42,902 nucleotides of DNA, from positions 1 through 42,902 of the IMG/VR virus record IMGVR_UViG_3300044711_000031; one strand, 5' to 3'. Shown in pieces: positions 1 through 42,902 of this stretch; positions within the stretch are counted from its first letter, which is position 1; the number at the start of each line of letters is the position of its first letter. The notes under the pieces are model-generated. The model did no database searches and had not been told where the DNA came from. It worked only from the letters and a program-made list of their open reading frames with translations. This DNA comes from a virus (taxonomy: Duplodnaviria; Caudoviricetes). The position numbers and the translations under genes were made by a program.

Positions 1-127
1 CCTGACGCGTGCCACCCTGACGGGTGCCAACCTGACGGGTGCCGACCTGACGCATGCCAACCTGACGGATGCCGACCTGACGCATGCCAACCTGACGCAT
101 GCCAACCTGACGCATGCCAACCTGACG
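1..127. repeat. Terminal direct repeat (127 bp, identical to 42776-42902); probable circular-assembly overlap
   Basis: First and last 127 nt match base for base; 127 is a common assembler k-mer size. Confidence 0.9.
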
Positions 128-571
128 GATGCCACCCTGACGCATGCCAACCTGACGGGTGCCGACCTGACGCATGCCAACCTGACGGGTGCCAACCTGA
201 CGCATGCCAACCTGACGCATGCCGACCTGACGCGTGCCAACCTGACGCCAATCCGCGACGATATTTGGGCTGTCCTATGCAGTGCTCCTGCTGAAGCTCC
301 CGCGCTTCTCCAAGCGCTGAAAGACGGCAAGGTCAACGGAACGGCCTATGAAGGACAATGCGCCTGCCTAGTAGGAACAATTGCCAATGCCCGCCATTGC
401 AACTACGAAGAGATTCCGGGGCTCAAGCCGAATGCCTCACGCCCGGCTGAGCGCTTCTTCATGAACATTAACAAAGGCGACACGCCGGAAACTTCGCAAT
501 CCTGCAAGATCGCTGCGGAGTGGGTCGAGGACTTCATCACGCGCATGACAGCGGCATTCGGAGCAAAGTAG
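1..571 (+). CDS. 3' part of pentapeptide-repeat protein (begins at 42537, crosses the circular join)
   Basis: Frame from base 2 reads A(N/D/T)LT(H/G/R/D) repeats, then ...GKVNGTAYEGQCACLVGTIANAR...; stop TAG at 569-571. Confidence 0.85.
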   Translation, partial: LTRATLTGANLTGADLTHANLTDADLTHANLTHANLTHANLTDATLTHANLTGADLTHANLTGANLTHANLTHADLTRANLTPIRDDIWAVLCSAPAEAPALLQALKDGKVNGTAYEGQCACLVGTIANARHCNYEEIPGLKPNASRPAERFFMNINKGDTPETSQSCKIAAEWVEDFITRMTAAFGAK

Positions 572-573
572 CT

Positions 574-939
574 ATGAGCCAATCACTAGGGACGGATCGG
601 ATCAAGGATTACCAAGATTGGTTGACTTGCGGTAGGTGCGGGGAAACGCAGTGCCGCTGCTGTCCGGTCTGTGGGGCATCTCTGTTCGACTTTTGCGACT
701 GCTACGATGCACCAGCAGAACCCATCATGCTATGCCCCAAATGCGGAGAGAACGACCGCATTCGTTGCGGCAACGCTGACTACCAGTCAGACGGGGAATG
801 GTTCGATGAAGATTACGCTGAGTGCAAGTCATGCGGCCACGTTGGAGACCCGCAATTATTCGAGGACGCAGCACTAGCACCACCAGCACCACAGCCGGAA
901 CTACCAAGGCCAGTGAACCACAGGAAAGGGAATCAATGA
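574..939 (+). CDS. Cys-rich zinc-finger-like hypothetical protein
   Basis: ATG 574; several CxxC pairs (CGRC, CPVC, CPKC, CKSC); ATGA overlap with next gene. Confidence 0.7.
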   Translation: MSQSLGTDRIKDYQDWLTCGRCGETQCRCCPVCGASLFDFCDCYDAPAEPIMLCPKCGENDRIRCGNADYQSDGEWFDEDYAECKSCGHVGDPQLFEDAALAPPAPQPELPRPVNHRKGNQ

Positions 940-1307
940 CACTAGAACAGAAGCGCAAGATTTGGGCGCAAGCCACGCCGGGGCCGTACCACTTCAGCCG
1001 TGGATTGGACGATCTTCGCATACATGGTAGCGATCACGAGGTGTTTGCCAAGTTCTTGGGCACTGATGATCCAAACCTGCAAGTCTTCATCGACGGTCGC
1101 ACCCACCTCGAAACCCTAGTCGCGGCGTTGGAGAAGATTGCCTCATGGCTGGAAAAACAATCAGCGGTGATGAGCATGGACGCCGAGTCATGCGAGGAAT
1201 CGGGAGATCCCGAAGAAGCCAATAACCTGCTGGAATCAGCCGCTAATTTCGACAGCCAATCCAAGCTACTTCGCGAAGCTCTCAACTCCCTGAACGATGA
1301 GAAATAA
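936..1307 (+). CDS. Hypothetical phage early protein (ATPGP-type N-terminus)
   Basis: ATG 936 after AGGAAAGGG; motif AQATPGPY resembles Ead/Ea22-like small phage proteins. Confidence 0.7.
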   Translation: MTLEQKRKIWAQATPGPYHFSRGLDDLRIHGSDHEVFAKFLGTDDPNLQVFIDGRTHLETLVAALEKIASWLEKQSAVMSMDAESCEESGDPEEANNLLESAANFDSQSKLLREALNSLNDEK

Positions 1308-1465
1308 TGCCAATCCAGATCACAACCCGGCGTAGGAGGCTCCACAAGGGCCACGATTGGGCAGCCTGGGTCACGGGAGACACGCGGTGGTGGTGGGATC
1401 GCCGCAACCAAGAGCGAAGCTATCAAGGGCCTGAAAAGGCTAATTCAAAGAATCGAGGAAACGAA

Positions 1466-2089
1466 ATGACGATCACTGAAGTTTTGCAACTCTACCCGCG
1501 AACCAAGGCCGAGAATTGGAAACAGCATCCTAACGGCGAGGGCTGGATTCACGAAGACGCCAAGGTATCACCTAAAGCGTTCATTGGTCCGCGTGTCGCT
1601 GTGCGGGGCGGCACCATCTGGGGCGGCACCATCGAGGGCGGCACCATCGAGGGCGGCACCATCTTGGGCGGCACCATCTGGGGCGGCACCATCGAGGGCG
1701 GCACCATCGAGGGCGGCACCATCGAGGGCGGCACCATCGAGGGCGGCACCATCTTGGGCGGCACCATCTGGGGCGGCACCATCGAGGGCGGCACCATCGA
1801 GGGCGGCACCATCGAGGGCGGCACCATCTTGGGCGGCACCATCTTGGGCGGCACCATCTCCGAAAACGCCATCATCAAGATTGGCGAGGACTATGTGACG
1901 CTCCTGAGCGTTGCCGAATGGGGAGCAATCACCGGACACAGAACGACGGATGGTTGGGTTATCGTCTGCGGATGCCGCCGATTCACTTTGGCCGAGGCAA
2001 TGGATCACTGGAAGGATCGCGAGGACCGAGCTGGAACCAGAATGGCCGTAGATGTTATCGCACAGATCGCCAAAAAACGTGGTTGGTAG
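1466..2089 (+). CDS. GGTIx-repeat beta-solenoid protein
   Basis: ATG 1466 after GAGG; 17 GGTI(E/W/L/S) units; C-terminal ...IVCGCRRFTLAEAMDHW domain. Confidence 0.85.
   Translation: MTITEVLQLYPRTKAENWKQHPNGEGWIHEDAKVSPKAFIGPRVAVRGGTIWGGTIEGGTIEGGTILGGTIWGGTIEGGTIEGGTIEGGTIEGGTILGGTIWGGTIEGGTIEGGTIEGGTILGGTILGGTISENAIIKIGEDYVTLLSVAEWGAITGHRTTDGWVIVCGCRRFTLAEAMDHWKDREDRAGTRMAVDVIAQIAKKRGW
1607..1861 (+). repeat. 15-bp tandem repeat x17 (GGCGGCACCATCnnn)
   Basis: Directly visible; the first 12 nt of each unit are invariant. Confidence 0.95.
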
Positions 2090-2113
2090 GCTAATTCAAA
2101 GGGAGGTAGGGGA

Positions 2114-2500
2114 ATGAGCAAGGTTAAGAATTTTGGTAAGCATGTGGTGATGAGCATTGCGAGCGGTCGGCTGTTGTGCGACTTCGGGGACATGCACGAG
2201 GCCATCGAGTTTCTCGCGCAAGAGCCTGTGTTTACGCATCAGTTAGCCTCTAGCAAGTTTGCTGACTGGTTGAGCGAGGCGGTTTACGCTCAGTATCCCG
2301 ACCTGCGCGAGCTATCCAAGTCAATCATTGATAACTTGGATGCCAATCCAAAAGCACTGCGCGAGGCATCACAGGCGCTTTCAAAGGAACTGGCGAAGAC
2401 GGTCATGCCACTGCAACCCGCCGCCAACTTCGAGGCAAAGGCGAAGCTCATGCGCGATTCCTTCATGGAGCCACTTCAACGCATCGGGAGCGCCAAATGA
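2114..2500 (+). CDS. Hypothetical protein
   Basis: ORF with GGAGG RBS; ATGA-coupled to next gene. Confidence 0.8.
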   Translation: MSKVKNFGKHVVMSIASGRLLCDFGDMHEAIEFLAQEPVFTHQLASSKFADWLSEAVYAQYPDLRELSKSIIDNLDANPKALREASQALSKELAKTVMPLQPAANFEAKAKLMRDSFMEPLQRIGSAK

Positions 2501-2808
2501 CCCACCTACTAGATCAAGCCGACGAACGCGCAGAACTGGACGGGGAGGAGTACGATGACTACCTAGCTGTAGCTGGTGTAGCGTGCATTTGCCTGACCTG
2601 TGGCGAACGATCGACCGTGGACCCGCACAATTTAGACTCCTCCAGATACCGGATGCTATGCGGGGCTTGTGGCAAGCACATCATGGTCGAGGATGAGATA
2701 AGCCCTGAGACTTGGGGAATCCTACTTTGCAAGCGCATGGGCCATCACGGATGTATCGCCAAGGACACCACGGGCCATGAGTGGCATTTTGAAAGGGAGG
2801 CAGTATGA
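2497..2808 (+). CDS. Zinc-ribbon hypothetical protein
   Basis: CLTC...CGAC; translationally coupled on both sides. Confidence 0.75.
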   Translation: MTHLLDQADERAELDGEEYDDYLAVAGVACICLTCGERSTVDPHNLDSSRYRMLCGACGKHIMVEDEISPETWGILLCKRMGHHGCIAKDTTGHEWHFEREAV

Positions 2809-3074
2809 GGCAAGTCAGCGAGAAAAGACGCCGAGCGCATCAGAACGCTTTCGATGCGGCAATGAAGGTCATGGAAGCACGCAAGGAAGCCAAGGCTGAT
2901 CACATCCTCAAGGCCGAGAAATCCGTCTGTGGATTAGCCAAGGAGTGGCGTGCTTTTAAGACCGGGTACTTAGATCCACGGTGCGTTGCTGGCAAACTGG
3001 TAGCGGCTATTGACGAGCTAATAAAAGCTGAGAGTGAACAAGCCCTAGACCAAACCAAAGCCCCACACAAATAG
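2805..3074 (+). CDS. Hypothetical protein
   Basis: GGAGG RBS; ATGA overlap. Confidence 0.7.
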   Translation: MRQVSEKRRRAHQNAFDAAMKVMEARKEAKADHILKAEKSVCGLAKEWRAFKTGYLDPRCVAGKLVAAIDELIKAESEQALDQTKAPHK

Positions 3075-3078
3075 CACT

Positions 3079-3634
3079 TCTAGGTCTGTAGTATTACAGG
3101 CACACCACTGCTGCTCTGGGTCTTCCCGTGCGCTGTTTCCGATGTTCTGGAAGTAAGCCCTAACGAGTAGCCAGTTTGTATCCCGAATGTTCTCCCAGCA
3201 CAGTGCGAACCGTAGTGTTGTTCTCCCCTGACCCGTCGCTTTGAGGGAGAATCACGGGCGTGGTCTTCCCGGTGTCGAACGTCGAGGATAGCGTTACCGC
3301 GTCCTCGCGCCTCCGTCGTGGTCTTTGCTGGCACGCTTGCAGGCAGGAGTGGAGCTTTGAACACTGTGCTACGTGCGTATGTTCCGACAGAGCTTCTACG
3401 TGAGTTTGCTGGGATGCTTGTTGGCGTGGATTTATTGGCCTTGTGGAAGAACTGGTGGTTCGCGACACGCCGTGCTGGTCCAAGGTTTGCATGATAAACC
3501 GCTCGCAAGACCATGATGCAACGGGTGGAAGGTGAAAGTCAAGCGGGACGTTGGCGTAGATGACTGTGCGAGCAGTTTACCTTGGCTCCGCCCCGCTTGC
3601 CGATCCTGCGCCACTGGGGTAGCGCAAGCCTAGA
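3079..3634 (-). ncRNA. Candidate large structured ncRNA (~555 nt); strand uncertain, minus favoured
   Basis: No credible CDS between convergent genes; more than 10 complementary segment pairs including an end-closing helix and crossing pairings; GUAA tetraloop and two G-U-completed helices on the minus strand. Confidence 0.65.
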
Positions 3635-3735
3635 GTAACACAAATTTGCCACGGTTCAAATTTAGCGACGGTACGCGGCCTACGTCGCTGCTACGATAAC
3701 CTTCCATGTTGGATGTCCGTAAAGCATCACCTCCT

Positions 3736-4179
3736 TTACTGCACTGTCTCTGAGGTGCTGTCGTATTGCGCTCGCAGGATATCTGCATTCCAGAGCCTAC
3801 GAACACCCATACCAAGCATCTCCACGTTAACCGAGTTGCGGCGAAGCTGGCCGATCATCCCATTAACAGCAAGAACGGTTCGACCCATCTCCGCCGCGAT
3901 TGTTTCCGCAGTGGCCTTGTCCTTTCGGCGGCGGATCAAGTATTCCACTTCGGATTGCGTCCAAAGCTGATTGCTTCGATTCGCCCGATGTCCGCGAGTC
4001 CTGCGTTTCATCGGAACACCGTTGGTCCGAAGGCGAACCACCATCTTGCTAATCGCAAATCGGGTGTGTCCCATTGACTCGCAGATATCATCGAGTTCAA
4101 CTCCTTCATCCCACTGCTTCATCAGCGTCTTGATTTCTTCATCCGTCCAACGATGTCCGTGCTGCGCTTTCATTCCCAT
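3736..4179 (-). CDS. Tandem Myb/SANT- or GcrA-like HTH DNA-binding protein
   Basis: Two repeats, WTDEEIKTL... and WTQSEVEYL..., each followed by an IxxxMGxT helix-turn-helix. Confidence 0.75.
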   Translation of the reverse strand: MGMKAQHGHRWTDEEIKTLMKQWDEGVELDDICESMGHTRFAISKMVVRLRTNGVPMKRRTRGHRANRSNQLWTQSEVEYLIRRRKDKATAETIAAEMGRTVLAVNGMIGQLRRNSVNVEMLGMGVRRLWNADILRAQYDSTSETVQ

Positions 4180-4221
4180 ATTTCCTCCCTACCTCCAATT
4201 CCCCGCGTTCCTGGTTTTGGG

Positions 4222-4389
4222 TTACTTCAGTGAATTGAGCCAGTCGAGGGATTCAATAGCCTCAACCTTCCAGACTCCGTAGGTCGCCCGAATATCTGGA
4301 GATACCCGTTCTCCATGAAGACTAATCAAGTCCTCAATCATCAACAGACGCGCTTCCACCGCCTTGATTGCTGTTTCTCGTGGTGTCAT
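4222..4389 (-). CDS. Hypothetical protein
   Basis: ATG 4389 overlaps the upstream stop (ATGA). Confidence 0.55.
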   Translation of the reverse strand: MTPRETAIKAVEARLLMIEDLISLHGERVSPDIRATYGVWKVEAIESLDWLNSLK

Positions 4390-5549
4390 TTGCTGCGTTC
4401 CTGAACCTGCTTCCACATGCCATCGAGCCAGTTGATCACCCAATCAGCGTCCTTGCCTTCCTTCAGAGCCTCCATCACCACCTTATCCAGTTCCGCCGCG
4501 TTGTATTTCAACTGACGGCCAAGCGCGTAGATATGGCAGCTTTGCGACATGGTTAGCTCAGGACACTCGAAAAGGATGCCTCCGGCCTTCCGGCTAGTCC
4601 AATACAGTTCTTGCGCCTGGAGGAGCTTCAGGAACTTCTCTTGCTCCGCTGGTGCCGTGATCTGGTTGGAGTGCTGATACCCCGGGCCAAACTCCCTGAG
4701 AAGCTGGTAATAGCGCTCCTCATTGCCGTCGCACGCATCCACCATGCTATCCCGCAGCTTCTTGACCTTGCCGAGCCACAGGTAATTTGCGGTCTTTGGC
4801 TTCGCCTTCCCCTTGGTGGTTTCGGGGATTGGATCTTCGGCTAAGTCAGCGGGGGGTTGCGGATCGCTTCCCGGAGCGACCGGGGCTGCATCCAACATGG
4901 TCGAATCTTCCGGCGATGCCGAAAGGACACTCCCCCCGCCTTTGTCCGAGCCGTCGCCCGAACCTCGTTGCCGCTCTATCGCGGCGAGCTTTTCATTCTT
5001 GACCTTTTCGCGTTCTTCCTTCGATCCTGAATCATTCCAACCGCCCTTGCCGGGAAGCTCCGACTCATCGAGCATTCCGAGGCCGCAATGTCCCAAGATG
5101 GCCCTGCGCTTCGCCTTCGTCGCTGCCTTCATCATGGCATTGCAAAGAGCTTCCCCGGAGAGTCCCTTGATGTTGACAGCACCAAGATCGTCGGTGACTC
5201 GCGTATCACCCGGAGCACTAGCACGAGCCTGAACAACGTAAACATCCCCCGGCTGCGCTCCCTGCTGGATGATGATGGCCGACAACTGCCGCTTGCTCGC
5301 AAGCTGATTGGCGCATTCCTTCTTGGCGTAGAGAACTAGCTTGCCTTGAAGGGAGATCAGATCGAAGGGCTGAGTCGCCGGGTCAAGGTCGAGAAGCTGG
5401 CAACGATAGGCGTAGTACGCCGTGCGCTGCGGAGGCGTCAGCCCGGACAGATCACCCTTGACCATCAACTGCTCAATCAACGCCTGCGGCAACACCACAG
5501 ACTGCTTGGGAACCACATTGCTCGAAACTACCGCAAGCTCATTGCTCAT
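4386..5549 (-). CDS. ssDNA-annealing recombinase (RecT/Red-beta-like)
   Basis: GDLSGLT...LDPATQPFDLI.LQGKLVLYA...NAMMKAATKAKRRAIL annealing-domain pattern, then a disordered linker; GGAGG RBS before ATG 5549. Confidence 0.75.
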   Translation of the reverse strand: MSNELAVVSSNVVPKQSVVLPQALIEQLMVKGDLSGLTPPQRTAYYAYRCQLLDLDPATQPFDLISLQGKLVLYAKKECANQLASKRQLSAIIIQQGAQPGDVYVVQARASAPGDTRVTDDLGAVNIKGLSGEALCNAMMKAATKAKRRAILGHCGLGMLDESELPGKGGWNDSGSKEEREKVKNEKLAAIERQRGSGDGSDKGGGSVLSASPEDSTMLDAAPVAPGSDPQPPADLAEDPIPETTKGKAKPKTANYLWLGKVKKLRDSMVDACDGNEERYYQLLREFGPGYQHSNQITAPAEQEKFLKLLQAQELYWTSRKAGGILFECPELTMSQSCHIYALGRQLKYNAAELDKVVMEALKEGKDADWVINWLDGMWKQVQERSK

Positions 5550-5736
5550 TAGATGCCTCCAGTGTGTTAATGGCTCCGCGAATCCCAACGCGCACAAAAG
5601 CACATTCAGCACAGGGGCACGTCAATCCGTGACTGATTGCTCGCACAAAGGCGCGGTTGAACCACAATCTGCGAGCGTCGGAATCCAATGCTGAACGGCG
5701 ATCCACTATTCCGCTTTTTCTCCTGTCGTTGCTCAC
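5539..5736 (-). CDS. Hypothetical protein
   Basis: ORF coupled to both neighbours; CPCAEC motif. Confidence 0.55.
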   Translation of the reverse strand: MSNDRRKSGIVDRRSALDSDARRLWFNRAFVRAISHGLTCPCAECAFVRVGIRGAINTLEASNEQ

Positions 5737-6197
5737 TTCACACCTCCCTGTAGTCCAGCCTGTTCAATCCAAGTAACTTCAACTTCCACACGCGCCGGAT
5801 TTCCGTAGCCCTTGTTGATCGTGCAGCCTGTCACCTGTGAATCATCCTCAAAGACGATCCCCGTGAGCGAGTCGAGCAGGGCCCGAAGCAGCTTGTCCAA
5901 GTCAGGCTTGGAAACCTTGTCCATGCCGACCTTAACCGACTTGGGCCGCTCGAATAAGAACAGGGCTTCAACGGAAACAGGAGTGGGCCGCTTCACAAAC
6001 TGCTTCCCAGCGATTGCCACCATCGCGCAACCGGATACCTCTTGACGCCACGGCTTCAGCTTCTTGTTGGCGCTGGTAATCACCACGCGGCCACCACGAA
6101 CGAATCCACGCGATGACCCTTGGGGCTCCGGCTTCCCCAGTACTGTGAATGACACGCGATTCTGAATCACCTTCTCCAGTGGAGGCTTGGGGGTCAT
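5733..6197 (-). CDS. rusA: RusA-family Holliday junction resolvase
   Basis: GKPEPQGS...KPDLDKLLRALLDSLTGIVFEDDSQV signature. Confidence 0.92.
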   Translation of the reverse strand: MTPKPPLEKVIQNRVSFTVLGKPEPQGSSRGFVRGGRVVITSANKKLKPWRQEVSGCAMVAIAGKQFVKRPTPVSVEALFLFERPKSVKVGMDKVSKPDLDKLLRALLDSLTGIVFEDDSQVTGCTINKGYGNPARVEVEVTWIEQAGLQGGVK

Positions 6198-6505
6198 TGG
6201 TAGCCTCTTGAAGTGCGTTTGCCCTTGGGGATGCCGTACCAGATAACACCGCCGCGCCCGATTCTAGTGGCGAGCCTGCCACTCTCAGAGAAGCATGGTC
6301 CGTTGCGCAGCGTCTCATTGGATTGCAGGCTGGACTGTCGGCACTGCTGGAAAACAATGGCAATATCATTTGCAGAGGGGATGCCGATCTTATTCCACCT
6401 CCACCCATAACGAACGAAGCGGCGATGCGAGCAATTGACAGCACCATCGAGGCTCTTAGTCCAGTAGAATCTGGCCCTGATCTTGTTGGGTAGCTTAGGG
6501 GTCAC
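6194..6505 (-). CDS. Hypothetical protein
   Basis: GTG start overlaps the HTH gene stop; ATGA overlap with rusA. Confidence 0.6.
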   Translation of the reverse strand: MTPKLPNKIRARFYWTKSLDGAVNCSHRRFVRYGWRWNKIGIPSANDIAIVFQQCRQSSLQSNETLRNGPCFSESGRLATRIGRGGVIWYGIPKGKRTSRGYQ

Positions 6506-6717
6506 TTGACACCTGCCCATTGCTCAAGGGCAATCATGTTTGGGAGGTTCACGGCTTTCCCCTGCTGCGCCCGGTACACGGCGTTGTAATCGACGCCAGC
6601 GGCCCGCGCAGCTTCACGAAGGCTGATCTGCCCTTCCACATAACCGCGTTTCTTCTTGATGGCCTCCGCGAGTCGCTCTCGCTTGCGCTTGGCCTGCAAC
6701 ACTGACGTTGTGCTCAT
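6502..6717 (-). CDS. Cro/XRE-like HTH regulator (leaderless)
   Basis: SLREAARAAGVDYNAVYRAQQG helix-turn-helix; ATG lies 6 nt after a -10 box. Confidence 0.8.
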   Translation of the reverse strand: MSTTSVLQAKRKRERLAEAIKKKRGYVEGQISLREAARAAGVDYNAVYRAQQGKAVNLPNMIALEQWAGVK

Positions 6718-6723
6718 GTAGAC

Positions 6724-6753
6724 AAGGTAGCAAACAAACTTAGCACTTGTCAA
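6724..6753 (-). promoter_or_regulatory. Sigma70-type promoter TTGACA-N18-TACCTT with TGn extension
   Basis: Near-consensus boxes in the AT-rich gap between divergent operons. Confidence 0.7.
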
Positions 6754-6879
6754 ACGAATTATCTTGACTAAGACATAATTTCTGTGCAATTCTTCCAATC
6801 AAGCGAACGAGACAGACGTAATCTGAGCGCTGTTTCCGCTGGCCTCTCTGGTAGAGGCGAAAATTCAAGGAGGTAGGGA

Positions 6880-7107
6880 ATGGGGACTGAAACGGCGGTT
6901 AAGTATCCGAGCAAGGAGTACAAGCATCCCAAGTGCAGGCTGACAGGAACTGACGGAAATGTCTTTGCTTTGGCGGGTCGTTGTAGCCAAGCTCTGAAGG
7001 CTAAGGGCCACGATGACATGGCTAAGGAAATGGCCTCGCGGATCTTCAAGAGCAAGAGCTACGATGATGCGCTTGGGATTATGGCCGAATACTGCGACAT
7101 CAGCTAA
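6880..7107 (+). CDS. Small phage protein (LTGTDGNVFAL motif)
   Basis: AAGGAGGT RBS; motif familiar from small phage proteins. Confidence 0.8.
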   Translation: MGTETAVKYPSKEYKHPKCRLTGTDGNVFALAGRCSQALKAKGHDDMAKEMASRIFKSKSYDDALGIMAEYCDIS

Positions 7108-7265
7108 TGGCCACTGACCCACTCCTCACCTGCCGCGCCTGCTTCCAAATCCTCACGGAGATGGAAGTGGCGCTAATGGATGGTGCCACGGGGGATCAGC
7201 TTCGGGAGATTGAACTGCGGTTGGTTAGCGCCCTAGAGAGGGCGAGAGAGGCGGTAGGTCTGTGA
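7107..7265 (+). CDS. Hypothetical protein (52 aa)
   Basis: TAATG and GTGA overlaps; MATDPLLTCRACF... Confidence 0.55.
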   Translation: MATDPLLTCRACFQILTEMEVALMDGATGDQLREIELRLVSALERAREAVGL

Positions 7266-7531
7266 ATCCAGTCGAGGTGGCTTGCAATGAGATGCTTCAG
7301 CGTCATGGATTCTTCGTGTGCTGCACTTGGTTCAAGGAATATCCGATTCCTTCCATACAAGTAACGCAAATCGAGCTTGGGGAAGAGACCGAGATTCGCA
7401 TCGTTGGGAGAGCTACATTCGATGATTACATGGAGCAGTTCTCTTACTCCGGCGTGGATCTCGATACGTTTCAAGGTGTACCTACTCCGGGGATCAGAGA
7501 TGCCAAATTCTGGAAGGCGGTAGCGGAATGA
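7262..7531 (+). CDS. Hypothetical protein
   Basis: Coupled ORF in operon. Confidence 0.65.
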   Translation: MNPVEVACNEMLQRHGFFVCCTWFKEYPIPSIQVTQIELGEETEIRIVGRATFDDYMEQFSYSGVDLDTFQGVPTPGIRDAKFWKAVAE

Positions 7532-7734
7532 AGCCTAAGCGCAAGGTGAAGCGCCCCAACAAGGCGGTTCGTGCTCGTTGGCAGGAGTTTGCTCGCCTTC
7601 GGGACTTGGGCCTGAGCCTCCCTGAGATTGGACGCCGGATGTTGGTTCACCACACCACGGTACGTTACGGTCTGATTCAGATGGGGTACAACGAAGTCGG
7701 GGGAACGTTTGAGTATAGGGAGGGGATCTGGTGA
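7528..7734 (+). CDS. DnaA-C-terminal-like HTH protein
   Basis: GLSLPEIGRRMLVHHTTVRYG resembles the DnaA domain IV pattern SLxxIGxxFxxRDHTTV. Confidence 0.7.
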   Translation: MKPKRKVKRPNKAVRARWQEFARLRDLGLSLPEIGRRMLVHHTTVRYGLIQMGYNEVGGTFEYREGIW

Positions 7735-8039
7735 CAGGAACATTGCCATTCTCAGTGAATAGCTCGGTTAGCAAGGAAGATCGGCCAAGGCTTACCGGGC
7801 AACTTGGCAGGGTCTACGATAGCCTTATCTCAGCCGACGATCACTTGTGGCTGACGCTGGAAGGGATTGCCTACCTCAGCAAAGCCAACTACGGCGTTGT
7901 TGATTCTGAGGCGTCCGTCTCAGCCCGACTGCGGGATCTTCGCAAGGCTGGTTACCACATCGAGAAGCGCAAGCGCTCGGCTGGCTTATGGGAGTATCGC
8001 CTGAACTTGGAGTTTCTGGAGAAATCGAATGAAGCGTAA
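7731..8039 (+). CDS. Winged-HTH protein
   Basis: WLTLEGI...SEASVSARLRDLRKAGYHIEKR...WEYRL. Confidence 0.75.
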   Translation: MTGTLPFSVNSSVSKEDRPRLTGQLGRVYDSLISADDHLWLTLEGIAYLSKANYGVVDSEASVSARLRDLRKAGYHIEKRKRSAGLWEYRLNLEFLEKSNEA

Positions 8040-8196
8040 GCCTGTGGTGGCGTGGGCTGTGGTGTTGGACGGAAAATTTGAAGTGGCACGAAAAACCAAG
8101 GGCCAAGCGAAATCATATATTTCCTATTGGCTACTGGCTACCAAATCAGACTCCATCCGCATCGTCAAACTCATCGAGGACCGAAAGGGGAAGTGA
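8029..8196 (+). CDS. Hypothetical protein (55 aa)
   Basis: MKRKPVVAWAVVLDGK...; GGAG RBS; TGATG overlap with next gene. Confidence 0.55.
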   Translation: MKRKPVVAWAVVLDGKFEVARKTKGQAKSYISYWLLATKSDSIRIVKLIEDRKGK

Positions 8197-8363
8197 TGGA
8201 AGCCAAACCCACCCTATTCGATAACGGATGCGCTGATTACTGCGCCAATTGTAGCATGGCGATCATCAGGGAGTTGCTTGATGGACCTTGGCTCCACGTG
8301 GATACTGGAAGCACCACATGCAACCCCCAAAAACCAGTTGCAACCAAACCAGAGGTGGAGTGA
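8196..8363 (+). CDS. Hypothetical protein
   Basis: CANC...WLH...C motif; coupled ORF. Confidence 0.55.
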   Translation: MEAKPTLFDNGCADYCANCSMAIIRELLDGPWLHVDTGSTTCNPQKPVATKPEVE

Positions 8364-8521
8364 TGAGTAGCCAATCAATAGCGGCGTTAGGAGTAGTTTC
8401 CATGATTACCTCGTGGGGAGTTATGTTGGCCGTGTATCAAATCATCGACCGCATCTGCGCCCATCGAGAAATCATGGCCGGGAAGCAACCTCCGCTTGAC
8501 ACACCACCAGAGGTTCGCTAA
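8363..8521 (+). CDS. Small membrane protein
   Basis: One hydrophobic segment; TGATG overlap. Confidence 0.55.
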   Translation: MSSQSIAALGVVSMITSWGVMLAVYQIIDRICAHREIMAGKQPPLDTPPEVR

Positions 8522-8610
8522 GATGGGTATTGCATTGTCGGTTCGGAATGCTGGAAGCGGTCGGGTGCCATCACACCCGACCCACCAGCGGCCTCTTGAT
8601 GGAGGGGATC

Positions 8611-9144
8611 TTGAGAAAATCTTTTCGTAAGCTGGTTTTGGCACGTGATCGTGGCATCTGCCAGAAGTGCCGAGCCGACTGCGCCACGCTAGAATCTGTT
8701 CTGTATTCCTGCCTCAACAAACTCAGCCATGAAGAATCTGCTGTTCTAATACACGCCTTGGGGCGTCGAGCGGCCAAGTTCCCCAATTCGTCTCTGTGGG
8801 AAGCGGATCACATCATCCCGTTGGCCGAGGGAGGATCTGACACGTTAGCCAATATCCGCACGCTGTGTCTCGATTGTCATTTCCACGAAACTTCGATGAT
8901 AGTCCGGCGCAAGAAGGCCCCGGCTCCGAAGTCTCCAGTCCGACGAGAATTTGAATGGACCAACGACTTCCCTTACCCCGAGTCCGAGAGACTTGAGGAC
9001 GCCTATGCGGGACGAATGGACAATGACGATATTCAGGAGCGAGCGGGTTCAGAGGCTTTCGATGAGTATGTGCGAGAGGACGCACATACAGATCGTATGT
9101 GCGAAATGGGCACATACAAAGAGGGAGCACCGCACATACGCTAA
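8611..9144 (+). CDS. HNH endonuclease (McrA-like, zinc-binding) with acidic tail
   Basis: RDRGICQKC...WEADHIIPLAEGGSDTLANIRTLCLDCH; start TTG 8611 after GGAGG (ATG 8599 is an alternative). Confidence 0.85.
   Translation: MRKSFRKLVLARDRGICQKCRADCATLESVLYSCLNKLSHEESAVLIHALGRRAAKFPNSSLWEADHIIPLAEGGSDTLANIRTLCLDCHFHETSMIVRRKKAPAPKSPVRREFEWTNDFPYPESERLEDAYAGRMDNDDIQERAGSEAFDEYVREDAHTDRMCEMGTYKEGAPHIR
9066..9139. promoter_or_regulatory. Five 8-bp GCACATAC/GTATGTGC boxes (iteron- or operator-like)
   Basis: GTATGTGC at 9066 and 9095; GCACATAC at 9082, 9110 and 9132. Confidence 0.7.
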
Positions 9145-9770
9145 TGGCAAACTGGACCATGCGCGTGCCGGACTCTTTGCTAGCCAAGGCTAAGATTGCG
9201 GCTGCTTCGCAAGATATTGAATTGTCTGAGTTTACAAGGAACTCATGGCGCAAGATAATACGCTCATCGGAGCGAGCAAGGAAGGCTCAGATTGAACCTG
9301 TCGAGGAAGTCAAAAACGGAAACGGAACAAGAAGAACTACTTCCAAAACTACAGACCTAGAACCAAAACATAACCCTTCTTCGGTAGGGAAGGATTTTGC
9401 TGTTCAGCTTTCGGGTAAGATCCGAGAGAACAACCCAAACTGCAAGCCTTTCACAGAGAAGCAGCTTTCGGATTGGGCGCATGTGGCCGATTTGATGATG
9501 GCCAGGGATGGAAGGTTGGCCCCCGACATTGAGGCCGTGATCGAATGGTGTCAGTCGGATTCGTTCTGGAAAAGCAATATCCTGAGCATGGGTAAGTTGC
9601 GTGAGAAGTTCGATCAGTTGACGCTGAAGATGAAGAATCCGATCGCCAACAAGTCGTACAAATCTGCTCCTGTTTTGTCGGCTCCGGTTCGCTCCGAAAT
9701 GACAGAGGAGCAATGGGCCGAATGGCAGGCTCAGGAAGACCTACGATGCAAGCAGATGGGACTCCTATGA
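9144..9770 (+). CDS. Replication initiator-like protein: N-terminal RHH-like segment plus lambda-O-type C-terminal domain
   Basis: WAHVADLMMARDGR...DSFWKSNILSMGKLREKFDQL matches the O-protein C-terminal pattern; N-terminus NWTMRVPDSLLAKAKIAAA...LSEFTR. Confidence 0.75.
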   Translation: MANWTMRVPDSLLAKAKIAAASQDIELSEFTRNSWRKIIRSSERARKAQIEPVEEVKNGNGTRRTTSKTTDLEPKHNPSSVGKDFAVQLSGKIRENNPNCKPFTEKQLSDWAHVADLMMARDGRLAPDIEAVIEWCQSDSFWKSNILSMGKLREKFDQLTLKMKNPIANKSYKSAPVLSAPVRSEMTEEQWAEWQAQEDLRCKQMGLL

Positions 9771-9821
9771 GGGAGCGCTTTGTCGAGAATTTGGCAGCGA
9801 AGTTTGGAAAGGAAAGGAACC

Positions 9822-9995
9822 ATGAAGGTCCACATGCTGAGATCGCCGGGAAGTTGGGGGACGATTCAACCGTTCAAGTGCAAGATCAAGAACCCGATGC
9901 GGTTCGATTGGTCGAACAACCCGAAGAACGTGGATTGCAAACTGTGCCTCCGTGTCATGCGCCAAGAGCACCCAAAGCACAAAAGCCCATCGTAG
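9822..9995 (+). CDS. Small Cys/His protein nested in the alternative ORF 9767-10078
   Basis: AAGGA RBS; MKVH...C...W...VDCKLC. Confidence 0.5.
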   Translation: MKVHMLRSPGSWGTIQPFKCKIKNPMRFDWSNNPKNVDCKLCLRVMRQEHPKHKSPS

Positions 9996-10074
9996 CCAAG
10001 GAGTACGTCAGCCCCACCGAATTTCGGGAGTTCCTAGGGGAGCTTGCAAGGATCGCAAAGGAAAAAGGGATCAA

Positions 10075-10701
10075 GTGAAGCCATATTACGATCACGGGGG
10101 GATTGTGGTCTACAATGCCGATTGCCGCGATTTGCTGCCATCCATAGAGCCGAAATCGTTCAATGCTGTGCTCACAGACCCTCCATATGGGATCGGGGCT
10201 TCAAATGGAATTGGAAAGTACGGTAGGCTCCGTGCGAAGGATGAGCCATCTTGGGATACGGCAGCGGTTGACCTTGCTCACCTTCCGAACGTTCAGTCTA
10301 TCGTATGGGGAGGAAATTACTTCCCGTTGCCTCCAAGCCGCATGTATGTCGTTTGGGACAAGGGAGCCGGGTTTGCAGGTCGTGACTTTGCTGAATGTGA
10401 GCAAGCGTGGTGCTCTTGGGATGGCAATGCGCGAATCTATCGCCGTGATCCGCTAGCTGCTCGAGATTATATCGGCAAGGAACATCCCACGGAGAAACCC
10501 ATCCCCCTGTTTCAGTGGTGCTTAGGGATATTTCCCGATACGGTTGAGTGTGTGATTGATCCCTACGTTGGATCTGGTACCACACTGATTGCCGCCAAGA
10601 ATCTCGGTGTAAAGGCCATCGGCATCGAGATCGAGGAGCGCTACTGCGAGATAGCGGCAAAGCGCCTATCCCAAGAAGTACTGGACTGGAGCGCCAAATG
10701 A
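10075..10701 (+). CDS. DNA methyltransferase (N6A/N4C, beta class)
   Basis: TDPPY catalytic motif, HPTEKP, and DPYVGSGTT SAM-binding motif. Confidence 0.92.
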   Translation: MKPYYDHGGIVVYNADCRDLLPSIEPKSFNAVLTDPPYGIGASNGIGKYGRLRAKDEPSWDTAAVDLAHLPNVQSIVWGGNYFPLPPSRMYVVWDKGAGFAGRDFAECEQAWCSWDGNARIYRRDPLAARDYIGKEHPTEKPIPLFQWCLGIFPDTVECVIDPYVGSGTTLIAAKNLGVKAIGIEIEERYCEIAAKRLSQEVLDWSAK

Positions 10702-11060
10702 CACCTGACTGGTGGTGCTGCAACTGCGAAGCCGTAAGGGACTTGGACAACCACGGGCGCTGCTCGTGCTGTTCCTCAGACTCCGTTTGTGTCGCTAACC
10801 CAGGCACCAAGCGATTCCCCAAGCTACCAACCCACGTGGAGTTTTCCAAGATGTTCGAGGTGCTGAAATGGAATCAATGTAACAACGGAGGCAACCAAAT
10901 GAGCGAAGTAATCGTAACCGCAAGGCAAGTTCGGCTCTCACTCCGAGAGGCCGCTGAGAAGGTGGATTCCTTGGCCGGGAAGCACCTCAACGTCACAGAT
11001 GATTTTGAGTGGAATGCGGCACTGGCTGATTTACACGCAGCCCTGGAGGCTACGAAGTGA
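10698..11060 (+). CDS. Zinc-ribbon hypothetical protein (possible internal start at 10899)
   Basis: CCNC...CSCC; second GGAGG RBS before MSEVIVT. Confidence 0.6.
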   Translation: MTPDWWCCNCEAVRDLDNHGRCSCCSSDSVCVANPGTKRFPKLPTHVEFSKMFEVLKWNQCNNGGNQMSEVIVTARQVRLSLREAAEKVDSLAGKHLNVTDDFEWNAALADLHAALEATK

Positions 11061-11239
11061 AAACCTTCCCCGATTGCCCCTTCAGCGAATTGCAAATCTA
11101 CCTGCTTCGCAAGCACGCCGATGAGGTGATAACCCATCCTCCGGCGTTCATGGAGTTGCAGGACCCGGACGGTTGCCAGTATATGCGAGGGCAGCATGTG
11201 CTGGCGGTAGTGGTGAAATTTGAGGAGGAAGAGGAATGA
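11057..11239 (+). CDS. Hypothetical protein
   Basis: Coupled ORF with RBS. Confidence 0.6.
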   Translation: MKTFPDCPFSELQIYLLRKHADEVITHPPAFMELQDPDGCQYMRGQHVLAVVVKFEEEEE

Positions 11240-12207
11240 GCAAACTCATGGAAGAAGTTCAGAAGTTGCTTGATCGACTGGACAAATCGCCCATGCGAGA
11301 CACAACCGAGTGGCGGTGGGGCCGTCAAGTCGAGGAACTCCGCGCAGCCCTCGATCCGGGGAGTGAGGGGCGCTGGATTTGCGAGAATCCCGAATGCCAA
11401 GCAAGTTTTGCAGAGTACATAAACGGGTGCCCGAAATGCAGTGAGCGCGGACTTGCCTTTTCCGTTCTCCAGCAACCCCACCCTCAGCCCTCACGGGTGG
11501 TTGAGGAAGGCGTGTACGTCGCGTCAAGGGCGAGCGTTCCTGAGCGATCCGCAATGTGGCGTAGGCTTCGCGCCGAGGGATGGCCGATTGTCTCAACATG
11601 GATTGATGAGGCCGGAGAAGGCGAGACTGAGAACTTCGCAGAATTGTGGTTGCGCATCTCGCGAGAAATAGCCTCAGCCGGGAAGCTCATCTTCTACGCT
11701 GAAGCAGGAGACTTCCCGTTGAAAGGTGCGCTCATCGAAGTAGGCATCGCGCTTGGACTTGGAAAGACGGTGTGCGCCGTGTTGCCGGGAGTTCAGATGG
11801 AGTCTCGCACTTATCGCCCAGTCGGTTCGTGGATCGCGCATCCACAGATTCACATCTTCGATACGGTTGAAGCAGCACTTGCCGCTCGACTCCGCGCCAC
11901 TCCCACCATCTCGGATGGGGAGCTTGCCCGTCAGGTATCGGAATATGGAATGACGCAAGAAAAGTTGGAGGAGTTGGCAGCAGGAATTTTCAAATCTGTA
12001 TCAGACAAGATAGGTGGAGGCTGGTTGCTAGCAGGAGACAAAGAACTGGCAAATGCTATCCTAGCCGCTCTCCAAACCGCAGTTGCGGAGCAGCAGGAGT
12101 TGGACGCCAAGATCGCAGAGGATTACATTGGCGAGTATTCATCACATAAGGCAATCTGTTGGGCAATCGCCCAAACCATCAGGGAAGGCAAGAAAGAAAG
12201 GGCTTGA
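11236..12207 (+). CDS. Composite protein with a nucleoside 2-deoxyribosyltransferase-like domain
   Basis: VYVAS...STWIDE...LIFYAE...KGALIEVGIALGLGKTV, preceded by a CENPEC...CPKC zinc ribbon. Confidence 0.65.
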   Translation: MSKLMEEVQKLLDRLDKSPMRDTTEWRWGRQVEELRAALDPGSEGRWICENPECQASFAEYINGCPKCSERGLAFSVLQQPHPQPSRVVEEGVYVASRASVPERSAMWRRLRAEGWPIVSTWIDEAGEGETENFAELWLRISREIASAGKLIFYAEAGDFPLKGALIEVGIALGLGKTVCAVLPGVQMESRTYRPVGSWIAHPQIHIFDTVEAALAARLRATPTISDGELARQVSEYGMTQEKLEELAAGIFKSVSDKIGGGWLLAGDKELANAILAALQTAVAEQQELDAKIAEDYIGEYSSHKAICWAIAQTIREGKKERA

Positions 12208-12232
12208 CACACGTGGTGGCACATCGTAGAAT
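12204..12232 (+). promoter_or_regulatory. Promoter TTGACA-N17-TAGAAT
   Basis: Near-perfect sigma70 consensus; GTG start 6 nt downstream. Confidence 0.8.
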
Positions 12233-12238
12233 CCTCCA

Positions 12239-12385
12239 GTGTCGAGAACGTATATATCAGTTGAGGTCAGCGCCAAGTTCAAGCGCGAGCTAGAAGCTGC
12301 TGCGAAGTGCGATCACCGGACCCTGAGCGATCAGGTAAGGTTGTGGCTCCATGAAAAGCTAGTGGAAGGTAAGGGGAAGAAATGA
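12239..12385 (+). CDS. Ribbon-helix-helix (Arc/CopG-like) regulator, leaderless
   Basis: MSRTYISVEVSAKFKRELEAAAKCDHRTLSDQVRLWL (not in the supplied ORF track). Confidence 0.75.
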   Translation: MSRTYISVEVSAKFKRELEAAAKCDHRTLSDQVRLWLHEKLVEGKGKK

Positions 12386-12561
12386 AGGAACATCCAGATT
12401 ACGTAGCTCGTGGAATGGCATTCTCGGTAGCTGGTCTGGTGGCATCTAGAGATGGTAATCATTGGTTTGCCGCCGCGTTCTTGCTCATCGGCGCATATTC
12501 AGCATGGAAGGTGCTTATTGAACTTGTCTCGTCCATCCGCAAAGGACTACTTCACCACTAA
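12382..12561 (+). CDS. Small membrane protein
   Basis: 59 aa, two hydrophobic segments; ATGA overlap. Confidence 0.55.
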   Translation: MKEHPDYVARGMAFSVAGLVASRDGNHWFAAAFLLIGAYSAWKVLIELVSSIRKGLLHH

Positions 12562-12647
12562 GCCATGAAGCGCCTCAACCTGATCAGCTTCGTCATCACC
12601 GTGCCGCTGGTAGTTGTAGTTATCTCACTCTGTCTAGGAGGGAAGTA

Positions 12648-12959
12648 ATGTCCAAGTTTCTCGCCATCTTCACGGCGCTCAGTCCAGTACTAGGGGCGCT
12701 CTCTCAGTCCGCAGAATCCATCTTCGGACCCGGCAATGGTGCCGCCAAATTCCAGTTCGTTCTTGGGGCTGTCAACTTCGGGGTGACCCAAGCACTGCCT
12801 CACTTCACTGATATGCTCAAGAGCCACGACGCTGCCAGCATCAACTCATTTGCCGGAGACGCCACAAACCTTGTTGTCGCTGGCTTGAACGCCGCAGGGA
12901 AGCTCGGCAAGCCAGCTCCAGTTTTGGTAGGATCTAGTTCAACCACAGGAGGCAAGTAA
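12648..12959 (+). CDS. Hypothetical protein, possibly membrane- or lysis-associated
   Basis: AGGAGG RBS; hydrophobic; upstream of endolysin. Confidence 0.7.
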   Translation: MSKFLAIFTALSPVLGALSQSAESIFGPGNGAAKFQFVLGAVNFGVTQALPHFTDMLKSHDAASINSFAGDATNLVVAGLNAAGKLGKPAPVLVGSSSTTGGK

Positions 12960-13321
12960 TGCCATTCACCGACCAACAGAAGGCGTATCTGCTTTGCACG
13001 ATCTACCAATCCCTCAAGGACGGGAAGTACAGCACCACCCAGCCGGAGGGGGAGTTCGTGTACATCAAGACTCCAGTTCATGGGCCTGCCATTGACGGCT
13101 CCGTGGACTACCCGCCGACCGTTCCGAACGGCACCGCCAACGATGATGGCTCAACCACTCAGGCAGCGGACTACTGGTTCAAGGGATACGACAAGGGAAC
13201 CCTGACGGCTTGGGAATTCGGCTACGGCGATCCGAAACTTCCCACCGACCCCAACAGCGAGCAGTTCAAGGTGCTGCAATCGTTCGTCAACCCCGAAGTG
13301 GCTCCGACCGAGGGGAGTTAG
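12959..13321 (+). CDS. Hypothetical protein
   Basis: AGGAGG RBS; TAATG overlap. Confidence 0.75.
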   Translation: MPFTDQQKAYLLCTIYQSLKDGKYSTTQPEGEFVYIKTPVHGPAIDGSVDYPPTVPNGTANDDGSTTQAADYWFKGYDKGTLTAWEFGYGDPKLPTDPNSEQFKVLQSFVNPEVAPTEGS

Positions 13322-13329
13322 GGTAGCAC

Positions 13330-13443
13330 ATGGTGCAGTTGGCGGAGTGGCCTAACGCTGATCTGTAGTAAAGCGGGGGAAAAGTCGCTACAGCGCTGCA
13401 AGTACCTCGCTCGCAGGTTCGAGTCCTGCACTGTGCCGTACCA
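13330..13443 (+). tRNA. Non-canonical tRNA-like RNA (no assignable anticodon)
   Basis: Acceptor ATGGTGCAGT/ACTGTGCCGT followed by ACCA; D-arm GCG-GAGTGGCCTAA-CGC; T-arm GCAGG-TTCGAGT-CCTGC; 54-nt aberrant centre. Confidence 0.75.
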
Positions 13444-13500
13444 ATCTTGGAAGTACGTGGACCCGCCCCGGCGTCGGGCCAAGGAAACGCCGTTTAAATA

Positions 13501-13653
13501 ATGATCAAAGCGATAATCGCGTGGCTTAAACAAAAGCACTGGCTTCACGATTGGGAGAATTGGCAGGGCGAGCATGATTGCGATGCAAGCCGAAGATATG
13601 TTTTCAAGGTCTGCCGCAAGTGCAAACTAAGAACGGAAGACATCCGCATATGA
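13501..13653 (+). CDS. Small His/Cys protein (50 aa)
   Basis: MIKAIIAWLKQKHWLHDWE...CRKC; ATGA overlap with endolysin. Confidence 0.55.
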   Translation: MIKAIIAWLKQKHWLHDWENWQGEHDCDASRRYVFKVCRKCKLRTEDIRI

Positions 13654-14075
13654 TACCCACCAACATCTACGAGCAACTCAAGCGGGACGAAGGGATGCGC
13701 CTAAAGCCTTATCGAGACTCCGTTGGCAAGCTCACCATCGGTGTAGGACGGAACCTCGATGATGTGGGGATCAGCGAGGAAGAGGCTGAGGATTTGCTTC
13801 AGAATGACATTCTCCGAATCGGAGATGAACTTACAAAGGCTGGATTAGAAAGCCCTCATCCATCAGTCATTACTCCTCGCGAATGGGTTCTCGTAAACAT
13901 GGCGTTCAACATGGGAATCTCTGGCCTCTTGGAGTTTCGCCAGATGCTCGAAGCATACCGCGCCGGGGACTACGCCAAGGCCGCTCAGGAGATGCTCAAC
14001 AGCAAGTGGGAAACCCAAGTGGGGGACCGCGCTCACAGATTAAGCCGTCAAATGGAGACTGGAGAATGGGTATGA
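13650..14075 (+). CDS. Endolysin, T4-lysozyme-like (GH24)
   Basis: DEGMRLKPYRDSVGKLTIGVG with E-D-T triad; NMAFNMG; SKW..QVG.RA. Confidence 0.93.
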   Translation: MIPTNIYEQLKRDEGMRLKPYRDSVGKLTIGVGRNLDDVGISEEEAEDLLQNDILRIGDELTKAGLESPHPSVITPREWVLVNMAFNMGISGLLEFRQMLEAYRAGDYAKAAQEMLNSKWETQVGDRAHRLSRQMETGEWV

Positions 14076-14215
14076 CTCCAGAACCCGAGCATCACTACAA
14101 GACAGATGAACCAAACAGCGGCCCTGTGGCGTTCATCAGGGGGCTCGTGGTGGGTGTGGTGATAGGCGCGTTGCTATCAGGGTTCGTGGTGCTCGCCATC
14201 AGTGATTGTCGCTAG
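14072..14215 (+). CDS. Small single-TM protein after endolysin
   Basis: ATGA overlap; hydrophobic C-terminus. Confidence 0.55.
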   Translation: MTPEPEHHYKTDEPNSGPVAFIRGLVVGVVIGALLSGFVVLAISDCR

Positions 14216-14322
14216 TAAGGCGAATCAAGCTCCATAGCAGTTTCATTCTTTCCACGATCTGAGGCAAGTAACTCCGCTTCCAAAACTTCCTTCTAGTCTC
14301 GTACTCAACCGCAATCAGCAAC

Positions 14323-14649
14323 TCATACAAGGCTGTCTGGATCTGGCGTTCTCGCGGCGTAAGGGATGTTTCTAATCCGCCTCTCGATCCCTTGAAATCG
14401 AGGCTCTGCCAACTCTCGTGGCAAAAGCTGATCGTGCATTTCCTTCTTCAGCGCAGTGATCGTATTGGCCAACTCCAGCTTCGTTGGTGTGTTCTTGATT
14501 AGCTCATCCAGCTTCTCCGAGTTCCGATACTGGAATGCCAGCAGCAGCGCAACTAGAACGATGAACGCCCACAACTGACCCTCGCTGATTCCCTTTACTA
14601 CACCATCAGAGGGAAGTTGGTAATACCAAGTTAGTAAGGTGGGAATCAA
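14323..14649 (-). CDS. Membrane protein at the end of the late operon (holin-like candidate)
   Basis: TM segment LWAFIVLVALLLAF followed by a coiled-coil-like region. Confidence 0.55.
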   Translation of the reverse strand: MIPTLLTWYYQLPSDGVVKGISEGQLWAFIVLVALLLAFQYRNSEKLDELIKNTPTKLELANTITALKKEMHDQLLPRELAEPRFQGIERRIRNIPYAARTPDPDSLV

Positions 14650-16511
14650 TTTGGCTCTCCCGGGAAGACTCCTAGTTTCTGAGCAGCCTTGGTCAAGCTA
14701 TCCAATGTTGATTCTGAAACACCTGGGTTTTTCGCCCGAATAGCCTCTTTCCATTCCGCAAAGGTCTTTTGCGATAGAGGCACAGATTCAGCTCGCGATG
14801 CTGGTGTTGAGCGAGGTCTTGGCATCGTAGCAGGATGCCGCATTGTTGCGTTCGATTGAAAATCACGAGGGTTCGGTTTTGGAGTCATCACTGGTTCATT
14901 TAGAACCATTCTAGGATCGGGTAGCGTAGTCGCTTCCATGCCTCGTGGATTAAGGCTAAACCGAGGTCCTGTTCCGCTAGATGCGCGCCCCAAACCGATA
15001 GGTCCGGGTTTACCAGGATCACGAAAATTGACAGCTAACTCCTCGGGTATCTCAGGAAATCCTTGAGGTTCTGAAACTCTCAGATCCTTCATTGCTCTTG
15101 CGATTCTTGCGTCTGGATGATTGACTCCAAGACCTTGCATTGTCTTAGTTCTCAATCCTATCCTTGAGGCCACTCCGCCCATTGTTGAAGGGGGAACTCC
15201 AGATAAATCCAGATGTGGATCATATACGCTGGTCGATTCCTTCGGAAGTTTCAGCGAGGCATCGTGAGCAACCTCTGATAAGTTACGGATGTTATTCACA
15301 GCCCCTATGTCGGAATAAGCCTTCTGTGCGAACGGCTGAACTTCAACGGGGTATGCTTGAAAGAAGTTGCTCCTTAGGTTTTGGCGCAAGTCTTCCAGCC
15401 ATCCCCATTCAGGGTCCATTCGCATTACCCGCGCTTTGTCTGGAGTCTTGTTCATCACAGACTGGAGAATGTAGTTAGTATCCTTCAGAGCGGATTGGGC
15501 TTCAGAAAGGCTCAATGTCTCACCGTCTACCAGTTTGGCAATGTCCGGGTAAGCCACGCGGTTATGGGAAGTCATCAATTGCGAAGCTCGCTCACGAATC
15601 GTGGGGTCGATTCCAACGGTTGCATTCTTTCCGCGATACGGATCAAGGAAGTTCTGCTTGAAAGAATCGTACAGGCGACGGGAAGTATTGATTGCGGCAT
15701 CCCGAAGAGTCTTCGTTGAAGTGATCGATTGGGTTCCACCAGCCGTCTTAGAAATTTCTGGCATAGCTGTATCAATGTCAGAGATTGTACGCTCTACTTG
15801 TCCGGGCCCAGGATTCAAGGTCTGAATGATCTCTAGCTTTGCAAGGCTGCTTTTCGCGGCCGCCTTTGCAGCCTTCGCCGTCTTACCAAACTTCGCTTCT
15901 ACCGCTCCCGGTATTTCCGAGATCCCTCTTGCGATGGCAGCATTGCCCAGTCCGACGCCAACGGCTTCCCCGCCCTCTCCGCGTTTGATAGCATCGAGCA
16001 TATCTGATCCGCCCGGGATCAGTGCAGAACCCATCGTCAGAGCGCCTTCTTCGGGAGCACCAGCCTTGATCAAATCAGCGCCCTTGGCTACCTGCTGAAT
16101 GGATGGCTGTGCAAGGCGATGGGCAGCAAGCCCGAGATTTCCACCTAGAGCTTGGTAGCGCTCCTCTTCGGTTCCTTCAGGGCTGCGAGCGAATGCATCG
16201 AATGTTGCAGGAATCATCTGGAGAGCGCCCTTGGCTGATTTCAGGATTCCACGGACTGCTCCGGTACCATGCTTGAAAACATCCCCAAGTGCACCTTCGA
16301 TGAAAGCACCTGTGCCGGGAGCCGCTACTTCCGTTGCTCGCTGATTCGAGATGTTCTTCTTCGCCGCTTCAAGCGCAGATTTACGGATCGGCCCAACCAT
16401 CTCCTCGTCAGGTTGTGGCGCTTCATCCTGAACAGCATACTTGCCCCAAGGATCTGCTGTGGCCGTGGCAGTGGATGAACCTACCGCGTACTTATCCCAC
16501 TTGTCAGCCAT
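14646..16511 (-). CDS. Internal virion / DNA ejection protein (putative)
   Basis: 621 aa, Ala/Gly-rich; DKWDKY/DPWGKY N-terminal motifs; position after tail genes. Confidence 0.65.
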   Translation of the reverse strand: MADKWDKYAVGSSTATATADPWGKYAVQDEAPQPDEEMVGPIRKSALEAAKKNISNQRATEVAAPGTGAFIEGALGDVFKHGTGAVRGILKSAKGALQMIPATFDAFARSPEGTEEERYQALGGNLGLAAHRLAQPSIQQVAKGADLIKAGAPEEGALTMGSALIPGGSDMLDAIKRGEGGEAVGVGLGNAAIARGISEIPGAVEAKFGKTAKAAKAAAKSSLAKLEIIQTLNPGPGQVERTISDIDTAMPEISKTAGGTQSITSTKTLRDAAINTSRRLYDSFKQNFLDPYRGKNATVGIDPTIRERASQLMTSHNRVAYPDIAKLVDGETLSLSEAQSALKDTNYILQSVMNKTPDKARVMRMDPEWGWLEDLRQNLRSNFFQAYPVEVQPFAQKAYSDIGAVNNIRNLSEVAHDASLKLPKESTSVYDPHLDLSGVPPSTMGGVASRIGLRTKTMQGLGVNHPDARIARAMKDLRVSEPQGFPEIPEELAVNFRDPGKPGPIGLGRASSGTGPRFSLNPRGMEATTLPDPRMVLNEPVMTPKPNPRDFQSNATMRHPATMPRPRSTPASRAESVPLSQKTFAEWKEAIRAKNPGVSESTLDSLTKAAQKLGVFPGEPN

Positions 16512-18052
16512 TAGCGGCCTCCGAGTGTTGCCTTCGGATGGTCCTTCTTGAATGCCGCCACTTCAGATGCAGGGATTTGGTAGCGGACGCCGTTATCCAT
16601 GTAGGTCACGGCTGTTTTCTTCAGTGAAGGTACGCCTTCGTGGAGACGCTTGATGTTGCCCATTGCCGCATCAATCTGGCGGTTGGCGTATTCGCTGCCC
16701 GGAGTCGAGGCGCCGGGTAGCGTCTTGAGGATACGCTGAACTTGGGCTTCTGATCCGACTCCGGTTCCAAGAAGCGTCCGTAGCCCTTGAATCTGCTCAC
16801 GGGCGTTGAGATTGGCGACAACATACGCCTCCTCCTTGTTGGTCAGCTTGCCAGCAGGAAAACTCTGAAGGAACGTTGTGGCCGTCCACTGGGGATCAGC
16901 AAGAACCGAAGCAATCTTGGCCCTGCTTTCCATTCCACTATCGAGAGCATCTGTTTCCTTCTTCAGATTCTCCAGAGAGGCTGAAATGTCATTGAAGCGA
17001 GACTCCTTGGTTCTGATGCCAGCGGTATCAGTTGGCCGCGAAGCAATGTCATCAGGCGTCAGGTCCTTGACCTTCTTGTAATGCGAGACACCAGGGTTAT
17101 CCGGGTCCATCACATCAACTACGCGATTCCCAACTAGCATGGCGTATCCCTGAAGGCGGGGATTAGATGCCATACGATTCTTGATCGTTTCAGCTTTATG
17201 CCCGTAATCCGCAATCTTCGCAGCCGTGGCAGGATCATTGGGATCGCCCTGCGGAGGTTGACCGAGTTGCATAACGATGATCGGATCAAGTTTGGCCCAC
17301 GGGTTCACGGGAGCTTTCTTCTGACCAATCGTATTGACAGCCGTTACTCCATGAACGGGTTTCCCTTCCATGTCCACGTTTTGATTGCCGATGATCTTCC
17401 CAGGGATAGGCTTATCCTGTCCTTCCACGGTAAACTCAACCAGTTTCGCAGCGCCCTGAGCTACTGGCTTTGGAATAGGCACAACTTCAGGACCAATCGG
17501 CTGTTGAGTCACACCGTGGAGCATCTCCGTCCCGTGCTGAATCACTGGCACAGGCTGATAGGTTCCATCCTCCTGTTTGATTCCCATGTTTGGAATGAAC
17601 TTAGGCTTGGATGCCGTATTCGCGTTCTTGGTCTCGCCCGAGTCGATGCGCTCGCGAGCAATCTTCTCTAGTTCCCGGTTGTGAGCCTCTTGAGCCTGTT
17701 TCTGCTGGATCGTGGCCTCTTGAGCCGCCTGCGCCATCTTCCGCTGTTGCTTCATCCTCTCGTACTCAGTTCCAGCCGATAGCGAAGCTCCAAGACCAGC
17801 CAATCCACCTCGCCCCGGAGCGGCTTCCGAAGATGCCGATAGGCCACGGCCTACGGAGTACAGGAACGAGCCGAGAATCTCCCGCATGTGATCCTTGTCA
17901 CTCTTTCCAGACGTTCCACCCATCGGGGGATTGGCGCCAGTAGCACCAGCCGGCGAATCAGGCATGCCCAAAGCCGGATTAGTACCCTGAAGGGACATAT
18001 CCGATGGCGGCTGGCCGGAGAGTAGAGCTTGGATAGCGTCCATGTCAGGCAT
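16511..18052 (-). CDS. Internal virion / DNA ejection protein (putative)
   Basis: 513 aa; GGLAGLG segment followed by a Gln-rich coil; synteny. Confidence 0.65.
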   Translation of the reverse strand: MPDMDAIQALLSGQPPSDMSLQGTNPALGMPDSPAGATGANPPMGGTSGKSDKDHMREILGSFLYSVGRGLSASSEAAPGRGGLAGLGASLSAGTEYERMKQQRKMAQAAQEATIQQKQAQEAHNRELEKIARERIDSGETKNANTASKPKFIPNMGIKQEDGTYQPVPVIQHGTEMLHGVTQQPIGPEVVPIPKPVAQGAAKLVEFTVEGQDKPIPGKIIGNQNVDMEGKPVHGVTAVNTIGQKKAPVNPWAKLDPIIVMQLGQPPQGDPNDPATAAKIADYGHKAETIKNRMASNPRLQGYAMLVGNRVVDVMDPDNPGVSHYKKVKDLTPDDIASRPTDTAGIRTKESRFNDISASLENLKKETDALDSGMESRAKIASVLADPQWTATTFLQSFPAGKLTNKEEAYVVANLNAREQIQGLRTLLGTGVGSEAQVQRILKTLPGASTPGSEYANRQIDAAMGNIKRLHEGVPSLKKTAVTYMDNGVRYQIPASEVAAFKKDHPKATLGGR

Positions 18053-19274
18053 ATGCTTTGGTTGCCTTTCTCAGAGCCAGATTAAAGAGCCACTGGAAGA
18101 CTCTGCGGGTTCTCCGGTGAGTTTGGATGAATCGGGCCATCTGCTCGCCGTAATTCAAATACAGGGCAACCAGGGGCTTGCCAATGGCAGTGTGGCGGAA
18201 CTTCTCATGGAGCCAGCGGCGAACCAGGATGACTCGCGAGTCTTTCCACCCTCCCCAAAGTTCAGCGGCAATCCAGCAGCCCTTGTTGAACAAACCGCCC
18301 GAAGTTAGACCTTGACCAGCCGCCCCGATTCCCGCTCCAAGGATGGGAGCAGCGTAGTCCCAAGCACTCGGCTTGATCAGACCAGTGCGGGTATTGGTAG
18401 CGGAACCCTCAGACCCCAAAGCCGAATCAGCCCCGCTCACAAACGTTGATGGGTTATAGATGCCCCCGATGGTACCCGCCGTGGCGTTTTGACCCTGTAG
18501 GGCCGCTAGGATCGCACTGAGGCCACTATTACGGGCGTTCTGGATTCCTCCAAGGCCGCTTGTGCGAGCCGCTTGAGTCCCGGCCAAGCCAGAATTACGA
18601 GCCGCCTGAGTCCCGGCAAGACCCTGAGTCCGGGCCGACTGCCGTTGAGCCAAGGCCGAAGCCAGCGCCGTAAGACCTTGACGCTTTGCCGCCTCAGTCT
18701 GGAGAATGGTGTCCCGGTTGGCTCCTGAGATGGCGTTAGCTTTAGCCGCAAATAAGGGGGCCAGTTGGCGAGCCATTTCCCCGCCGCCAGGTGTATCCCC
18801 GCCCCCGACACCCCGCCGCGACAAAGCCGCCTGAATCTGAGACTGAGCATTGTTGAATTGGCCGGGGATCTGATCCGTCTGATTGGTTCGGAGAGCCGCC
18901 TGTGCCTCTGGGGATAGCCCCTGATCCGCGTACTGCTGAGAACGGCTAACTAGGCCAGTCGTATCCTCGAGCCCCGCCTGTGCCGATTTCTCTGCTTCGG
19001 ATAGCCCCTGCCCACTGGCAAGTTCAGCTTCGCTGAGTCCTTGGGTGTTGGAGTTCTGCGCTTCTCCCAAACCCTGATCGAAGTTCTTGTTGGCCAAGTT
19101 GGAGGCATCAGTTTGGCCGGAGATGATTTGCTGAAGGAGCGGGTCCAAAGTCGCATCACGCTTGCCCAATTGCCCAGTAAGCAGTTGAAGCATCTGCTGC
19201 CGCTGCTGATCCGCGTTCTGGATCTGCTGATTGGCGATGTCTTGCGCTTTTCCGACTTCGGCTCCGCGTCCCAT
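18045..19274 (-). CDS. DNA pilot/ejection protein with 11-residue repeats and CFI-box-CTERM-like tail
   Basis: Q/A/G-rich; GLAGTQAARxS repeats; C-terminal GCWIAAELWG...LVALYLNYG. Confidence 0.7.
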   Translation of the reverse strand: MGRGAEVGKAQDIANQQIQNADQQRQQMLQLLTGQLGKRDATLDPLLQQIISGQTDASNLANKNFDQGLGEAQNSNTQGLSEAELASGQGLSEAEKSAQAGLEDTTGLVSRSQQYADQGLSPEAQAALRTNQTDQIPGQFNNAQSQIQAALSRRGVGGGDTPGGGEMARQLAPLFAAKANAISGANRDTILQTEAAKRQGLTALASALAQRQSARTQGLAGTQAARNSGLAGTQAARTSGLGGIQNARNSGLSAILAALQGQNATAGTIGGIYNPSTFVSGADSALGSEGSATNTRTGLIKPSAWDYAAPILGAGIGAAGQGLTSGGLFNKGCWIAAELWGGWKDSRVILVRRWLHEKFRHTAIGKPLVALYLNYGEQMARFIQTHRRTRRVFQWLFNLALRKATKAYA

Positions 19275-19276
19275 AG

Positions 19277-19492
19277 TTAGGCCACCTTATCTTCTGGAAT
19301 CGGGTGCGATTGAGGAAACTCACCAGAGGTCATCCCTGTTTCAAAATAGATATTCCATGCAAGGTCAATGTATCTCCTATGGCGTTCGTTATCGGCTTCC
19401 TTCGGAGAAAAGCAATCACCAGATCCCACATGCCACGAAGCATCACTCAGGGCGTCCATTACCGTTGCCAATTGCTCTATTGTTAGATTCAT
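19277..19492 (-). CDS. Hypothetical protein
   Basis: ATGA overlap; in operon. Confidence 0.6.
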   Translation of the reverse strand: MNLTIEQLATVMDALSDASWHVGSGDCFSPKEADNERHRRYIDLAWNIYFETGMTSGEFPQSHPIPEDKVA

Positions 19493-19869
19493 CGCAACCT
19501 CAGGCTGTACATCGGATGTGGAATCATCTCAAATCCGTGGTGAAGGGCCAAAGACCTGATGGACTCCTGCGTCATGTTCCCCGCGAAGAAGAAAATCTCA
19601 TCAATGCCTCGTTCTGCGGCGATCGCCGCAATGCCGTGAATCAGAGACTTGATGGCCGCTGCTTTCTCCAACTCGGTAGCTTCGGGATTAGTAGCCAAAT
19701 CCTCAAGGCAGATGACAGGCAGCGCTGTAACGAATGCCACGGGCTTGCCGTTGTGAGCGCAATAGACCGTGGATGGATTGCGAGCCGCCGCAGGTTCGGC
19801 AACTCCAGCCCATTCTAAAGCGCTTTGAAGCTCTTCCGGCCTAGCCTGACGCGGGAAGATTTGCTTCAC
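19489..19869 (-). CDS. GNAT-like small protein of podoviral tail/ejection module (putative)
   Basis: RQARPEEL N-terminus and ...HHGFE.. C-terminus; position between tail and ejection genes. Confidence 0.55.
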   Translation of the reverse strand: MKQIFPRQARPEELQSALEWAGVAEPAAARNPSTVYCAHNGKPVAFVTALPVICLEDLATNPEATELEKAAAIKSLIHGIAAIAAERGIDEIFFFAGNMTQESIRSLALHHGFEMIPHPMYSLRLR

Positions 19870-20053
19870 CCGGAGCCTCCTTCAAAGTCATGCGGTCGAG
19901 CTTCGCGCCCACTTCTTTTTCCACTTCCAAGAATGCCCTATTTTCATCTTCCATCGCCTGTTTGAGAGCCATCTGAGTACGCAGGAAGTCTGTTTCCATT
20001 CCCAACCTGATCCGCTGCGCCCGGACTAGGATGAGTTCTTGAGATTCAGTCAT
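19841..20053 (-). CDS. Coiled-coil hypothetical protein (possible fibre chaperone)
   Basis: Helical ORF after fibre gene; TGcTAGGAT box 7 nt before ATG. Confidence 0.6.
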   Translation of the reverse strand: MTESQELILVRAQRIRLGMETDFLRTQMALKQAMEDENRAFLEVEKEVGAKLDRMTLKEAPGEANLPASG

Positions 20054-20075
20054 AGTCGGTATCCTAGCATAAGCC

Positions 20076-21599
20076 TCACATCACCAACCAGTTTCCGTTG
20101 ATACGTTGCAGGAAACAGCCATGTCCTGACCCAGTTGCTACGCTTCCCGCAGCTACGCCATCATCGTGAATATTCTTTGCATCCGAAGAGTAGATCAACG
20201 ATCCATTGTTTGCAGCAGGCAATGAAGCCACAGCAACGCCCACATACTCTACTTGTCCAGTTGAATATAGGAGGATATAATAGCTTCCCGAAAACAACTG
20301 AGCGAAACTAGCAACACTACTTAAGGTCAATCCTTGATTTCCGGTACGCTCTCTAATCTGGAGAGCGTTCTGTCCGGCCGTTATGCTAGCCCAGAAGGTG
20401 CTGCTGCCTCCATTCAGGCCATAAAATTGAAGAACTGGAGAGTTTGTATCGTTGGACTCCATTCTAAAGGTAAAGCCACTTGCGTAGGCATGCCAGTCTG
20501 TTGCTGGAGAACTCGCGATGCCGTAACCTAACCTACCGTTAGAGGTAGAGATGTATAGCAAATTGTTGAGGTAGCCGCTGAAGTCAACATCCACGACTGA
20601 CAATTTCTTCCAACGCAGAGGAGTGGTGGTATCTCCCAGTTCATAGGTATTGGTCGTCGCAGGCTTCAGGTCTCCAGTTACGAGTCCACTAACATCTAAG
20701 TTCTTGGTGAATATACCAAGCCATCTACCTCCAGTGTTGCCAATGCTGTAAGTAACTCCCAACAGTGGAATTTGATCAAGTGCCCATTGCGCCTGTCCCG
20801 TGGAGGTGCTGAGTAGCAAGCTAGTTCCTCCGAGGTTGTTAAACAACTGAAGCTGACTTGCTGCCACAAGATGCAATGACCAAGTTCCTAACCCGGTAGT
20901 AAAATCAAGCCGAGTGTTAGAGATCGTAACGGAATCGGTGAATACAGTAGGGAAAGAAAAAGTCTGGCTTGCTGTCCATCGTTGAACTACCTCAAGACCT
21001 GCCACCGTCAGATCCTTATCCTGAACATGCCATGTTCGGGTGGTTCCAGACGACACGGACGATAAATCCCATTTTAGCTTCTTCGTCGCATCCGTGGAAC
21101 TGTAAAGCAACGCAGTCCCATCAGGAAAAGGCTGGCCGCTGGATACGGATACTCCTGTGGTCGTCGGAGCATCTCCTAGCTGCATCGAGACGCGAGCGCT
21201 TTCCTTGCCCTGTGAGTTGACCGCAGAAACCCAATAAAATAGAGACTTTCCTGAACCCGGAGCGTCTACGTAGTGCATTGATCCAGTCAAGTTCGGGTTC
21301 TGAAAAACCACATCAATCCGAGCCGCCGCCGCCGCGTTATTCACATCGGAGCGATACACGTTGTAGGCCGCGACGAAAGGATCGTTGACCACCAAGAAAT
21401 CAAAGGTGACTGTCTCGATTCCTGCTGTTGCGGGTGAGAATATCGCCGTAGGTGCTGGCGCCGCCGACTGCCGACGAAGATTTACGGTACTCGCCACCTT
21501 CTGAATTTGGCGCAAGTTATAGGCGCGAGCAATTGCCTCACGGGATTCACCACCACCTGAAGTGATCTCCTGTACCGACTTGTCTTCATTATCCGGCAT
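20076..21599 (-). CDS. Tail fibre/spike protein with FN3-like N-terminal domain
   Basis: YNVYRS...FYWVSAVNSQGKES FN3 pattern; PxxxNTYxLG...RW fibre repeats. Confidence 0.75.
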   Translation of the reverse strand: MPDNEDKSVQEITSGGGESREAIARAYNLRQIQKVASTVNLRRQSAAPAPTAIFSPATAGIETVTFDFLVVNDPFVAAYNVYRSDVNNAAAAARIDVVFQNPNLTGSMHYVDAPGSGKSLFYWVSAVNSQGKESARVSMQLGDAPTTTGVSVSSGQPFPDGTALLYSSTDATKKLKWDLSSVSSGTTRTWHVQDKDLTVAGLEVVQRWTASQTFSFPTVFTDSVTISNTRLDFTTGLGTWSLHLVAASQLQLFNNLGGTSLLLSTSTGQAQWALDQIPLLGVTYSIGNTGGRWLGIFTKNLDVSGLVTGDLKPATTNTYELGDTTTPLRWKKLSVVDVDFSGYLNNLLYISTSNGRLGYGIASSPATDWHAYASGFTFRMESNDTNSPVLQFYGLNGGSSTFWASITAGQNALQIRERTGNQGLTLSSVASFAQLFSGSYYILLYSTGQVEYVGVAVASLPAANNGSLIYSSDAKNIHDDGVAAGSVATGSGHGCFLQRINGNWLVM

Positions 21600-23439
21600 T
21601 GGTCTGGAAGTCGCTTCCTGCGATGTTCAATCCATATAACTTAAAGTTGGCATCTTCAACAGGCCATGTCAGGCGAACGCAGGTCTTACGCCCAACCTCC
21701 GATCGGTCGTAATACCAAGACTCATAGAGATTGGCTCCCTGAGAACGAAGTGGGGCCGTCGCAATGTTCGCCGTGATGTCTAGGAATGTAACCGTTGCAG
21801 AACCCGTAGGATCATCGTCCTTGAGGATCTCAACCGTTGATGGCCGCGTTGATCCTGTTTCCAACACAACATATTCAGAGACTCCAGAATGGCCCATGCC
21901 TTGAACTCCTGCGCTGATCGGAGCCAACGAAGTAGTTGCCGTTGCTGTGTAGGCCGTTCCGTTGTCATTGTAGGCCGTGTAGTTCATCGCCAGTATCTTC
22001 CCCGACGAATGAGCAATGAGAACTTGCCGTGTATTTGGACCTGTCAAAACCGAAGCAATCGCCGTTCCTGAAACGCTCCACGGGGGCATCCACTGTTCCG
22101 TATCCATGTCGTAGACGCGCAGTTTCCCTGCCGCTCCATCCATGAGAATCCCCAACTGATAGCGACCGTCAGGGTGGTAGCAGAGATACGCCTGTGATTG
22201 GTCAATGCTGGCAATATCAGGGCGAATGTCTAATGAGAACTCGCGTTGCGTATAGCCATCACTGATCCGCATCGTGTTGCCGTTATCGAGCCATGCCCCA
22301 GCCTTTCCCACAAGAGCCGTTGCGGTGTTGTACAGCGTTCCCATATTCGAGATGAACGGGTCCTTTCGGAAGGTATCGAGTGAATCTCCTGTAATCTTGA
22401 AGATTTTCGGGCCTACGCAGTGAACTAATAGACCTTGATCCACGGGTTGAATCGCCGTTACCTGAGCTCCGAAACGGAAGTAGTTCGTTGGTGTGAAGCT
22501 CTGCCATGCGATCCCCGTAGTCTGTTCTTCGTTGTTGGAAAACCATACCTGATCGTTCTTGTATCCCCAAAGACGGCTGGCATACTCAACGACACCAGCG
22601 AGAGCCGAAGGCGGATCGTTGGCAGCAGCCGGAGGAGCCGTCTCAGAGAAAAGCTGAATATCGGTATTCTGATCGGTGATGCTCCACGTTCCACCACCTG
22701 TATTGTTGACGATTTCTCCCGGCAACTGGAAATAGATGGCCCCGCCGCCATCCGTGGTTCTGAAAACCTTGATGCCGAATACTGCCCCATCAGTTGAGTA
22801 GGCTCCCGTGATGGTGGGTAGCTCCTCATCGAATGCACCCGTTGAGGTACTTGCAGGTGAAGGAGAGCTAATCTGACCGCTCACTGTCTCGTAACAGTAG
22901 ACGTAGGAGTATCCAATGGCCGCTGAAGGGTTACCCGGAGCAGTGGCAGAAAGAGTCACGGTTGGGGGGGCCGTGGGAAAATCAACACCCCACTTTCCGG
23001 GGTTTGAGGCACTTGTAGTGGTGTTCCCATCCCACTGCCCCATGTCAGACCCGTTCGCAAAGAACAGGCTGTCATTGAACGTTACGAAGTCATAGGGACG
23101 TGCAGAGCTACCCGTATAAAACAGCGTGAATACCGTGCTCAGTCCAGGGATGTAGTAGTAGAGCTTGCTCTGAGACGAAGTGACTTCGTTAACTATGATA
23201 TAGAACGGCCCGTTCCATTTGCGCCACCCGAAGATTCTGCGAGCCGTTGTGAAGACCGTTGGGGTTCCTGTTTCTAAGGCCGAAGGGAAACCGGGACGGC
23301 GCTCCGCATACCCCTTAATAGAGGTGAGCACGTTCGATCCAGCCACAAAGCGCAGATCACGGTTCAGAGGCGATGATTGAACATCGTACCTGAGCGCCGC
23401 GTTGTCAGTGTAGTTCGGCCTGATCTTCTGCGGATTCAT
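21589..23439 (-). CDS. Tail nozzle / tail tubular protein B-like (P22 gp10 / T7 gp12 position)
   Basis: 616 aa, beta-rich; ERRPGF near N-terminus; synteny. Confidence 0.7.
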   Translation of the reverse strand: MNPQKIRPNYTDNAALRYDVQSSPLNRDLRFVAGSNVLTSIKGYAERRPGFPSALETGTPTVFTTARRIFGWRKWNGPFYIIVNEVTSSQSKLYYYIPGLSTVFTLFYTGSSARPYDFVTFNDSLFFANGSDMGQWDGNTTTSASNPGKWGVDFPTAPPTVTLSATAPGNPSAAIGYSYVYCYETVSGQISSPSPASTSTGAFDEELPTITGAYSTDGAVFGIKVFRTTDGGGAIYFQLPGEIVNNTGGGTWSITDQNTDIQLFSETAPPAAANDPPSALAGVVEYASRLWGYKNDQVWFSNNEEQTTGIAWQSFTPTNYFRFGAQVTAIQPVDQGLLVHCVGPKIFKITGDSLDTFRKDPFISNMGTLYNTATALVGKAGAWLDNGNTMRISDGYTQREFSLDIRPDIASIDQSQAYLCYHPDGRYQLGILMDGAAGKLRVYDMDTEQWMPPWSVSGTAIASVLTGPNTRQVLIAHSSGKILAMNYTAYNDNGTAYTATATTSLAPISAGVQGMGHSGVSEYVVLETGSTRPSTVEILKDDDPTGSATVTFLDITANIATAPLRSQGANLYESWYYDRSEVGRKTCVRLTWPVEDANFKLYGLNIAGSDFQTNAG

Positions 23440-24695
23440 TAGATGAGAGTGGCGTAAGCCCCTCCAGCTTTTGAAACCTTGATGTTGGTTCCGTCAAAGT
23501 ACATCCGAGCCGTGTTTGCTCCTGATAGTGAAGGCGGGGAGGATGTGTACTCCATCTCGAAATATCCTCCCGTGCCGGAAGTGATTCCCAAGTTAATGAT
23601 TCCTGCATAGAACTGCTTCCAGCGAGTGGCTGTGGTTCCTACTTGGCGAGTGTTTGTAACATCGGGAGTGATGTGGGCATACGAGGTAACTGACTCGCTT
23701 CCACTTCCCGCAGAAGTAGACCAAGCAAAGCGAACCGTTCCGCCGTTGTCGTATAAGGCGAATGCTGTTGATCCTCCGAACTGCTTGAATGCCCAATTGG
23801 TGGTAAATCCCGTGTCATAGACAGCCAGAAGAGTATTGCTTCGGATGTCTCCCGCTGTGATATTGGTCCACGGGTTCGCAGTGCTTCCGAGATTAACCGA
23901 ACCCGTAGGCACTAGATTGGACGATACCGAACCCGCCACGTCAAGGTTCTGAGTGTAGGTGGTTGACCAACGCAATGAAGACTGCCCGAGGGTCCGAGTG
24001 TTGTTGGTGGAAGGAAACACTCGACCAACTACCGAGAGCCCAGGCGTCGATCCTGAACCTACGAATTGCGATTGGATGACTCCCAAATTGTCGGTGATCT
24101 TCATGGTGTTCGCATCAACCATTTGGATCGCCCATGAATTTACAGGACTCGCCATCCCCGATTGGCAAACCGTTAGATTCTCGGTCCCGATCACATGGCC
24201 GATGACAGCATTCCATCCTTGGCCGTATCCCCCAAGAGAATATAGATTGTCTCCAGTTGGGTAAATGTGGGCCGTATGAGTCTGTTGGGCCGTCCACGTT
24301 TGAGCCAAATTTATTCCAGCCAGCGTGACGTTCCCATTGGGCAGAGTATATGTCCGAGTAGTTCCAGTGGTGATTGATGCAGCAGAGAAGATAGCTAGCT
24401 TAGTTGCATCGCTGGAATTTACAACCAGAGTATTGGCATCGCTGAATGGAGGGAAACTTCCTACGAGAGTGGCGTAAGCCCCGCCATTCTCGCTCACCTT
24501 GAACTTATTGGCCGATGAATCGAAGTAGATGATTCCCGAACCAGAGGTGCTCAACGATGGGGCTGTGATGCCCTGCATGGTGAATCGCTGGAGTTGCAAG
24601 ACGTAGCGAGCATACAGATCCCACGTGCGAGCCGCCGCTCCAAGAGCATACCCGGTTGTCGAAGGTTCTACCGCCGCATCGAATATCTGAGCCAT
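23439..24695 (-). CDS. Tail fibre protein
   Basis: Ser/Thr/Gly-rich; repeated PxxxNxxxLG...W units. Confidence 0.75.
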   Translation of the reverse strand: MAQIFDAAVEPSTTGYALGAAARTWDLYARYVLQLQRFTMQGITAPSLSTSGSGIIYFDSSANKFKVSENGGAYATLVGSFPPFSDANTLVVNSSDATKLAIFSAASITTGTTRTYTLPNGNVTLAGINLAQTWTAQQTHTAHIYPTGDNLYSLGGYGQGWNAVIGHVIGTENLTVCQSGMASPVNSWAIQMVDANTMKITDNLGVIQSQFVGSGSTPGLSVVGRVFPSTNNTRTLGQSSLRWSTTYTQNLDVAGSVSSNLVPTGSVNLGSTANPWTNITAGDIRSNTLLAVYDTGFTTNWAFKQFGGSTAFALYDNGGTVRFAWSTSAGSGSESVTSYAHITPDVTNTRQVGTTATRWKQFYAGIINLGITSGTGGYFEMEYTSSPPSLSGANTARMYFDGTNIKVSKAGGAYATLI

Positions 24696-24703
24696 CGTCC
24701 CTC

Positions 24704-25438
24704 CTACGGGCCGGGGTAAATCGTGAAACTACCGGACTGCGTTCCGAGAGTGTTGGACGGGTACACAAAATCATTTCCCGTCTTCAAGTCCTCGGATTCA
24801 GCCATCCGATCAAGCTCGTTCATCCACACTCCATACTGACCGCTGTAAGTCGCCATCCCCGACTTGTTGACCACCATTCCCCCGGCGCGAGCATCATCCG
24901 TGAACTTGTAGAAGTAGTACAGCACTCCCGCCTGAAACACGTTGAAGTACTGATCAGGAATCCAGAGCGGAGTTGAGAGTGTCGATGACGTGATCTTGAC
25001 GGGGTTCGCTTGATATTCCCCATTCAACACCAGCGTCACAGTTCCCGTGATCGAAGGCGCTCCCTGAAGCCTAATCTTTCCAAGGGTCAACTCATGGCAG
25101 AACAAGCGGATGGTCTGATAGGCAATCGTGAAGTTTGTTTGCGGAGGCAACCACTTCACGTTGTCCAGTTCGATCTCATCTTCGGTCGTTACGTCGGTTC
25201 GAGTCTGCCGAAGGTGAACAAATCGGAAAACCTCAGAAGGTACCGAGTAGTCCTGAACTCCGTTAGATAGCGCAATCGTCGGAGAAATCTGCTGAAGGGT
25301 CCACTGCCACGGAGCCGCAGACCACATCTGACCCGACACCATATCGCAGGCGTAAATCTGCATGGCGCTGGTAGGCGTGTTCTTGGTGAACGCATTGCAT
25401 AGGTCGATTGCGTTTTGCGGAGTGTAGCTGAAGGCCAT
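24704..25438 (-). CDS. Head-tail adaptor (tail tubular protein A-like)
   Basis: PWQW...GVQDYSVP...IPDQY pattern; synteny. Confidence 0.7.
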   Translation of the reverse strand: MAFSYTPQNAIDLCNAFTKNTPTSAMQIYACDMVSGQMWSAAPWQWTLQQISPTIALSNGVQDYSVPSEVFRFVHLRQTRTDVTTEDEIELDNVKWLPPQTNFTIAYQTIRLFCHELTLGKIRLQGAPSITGTVTLVLNGEYQANPVKITSSTLSTPLWIPDQYFNVFQAGVLYYFYKFTDDARAGGMVVNKSGMATYSGQYGVWMNELDRMAESEDLKTGNDFVYPSNTLGTQSGSFTIYPGP

Positions 25439-25448
25439 TCATGTCCTT

Positions 25449-25943
25449 TTACGCCGCTTCAAATCCCCGCGTGTCTCCGATGCCGCCCACGTTCATGTTC
25501 AGATCCATCTTCTGCGGAGGAGCCGCGTACCCGCAACGGAAGCAGATTCCGTGATAACAACCATCGGAGTGAACCTGCCCCATGATGCAGGATCGTCCAT
25601 TCTCTTTGGTGTGAGAGCACGCGGCCTGAGTCGCCTTGCGTTGTGCTTCTTCTTCAGCGGCCATCTGAGCCTGCTCGCGAGCCGAGCGAATGCGGTTCTC
25701 TCGCTCCTGCTCACGCTTGGCCTGTTCTTCAGGATCAGGCTTGCGAAGCTCCTTGACCATCTCCAGCATGTTCTCGCGGTTCTGAGTGGCCTGTTTCTCA
25801 AGCAACTCCTGAACCTGTTCCCATGTGAGGGTGGTACCTGCTTCGGGAGCTTTCTTCTTCCGACTCCATGTACGCTTGGGATTCTTGTTGGCTTCCGTCG
25901 CTGTGACGTTTTCCGTGTTTTCCAAAACTCCAGTGTTGCTCAT
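25449..25943 (-). CDS. Hypothetical protein (coiled coil plus CxH...CxxC)
   Basis: GGAGG RBS before ATG 25943. Confidence 0.7.
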   Translation of the reverse strand: MSNTGVLENTENVTATEANKNPKRTWSRKKKAPEAGTTLTWEQVQELLEKQATQNRENMLEMVKELRKPDPEEQAKREQERENRIRSAREQAQMAAEEEAQRKATQAACSHTKENGRSCIMGQVHSDGCYHGICFRCGYAAPPQKMDLNMNVGGIGDTRGFEAA

Positions 25944-25953
25944 TGCTCGCCTC

Positions 25954-26550
25954 CTAATTTGTGTACAACTGCCAAGTCTGAGAACTCCGTCCCGAACTGA
26001 CTTGGAAATACTGCTCAATCTGGCCCACGGTTACAAGCCCATTTCGGAGAAGCCGAGCCAGAACAGTGCGCCAACCCCGCGTCTCCGAAACGAACTTACG
26101 ACGCTCAACGGTTGCGCCGTCAATCTCGGTGTCAGGAACTTTCTCCGTCTCTACGTGCCGAACCGAGAACTCCGGCATGTATCCCGCCTCCATCCCCAAC
26201 AGAAAGAACTTCTGACCTTCCCGAATCTGGTAGATCCCTGTCTTTGTTGGGTCCGCGATAGCCCGCTCGAAATAGAGGCTTGAATTGCACTTCTTGAGCC
26301 TCTGTTCAAGCTGCAAAGAAGTCAGTGGACGCCCAATCTGTGCTTCGAGAACAGAGGTATCTGTTTCCCCGTCGCGAACATCGGATGCCGCCGATTCCTT
26401 TTCGAGAGCTTCAAGCATTGCACGACGGCTCTTATCGCGCTGGAGGCGAGTCGAGTGCGTCAGATACCGCCGTGCAGGTGTCAGAGCCGGAAGTCCTGCT
26501 GTAACCAGCCCGACTTCTAGGGATCGGTCAACTAGCATCGTTGATCCCAT
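25954..26550 (-). CDS. Hypothetical protein
   Basis: 198-aa ORF in virion operon. Confidence 0.75.
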   Translation of the reverse strand: MGSTMLVDRSLEVGLVTAGLPALTPARRYLTHSTRLQRDKSRRAMLEALEKESAASDVRDGETDTSVLEAQIGRPLTSLQLEQRLKKCNSSLYFERAIADPTKTGIYQIREGQKFFLLGMEAGYMPEFSVRHVETEKVPDTEIDGATVERRKFVSETRGWRTVLARLLRNGLVTVGQIEQYFQVSSGRSSQTWQLYTN

Positions 26551-27011
26551 TAGGCCAGATCAGTTCCGCCACGCCATCCGATGAACCATACACTAACGGG
26601 CAATGCATAGCTCGGGTTGGTTCCGCCAACGGTCAGAAGAACACGCAAGGCCCCGGTCTGAGGCATGTTGTTCTCAAGAACGCCGCCAGTGTCCGCAACC
26701 GTGAACACCAGAGCCGCAACCTGTTGAGGTCGAAACGAACAAATCTTCGCCTGAATGGAGGCAGCTGTAGTGTGTTGCACGTAGCGAGAGAACGTGTACC
26801 ACGTCGGGGTTACAGCGTCAGGATTGGGGCTGACCTGGAGAGCCACATCCAATGTCGGAGAGGTTCCAGTGCCAGCGCCCACGTCTAGGATGAAAGACCC
26901 ACCAACGATGTCGTTGGGCCAATCAATCTTGCCGCTGTTAGCCGTAGCTGTGAGAGCGGCAGTTGCGCTATAGCACAGCTTCGAGAAGGGTTTGAGGTTA
27001 GATACGGGCAT
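26550..27011 (-). CDS. Putative virion decoration protein
   Basis: Beta-rich; GTGTSPTLDVALQ; paralogous to 36713-37141. Confidence 0.65.
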   Translation of the reverse strand: MPVSNLKPFSKLCYSATAALTATANSGKIDWPNDIVGGSFILDVGAGTGTSPTLDVALQVSPNPDAVTPTWYTFSRYVQHTTAASIQAKICSFRPQQVAALVFTVADTGGVLENNMPQTGALRVLLTVGGTNPSYALPVSVWFIGWRGGTDLA

Positions 27012-27021
27012 GTTGTTCTCC

Positions 27022-27570
27022 TTAGTCCGCGATCAGCTCAAATCCGTCCACGTAGGCCGTATTCGAGGCATTCCCGGCAGAAAACGTCCCGGTGATGGTA
27101 AAGCCTTGACCTTCCGAGGTCGTGGCGGTGGTGAGATCAACCGAAGTGGCCGCAGCGGTGTTAATCACCTGAGCCAAGGCGGTTGCGTGGATGAAACCCT
27201 TCATCAATCCCTCGATGCGCTGGCTGGCAGAGTCGTAAACCATCTGCGTCTCCAACAACCAGTTTCCACCCGGAGTGGTACCCATTGCGATAGCTCCGGT
27301 GGTGCAAACCTTGGTGTTGGAACCAATCGTTGCCGAAGTACCCCAATAAAGGGCGACTGTAAGATTTCCAGCGGTTCCGGCCAAACAGCGGCCCCAGGCG
27401 CGAACCCTGAAGGAACGCTTGTCGAGGACGCCTGATCCCGGAGCATACAGGATCAGACGGGTAGCCGCCGTTGTCGAGTCAGTGAACTGCTTTTCCGTGG
27501 TTGCCGTTCCGCCAAGGTTAAGCTCGGCACTCGGAACCAAGGCGCGATTTGAAGATCCAATGTTTGGCAT
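27022..27570 (-). CDS. Putative capsid-associated structural protein
   Basis: Thr/Gly/Ala-rich; immediately downstream of the major capsid gene. Confidence 0.65.
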   Translation of the reverse strand: MPNIGSSNRALVPSAELNLGGTATTEKQFTDSTTAATRLILYAPGSGVLDKRSFRVRAWGRCLAGTAGNLTVALYWGTSATIGSNTKVCTTGAIAMGTTPGGNWLLETQMVYDSASQRIEGLMKGFIHATALAQVINTAAATSVDLTTATTSEGQGFTITGTFSAGNASNTAYVDGFELIAD

Positions 27571-27579
27571 GGTTCCCCC

Positions 27580-28545
27580 TTAAACCAAGGTCGCATCGGC
27601 TTTGACGATGCGGTAGCGGTAGTTGGTCGAGTCCAAAATCTTATGGACTGTGACGAAGCGATACGAGACATAGCTTCCGATCATACCTTCAGGGTCAGCC
27701 GGATTCGGTCCACCCTTGATGACGTTGATCTTGAAGCTCTGCTTGCTCGGATCAGTGACGTTGGAAGGTCCAGCGCCCGGAAGGTCAACAGCTCCAACCG
27801 CTCCCTGGCCTACAAGATAGCAGTAGTAGAGTACATTGGGAGATGTTCCCGTAGTGCCGACGTTGGTTGTTTCCAGCACGCGGAAGTTATCGACCATTCC
27901 GACTTCCCCGGCAAGAACTTGCTTGCCAGCGGTGTACTTCAGCAGGTCAATGAATCCACCCGCCGTGTTGTCGGAAACCAGATCATACTTCGCGTAGGGG
28001 TGGATAATCGCCCGGTAGTTCGCGCCCATGCGCGGGCCCATGCGGATGTTGGCTCCTGCCAGCAATGCTCCGACGCGCCGGAAGTCCTGAACAGAGAGCG
28101 TAGCTCCGAGAGTCGAGAGGCCAACCGAAGAAACGGCAGAATCGAACTCGGTGCGAGCGATGGTGTCAACGCTCAAACCAGCCCGGTAGCCAAGGTTCTT
28201 CGAGAAGTTCTCAACGATGGGGTCAATGGCCGTCTCCACCAGCAGAGTCGAAAGGCTGGAGAAGTCGGCGTATTCTGCGACGGTGGCAGATACGGTGGTG
28301 GTGGTCTGCGGGATCGGATTTCCAACGGTGCCTTCAGAGGCTACCGTGGTGTTGGCTCCGAGCAGGGTATAGCGATACCACTGAACAGTCTTGCCGCTGC
28401 GGAGCGGAATGGAATCGGGTTCGCAAACTTCGCGGAACCGAAAAATCACCATCAGTTGGTCAAGCGCTTGGCGATTGTACCAAACGCTGGCTAGGTGCGT
28501 TAACTGCGGTGAGATAGAAAGTGAACCAGCGGGCTGATAAGCCAC
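27580..28545 (-). CDS. Major capsid protein (N4-gp56-like family, HK97 fold)
   Basis: IPLRSGKTVQWYRY...EGT...YRAIIHP...GEVG....FRVLETT...ADP; GTG start after AAGGAGG. Confidence 0.9.
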   Translation of the reverse strand: MAYQPAGSLSISPQLTHLASVWYNRQALDQLMVIFRFREVCEPDSIPLRSGKTVQWYRYTLLGANTTVASEGTVGNPIPQTTTTVSATVAEYADFSSLSTLLVETAIDPIVENFSKNLGYRAGLSVDTIARTEFDSAVSSVGLSTLGATLSVQDFRRVGALLAGANIRMGPRMGANYRAIIHPYAKYDLVSDNTAGGFIDLLKYTAGKQVLAGEVGMVDNFRVLETTNVGTTGTSPNVLYYCYLVGQGAVGAVDLPGAGPSNVTDPSKQSFKINVIKGGPNPADPEGMIGSYVSYRFVTVHKILDSTNYRYRIVKADATLV

Positions 28546-28687
28546 CTTGGGCCTCCTTAGAGATTTATCGAACAAACGTTGCGTTTGCCCGCTGATCTAG
28601 CGGTGTATCGCGCTAAACCGTCTCAGGGGATCGCCCATCGGCGGTACTTCTGAAAAGCAAGAGCCGGATCACAGCCCCGTAATACTT

Positions 28688-29347
28688 CTACAATGGAGTC
28701 GTGGAGGATGTCAAGAGGTATCCGTATTTCTCTTGAATCTCCGCGTGGTGCTTATCCCATTCACCTGATGACTTGAGCCTCTCGGTGTCCTGTCCGGGCC
28801 GCTGAACCCACGTGAAGTGATTCTCGGGAGTGCAAGCCACGGGAATACCTGCGATGTGGCAGCGAATCCAGAAATCTCGGTCGGCAAAGGGAACATCGTG
28901 GTATCCCCCAAGCTGATTCCAAACATCCTTGTGGATCAGAGCTGCGTAAGGATGAGGGCTTGCCAAGACAGACTCGGCAGTGGGAACACCTTCATGGCCG
29001 GGGGTAGGGGAAACGATTCGGTATCCAGTGCGTAGGTGAGCTTTCCAGCATTCCTCAAGGCAGTTGGGTCCGATCAGGTCATCGTCGTTGAGGATGAAGA
29101 ACCAATTGGTCTTCACGAAAGAAAATCCGAGATGTATCTTGTTTGACCATCCGGGTACGTCAGGAATGATAATCTTGCAGAACGCCTTTAATGTTTGAAT
29201 GTTGATTGAAAGAAGGGTTCTCTGGTAGTCGTCCATCGGTGCCTCGTGGCGTGGAATCACTACAGTTATTAGTGGCTTTGGTTGTGAACGAACATAAGCC
29301 TCTAATGACGTGTCGTTGTGCTGTTCTACGCTGACTGGTGTGTACAT
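28688..29347 (-). CDS. Glycosyltransferase (GT-A / GT2-like)
   Basis: ITVVIP...FILNDDD...LGGY...DRDFWIR. Confidence 0.85.
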   Translation of the reverse strand: MYTPVSVEQHNDTSLEAYVRSQPKPLITVVIPRHEAPMDDYQRTLLSINIQTLKAFCKIIIPDVPGWSNKIHLGFSFVKTNWFFILNDDDLIGPNCLEECWKAHLRTGYRIVSPTPGHEGVPTAESVLASPHPYAALIHKDVWNQLGGYHDVPFADRDFWIRCHIAGIPVACTPENHFTWVQRPGQDTERLKSSGEWDKHHAEIQEKYGYLLTSSTTPL

Positions 29348-29844
29348 TGGAAGATCGTCAATCCTCTCGGCGTGGGGATGAAAACACGCTGCCATCCTGT
29401 GGCCTTCTGAATCTCATCAGCAACGGGGCGCCGCGAGTCGTGGAGTACCACAATGCCATGTTCGGATAACTTCAGGGCCTTGGCTTCTTCGAGGCGATCT
29501 CCACTAGAGTCAAGGTAAGCGAGGTCTACAGGATCAGCGAAAGCGTTTCGTATATGGTCAACACCGATGGAGTTGTGGACATAGCCCGGAAGGTTCTGGA
29601 GAAGATCAACCGTGTATTCACACATTTTTCTGTCAGTATCGCAAGTTCTCAGGATTCCGCCTTGTCCCTCCATGTCGTTTTTCTTCAAGGCCCTTGCTAT
29701 GGCTGTTGAAACGTCTCCCATGTAGCATCCCGTCTCAACGACAGCCTTGGGCTTCAAAAGGCGAGTCAGACCATATAGGAATTGAATCGTCTCAGCCTCC
29801 GATGCCATCTCATCGCGGGAGTCCCAAGGAGTCATCGTGGCCAT
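29326..29844 (-). CDS. Class I SAM-dependent methyltransferase (O-methyltransferase-like)
   Basis: LLKPKAVVETGCYMG...DLAYLDS...GIVVLHD. Confidence 0.88.
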   Translation of the reverse strand: MATMTPWDSRDEMASEAETIQFLYGLTRLLKPKAVVETGCYMGDVSTAIARALKKNDMEGQGGILRTCDTDRKMCEYTVDLLQNLPGYVHNSIGVDHIRNAFADPVDLAYLDSSGDRLEEAKALKLSEHGIVVLHDSRRPVADEIQKATGWQRVFIPTPRGLTIFQCTHQSA

Positions 29845-30404
29845 ATCGAGGATTTCCCCTCTCCCAAGTGCATCATCTTGAGCTTGCGGAAGTACCCCAC
29901 GCGATAGCCAGCGTCTCGCATGGCTTGGCAATGCTCGGTATCGTAGGAAGGTAGCGTTTGTTCTGGCCAGTTCTTAATAGCGCCCTTGCGGACGATACGT
30001 AAGCCGCCTACGCTGTGATGCTCCATCACCTGAGAATCATTGGCCGTTTTGTAATCTTCAGGCGTCCACTCAACGATGGTGGCATTGGCTGGCATGAAGG
30101 AAAGCATCCCGTACTCAGGATGAGAGTGCATGATTGCCCTAGCCTGCAAGGTTACTGACAAAACTCCCTTGGGATTGTCTGGAGGCAGGCAGTCATCATC
30201 GGCAAGGATGTAAAACTCACCCTTGGCCATGTGCTCCGCGTACTCACGCCGCCGCTTCTGAAACTCGTAGTTGGAGCACTGCAAGTACTCCGGTGTCAGG
30301 AAATGGCCTTCAGAAACACCCTCTTTATCCCATCGGTCAATGCAGCGTGCGCTCCACTTCTCGCGCATCGCATTACCTGGGACATGGCAGAAAAACAGTT
30401 CCAT
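29832..30404 (-). CDS. Glycosyltransferase (GT-A fold, short)
   Basis: YILADDDCL DxD motif; YDTEHC..MRDAGYRVGY....MMHLG C-terminal pattern. Confidence 0.75.
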   Translation of the reverse strand: MELFFCHVPGNAMREKWSARCIDRWDKEGVSEGHFLTPEYLQCSNYEFQKRRREYAEHMAKGEFYILADDDCLPPDNPKGVLSVTLQARAIMHSHPEYGMLSFMPANATIVEWTPEDYKTANDSQVMEHHSVGGLRIVRKGAIKNWPEQTLPSYDTEHCQAMRDAGYRVGYFRKLKMMHLGEGKSSIWPR

Positions 30405-30424
30405 GCTCGCCTCCCGGTGTGATT

Positions 30425-31177
30425 TTAGTACTGTTTCATCCCCACCTTGCGAAGATATTTATCAAGGTCCTCGGTGCTCATCTGCTCGGCTTCAGCAACC
30501 GCCGAAGAACTCAGTCCATTGCCCCCACGAGCACGCGGAGAAGGAGGAGGCTTGGGGCGCTCCCGTGCTGGTTCATCTTCCTGAACAGTCACCTTGCCGG
30601 ATTCCTTGAGGCTTGTCCAAGCCGCCGAAAGGTGTAGCGGGTCTTCAGGGTTTCCACCAAGGCGCTCAACTTCTCGGACAAGCAAATCCCCATTCTCGGC
30701 AGATCGGGTAAAGTCAGGGTTCATGGAGTTGAATCGGTCAACGATGGTGTTGCGTTCGATTGCCTCAACGACGCTGAGAACTCGCTGAACCGTGGGGTTG
30801 TGCTGAAGATTGTAGTTCTCGGCTCCGATGAAATCTCCAGATTCCCACATCGCCAAGTACTTCTTTGGGTCATATTCACCATTCGTAGTACCGTTGGTAT
30901 CGGATGTGGCGATGGGCTTGGAACGTTCAAGTTGCTGCTGAAGTTCTTTGCTGCGTTGGCGCTCCTCGCGGATCGTTCGGGTTGCGTTCTCTTGCGCCTT
31001 AACCAGCTTGTCGAGAACTTCCTTCTCAGAAGCTCCCTTGAAAACCTGCCCTTCGATCTCCACCTTATATTCTTCGGGTGGTTGCTCGGTTTTCTCTGCT
31101 GCGATTCTCGCCTGTTCTGTTTCAATCTCCTGTTGCAGTTTTTCAAGCTCAGTCGGTTGTGTCTGTTTCTCTGCCAT
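30425..31177 (-). CDS. Capsid scaffolding protein (putative)
   Basis: Glu/Gln-rich coiled coil; C-terminal MSTEDL helix; between portal and capsid. Confidence 0.7.
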   Translation of the reverse strand: MAEKQTQPTELEKLQQEIETEQARIAAEKTEQPPEEYKVEIEGQVFKGASEKEVLDKLVKAQENATRTIREERQRSKELQQQLERSKPIATSDTNGTTNGEYDPKKYLAMWESGDFIGAENYNLQHNPTVQRVLSVVEAIERNTIVDRFNSMNPDFTRSAENGDLLVREVERLGGNPEDPLHLSAAWTSLKESGKVTVQEDEPARERPKPPPSPRARGGNGLSSSAVAEAEQMSTEDLDKYLRKVGMKQY

Positions 31178-31511
31178 TGCTCGCCTCCATGCTGAATTGG
31201 ATTACATCACGAACCACCATCGGGTCTTCACGCAAGGCTTGCAGTAGATCGCTCTTATTCTGCAAGCTGTCAACGATTACCCGATTCATCAGGTCAACTA
31301 GCTCCCTGCGTTCTTGCCACTTCCGAACCATCTCACGCACTTCACTATCAGATTGCTCCGGTTTCGATTCGATGACGCTAACTCCCGCGTCAGCCTTCCA
31401 GTCTTTGATCTTCGCAAGAAGTATCTTCCATCCCGCGCTGTCCTGCAACTGCTGGAGAGCATCGGCTTCGGAAAGTAACTGCTGTTGTTCCTCTGTCAGT
31501 TCAAAGGCCAT
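31149..31511 (-). CDS. Small helical protein downstream of portal
   Basis: L.DS.GWK motif; synteny. Confidence 0.7.
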   Translation of the reverse strand: MAFELTEEQQQLLSEADALQQLQDSAGWKILLAKIKDWKADAGVSVIESKPEQSDSEVREMVRKWQERRELVDLMNRVIVDSLQNKSDLLQALREDPMVVRDVIQFSMEASNGRETDTTD

Positions 31512-31516
31512 TACTT

Positions 31517-33565
31517 CTAATCCTTCTTTTCTGGAGGAGGCAGAGCCTCTTGAGGGTGCACATTACCCTTGTCGAGATGCGCCTTCACAGCTTCCACGGC
31601 AATCTCTCGAATGGCATCCATCATACCCTTGGTTTGCGTATTTTCGGCCTGAGCCGACAGGCGATCATCCTGCATCTGCTTGTGGAGTAGATCAGCGGGA
31701 GGAGGCTGATTCATCTGCTGCTTCTGCTGATCCGTCATCGGAACGAACAGGGCCGAACGTGGCTTGTATCCTGTAACGTCGGCAACCATGTTCATGATCT
31801 CCTGAACGTTCAGCGTCATTCCCTGCTGTTGCGCCATCTGCTGCATCAACTCGGGATTGCTGAGAGTTTGCAGAAGCATCGGTAGATTCGAGGAAAGGGC
31901 TTGCTTTGCCCCCATCCTTGCGGCTCCCCGAAGCCGGAATTTCACATCCGCATTCATCACCTTGAGCGGATCAACCTGAATAAACTTTCCTTCGTCTCCA
32001 AGAATGTCAATTACACTATTGGGATCAAGGAACGTTTGATTCATCGAGTGAATTCCCCTCAGCAGAGGCTCGATGAATTGATCTTCGCAGTTCTCAACTC
32101 CGTACTCTATTCGCTGTCCGCTAGCACTTCTCTGAGTATTGATTCCCGTTGCAGTTCGATTAGCGGAGTTGCCTCCCTCTGAAGGAGAACCAAGGACGGC
32201 AAGATCGGTAATCCCAGTAGTCTTTTGGGATCTTCGCTCGCTGGCTTCAACTTCCTGCCAAGCGGCGGCAGTAACATTTTGGACTTGTCCACGGATCACG
32301 TCCTCCTTGGGATTCTCGGCCTCTAGAACCAGACCGGGGCGGCGGCGAACCTGCCACTGCGGGATATTGACCCCACGGCGCTTAATCGTATCGGGATGAA
32401 TGGCAAGTGCCAATTCATCCACGCGAGCATTCAGAATCGACGCCTGTAGTCGCTGATCCCCTTCCACAACATCGGGGATGGATATACAGTACCAGTGTCC
32501 AAGAACATCCACGTAACCAGTGGAGTAACAGGGAATAACGCCGTACTTGTTGGGTTGGTTGTAAAAAACTTTTGTCCGATTGCCAAGCCAAACGTACCGA
32601 TCACCAGTCCAGTAGCGGATAACCTCAATGCGCTTCGATCCTGGGTCAGAAGATGAGTCCTGTGTGGGCTGATACCAGACGTTGCGGTAAGATTCGCTTG
32701 CCGTCTTGGTCTGATCGCCCATCGAACTCGGCTTATCCTTCGCCATCTGGATCAAAATCTCTTCATCGGGGATCGTGAAGTCATCGTCGTTGGCTTGCAT
32801 CTCCAGCAAGTCCTCGATGCTCATCAATTCACGAATGGCGAAGTATTTTCCCATCTGGATAATGGGTCCGGGGCAGTTGGGATCAACGTAGCAGTCCTGA
32901 ATCTGCCGAAAACGCATGAATGGACCGTTGGTGATGTCGTCGGCCTCGAATGGCTCAACGATGCGCTTCATCTTGCCCGTGGGACGGCTCACAGCCCCAC
33001 CAAAGCCAAAAGAGGTGAAGGTTACTGGAACCTGACGCACCCGATAGCGCGTTTTCTTGACAGAACTGTAAGTCCAGCCCGTCTCAACGACTCCATTACC
33101 GTACAAATAGGCCGATTTTCTTGCCTTTCGGTACACTTCTCGGGCTGTTTCAGGCTCTTTGGCATTCTGCCGAATTTGCCACAAAATCAGGTCCCGAACG
33201 GCTCTTGCCTCGTCTGGATTGGTTCCCGGCTCAGGATCAACCTCAATCGGGTCCTGATCGCCAAATGCGGCCTTTACATCGCTCGGAAGAATGCTCTCAA
33301 TCTGCTGGAAACAGGTAAAAACGGCCAGTGAAGACCGTGGATAGCGCGTTCCTTCCCAATATTTCTGCTGCTGCCAACCGAAGTAAAGCTCATCGGCGTT
33401 GCGATAGCGCCAATCATGGTTCTGCTGGCGGTACTGCTCTGCCGTTTGGAAATCCTGACGCGCAACCTTACCAGCGAAGTCATCACTCCACTTCTGAGAC
33501 GGCTCGTGGATCTCCTTCTCTTGATCCGGCGTCAACGCTCCGAGAATGTCTGTGGCTGCGGCCAT
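31517..33565 (-). CDS. Portal protein (P22/podovirus-like)
   Basis: 682 aa after terminase; YGNGVV, TATG motifs; Gln-rich C-terminus. Confidence 0.9.
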   Translation of the reverse strand: MAAATDILGALTPDQEKEIHEPSQKWSDDFAGKVARQDFQTAEQYRQQNHDWRYRNADELYFGWQQQKYWEGTRYPRSSLAVFTCFQQIESILPSDVKAAFGDQDPIEVDPEPGTNPDEARAVRDLILWQIRQNAKEPETAREVYRKARKSAYLYGNGVVETGWTYSSVKKTRYRVRQVPVTFTSFGFGGAVSRPTGKMKRIVEPFEADDITNGPFMRFRQIQDCYVDPNCPGPIIQMGKYFAIRELMSIEDLLEMQANDDDFTIPDEEILIQMAKDKPSSMGDQTKTASESYRNVWYQPTQDSSSDPGSKRIEVIRYWTGDRYVWLGNRTKVFYNQPNKYGVIPCYSTGYVDVLGHWYCISIPDVVEGDQRLQASILNARVDELALAIHPDTIKRRGVNIPQWQVRRRPGLVLEAENPKEDVIRGQVQNVTAAAWQEVEASERRSQKTTGITDLAVLGSPSEGGNSANRTATGINTQRSASGQRIEYGVENCEDQFIEPLLRGIHSMNQTFLDPNSVIDILGDEGKFIQVDPLKVMNADVKFRLRGAARMGAKQALSSNLPMLLQTLSNPELMQQMAQQQGMTLNVQEIMNMVADVTGYKPRSALFVPMTDQQKQQMNQPPPADLLHKQMQDDRLSAQAENTQTKGMMDAIREIAVEAVKAHLDKGNVHPQEALPPPEKKD

Positions 33566-33566
33566 T

Positions 33567-33827
33567 CTAGTCCTTTGCGGCTGGCTCCAGTGTTTTATAC
33601 GTATACCACCGAATAGTTTCCCCTTGGCGCATTGGAAGGGAGCCGGGATTTCTAAGGTTTGCCAAAACCATGTTCATCTTCAAGATATCAAGATAGGACT
33701 TGGCGAAGTAATTCCTCAAGAGAGCGCTCTCGTGATCTCGCCATACGGCAACAGCAGGAATGCAGTAGGCCAGAGGAGCCACAACTGCGATCTTGAACAT
33801 GAACCAGCGGCGAGTCATTTTAATCAT
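33567..33827 (-). CDS. Twin-arginine signal peptide fused to a major-capsid N-terminal fragment
   Basis: TRRWFMFK plus hydrophobic stretch; 13/41 ungapped identities to this genome's capsid N-terminus; AAGG RBS. Confidence 0.75.
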   Translation of the reverse strand: MIKMTRRWFMFKIAVVAPLAYCIPAVAVWRDHESALLRNYFAKSYLDILKMNMVLANLRNPGSLPMRQGETIRWYTYKTLEPAAKD

Positions 33828-33842
33828 GTGTGCCTTATCCTA

Positions 33843-35573
33843 CTACAAACCCGTCATGCGATCATAATACTGGTTGGTGCTCGTTGCTTCTCCCCACCAT
33901 TGATGCTGTCCAAACTGATCGAATCCAAGGAACTGAGTATTCGGGAAAGGCAGCTTCCCAACCGGGTCGTATCCCCTGGCTTGCGGTAGAACATCGGAGA
34001 TGACTCCACCCTCCCGATTCTGCATCTGATCCGCAAGGGTATCGAGGAAATCATCGAAGTACGTAGAGTTGTCGGAGAACTTGGTGATCTCCATCGTAAC
34101 CTCAGCCTTGCAAGTGATCTCCTCTGCTATCTCAATTAGTCCAGCCTTTAACCAGGGCTGAAGGCCACGAATGCGACTCTTCTTGGAAATTCTAGAGTCG
34201 CGGGCAATTGAGATAATCGGTGGCAGGAACTGTTGACGTTTCTCTTGCTCACGCTTCACGAATGGCATCAGGACCTTGACGGCCATGTCCTTCTCGGTCT
34301 TGATGTCTCGAATATTGGGATACAGGGCATTTTTCTTCCCTGGCTCTCCACAGCAGAGTAAGAATATCATCTGAATCAACGTATGTGGATCGAAGTGCCC
34401 ACGGCGAACGTCAATCACTCCCATCCGACCATCCCGGTCGAATCCCGAGACGTTCAAAACAGCGAAGTCCCCGGGAGACGATGGGTCCATTCCGTTCAAG
34501 TCGATGGTCATGTGAAGAATGGGCCGATAAGCCAATAGGATTCGTCGTGGAACGAAGCGAATTTCCTCACGAGTCGCAAGAGTTGAACCTTGAGGAATGC
34601 ACTTCTGCCGATACTGAGAGCAGTAAGTGTACGGTCCCATCTCGCGCTCAATGCGCTTCAGTTCAGACCAAGGGAAGCGCCTTGGCCATAGCGTTATTTG
34701 CTTCTCGCTGTCTACCTCGGCATCTCGGATACTGATCTGCCATTCCCGATCTGCTTCAGGCAACTTGGCCTGCTGATCAATGATGTGGTTATAGAGATCC
34801 GCATCATCGTACATGGTACCTTCCACGTCAGTCCATCCGCGATATGGAGCAATGGGGCCGCGTTCAAGAAGCGGGTTGCAATACCGGAAGTGTTCGATTA
34901 CTTCTCGGCATCCACCGGGAGTCTTGACGTTCTCCTTGTCCACCAAATCACCGTGGTCGATTACTTCATAGTGGCCCCCCGCGATAATCTTGCCAACAGA
35001 GCAGCTTGATACGGTCGGTTCCTTGAGCCACTTACGCTTGCGGCAAGGAACGGTGAATCCCTCGTTGTTGCCAAACTCCTTGGCGCTCTTAGCTCCGGGG
35101 CAAAGCTCGGGGAAAAGCCAGCGGAAAACATCGTTGTAGCGAAAGTGGGCCAGCATCTCACCCATGACCTTCACTACCTGATCCCCCGTAGCCATCGAGA
35201 GCAGGATACGAATATCGTAGTAGTTGATGATCCACTGAATCTTGTGGCTGATGCTGATGATCGTGGTTTTCAGGTGTCCGCGAGGATCAAGAAATAGGCG
35301 CTCTCGTGGTCCTTCCAACTCCCAAATATCACAAGCAGGGGTATAGATCACCTTGCCGAAGTTATCCCAAACGTCTGTTCCCCCCTTGAACTTCTGGAGC
35401 TTGTCAATGATGGGTCCATGAACTTCCGGCTCGATGTCCCTGTATTGGAGAACCTCACGGCAGAGGTAGAGTAGATCGGTACGAGAACGCTGGCGCATCT
35501 CCATCCACTTTGCAGCGACAGCCTTGGCGTAGGCTTGATCGACCGAGGGAGATTGCGTCTTGGCTTGAGCCAT
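33843..35573 (-). CDS. terL: Terminase large subunit
   Basis: PRGHLKTT Walker A; LWPRRF...SQY.Q; TID and DDFLD nuclease acidic motifs. Confidence 0.92.
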   Translation of the reverse strand: MAQAKTQSPSVDQAYAKAVAAKWMEMRQRSRTDLLYLCREVLQYRDIEPEVHGPIIDKLQKFKGGTDVWDNFGKVIYTPACDIWELEGPRERLFLDPRGHLKTTIISISHKIQWIINYYDIRILLSMATGDQVVKVMGEMLAHFRYNDVFRWLFPELCPGAKSAKEFGNNEGFTVPCRKRKWLKEPTVSSCSVGKIIAGGHYEVIDHGDLVDKENVKTPGGCREVIEHFRYCNPLLERGPIAPYRGWTDVEGTMYDDADLYNHIIDQQAKLPEADREWQISIRDAEVDSEKQITLWPRRFPWSELKRIEREMGPYTYCSQYRQKCIPQGSTLATREEIRFVPRRILLAYRPILHMTIDLNGMDPSSPGDFAVLNVSGFDRDGRMGVIDVRRGHFDPHTLIQMIFLLCCGEPGKKNALYPNIRDIKTEKDMAVKVLMPFVKREQEKRQQFLPPIISIARDSRISKKSRIRGLQPWLKAGLIEIAEEITCKAEVTMEITKFSDNSTYFDDFLDTLADQMQNREGGVISDVLPQARGYDPVGKLPFPNTQFLGFDQFGQHQWWGEATSTNQYYDRMTGL

Positions 35574-35806
35574 CAGACAGCCGCTTGAAGATCCGAGATA
35601 TACGTAGTCAGGTTTGCAACCTTGGCTTGGAGGTCTGTCTTGGCAGTTGTGGCCTCTGCGGATGTGATCGTGTAGGGAACTACGGTCTGCGTACCGTACT
35701 GATCGAACTGGGTCACGTTGAGGCGAACTACTCCATTGGAGATTTTCGTCAACGTAACAAGTCCCTTGGACTTCAGGATTGCGTAGGTGTCTCCATCAAT
35801 TTGCAT
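35573..35806 (-). CDS. Hypothetical protein (possible fibre chaperone)
   Basis: GGAG RBS; TGATG overlap with terL. Confidence 0.7.
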   Translation of the reverse strand: MQIDGDTYAILKSKGLVTLTKISNGVVRLNVTQFDQYGTQTVVPYTITSAEATTAKTDLQAKVANLTTYISDLQAAV

Positions 35807-35817
35807 GGGCTCCCCCT

Positions 35818-36720
35818 TTATGCCATCTGCTTGATGATTCCTTCAACGTTATAAGTAACTGAGGTGAAGGTTCCAGTTGTGGCTACAGTAATCGCTGTAG
35901 ATGCTTTGCATCTAATGTGCATTGGAACCCCTTCATACGGAACGGTGCCACCAGTATTAATAATCGCTGTTGCTAGAACTCCTGCAAGTGAAGCAAAGTT
36001 TAATGTCAAGGTGCGCGCCGTGTTGCCTTCATCCGTATACGCCACTGTGACTGTAAAATTGTGGGTTGTAGATGCTGTGACCAAGACATTTGCGGATACT
36101 TCAAAAGATCCATCCGTAGCTCCGTTGGTGTAAGTGGCTACGGAAGCATTGGCTGCTGTCTGTGCTGTAGCACGGCCTGCTGAGTAGATTGCTGGAACAC
36201 CCCAGCCAGCAGTTGCAACTGCAGTTGCGTTTCCATAGGATGTAATTTTTCGTAACGCTAAGTCACGTAGCGTGCCTAATGTTCCACTATCTATTTCAAC
36301 GATACCAACATTATTCCTGCCTAATCCAGTATCAAAGGTTCCAGACCCTGGACCTCCCGGCGACCATTGAACTAAAGCTCCTGATCCAAGTTTAGGACCA
36401 TTGAATCCATAATTCGCACCGCTTCCGTTGTTGGAGGCATCAACTAAACCAGCGCTGCCAAATGGAATTGTGATCTTAGCATTGGTTGTGTCTACGTCGA
36501 AAACATCAGTTGTCCCGTCAGATTTAGTGAATCTAACGGCTGTAGTTCCATTGGCTCCCGGCTTAATAATAATCGTAGAACCATCATCCGTGATCGTTGA
36601 GTTGGCGATCTGTGCTGCTGCCGTGAACTTGGCTAGGTTGTTGGCCGTTCCAGACGATGATGTGGTTACCGTACCAGCAGCGGCGGCAGCAGCTACAAGT
36701 AAGGTTTTCTTCTTAGACAT
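35818..36720 (-). CDS. Fibre-like structural protein (putative)
   Basis: Thr/Ala/Gly-rich; SGTANNLAKFT and DTGLGRNNVG fibre-type motifs. Confidence 0.65.
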   Translation of the reverse strand: MSKKKTLLVAAAAAAGTVTTSSSGTANNLAKFTAAAQIANSTITDDGSTIIIKPGANGTTAVRFTKSDGTTDVFDVDTTNAKITIPFGSAGLVDASNNGSGANYGFNGPKLGSGALVQWSPGGPGSGTFDTGLGRNNVGIVEIDSGTLGTLRDLALRKITSYGNATAVATAGWGVPAIYSAGRATAQTAANASVATYTNGATDGSFEVSANVLVTASTTHNFTVTVAYTDEGNTARTLTLNFASLAGVLATAIINTGGTVPYEGVPMHIRCKASTAITVATTGTFTSVTYNVEGIIKQMA

Positions 36721-37141
36721 ACTGGCCGTCCAGCGTGAATGTGAAGCTCGGGTTGGTTCCGCCGATGACCACCTTGACGCGATGCGTGCTCCCGAGAATC
36801 GCGGTCTGCGAAGTTCCGGCAGTCAACGTTGCGTCGGTTGCCGTGTAGGTCGAGTTTCCCTGCCCCACCACCTCAAACACTTTGTCGATGGCTCCTGTGA
36901 CCTGAGCGAAGCTCACCAGATCGGTCCATGTAGCCTGATCCGGCAATAGCTTTTGGATGTAGACGTTCATGGTTGGGGAGGTTCCGGTCACTGCCGTAAC
37001 ATTGAGCTGGAAGGTAGCGGCTGAGAATGTGTCTACTCCGGGGATTGGGCTTCCCGTGAAGCTGGCAGTCTTGGCTCCGGTAGAGAACAGAACAGAGGAG
37101 CTTGATGTTGCGTTGGTGATCAGGGTGGTTGGGTTTGCCAT
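36713..37141 (-). CDS. Putative decoration protein (paralogue of 26550-27011)
   Basis: LNVTAVTGTSPTMNVYIQ...VVIGGTNPSF. Confidence 0.65.
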   Translation of the reverse strand: MANPTTLITNATSSSSVLFSTGAKTASFTGSPIPGVDTFSAATFQLNVTAVTGTSPTMNVYIQKLLPDQATWTDLVSFAQVTGAIDKVFEVVGQGNSTYTATDATLTAGTSQTAILGSTHRVKVVIGGTNPSFTFTLDGQYV

Positions 37142-37392
37142 TACTCCTCCGCTCGCTTCTTCCCGGCCTCAGCCATATCTTCCATCTTGGCTTTGCCGTA
37201 CTTCTTTATTCCTGCGGCGGCGGCGACTGCGGCGGGATTCTTGATCCCCGGCTTTCGGGAGAGCGCCTGCTTCATCGCCTCAAATCTGCCGCCACCACCC
37301 AACCTCATCGACTTTCCAATCATTGGCAACCCTCCGGGAATTTCAGGAGTACTCACGCGGCTATGGTATTGCATTACTTGGGGTTGGCGCAA
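37141..37392 (-). CDS. Small basic protein (start uncertain, possibly 37323)
   Basis: GGRF...KNPAAVAAAAGIKKYGK; GGAGG before ATG 37323. Confidence 0.65.
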   Translation of the reverse strand: MRQPQVMQYHSRVSTPEIPGGLPMIGKSMRLGGGGRFEAMKQALSRKPGIKNPAAVAAAAGIKKYGKAKMEDMAEAGKKRAEE

Positions 37393-37404
37393 TAGCGATT
37401 TTTA

Positions 37405-37436
37405 TTGACATACCGCTACGGTTTATCGTATAAGGT
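37405..37436 (+). promoter_or_regulatory. Promoter TTGACA...TATAAG with ACCG-N3-CGGT palindrome in the spacer
   Basis: Consensus -35; lies in the divergent gap. Confidence 0.6.
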
Positions 37437-37443
37437 AATCAGC

Positions 37444-37554
37444 ATGAAAAAAGACAAGTGCAAGGTCTGCAAGCATGAGTGGTTCCGGCGTAAGCTGGAG
37501 CCTGCCAAGAAGTGCCCGCGATGCCAGCGGCCTTACGGAGCGTCTATCAAATGA
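37444..37554 (+). CDS. 36-aa zinc-ribbon protein
   Basis: CKVCKHEW...PAKKCPRC; short or absent leader (not in ORF track). Confidence 0.7.
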   Translation: MKKDKCKVCKHEWFRRKLEPAKKCPRCQRPYGASIK

Positions 37555-37658
37555 TCGAGTTGATTTGCGTAGTTTTCTTCACTGTCTTCTGCTTCTCAAT
37601 CGTTGGAATACTGGTTCGCTTGTGGAACAAGATGGCTCCAGAGAAGTGGAGGATTTGA
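37551..37658 (+). CDS. Small membrane peptide
   Basis: 35 aa, one TM segment; ATGA overlap. Confidence 0.45.
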   Translation: MIELICVVFFTVFCFSIVGILVRLWNKMAPEKWRI

Positions 37659-37661
37659 GCG

Positions 37662-37817
37662 ATGAGCAACGAAGCAACCAAGGATGGTGGAATCATTCTC
37701 GTAAAGGGTCAAGGGGATACTCTATTTTCTTACGATCAGGCTAACAAGGTTCTGAGCATTGATGGCGATGCTGGAATAACTGTCGTGGTAACTTACCATC
37801 AGGGATTGGTCAAATGA
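37662..37817 (+). CDS. Hypothetical protein (51 aa)
   Basis: GGAGG RBS; ATGA overlap with next gene. Confidence 0.55.
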   Translation: MSNEATKDGGIILVKGQGDTLFSYDQANKVLSIDGDAGITVVVTYHQGLVK

Positions 37818-38062
37818 CAACCGCAACTATCGTTCGTGGATTGAGTTTCAAAGCCTACGCCCACAGCACCAAGGATTTCGATATCAACAATCTGCAAGAT
37901 GATGACAGCATTTTCTGCGAGGTCGTTGCCAAGGACGTTGAAGAGGCAATCGAAAAGTTCAAAATTGCCTTTAATGGGCGTCGGCCTTCATCCGTCTATA
38001 TGACCGACACTCCTTACAATGTCAGTGGCAAGCGTCTTACGGAGTCCATTGTGGTCGTATGA
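37814..38062 (+). CDS. Hypothetical protein
   Basis: Coupled ORF; VVAKDVEEAIEK motif. Confidence 0.7.
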   Translation: MTTATIVRGLSFKAYAHSTKDFDINNLQDDDSIFCEVVAKDVEEAIEKFKIAFNGRRPSSVYMTDTPYNVSGKRLTESIVVV

Positions 38063-38634
38063 CGAACGCCAAAGATTTTCTATGCTTCTCGGGTCCGCGC
38101 CGTTTCCTCTACAACGGGGATCAGTTTGTGACGGCGATGGATTGCGCCGAAGGAGATTGGGGATTCGCACAGCAGTATTGGGCGCAAGATCCTTCTGGCA
38201 AGTGGTATCCCAATGAGAATGGCGTGGTGTTGGTTCAGGTGATTTTCCGCAAGGTCGGAGATTCTTGGCACATTGCTGCTGAGAATGAGTTTGCTTTAGA
38301 CTCATCTGGCAAGCTCTACAAGAAGTACTCTCTCGTTTATCCTGAGTGCCCCTTCTGCGCTGTGGCCTTCAAGGATTTCAGCATCAAGCAATATTCTGGA
38401 ATCGCGCAGTGGACGCAGTTCGATGAACGCTCGAATGTGGTTCATGGACCTACGCCTGTGATGTGGAGCTATGCGGTTTCGATGGAGGCCAAGGGAAATC
38501 TCGATGAAGCCTATCAGCAGGGCGCTTCTAATCAACTGGCCTACTGGAAGCACACAGAGATGAAGGTGGGCCGTGGAGATGTGGTGTTGACCGATCTACT
38601 GACGGGCACCACGTGCAGACAAAAAGAGGATTAG
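38059..38634 (+). CDS. Hypothetical protein
   Basis: 191-aa coupled ORF. Confidence 0.75.
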   Translation: MTNAKDFLCFSGPRRFLYNGDQFVTAMDCAEGDWGFAQQYWAQDPSGKWYPNENGVVLVQVIFRKVGDSWHIAAENEFALDSSGKLYKKYSLVYPECPFCAVAFKDFSIKQYSGIAQWTQFDERSNVVHGPTPVMWSYAVSMEAKGNLDEAYQQGASNQLAYWKHTEMKVGRGDVVLTDLLTGTTCRQKED

Positions 38635-38857
38635 GTGTACCCTTGACGAATGCCTCCCCTTCCGATCGAAGCCTGGGACCGTATCACCATCGGAACGATT
38701 ATGATGGCTGGACTGATCTGTGGAACCTACATTGCCAAGCTGCTGATTACCCGGTACTGGGATTACAAGGAAAAGAAGAGGAAGAAGTAGCCTCAAGGAT
38801 TCACCACTCGGTGAATAGCGGCGGCGGGGAAAACCTCCGAGCGGTCACTGCCGCTGT

Positions 38858-39022
38858 TCAACGAACCAGAGTCACGGCGTGTTGAGGACCACCACCGAGC
38901 AGGAACGCGAGCAGACCTGTCCAGAACATGATTCTGCCGATCTCCACCACCTTCCCATTGGCAGCAAGGGCGTACATCAGCAGCCCAATCACGGCGATCA
39001 GCAGCGGGAACAGGATAATCAT
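38858..39022 (-). CDS. Small two-TM membrane protein
   Basis: MIILFPLLIAVIGLLMYALAANGKVVEIGRIMFWTGLLAFLL (not in ORF track). Confidence 0.65.
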   Translation of the reverse strand: MIILFPLLIAVIGLLMYALAANGKVVEIGRIMFWTGLLAFLLGGGPQHAVTLVR

Positions 39023-39161
39023 AGCTCCACGCTAGCACCTCGACCACCCGCAGTCTGTGCTGTTTTGAACACCACGGATTTGCTATACTGAAGTTGCTCA
39101 TTCATTTCCTAGGGGGTCGTTGCCTCATACTTCGGCCCCCACCCTTATGAGGAGAGTGAAC

Positions 39162-39374
39162 ATGAAACCACCGAAGCCCCTGCGATATTTCCTTCCCCGC
39201 AAACCACCTCCCGACTTCCGAGACGAGCAACGTCGCACACTCGAGCTCCAACAAGCCCACGAGCTCAACTCAGAGGTAGAAACACAGATGCTTCAACCCG
39301 GAATCGCCAAAGGAATCCCTCACCATCAGACCATCCGCCTTCACTCCAGATCCGTCAAAGGCAGACGAAAATAG
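39162..39374 (+). CDS. Hypothetical protein
   Basis: GAGGAG RBS before ATG 39162. Confidence 0.4.
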   Translation: MKPPKPLRYFLPRKPPPDFRDEQRRTLELQQAHELNSEVETQMLQPGIAKGIPHHQTIRLHSRSVKGRRK

Positions 39375-39647
39375 CGTTTCGCACTGCAAAACACAGCCCT
39401 ATTTCGACAATCACCGAAATTCAAAGCAAATTTATTTTCTCCACGTTTTCAACAACTTCCAAATCACCCTCTTGACATCAGAAAAAACTTCAAGCACAGT
39501 ACCTCTGTGTAGCTCATAAGCCCCGACAGGGGCGTTGAGCGGAGCCGCTTTACTTCTTGGAAGCTCGTAATTTGCAGTAGCGACACAAGAACACCGAAGC
39601 GGATCACTCCAGTGGCCACTTGCACATCAATCGAACAATCAGAAACA

Positions 39648-39663
39648 CGTTCCACGTGGAACA
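39648..39663. promoter_or_regulatory. parS: parS-like palindrome CGTTCCACGTGGAACA
   Basis: 15/16 match to the chromosomal parS form TGTTCCACGTGGAACA; intergenic. Confidence 0.7.
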
Positions 39664-39861
39664 TTGCACCACCATAACATCTAGTTACCAAGTAGTACCG
39701 GATTCTGATTCCACTTCATTTCAGTTCTGGGCCTATACACCCCATTCACCTGGCGGCAGGGGTGATCCACGGGGCCTGAGAAATGGGACTCCCGGAGCTG
39801 GAATTACCTGAGCAGTAACACCGCAAGCGAAAGCGAAGCGAATACCAAACCTGAGTATGAT

Positions 39862-40338
39862 CTACTCAAGCTGCTTGATAGGCTCCACTGCAGTTAGTAA
39901 TGTGGTAGGGCTGAGGGAGTCGGCAAGGGCCTGGGGCATGGATGCCACGAGGGTATTGAATGTGGTTTGGTTGTCTGGTTGGAAGACACCACATCCCTTG
40001 AGTGTCTGGACCGCTAAACTCCCTGCTTTGTACACGTCAGAGTGATCCTGGATAGCCACTTGAAGGGTATCTAGGGAGTGATCGACGAGATCGGCTTTAC
40101 GTTGGGCCACAGATTGAACAGCGGCAGCTACGATAGGGGCTCGTCGTAGTCTGGTGATAATACGAGAGATAGCGTGTGGTGATCGACCATACTTGGCTGC
40201 AATAGCTTTGCCGGATAAACCCGCTACGTGGTCCGCTAGGATCGAGTCCCGCTCTACCCCACAAATGGGGGCATTGCTCGCTCTAGCGCGAGTAGCGGTT
40301 GCTGTAGCGCTAGGATCTGCGCTTTGCGGTTCAATCAT
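39862..40338 (-). CDS. HTH protein, candidate terminase small subunit
   Basis: GLSGKAIAAKYGRSPHAISRII helix-turn-helix plus helical body; same strand as and upstream of terL. Confidence 0.55.
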   Translation of the reverse strand: MIEPQSADPSATATATRARASNAPICGVERDSILADHVAGLSGKAIAAKYGRSPHAISRIITRLRRAPIVAAAVQSVAQRKADLVDHSLDTLQVAIQDHSDVYKAGSLAVQTLKGCGVFQPDNQTTFNTLVASMPQALADSLSPTTLLTAVEPIKQLE

Positions 40339-40451
40339 TGCCGAAATGTACCACAGGATGGTCCTGAGTGGTTCAAGAATCGTTCAGGACGGGCGATCTG
40401 GTTGGATCTTACCTTTGGGGGCGGGTTTGGGGAATCCTGATAGGTTGGGGC

Positions 40452-40793
40452 TTAAAAGGGAAAATCGAACGATTGGCAGAGGCAGCCCATATTAAGGCAT
40501 AAGCCCCAAGCATGACTGGACGGCTCGTGTTGACTTCGGAGATGGCCGCAGCCACAGTGTGGATCTTCTATGATCCTGACGTAATTTGGCTGTTTGTTTA
40601 TTTGCTTCTCCTGGTCGAGTAGCTCAATGATGCGATCCAAGCGCTTGATTAGCTCGTAATGGCGCTGAGTATCCAGGTCCGGCATGTTGTAGGCCGCTGC
40701 AAGGGTGGCAAGCGGGTTATCGCCTCCGAGAGTTGCTGGCTTTGGATTCTCCCGGTAGTTGGGATCTGAGAATTGCACTTTGCCTGTGTCCAT
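40452..40793 (-). CDS. Hypothetical protein with C-terminal Cys/His finger (leaderless)
   Basis: CGCGHLRSQH...CLNMGCLC; TTGCGT-N17-TATACT-N6-ATG. Confidence 0.7.
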   Translation of the reverse strand: MDTGKVQFSDPNYRENPKPATLGGDNPLATLAAAYNMPDLDTQRHYELIKRLDRIIELLDQEKQINKQPNYVRIIEDPHCGCGHLRSQHEPSSHAWGLCLNMGCLCQSFDFPF

Positions 40794-40815
40794 TCCCGAA
40801 GTATACACACCTCGG

Positions 40816-40844
40816 TTGACAAACGCAAGCGCTTGGGTTACGAT
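40816..40844 (+). promoter_or_regulatory. Promoter TTGACA-N17-TACGAT with operator palindrome AACGCAAGCGCTTGGGTT
   Basis: Consensus boxes; 18-bp near-perfect palindrome. Confidence 0.8.
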
Positions 40845-40850
40845 GACTCC

Positions 40851-40985
40851 ATGTCTAAGAATCCTCATGCGGTAGCACTAGGGCGGAAGGGCGGAAGTGT
40901 CAGTGGAGAGACGAGCGAAGCCAAGGCTAAAGCCGCTCGGCGCAATGGCAAGAAGGGTGGACGGCCACGTAAGGAGCAGTCATGA
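40851..40985 (+). CDS. Small basic KGG-motif protein (putative DNA-binding), leaderless
   Basis: KNPHAVALGRKGG...SEAKAKAARRNGKKGGRPRK. Confidence 0.8.
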   Translation: MSKNPHAVALGRKGGSVSGETSEAKAKAARRNGKKGGRPRKEQS

Positions 40986-41365
40986 GAACTGACTATTCCA
41001 AGAACACGCCGACCGCTCGCATGGAAATGCTCAAGGTGTTCTTCAGTTATGTAGTGGTCGGGCCGGATTGGGATTCGTGCTGGTCTTGGCGCGGCTACAA
41101 GGTTAACGGCTATGGCGTCCACACCAGCCCTTTCTACATGGCCAAGAAGGAATATGCCCACCGTATCTCTTGGCAGATTGCACATAGCCGACAAATCCCA
41201 AAAGGCAAGATGGTTCTCCATCATTGCGACAATCCCGAGTGCACTAGGCCGGATCATCTGTTCTTGGGAACCTGCAAGGACAACATGCAAGATGCTATTT
41301 CTAAAGGGCGAATGGCATGGCAGAAAAATAAGTTGAAAAAAGGCTTGACAAACCCAAGCGCTTAG
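40982..41365 (+). CDS. HNH homing-type endonuclease
   Basis: CWSWRG...GYG...AHRISW...VLHHCDNPECTRPDHLFLGT..DNMQD. Confidence 0.92.
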   Translation: MRTDYSKNTPTARMEMLKVFFSYVVVGPDWDSCWSWRGYKVNGYGVHTSPFYMAKKEYAHRISWQIAHSRQIPKGKMVLHHCDNPECTRPDHLFLGTCKDNMQDAISKGRMAWQKNKLKKGLTNPSA

Positions 41366-41374
41366 CTTTATTAT
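41345..41374 (+). promoter_or_regulatory. Promoter TTGACA-N18-TATTAT with second operator copy AACCCAAGCGCTTAGCTT
   Basis: Repeat of the 40816 element; ATG 6 nt downstream. Confidence 0.75.
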
Positions 41375-41380
41375 CGCTAC

Positions 41381-41620
41381 ATGGTCGATTCAATCAAACA
41401 AACGAACACGGCGGTCGCGGCAAGGGGTGTGCCTGAAGCTGACACTTGCATGGATTGCCGCAAATCCTTCCCAGTTGCCCAGCTTATCTCCGTCCGTGTT
41501 GGTGGCGGTTACGATCCTTCATGGGAATGGGTCTGCACGTCCTGCCAAGCGGAATCCGGCTATCCGACACACGCTGGTCAACCATCGGTAGCGGACCTCT
41601 GCTACTCAGACGAACAGTAA
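41381..41620 (+). CDS. Zinc-finger-like hypothetical protein
   Basis: CMDC...CTSC; leaderless start. Confidence 0.65.
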   Translation: MVDSIKQTNTAVAARGVPEADTCMDCRKSFPVAQLISVRVGGGYDPSWEWVCTSCQAESGYPTHAGQPSVADLCYSDEQ

Positions 41621-41659
41621 CCCCAAATGCACGCAAACAAACACCACGAGGAGAAGAAC

Positions 41660-41824
41660 ATGGGAATCGCAAGCTGGGTAATCGTCGATAACGCAACTGG
41701 ACAGGCCGTGATGGAAACGTTCAAGGCTTCGACGGCAGTGAGAGTCAACGCAGCGAAGTACACAGCGGTTCCCATTGAGCAGTACTTGATGGATCTGAAT
41801 CGCAAGATCAAGAGCCTCAACTAA
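41660..41824 (+). CDS. Hypothetical protein
   Basis: GAGGAG RBS; MGIASWVIVDNATGQAVMETF. Confidence 0.7.
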   Translation: MGIASWVIVDNATGQAVMETFKASTAVRVNAAKYTAVPIEQYLMDLNRKIKSLN

Positions 41825-41846
41825 CCCCAAGGGAGAAGGAAACACC

Positions 41847-42248
41847 ATGAAGACCGCAACCAAGACCATCGAGCAATTCATTCAAGAGAACGGCATCCGT
41901 TTGACTTTCCGCGCAGCTTCCGACAATCCCAACATGGAAAGCTCGCGTGACATGGACCACTATCGCGTTACCTTGCACCACGCCGGACGGCGCATGACAC
42001 TGACCTTTAGCAAGGGCGTAGGGCATCACGGCGCAGACCCCGAAGTCGCTGAGGTGCTGGATTGCCTGATTAGCGATTCATGGAGCGCCGATGAGGACTT
42101 CGCTGAATTCTGTTCCAACATGGGCTTCGATGAAGACAGCCGCAAAGCCTTGCGGATCTACAAGGCGTGTGTCTCGATCCGCGAGCGCCTGTTGTCGCTG
42201 CTCGGGCACGACCTTTTCAACGAAGCGCTTGCTTGCGAGCGTCTGTAA
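41847..42248 (+). CDS. Hypothetical phage early protein
   Basis: AAGGA RBS; EVLDCLISD...FAEFCSNMGFDEDSRKA. Confidence 0.8.
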   Translation: MKTATKTIEQFIQENGIRLTFRAASDNPNMESSRDMDHYRVTLHHAGRRMTLTFSKGVGHHGADPEVAEVLDCLISDSWSADEDFAEFCSNMGFDEDSRKALRIYKACVSIRERLLSLLGHDLFNEALACERL

Positions 42249-42275
42249 CCTAACCCAAACCAAGGAGATCAGGAC

Positions 42276-42518
42276 ATGAGCAAAGGTAAAAAGCCGAGCA
42301 GGAAGCAGTTGTTAGCAGTGCTGTTTGAACTCAACCAATGGGCGGTAGGCAATCGCGGACGCAAGGAGGGCAACCCTTACGGCATCCAGCAAATATCGGA
42401 CGCCTGCGTTGTGATCGCTGCCGAGCGTGGAATCTCTGACAAGTACGATTGGAACTCTCACACCGAGAAGATGCAGGGCATCCTCAAGCACCTGCCACTG
42501 CCACGAGTCGCGGCCTAG
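42276..42518 (+). CDS. Hypothetical protein
   Basis: AAGGAG RBS. Confidence 0.7.
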   Translation: MSKGKKPSRKQLLAVLFELNQWAVGNRGRKEGNPYGIQQISDACVVIAAERGISDKYDWNSHTEKMQGILKHLPLPRVAA

Positions 42519-42536
42519 CCCCCAAAAGGAGAACCA

Positions 42537-42902
42537 ATGAAAATAGAAATTAAAAGCTGGTGGAACGGATCAGTACTATTTGAGGGTGATTTTTCCTGCA
42601 TCGCGGAGGCAGTATCGGCGGCTGTGCGATCGCGTGCCAACCTGACGGGTGCCAACCTGACGCGTGCCACCCTGACGCGTGCCACCCTGACGCATGCCAA
42701 CCTGACGCGTGCCACCCTGACGCATGCCGACCTGACGCATGCCACCCTGACGGATGCCGACCTGACGGATGCCGACCTGACGCGTGCCACCCTGACGGGT
42801 GCCAACCTGACGGGTGCCGACCTGACGCATGCCAACCTGACGGATGCCGACCTGACGCATGCCAACCTGACGCATGCCAACCTGACGCATGCCAACCTGA
42901 CG
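42537..42902 (+). CDS. 5' part of pentapeptide-repeat protein (continues to 571 across the join)
   Basis: AAGGAG RBS; MKIEIKSWWNGSVLFEG...AVRSR, then ANLTG/ATLTR/ADLTH repeats. Confidence 0.88.
   Translation, partial: MKIEIKSWWNGSVLFEGDFSCIAEAVSAAVRSRANLTGANLTRATLTRATLTHANLTRATLTHADLTHATLTDADLTDADLTRATLTGANLTGADLTHANLTDADLTHANLTHANLTHANLT
42776..42902. repeat. Terminal direct repeat (copy of 1-127)
   Basis: Exact match to window start. Confidence 0.9.

What the first reader, a model, noticed from the sequence alone, without database searches (positions are those of the whole stretch)
3079..3634. Candidate new large ornate phage ncRNA (~555 nt, several pseudoknots)
Seen: the longest gene-free stretch of an otherwise tightly packed early region, dense in complementary pairs (plus-strand coordinates). 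End-closing 3079-84/3629-34; 3086-90/3095-99; 3110-16/3165-71; 3283-88/3302-07 capped by GCG-GUAA-CGC on the minus strand; 3423-28/3466-71; 3480-85/3580-85 stacked on 3495-3507/3567-79; 3607-14/3619-26. Crossing pairs: 3125-30/3253-58 and 3540-47/3592-99. Overlapping alternatives: 3193-3200/3407-14 versus 3197-3205/3362-70. GGGAAGACC and GGGAGAACA each occur twice on the minus strand. Known: large ornate RNAs of similar size (ROOL, GOLLD, OLE) exist, and ROOL and GOLLD occur in phages. I could not see group I/II intron, RNase P or tmRNA signatures. Inference: a structured RNA of possibly undescribed class, probably at the 3' end of the leftward Cro-RusA-RecT-Myb operon.
Basis: partly seen in the sequence, partly recalled or inferred. 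Interest (0 to 1): 0.88.

Follow-up and report, generated by a model that had tools for sequence, protein, structure and literature searches.

The report
Orphan pseudoknotted phage non-coding RNA candidate
A 661-base gene-free gap in an uncultured phage likely encodes its own folded RNA: the first 150 bases are predicted to form an unusually strong pseudoknot behind a promoter-like site, it matches no catalogued RNA family, and no relative was found, so its full length, expression and job are all untested.

Summary
The signal is strand-specific and local. On the minus strand, 3480-3634 holds a 10-bp hairpin and two crossing helices of 11 and 15(+4) bp. The whole gap beats 897 of 900 shuffles, and this part is the top 155-nt window of the genome. 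A sigma-70-like site places +1 at the hairpin's 5' arm (about 3625), which would exclude the proposed end-closing helix. A 9-bp loop-loop pairing (12 of 400 shuffles) may tie in the next 250 nt. The 3' 400 nt alone show no excess, but neither do real ROOL, tmRNA or RNase P in this test. There is no Rfam match, no tRNA or tmRNA, and no convincing coding frame. No homologue turned up in any collection, so covariation is untested; expression could not be checked. Verdict: probable minus-strand structured RNA (about 0.7 for the 5' domain, about 0.45 for the full 550 nt), of no known family. It most likely works like ROOL/GOLLD, as a folded trans-acting RNA, but it is not a member of either.

The parts
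3075..3735 (.). Gene-free gap between the rightward early operon (last ORF 2805-3074) and the leftward operon (last ORF 3736-4179)
   Evidence: ORF map; internal ORFs score as shadow frames or are explained by chance
3079..3628 (-). Candidate non-coding RNA, predicted +1 near 3625; 3' end unknown, tentatively near 3080
   Evidence: Helix excess on minus strand only; ends inferred, no transcript data
3632..3659 (-). Promoter-like site: TTGAAC, 16 nt, TG-n-TACTCT (extended -10)
   Evidence: Tied at rank 16-18 among all positions of both strands with my own weights, set after I had seen the site; same pattern as the leftward control-region promoter at 6729; not listed by the standard scan
3664..3689 (-). 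7+2-bp hairpin or DNA palindrome between the HTH gene and the promoter-like site; possible terminator or operator
   Evidence: Fold; no U-tract; function inferred
3605..3628 (-). 5' hairpin, 3628-3619 with 3614-3605, 10 bp (2 G-U)
3540..3599 (-). Pseudoknot stem 1, 3599-3589 with 3550-3540, 11 bp (1 G-U)
3480..3585 (-). Pseudoknot stem 2, 3581-3567 with 3507-3493 (15 bp, 2 G-U) plus 3585-3582 with 3483-3480; crosses stem 1
   Evidence: Strongest helix of the gap, -27.5 kcal/mol stacking; the folds with either stem alone are within about 1 kcal/mol of each other
3231..3526 (-). Long-range loop-loop pairing, 3526-3518 (pseudoknot loop) with 3239-3231 (loop of hairpin 3251-44/3228-21), 9 bp
   Evidence: 12 of 400 shuffles of the 3' part give as strong a partner, 2 of 400 an enclosed one, 0 of 400 both; criteria set after seeing it
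3221..3251 (-). 8-bp hairpin that presents the loop-loop strand
   Evidence: Pair probability 0.93 with the loop strand held open
3283..3307 (-). Hairpin capped by GCG-GUAA-CGC
   Evidence: Pair probability 0.99-1.0
3311..3392 (-). 8-bp helix 3392-85/3318-11 closing a subdomain
   Evidence: Pair probability 0.90
3193..3211 (-). Segment with three competing partners (3371-61; 3414-07; 3478-70 plus 3463-57); unresolved
3120..3270 (-). Four GGGARRAC copies (3270, 3227, 3196, 3127); 4 of the genome's 6
   Evidence: fair post-hoc test 11 of 400 shuffles, but 6 of 72 other genome tiles also have some 4-copy motif
3086..3099 (-). Small 3' hairpin, 5 bp
   Evidence: probability 0.75
3078..3092 (-). 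15-nt exact copy of plus-strand 9348-9362, in the linker of the replication-initiator-like gene; may be chance
   Evidence: 84 of 2000 shuffled gaps have such a match and the genome holds 12 repeats of 15 nt or more
3357..3494 (+). 45-codon ORF with TTG start and AGGAG; considered and not favoured as a gene
   Evidence: Codon score 0.03; 33 of 100 shuffled gaps have such an ORF; no homologue or family
3736..4179 (-). Upstream neighbour: GcrA/Myb-like HTH protein
   Evidence: its relatives in 5 other phage loci lack the RNA

Best explanation
The gap likely encodes a self-promoted minus-strand non-coding RNA of up to about 550 nt whose first 150 nt are predicted to fold into a 5' hairpin and a long two-helix pseudoknot, and which would act in trans as a protein-free folded scaffold, in the manner of ROOL and GOLLD. 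Shown by sequence and computation: the gap, the crossing 11- and 15-bp helices, their excess over shuffles on the minus strand only, and the absence of a family match. Inferred: host sigma-70-type polymerase starts near 3625; the hairpin at +1 protects the 5' end; stem 1 forms first during transcription and stem 2 follows; a loop of the pseudoknot then pairs with the hairpin loop at 3239-3231 and draws the 3' part into one fold. Most speculative: that this loop-loop contact and the surplus purine-rich repeats (four GGGARRAC for fewer complementary sites) pair between molecules, so that the RNA oligomerises and sequesters or presents a host factor early in infection. My odds: structured minus-strand 5' domain 0.7; one RNA of 400 nt or more 0.45; ROOL/GOLLD-like self-assembly about 0.2.
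For: Top-5 helix sum -112 against -89.7 +/- 6.1 kcal/mol, 1 of 200 shuffles, better than all 146 tiled genome windows, with plus strand z +0.5. With the flanking stop codons as limits, 3 of 900 shuffles. The two best of 2030 sliding 155-nt windows are this element. In a strand-neutral list of near-perfect inverted repeats, 4 of 8 mismatches are G-U on minus, against 25 of 190 elsewhere. The promoter-like site puts +1 in the 5' arm of the first hairpin. Loop-loop contact: 12 of 400 shuffles, 0 of 400 with enclosure. The two long minus ORFs score -0.11 bits per codon against 0.10 +/- 0.08 for real genes, and have no homologue. Known large RNAs also have weak folding z (ROOL -1.0, tmRNA -1.1), so the z of -1.8 is no objection. 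ROOL and GOLLD occur in phages and assemble through kissing loops (10.1101/2024.12.08.627333, passages).
Against: No homologue anywhere, so no covariation (66/69/70, 96, 97, 132). No transcript evidence. The 3' 400 nt show no helix excess. The helix test gave no signal for ROOL, RNase P or tmRNA (z +0.9 to +1.5), so long perfect helices are not an ornate-RNA hallmark and suit a switch or processing site as well. The two crossing stems are equal in energy and each is a full turn or more, so forming both fully would need threading (own knowledge). Promoter weights, motif choices and the enclosure criterion were set after seeing the sequence. One of 8 other gene-free stretches also reaches z about -2.5. 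There is no canonical terminator at the 3' end and no adjacent tRNA island.
Confidence: 0.42

Rival explanations
1. Only 3480-3628 is functional: a short RNA or a two-state 3'-end element of the leftward early operon (stem 1 forms first, stem 2 replaces it, setting termination, processing or stability). The other 400 nt are an orphan spacer in which the two converging operons end.
For: All helix excess lies in 3480-3634. The two folds are within about 1 kcal/mol. Long, nearly perfect stems are typical of switches and RNase III sites (own knowledge). The minus strand at 3484-3385 is C-rich and G-poor, as Rho loading sites are (composition; interpretation own knowledge).
Against: The loop-loop pairing to 3239-3231, several high-probability 3' hairpins and the repeated motif suggest order beyond 3480. 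The test is blind to real ornate RNAs.
Confidence: 0.28
2. The gap is decayed or neutral DNA left by module exchange, and the helices are a chance extreme picked out after the fact.
For: No homologue. Folding z is unremarkable. A strong Shine-Dalgarno match after the HTH stop codon has no well-spaced start codon, as if a gene had been lost (sequence). About 18 gap-strand tests at p near 0.003 leave a family-wise p near 0.06.
Against: Best window of the genome, strand-biased G-U pairs and a promoter-like site at the right place and strand. The rest of the early region is tightly packed.
Confidence: 0.16
3. The gap serves DNA replication. Either the RNA's 3' end, identical to the plus strand of the initiator-gene linker, pairs with the origin template as a primer or guide, or the 15-bp copy is a second initiator-binding DNA site, as in phage SPP1 with its two origins.
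For: 15 of 15 match to 9348-9362, inside a gene matching replication initiation O-like PHROG 391. Lambda-type origins lie in such linkers (own knowledge). SPP1 G38P binds two origins 32.1 kb apart (PMC3561973, passage).
Against: 84 of 2000 shuffled gaps give a 15-nt match, and the genome has 12 exact repeats of 15 nt or more. There is only one copy and no iteron array. The origin position is itself inferred.
Confidence: 0.07
4. A type I toxin-antitoxin-like pair: the plus-strand 45-codon ORF 3357-3494 is translated, and the minus-strand RNA from 3625 is its convergent antisense regulator.
For: AGGAG 7 nt before a TTG. Codon score 0.03, above the shadow-frame mean of -0.20 +/- 0.09. Prophage type I systems pair a small hydrophobic protein with an antisense RNA (PMC6563280 and PMC5848175, abstract starts).
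Against: 33 of 100 shuffled gaps hold such an ORF, and the best 19-residue hydropathy is only 1.2, with charged residues inside. TTG starts are absent from the starts I listed for this phage. No Pfam, PHROG or NCBIfam family and no homologue.
Confidence: 0.07

Closest known systems
ROOL RNA (Rfam RF03087)
   Same: Size (average 581 nt), occurrence in phages and prophages, pseudoknots, no known protein partner (PMC5737381; 10.1101/2024.12.08.627333); weak folding z, as here.
   Different: No model match, while the model finds a true ROOL at 130 bits. No tRNA island beside it. It has long near-perfect stems that the control ROOL lacks. Six junctions and three pseudoknots cannot be shown.
GOLLD RNA (Rfam RF02032)
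   Same: Large phage or prophage RNA of unknown function, with kissing-loop contacts.
   Different: No model match; shorter than the many GOLLD members over 800 nt; not next to tRNAs.
OLE RNA (Rfam RF01071)
   Same: About 600 nt and ornate (listing; table).
   Different: No match. OLE is chromosomal with partner protein genes (own knowledge); none of the ORFs scanned was annotated as such a partner.
Operon-end RNA elements of lambdoid phages (lambda sib, HK022 put; recalled)
   Same: Long stems at the end of an early operon.
   Different: Those are short nested hairpins without a pseudoknot or an own promoter; no Rfam match here.

Membership tests
ROOL (RF03087) | Covariance-model score at or above 99.1 bits | tested here: not met
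   No match at E <= 1 or E <= 10; positive control in plasmid pMP118 scores 130.4 bits
ROOL (RF03087) | [quoted passage not shown] | not testable with these tools
   No homologue to align; one pseudoknot and one loop-loop contact are predicted from a single sequence
ROOL / GOLLD | Often beside tRNA genes in phages or prophages | tested here: not met
   ARAGORN finds none; the one tRNA-like gene lies 10 kb away
ROOL / GOLLD | RNA-only multimeric cage | not testable with these tools
   Needs mass photometry or cryo-EM
GOLLD (RF02032) | Covariance-model score at or above 150 bits | tested here: not met
   No match at E <= 1 or in cmscan; no true GOLLD was run as a control
OLE (RF01071) | Covariance-model score at or above 50 bits | tested here: not met
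   no true OLE was run as a control
tmRNA | tRNA-like domain plus tag reading frame | tested here: not met
   ARAGORN and Rfam negative; ARAGORN finds E. coli tmRNA
Group I/II introns, RNase P RNA, self-cleaving ribozymes | Rfam model match to the catalytic core | tested here: not met
   Only hit at E <= 10 is CRISPR-DR49, 18.8 bits against a cut-off of 41
Type I toxin-antitoxin locus | Small hydrophobic toxin ORF of a known family | tested here: not met
   No family or homologue; weak hydropathy
Type I toxin-antitoxin locus | Antisense RNA that represses the ORF | not testable with these tools
   No expression data
New covariation-supported RNA class | Three or more homologues with significant covariation | tested here: inconclusive
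   No homologue found; exact-pattern scans and single-sequence models have low sensitivity for distant relatives

The most novel reading that the evidence does not exclude
A new class of large phage RNA in which a pseudoknotted scaffold carries, at its 3' end, a 15-nt copy of the phage's own replication-origin linker and uses it in trans to prime, open or decoy the origin: an RNA-directed control of phage DNA replication with no known counterpart.
Probability: 0.05. Interest if true: 0.92.

Novelty: new variant of a known kind. Interest (0 to 1): 0.5.

Why it matters
Bacterial and phage RNAs of 500 nt or more with pseudoknots are rare, and several of the known ones are ribozymes or form protein-free cages of unknown use (PMC5737381; 10.1101/2024.12.08.627333). 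A sequence-unrelated example in a 43-kb phage, with its own promoter and away from tRNAs, would test whether cage formation is common to large phage RNAs, a question the cryo-EM paper leaves open. The RNA can be transcribed in vitro and tested without the host. The claim rests on one sequence, so it is a lead and not yet a class.

Tried and rejected
Homologue hunts that gave nothing. blastn against 50,697 phage and 72,556 plasmid records: only 20-45-nt chance pieces. Four DNA-pattern scans of viral contigs (119, 118, 3 and 21 loci; the first two stopped at 55 and 58 of 64 parts): no extension by blastn, nhmmer or the model. One pattern each in metagenome and genome contigs: 0 matches. Neighbour-gene routes: capsid relatives, 15 loci; HTH relatives, 5 loci (none with the single protein or in genomes); relatives of 4386-5549, 9 viral and 50 metagenome loci. 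None holds the RNA nearby. In the 29 parent viral records the best DNA match has E 0.13, and two single-sequence models match 0 of 29. An unfiltered model search of 5 of the 20 fetched stretches gave a best E of 0.034, a partial and unconvincing match. The nearest relative G001 shares the late genes but not this region.

Coding readings rejected: the 144-aa and 110-aa minus ORFs. The one phmmer hit of the 58-aa plus ORF has no local alignment. The exact look-up of ORFs is uninformative, because the presumed real neighbours were also absent.

Plus-strand RNA rejected: no helix excess. Resemblances I noticed by eye to RNase P, tmRNA, group II intron domain V, pistol and boxB motifs (recalled) found no Rfam support. 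Two T-loop-like 9-mers (3362, 3280; p 0.0025 in shuffles, motif recalled and chosen after the fact) lack proper T-stems and are left unexplained.

Expression and strain variation could not be examined, and no look-alike search by protein language model was obtained for the small ORF.

Full report
Setting. The window is a whole 42.9-kb virus record with portal, terminase and major head protein genes. The finding lies in a 661-bp gap, 3075-3735, between a rightward early operon ending at 3074 and a leftward operon ending at 3736 with a GcrA/Myb-like HTH gene. RusA is confirmed.

Checking the observation. All 12 pairings and both repeated 9-mers are where they were said to be. Much of this is what chance gives: perfect helices of 5 bp or more number 120 against 113 in shuffles (14 of 60 reach it), and of 8 bp or more 3 against 1.8 (15 of 60); only the 6- and 7-bp classes are in excess (1 and 3 of 60). 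Ordinary folding gives z +0.16 on plus and -1.80 on minus. In 120-nt windows only 3540-3659 on minus stands out within the gap (z -3.2).

A test that allows pseudoknots. Nested folding cannot score crossing helices, so I summed the strongest non-overlapping helices regardless of nesting. The minus strand gives -112 kcal/mol for the top five against -89.7 +/- 6.1 (1 of 200 shuffles), better than all 146 tiled windows of the genome; the plus strand is null. With the flanking stop codons as limits the result is 3 of 900. Of 9 gene-free stretches picked by eye, on both strands, only this one and 39375-39860 reach z below -2. The excess is local: 3480-3634 gives z -4.5 (0 of 150) and 3079-3479 gives z -0.4 to 0. 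The two best of 2030 sliding 155-nt windows are this element. In a strand-neutral list of near-perfect inverted repeats, 4 of 8 mismatches are G-U on the minus strand, against 25 of 190 elsewhere.

Controls cut both ways. A true ROOL RNA (located), E. coli RNase P RNA and tmRNA all score null in the helix test, and their folding z values are -1.0, -3.0 and -1.1. The quiet 3' part is therefore no evidence against a large RNA. But the long perfect stems of the 5' part are not a signature of ornate RNAs either.

Anatomy on the minus strand. A hairpin or palindrome at 3689-3664 follows the HTH gene. Next comes a promoter-like site, TTGAAC-16-TGnTACTCT, with its -10 box at 3637-3632. It ties at rank 16-18 in the genome under weights I set after seeing it, resembles the control-region promoter at 6729, and is missed by the standard scan. 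It predicts +1 near 3625, in the 5' arm of a 10-bp hairpin (3628-19/3614-05). The proposed end-closing helix overlaps the -10 box and would lie outside such a transcript. Then follow stem 1 (3599-89/3550-40, 11 bp) and the crossing stem 2 (3581-67/3507-3493, 15 bp, plus 4 bp). The folds with either stem alone have -35.5 and -36.3 to -36.6 kcal/mol, so this is a pseudoknot or a two-state switch; full pairing of both would need threading (own knowledge). A loop of this domain (3526-18) is complementary over 9 bp to the loop of a hairpin 290 nt downstream. 12 of 400 shuffles give as strong a partner, and none gives one that is also enclosed in a hairpin (criteria set afterwards). Further 3' helices have pair probabilities of 0.75-1.0, while 3193-3211 has three competing partners. 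GGGARRAC occurs four times within 150 nt; a fair post-hoc test gives 11 of 400 shuffles, but 6 of 72 other tiles have some 4-copy motif. No canonical terminator marks a 3' end.

Coding. The 144-aa and 110-aa minus ORFs score -0.11 bits per codon, against 0.10 +/- 0.08 for 34 genes and -0.20 +/- 0.09 for shadow frames. They lack ribosome-binding sites and have no homologue or family. The 45-codon plus ORF scores 0.03 and has AGGAG, but 33 of 100 shuffled gaps hold such an ORF and it has no relative.

Homologues. None was found by blastn in phage and plasmid records, by six DNA-pattern scans (followed up in 19, 35, 59, 69, 70), beside relatives of three of the phage's genes (followed up in 26, 48, 54, 64), or in 29 related virus records by BLAST and two single-sequence models. 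The nearest relative shares only the late genes. Covariation and expression remain untested.

An odd match. The last 15 nt of the candidate (3092-3078) are identical to plus-strand 9348-9362, in the linker of the replication-initiator-like gene, where lambda-type origins lie (own knowledge). But 84 of 2000 shuffled gaps give a 15-nt match somewhere, and the genome has 12 such repeats. I keep it as a low-odds lead. SPP1, whose origin-binding protein binds two distant origins, is a precedent for a DNA-level reading (PMC3561973, passages).

Mechanism. I favour a self-promoted, trans-acting folded RNA: hairpin at +1, pseudoknot, loop-loop contact to the 3' part, and possibly intermolecular pairing as in ROOL and GOLLD cages (10.1101/2024.12.08.627333, passages; PMC12990946, passages). 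The gap, the helices and their statistics are shown. Transcription, length, folding order and assembly are inferred. Odds: 0.7 for a structured 5' domain, 0.45 for one RNA of 400 nt or more, about 0.2 for self-assembly. Rivals: a 150-nt switch or operon-end element plus spacer (0.28), neutral DNA (0.16), a replication role (0.07), and a type I toxin-antitoxin-like pair (0.07; PMC6563280 and PMC5848175, abstract starts only).

Comparison and novelty. Rfam 15 gives no match at gathering score in the window and only a chance CRISPR-repeat hit at E <= 10. The ROOL, GOLLD and OLE models are negative (positive control for ROOL only), and ARAGORN finds no tRNA or tmRNA. ROOL averages 581 nt, has three pseudoknots and often lies near tRNAs in prophages (PMC5737381, passages); size and host type fit, model and tRNA context do not. 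Four literature searches (listings) showed no class that I could match. A survey of viral structured RNAs required at least three matching regions and reported motifs of 29-151 nt (PMC10690425, passages). I saw only the list of its supplements, some too large to read, so overlap with one of its motifs is not excluded. Earlier notes of this scan hold no look-alike sequence. Four describe similar orphan phage RNAs, one of which resolved into a small pseudoknot plus spacer; they are unchecked leads.

Verdict. Observation partly confirmed; interpretation partly supported. This is a probable new minus-strand structured RNA of a known kind (large orphan phage RNA), a member of no known family, resting on a single sequence. 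Interest 0.5.

Noticed in passing
window 13332-13440 (+): tRNA-like gene missed by ARAGORN: Rfam tRNA 25.9 bits (cut-off 29), E 0.0027. Acceptor, D and T arms are present, but the anticodon arm is replaced by about 46 nt of other structure. It lies just upstream of the endolysin gene.
   Followed up: partly
window 39375-39860 (+): Second gene-free stretch with excess strong helices on one strand (z -2.4 to -2.9, 1-2 of 80 shuffles), including crossing helices 39601-10/39759-68 and 39718-31/39791-804, a TTGACA promoter-like site near 39472 and no Rfam match. A second ncRNA candidate.
   Followed up: partly
window 39648-39663: Palindrome matching the bacterial parS consensus (recalled) at 15 of 16 positions; 5 of 100 shuffles have such a match at up to 2 mismatches. 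No integrase or ParA/ParB was identified among the ORFs scanned.
   Followed up: partly
window 3726-3735 (-) and 3680-3727 (-): A strong Shine-Dalgarno match directly after the HTH stop codon, with an ATG only 2 nt on (15-codon ORF). It can be sequestered by 3760-3752. Leader peptide or relic of a lost gene.
   Followed up: no
window 3692-3697 (+): An extended -10 match pointing rightwards, antisense into the HTH gene and back to back with the candidate RNA promoter, with the 3664-3689 palindrome between them.
   Followed up: no
window 42538-42902 and 1-570 (+): One pentapeptide-repeat gene runs across the two contig ends, so the terminal repeat reflects a circular assembly through this repeat.
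   Followed up: no
window 1469-2089 (+): ORF with a 15-nt tandem repeat encoding GGTIE/GGTIW/GGTIL units, a second repeat-protein gene in the same operon.
   Followed up: no
window 4386-5549 (-): 387-aa protein with 1170 homologues among 8000 scored candidates but no Pfam, PHROG or NCBIfam family. A widespread unannotated phage family; the RecT label is untested.
   Followed up: partly
window 9099-9770 (+): Replication-initiator-like protein with a weak N-terminal CopG/ribbon-helix-helix similarity (E 0.1), fused to an O/DnaD-like domain.
   Followed up: no
whole window: 12 exact repeats of 15-19 nt outside the repeat genes, more than the one or two I would expect by simple calculation; unexplained.
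   Followed up: no

What the first reader, a model, noticed from the sequence alone, without database searches (positions are those of the whole stretch)
33567..33827. Tat-signal peptide fused to a mini copy of the major capsid N-terminus
Seen: an 86-aa gene between terL and portal. It begins MIKMTRRWFMFKIAVVAPLAYCIPAVAVW (T-R-R-x-F twin-arginine-like motif plus hydrophobic helix). It continues YFAKSYLDILKMNMVLANLRNPGSLPMRQGETIRWYTYKTL, which aligns without gaps to capsid WYNRQALDQLMVIFRFREVCEPDSIPLRSGKTVQWYRYTLL (13/41 identical). The divergence with intact key residues suggests selection rather than debris. Known: several defence systems (CapRel, Lit) are triggered by capsid proteins. Inference: a membrane-tethered or exported capsid mimic, acting as an immune decoy, a membrane anchor for procapsid assembly, or an inhibitor of competing phage assembly.
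Basis: partly seen in the sequence, partly recalled or inferred. Interest (0 to 1): 0.78.

Follow-up and report, generated by a model that had tools for sequence, protein, structure and literature searches.

The report
Capsid-start copy behind twin-arginine leader
A soil phage carries a small optional gene that joins an export-signal-like leader to an old, diverged copy of the first part of a phage head-shell protein; three other phage sequences have the same design, and it likely acts as a bait that draws capsid-binding proteins to the cell membrane, which is untested.

Summary
Confirmed. The 86-aa ORF (33567-33827, minus strand) has a ribosome site and phage-like codon use. It is an insertion: the closest relatives have terL abutting portal. 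Residues ~34-83 are homologous to the N-terminal part of N4-gp56-type capsids (13/41 with its own capsid; 0 of 5000 shuffles score as high; two capsid profiles find it). It has no close relative. Three further proteins have the same plan (L023, P0010, L287): an RRxF-type leader plus the same ~45-aa capsid segment, ending 1-6 residues after the profile match. The pieces match at least two capsid subfamilies and sit in three different genome positions. None of the three with a known own capsid is closest to it. This leader fits the TatP motif but is atypical, and P0010 lacks the second arginine. Best guess (0.35): a Tat-targeted bait for a capsid-binding host factor. Rivals: poison for rival capsids, Tat-jamming leader with incidental cargo, decaying debris. 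This scan noted the same design earlier with other capsid types (49 unchecked notes). I found no paper on it.

The parts
33567..33827 (-). 86-aa gene (P86): Tat-like leader plus capsid N-terminal piece
   Evidence: codon use and ribosome site; intact in one public contig
33833..33837 (-). Shine-Dalgarno-like TAAGG, 5 nt before the ATG
33807..33812 (-). twin-arginine codons (R6, R7) in T-R-R-W-F-M-F-K
   Evidence: fits the TatP pattern quoted in PMC6085387
33741..33791 (-). uncharged hydrophobic run, residues 13-29, with A-x-A at 25-27 (possible signal-peptidase site, inferred)
33579..33728 (-). capsid-like part, residues 34-83 (profile positions 16-65); gap-free core residues 40-80 at 33588-33710
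33571..33575 (-). AAGGA ribosome site of the portal gene, inside the 3' end of P86 (translational coupling, inferred)
33843..35573 (-). terminase large subunit (upstream neighbour)
   Evidence: phrog_38 E 2e-40
31517..33565 (-). portal protein (downstream neighbour)
   Evidence: PF23899 E 3e-32; phrog_1216
27580..28545 (-). major capsid protein, N4-gp56 family; likely start GTG at 28545 behind TAAGGAGG; residues 22-62 (28360-28482) are the part P86 resembles
   Evidence: TIGR04387 106.6 bits, cut-off 60; start by alignment

Best explanation
P86 is an optional gene in the phage's head-gene cluster that joins a twin-arginine-type leader to an old copy of about 45 residues from the start of an N4-gp56-type capsid protein, and it likely works as a bait that holds a capsid-binding host protein at the membrane, away from the real capsid. 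Shown: the gene, the homology, the insertion, and three more proteins with the same plan and the same end point. Inferred: late expression with the head genes; docking of the leader at the host Tat translocase; binding of the capsid piece to a host factor that reads this segment as a linear or nascent motif (an immune sensor, or a translation or folding factor used in sensing); removal of that factor by membrane tethering or by co-export. This copy is the most diverged of the four and may be on its way out.
For: Same segment in four proteins from four sources: profile positions 16-60 are covered in all, and each ends 1-6 residues after the match. The pieces follow different capsid subfamilies (P0024 median score 128 against Tunturi_3-type, 77 against this phage's group; P86 67 against its own group, 38 and 28 against the others), which points to repeated capture of the same piece. 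L023's leader was found with a capsid-only profile, so its RRGFL start is an unbiased find. Three genomic positions: terL-portal gap, just after the capsid gene, among replication-type genes. Against a neutral null from the own capsid gene, P86's substitutions are more conservative (2 of 927 stop-free draws reach it), fall in less conserved columns (10 of 927) and come with more DNA change (41 of 927). A ~20-aa copy of the same helix sits inside unrelated 280-360-aa proteins of four Tunturi_3-type phages (E 3e-4 to 7e-3), so the segment seems useful apart from the leader. Precedents: a 29-residue stretch of T4 gp23 triggers Lit through EF-Tu (PMC3014915, passage); Tat carries untagged partners as hitchhikers (PMC10924467, passage).
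Against: No close homologue, so no dN/dS. The neutral null assumes the own capsid as donor; if the donor was an unsampled capsid (P86 scores as well against MW202801's capsid), part of the apparent constraint arose in that capsid. Absence of stops is not decisive (20% of null draws are stop-free). Three near-invariant capsid residues are broken (D to G, Q to R, R to T). The leader has Trp after the arginines, hits no Pfam or NCBIfam model at E up to 10, and P0010 has R-S in place of R-R. Avs7/8/10 bind the A-domain and the whole fold (bioRxiv 10.64898/2026.01.04.697583, passages); CapRel is modelled on the P-domain sheet and spine helix (PMC9712102, passages). The Atlas model of P86 is poor (pTM 0.24). 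Other RRxF genes in L023 and L053 carry no detectable capsid piece. The ribosome site is weaker than the capsid's (5 against 8 nt), which limits a one-to-one sink.
Confidence: 0.35

Rival explanations
1. Competitor poison: the piece binds capsid or scaffold subunits of related co-infecting phages and holds them at the membrane, so rival heads fail while the phage's own are spared.
For: Fragments are closer to foreign capsids than to the own one: L023's piece scores 114 against another phage's capsid and 82 against its own (rank 44 of 176); L287's own capsid ranks 20 of 177. Prophages and satellites do block rival virion assembly (Tai systems, PMC11364771, abstract).
Against: For P86 the own capsid ranks 7 of 176, within noise of the top (73 against 82). 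The gene sits among late head genes, where it would meet its own capsid in excess. No integrase was found among the 47 window proteins scanned in Pfam, so expression from a prophage is not indicated. Foreign-closer ranks can also come from the gene moving between phages.
Confidence: 0.2
2. The leader is the working part: small RRxF proteins occupy or stress the host Tat translocase late in infection, and the capsid piece is filler taken from nearby phage DNA.
For: L023 has four RRx[FL] genes in 19.8 kb of virion genes and one doubtful hit in its other 43 kb; only two carry a capsid piece. L053 has an RRDFLK gene in the same terL-portal gap with no clear capsid piece. Leaders are not alike beyond the motif except one pair (8 of 1000 shuffles; the other five pairs 71-689).
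Against: Filler would not explain the same segment with the same end in four cases from at least two capsid subfamilies, the conservative substitutions, or the same helix in non-Tat proteins. P0010 lacks one arginine.
Confidence: 0.2
3. Debris: a once-functional or never-functional recombination product that persists because it fills the terL-portal gap and carries the portal's ribosome site.
For: Single-member cluster among about 15 billion proteins; very long branch (5.7 changes per column); broken invariant residues; the gap is an insertion hot spot with unrelated small ORFs in 8 of 14 junctions read in detail.
Against: In-frame codon use like other genes, no indels over 41 residues, constrained-looking substitutions, and the recurring design.
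Confidence: 0.17
4. Assembly helper: a membrane anchor that nucleates the procapsid or positions portal and capsid.
For: Position between terL and portal, coupled to the portal start.
Against: None of 30 distinct related terL-portal junctions holds a capsid-piece gene; the two nearest by terL (51% and 50%) have terL overlapping portal by 4 nt. Other members lie elsewhere, one among replication-type genes.
Confidence: 0.08

Closest known systems
Twin-arginine (Tat) signal peptides and signal anchors, including hitchhiker export of heterodimers (PF10518; PMC6085387 and PMC10924467, passages)
   Same: N-terminal R-R-x-F-hydrophobic motif, uncharged run, A-x-A followed by a basic residue
   Different: Phage-encoded; cargo is ~55 residues with no fold or cofactor shown; Trp after the arginines; no model hit; export untested
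N4-gp56 family major capsid protein (TIGR04387; nearest solved relative PDB 9D82 'B2 Capsid', residues 20-60)
   Same: Residues 34-83 are homologous to the capsid's N-terminal helix and following strands
   Different: About 15% of the capsid; no P- or A-domain core; at most 14 of 41 identical to any of 58 capsid windows, below the 15-31 that the own capsid shares with them
Gol peptide of T4 gp23 with Lit protease and EF-Tu (PMC3014915, passage)
   Same: A short stretch from the first quarter of a capsid protein that acts on host factors on its own
   Different: Gol is part of the intact capsid and triggers defence; no sequence match of this segment to gp23; any equivalence in the fold is my recall and was not modelled
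Assembly interference by prophages and satellites: Tai (PMC11364771, abstract and outline); a PLE packaging-motor inhibitor (10.1101/2024.04.22.590561, search listing only)
   Same: Small accessory proteins that act on virion assembly parts
   Different: They target tails or the packaging motor, come from prophages or satellites, and in what I saw are not described as Tat-tagged capsid pieces

Membership tests
Tat substrate / Tat signal peptide | R-R-x-[FGAVML]-[LITMVF] near the N-terminus (TatP pattern) | tested here: met
   R6-R7-W-F-M; pattern from PMC6085387
Tat substrate / Tat signal peptide | uncharged, moderately hydrophobic run after the motif; peptidase site | tested here: met
   17 uncharged residues, mean hydropathy 2.1; A-x-A at 25-27; cleavage not predicted by a dedicated tool
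Tat substrate / Tat signal peptide | match to curated Tat signal models (PF10518, NCBIfam) | tested here: inconclusive
   no hit at E up to 10, but the textbook-like P0005 also misses PF10518 and only touches the Rieske anchor PF25471 at E 0.05, so the models are insensitive here
Tat substrate / Tat signal peptide | SignalP / TATFIND / PRED-TAT call; TatC-dependent export | not testable with these tools
   programs not on hand; needs experiment
Tat substrate / Tat signal peptide | folded cargo | tested here: inconclusive
   Atlas single model pTM 0.24, pLDDT 0.54; own folds not run, machine busy
N4-gp56 major capsid protein (TIGR04387) | full-length HK97-fold protein above the curated cut-off | tested here: not met
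   P86 has no NCBIfam or PHROG hit; the real capsid scores 106.6 against cut-off 60
N4-gp56 major capsid protein (TIGR04387) | homology to the N-terminal segment | tested here: met
Anti-defence decoy or sponge | binds a defence component and relieves defence | not testable with these tools
   no partner known; needs experiment
Gol-type trigger peptide | sequence likeness to the gp23 Gol region | tested here: not met
   hmmsearch and hhalign of three capsid profiles against gp23 residues 20-521 give nothing (probability 0.1); this does not test likeness of fold
Tai-type assembly interference | expressed from a prophage or satellite; blocks a rival phage's assembly | not tested
   no integrase among 47 proteins scanned; activity needs experiment

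The most novel reading that the evidence does not exclude
Phages reuse the Tat hitchhiker route as a disposal chute: a leader-tagged capsid piece binds the host protein that senses or handles new capsid (or a rival's capsid subunit), and the folded pair is carried out of the cytoplasm. The leader-plus-captured-fragment gene would be a modular counter-defence kit, and the captured segments would map which capsid surfaces soil bacteria recognise.
Probability: 0.12. Interest if true: 0.9.

Novelty: categorically new. Interest (0 to 1): 0.6.

Why it matters
If the design is functional, it is a phage strategy I found in no paper: routing a copy of a conserved virion segment to the host's folded-protein export machine. 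The segments that phages choose to copy would name capsid epitopes under host or competitor pressure; here four genes point to the N-terminal helix and the strands after it, which is not where the capsid sensors I read about bind, so it predicts an unknown capsid-reading factor. It is testable with an 86-104-aa gene, and one member comes from a close relative (capsid 95% identical) of an isolated Acidobacteriota phage with a cultured host. This particular copy is the weakest representative; L287 and L023 are better test objects.

Tried and rejected
Direct homologue searches with P86 gave nothing usable: word-index search (self only, 1 candidate), phmmer on 1.84 billion representatives (self plus one repetitive 502-aa protein, judged spurious), viral contigs (one opposite-looking chance stretch of 21 aa), Atlas (no feature hit), DNA search of 293 held records (self only). 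terL found no viral loci by single-protein patterns; capsid and mini profiles found no prophage copy in genome contigs. A degenerate DNA pattern gave 6 stretches: 2 are the L023 phage, 4 are out of frame. The second profile search added no member (13 hits of 316 candidates). No leader-type member in the 10-kb flanks of 80 Tunturi_3-type and 80 distant capsid loci. L104's RRDFF gene looked like a spine-helix piece by eye but failed. A tree of the 48-column segment is unresolved; one origin is neither shown nor rejected (AU p 0.30). No sequence match to T4 Gol. No RNA holder listed; this says nothing on expression. Promoter and terminator scans are at chance level. The idea that phages jam Tat to stop the HXS effector is dropped: in PMC13128918 (passages) Tat appears only as an engineered signal.

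Full report
Setting. The window is the whole record of a phage: one contig of 42,902 bases whose first and last ~128 bases repeat, so it is probably complete. The virion genes run on the minus strand: terL 33843-35573 (phrog_38), portal 31517-33565 (PF23899), a likely scaffold, three modification enzymes, and an N4-gp56-family capsid at 27580-28545 (TIGR04387, 106.6 bits). The nearest named capsid is that of Tunturiibacter phage Tunturi_3 at 29%, so an Acidobacteriota host is only a weak guess. The one public run that holds the DNA is a soil metagenome and may be the source. No integrase turned up among 47 proteins scanned in Pfam.

P86 lies at 33567-33827 on the minus strand, 15 nt after the terL stop and 1 nt before the portal start. 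It has TAAGG 5 nt upstream, carries the portal's own AAGGA site in its 3' end, and uses codons like the phage's other genes in this frame only (0.138; other frames -0.04 to -0.15; eight small genes 0.075-0.276). Residues 40-80 align without gaps to capsid residues 22-62 at 13/41. The score of 73 exceeds all 5000 shuffles (maximum 53), and the two proteins are reciprocal best hits among 870 six-frame segments. A profile of 63 capsid N-termini finds P86 at E 5e-8, a profile of 56 distant capsids without the phage's own at E 4e-4, and the best GenBank phage match of P86 is a capsid. The mixed profile A3 hits the solved B2 capsid at residues 20-60 (9D82, E 4e-4); PMC11654681 (passages) says B2's capsid has the HK97-like fold but gives no domain borders in the text I searched, and the link of that entry to that paper is inferred from the name. 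That the segment is the helix after the N-arm plus the E-loop strands is my inference from the usual HK97 order; no model could be run.

The leader. T-R-R-W-F-M fits the TatP pattern quoted in PMC6085387 (passages); 17 uncharged residues follow, with A-x-A at 25-27. No Pfam or NCBIfam model matches, but the same models also miss the textbook-like leader of P0005. From recall, Trp directly after the arginines is unusual. Such a motif plus hydrophobic run occurs 0.57 times per shuffled window (30 shuffles, range 0-2), so by itself it is not surprising; that the single case among 529 Met-started frames is the capsid-like ORF has a chance of well under 1%.

It is an insertion and an orphan. Among 30 distinct related terL-portal junctions none holds a capsid-piece gene; 15 have gaps of 46 nt or less, including the two nearest by terL. 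Of 14 junctions read in detail, 8 hold unrelated small ORFs, one of them an RRDFLK-leader gene in L053. P86 is a single-member cluster and has no relative in three large searches. Natural controls show that about 50% identity over 42 residues is needed to pass the threshold, so no sampled capsid representative is that close to the piece.

The design recurs. (1) L023:10971-11216 (P0005, 81 aa; the same phage also as L030) starts M-K-R-R-G-F-L and carries the same segment (E 4e-10); it was found with a capsid-only profile and lies 1.1 kb after its capsid gene. (2) P0010 (89 aa, genomic context not seen) carries the segment at 55 bits but has R-S in the motif; it was one of 14 hits among 311 candidates, the other 11 non-query hits being truncated capsids. 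(3) L287:4530-4844 (P0024, 104 aa, seen on 40 contigs) starts M-N-R-R-G-F-L-K-G, carries a Tunturi_3-type piece (49% to Tunturi_3's capsid) and lies among replication-type genes. P0010 and P0024 were found with profiles that include the leader, so their leaders are not unbiased finds; their capsid parts score 52 and 46 bits on a capsid-only profile. All four cover profile positions 16-60 and end 1-6 residues after the match. The gene is rare: 3 records (2 phages) of 94 whole records searched with A6, and 1 of 38 Tunturi_3-type records searched with A7; many records are fragments. L023 has three more RRx[FL] genes among its virion genes; the one overlapping P0005's stop resembles the next capsid strand (score 47, best of 161 segments, 0 of 1000 shuffles, but not detected by the profile), the other two match nothing.

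Origin and selection. Each piece is nearest to the capsid subfamily of its carrier but not to the carrier's own capsid: ranks 7 of 176 (P86), 44 of 176 (P0005), 20 of 177 (P0024). P86 shares at most 14 of 41 residues with any of 58 capsid windows. Of 12 columns at least 90% conserved it keeps 6, swaps 3 for other hydrophobic residues and breaks 3. Against a neutral null from the own capsid gene, a stop-free frame is common (20% of 4624 draws), but P86's substitutions are more conservative (2 of 927), spare conserved columns (10 of 927) and come with more DNA change (41 of 927). This null overstates selection if the donor was another capsid, and P86 scores as high against the distant MW202801 capsid as against any other. 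The tree of the segment does not settle one or several origins; the subfamily pattern and the unlike leaders favour several.

How it most likely works. The constant parts are a membrane-targeting leader and one chosen capsid segment. I put most weight (0.35) on a bait: the leader docks at Tat, the piece binds a host protein that reads this segment, and that protein is held at the membrane or carried out, as Tat does with untagged partners (PMC10924467, passages). Short capsid stretches can act on host factors alone: 29 residues of T4 gp23 activate Lit through EF-Tu (PMC3014915, passage), though I found no sequence link to that stretch. A ~20-residue copy of the same helix inside unrelated proteins of four other phages (weak E-values) suggests the segment has value without the leader. 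Against: Avs7, Avs8 and Avs10 bind the A-domain and whole fold (bioRxiv 10.64898/2026.01.04.697583, passages), CapRel is modelled on the P-domain and spine helix (PMC9712102, passages), the piece probably does not fold alone, and P0010 lacks an arginine. Rivals: poison for rival heads (0.2), leader-only Tat jamming (0.2), debris (0.17), assembly anchor (0.08). Everything after the sequence anatomy is inference.

Novelty. Six full-text searches aimed at this design (PubMed Central open papers and bioRxiv only; listings read) showed no paper on phage genes that join a Tat leader to a capsid piece; a preprint on envelope proteins of huge phages has no whole-word 'Tat' in its main text (10.64898/2026.10.24.761521, passages). 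Subscription papers and all supplements were not seen and could hold such annotations. This scan's own index lists 49 earlier, unchecked notes of the same design with other capsid types; none resembles P86 or P0005 by sequence. I take them as leads only; the four N4-gp56-type cases are what I tested. The gene design fits no known family, so I class it as categorically new, with function open.

Verdict. Real gene, real capsid homology, a recurring and apparently undescribed design; this copy is a diverged orphan with an atypical leader. Interest 0.6.

Noticed in passing
L288:1057-1902(+), L289:396-1472(-), L290:995-1954(+), L291:1407-2357(-) (records G042, G041, G038, G054): Four Tunturi_3-type phages encode 280-360-aa proteins without a Tat leader, all ending in a G-R-K-F-[KR] motif, each with a ~20-aa stretch like the capsid's N-terminal helix (E 3e-4 to 7e-3).
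   Followed up: partly
L023:7150-7665, 10256-10693, 10971-11216, 11213-11398: One phage has four small RRx[FL]-leader genes scattered among its virion genes; the last two overlap and resemble consecutive capsid pieces.
   Followed up: partly
L053:2609-3046; L104:9963-10223(-); L116:14225-14503: Further RRx[FG]-leader small genes in phage loci with no cargo identified; L053's sits in the terL-portal gap like P86.
   Followed up: partly
L194:3854-4423(+): A ~150-190-aa ORF downstream of a Tunturi_3-type capsid ends in a piece like the capsid's C-terminal region (28 bits, E 3e-6), without a Tat leader.
   Followed up: no
terL-portal gap of L004, L023, L034, L041, L045, L053, L057, L074: The gap is an insertion hot spot for unrelated 50-145-aa genes, several hydrophobic.
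   Followed up: partly
L029:9235-9402 and 9959-10792; also L135, L145, L173, L202, L149/L150: Capsid genes interrupted within the first ~55 codons or near the end by several hundred bases; P0007, P0013, P0023 also leave the capsid frame at similar places. Looks like introns in the capsid gene.
   Followed up: no
window 28688-30404 (-): Two glycosyltransferase-like or unassigned genes and a methyltransferase lie between scaffold and capsid (PF00535 for 28688-29395, PF13578 weak for 29326-29931); relatives carry similar clusters upstream of terL. Possible capsid modification.
   Followed up: no
window 1568-1898 (+) and 42515-42902 / 1-128: Pentapeptide-repeat ORFs: (GGTIE/L/W)n in the 260-aa ORF at 1307-2089, and a 15-nt repeat array that spans the contig ends; the terminal repeat falls inside this array, so circularity is less certain than it looks.
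   Followed up: no
window 26550-27011 and 36713-37141 (-): Two small proteins (153 and 142 aa) hit the same genes in relatives and look like paralogues, one before terL and one after the capsid.
   Followed up: no
window 3736-4179 (-): GcrA-like regulator (PF07750, E 8e-7), a family best known from Alphaproteobacteria (recalled); may bear on the host guess.
   Followed up: no
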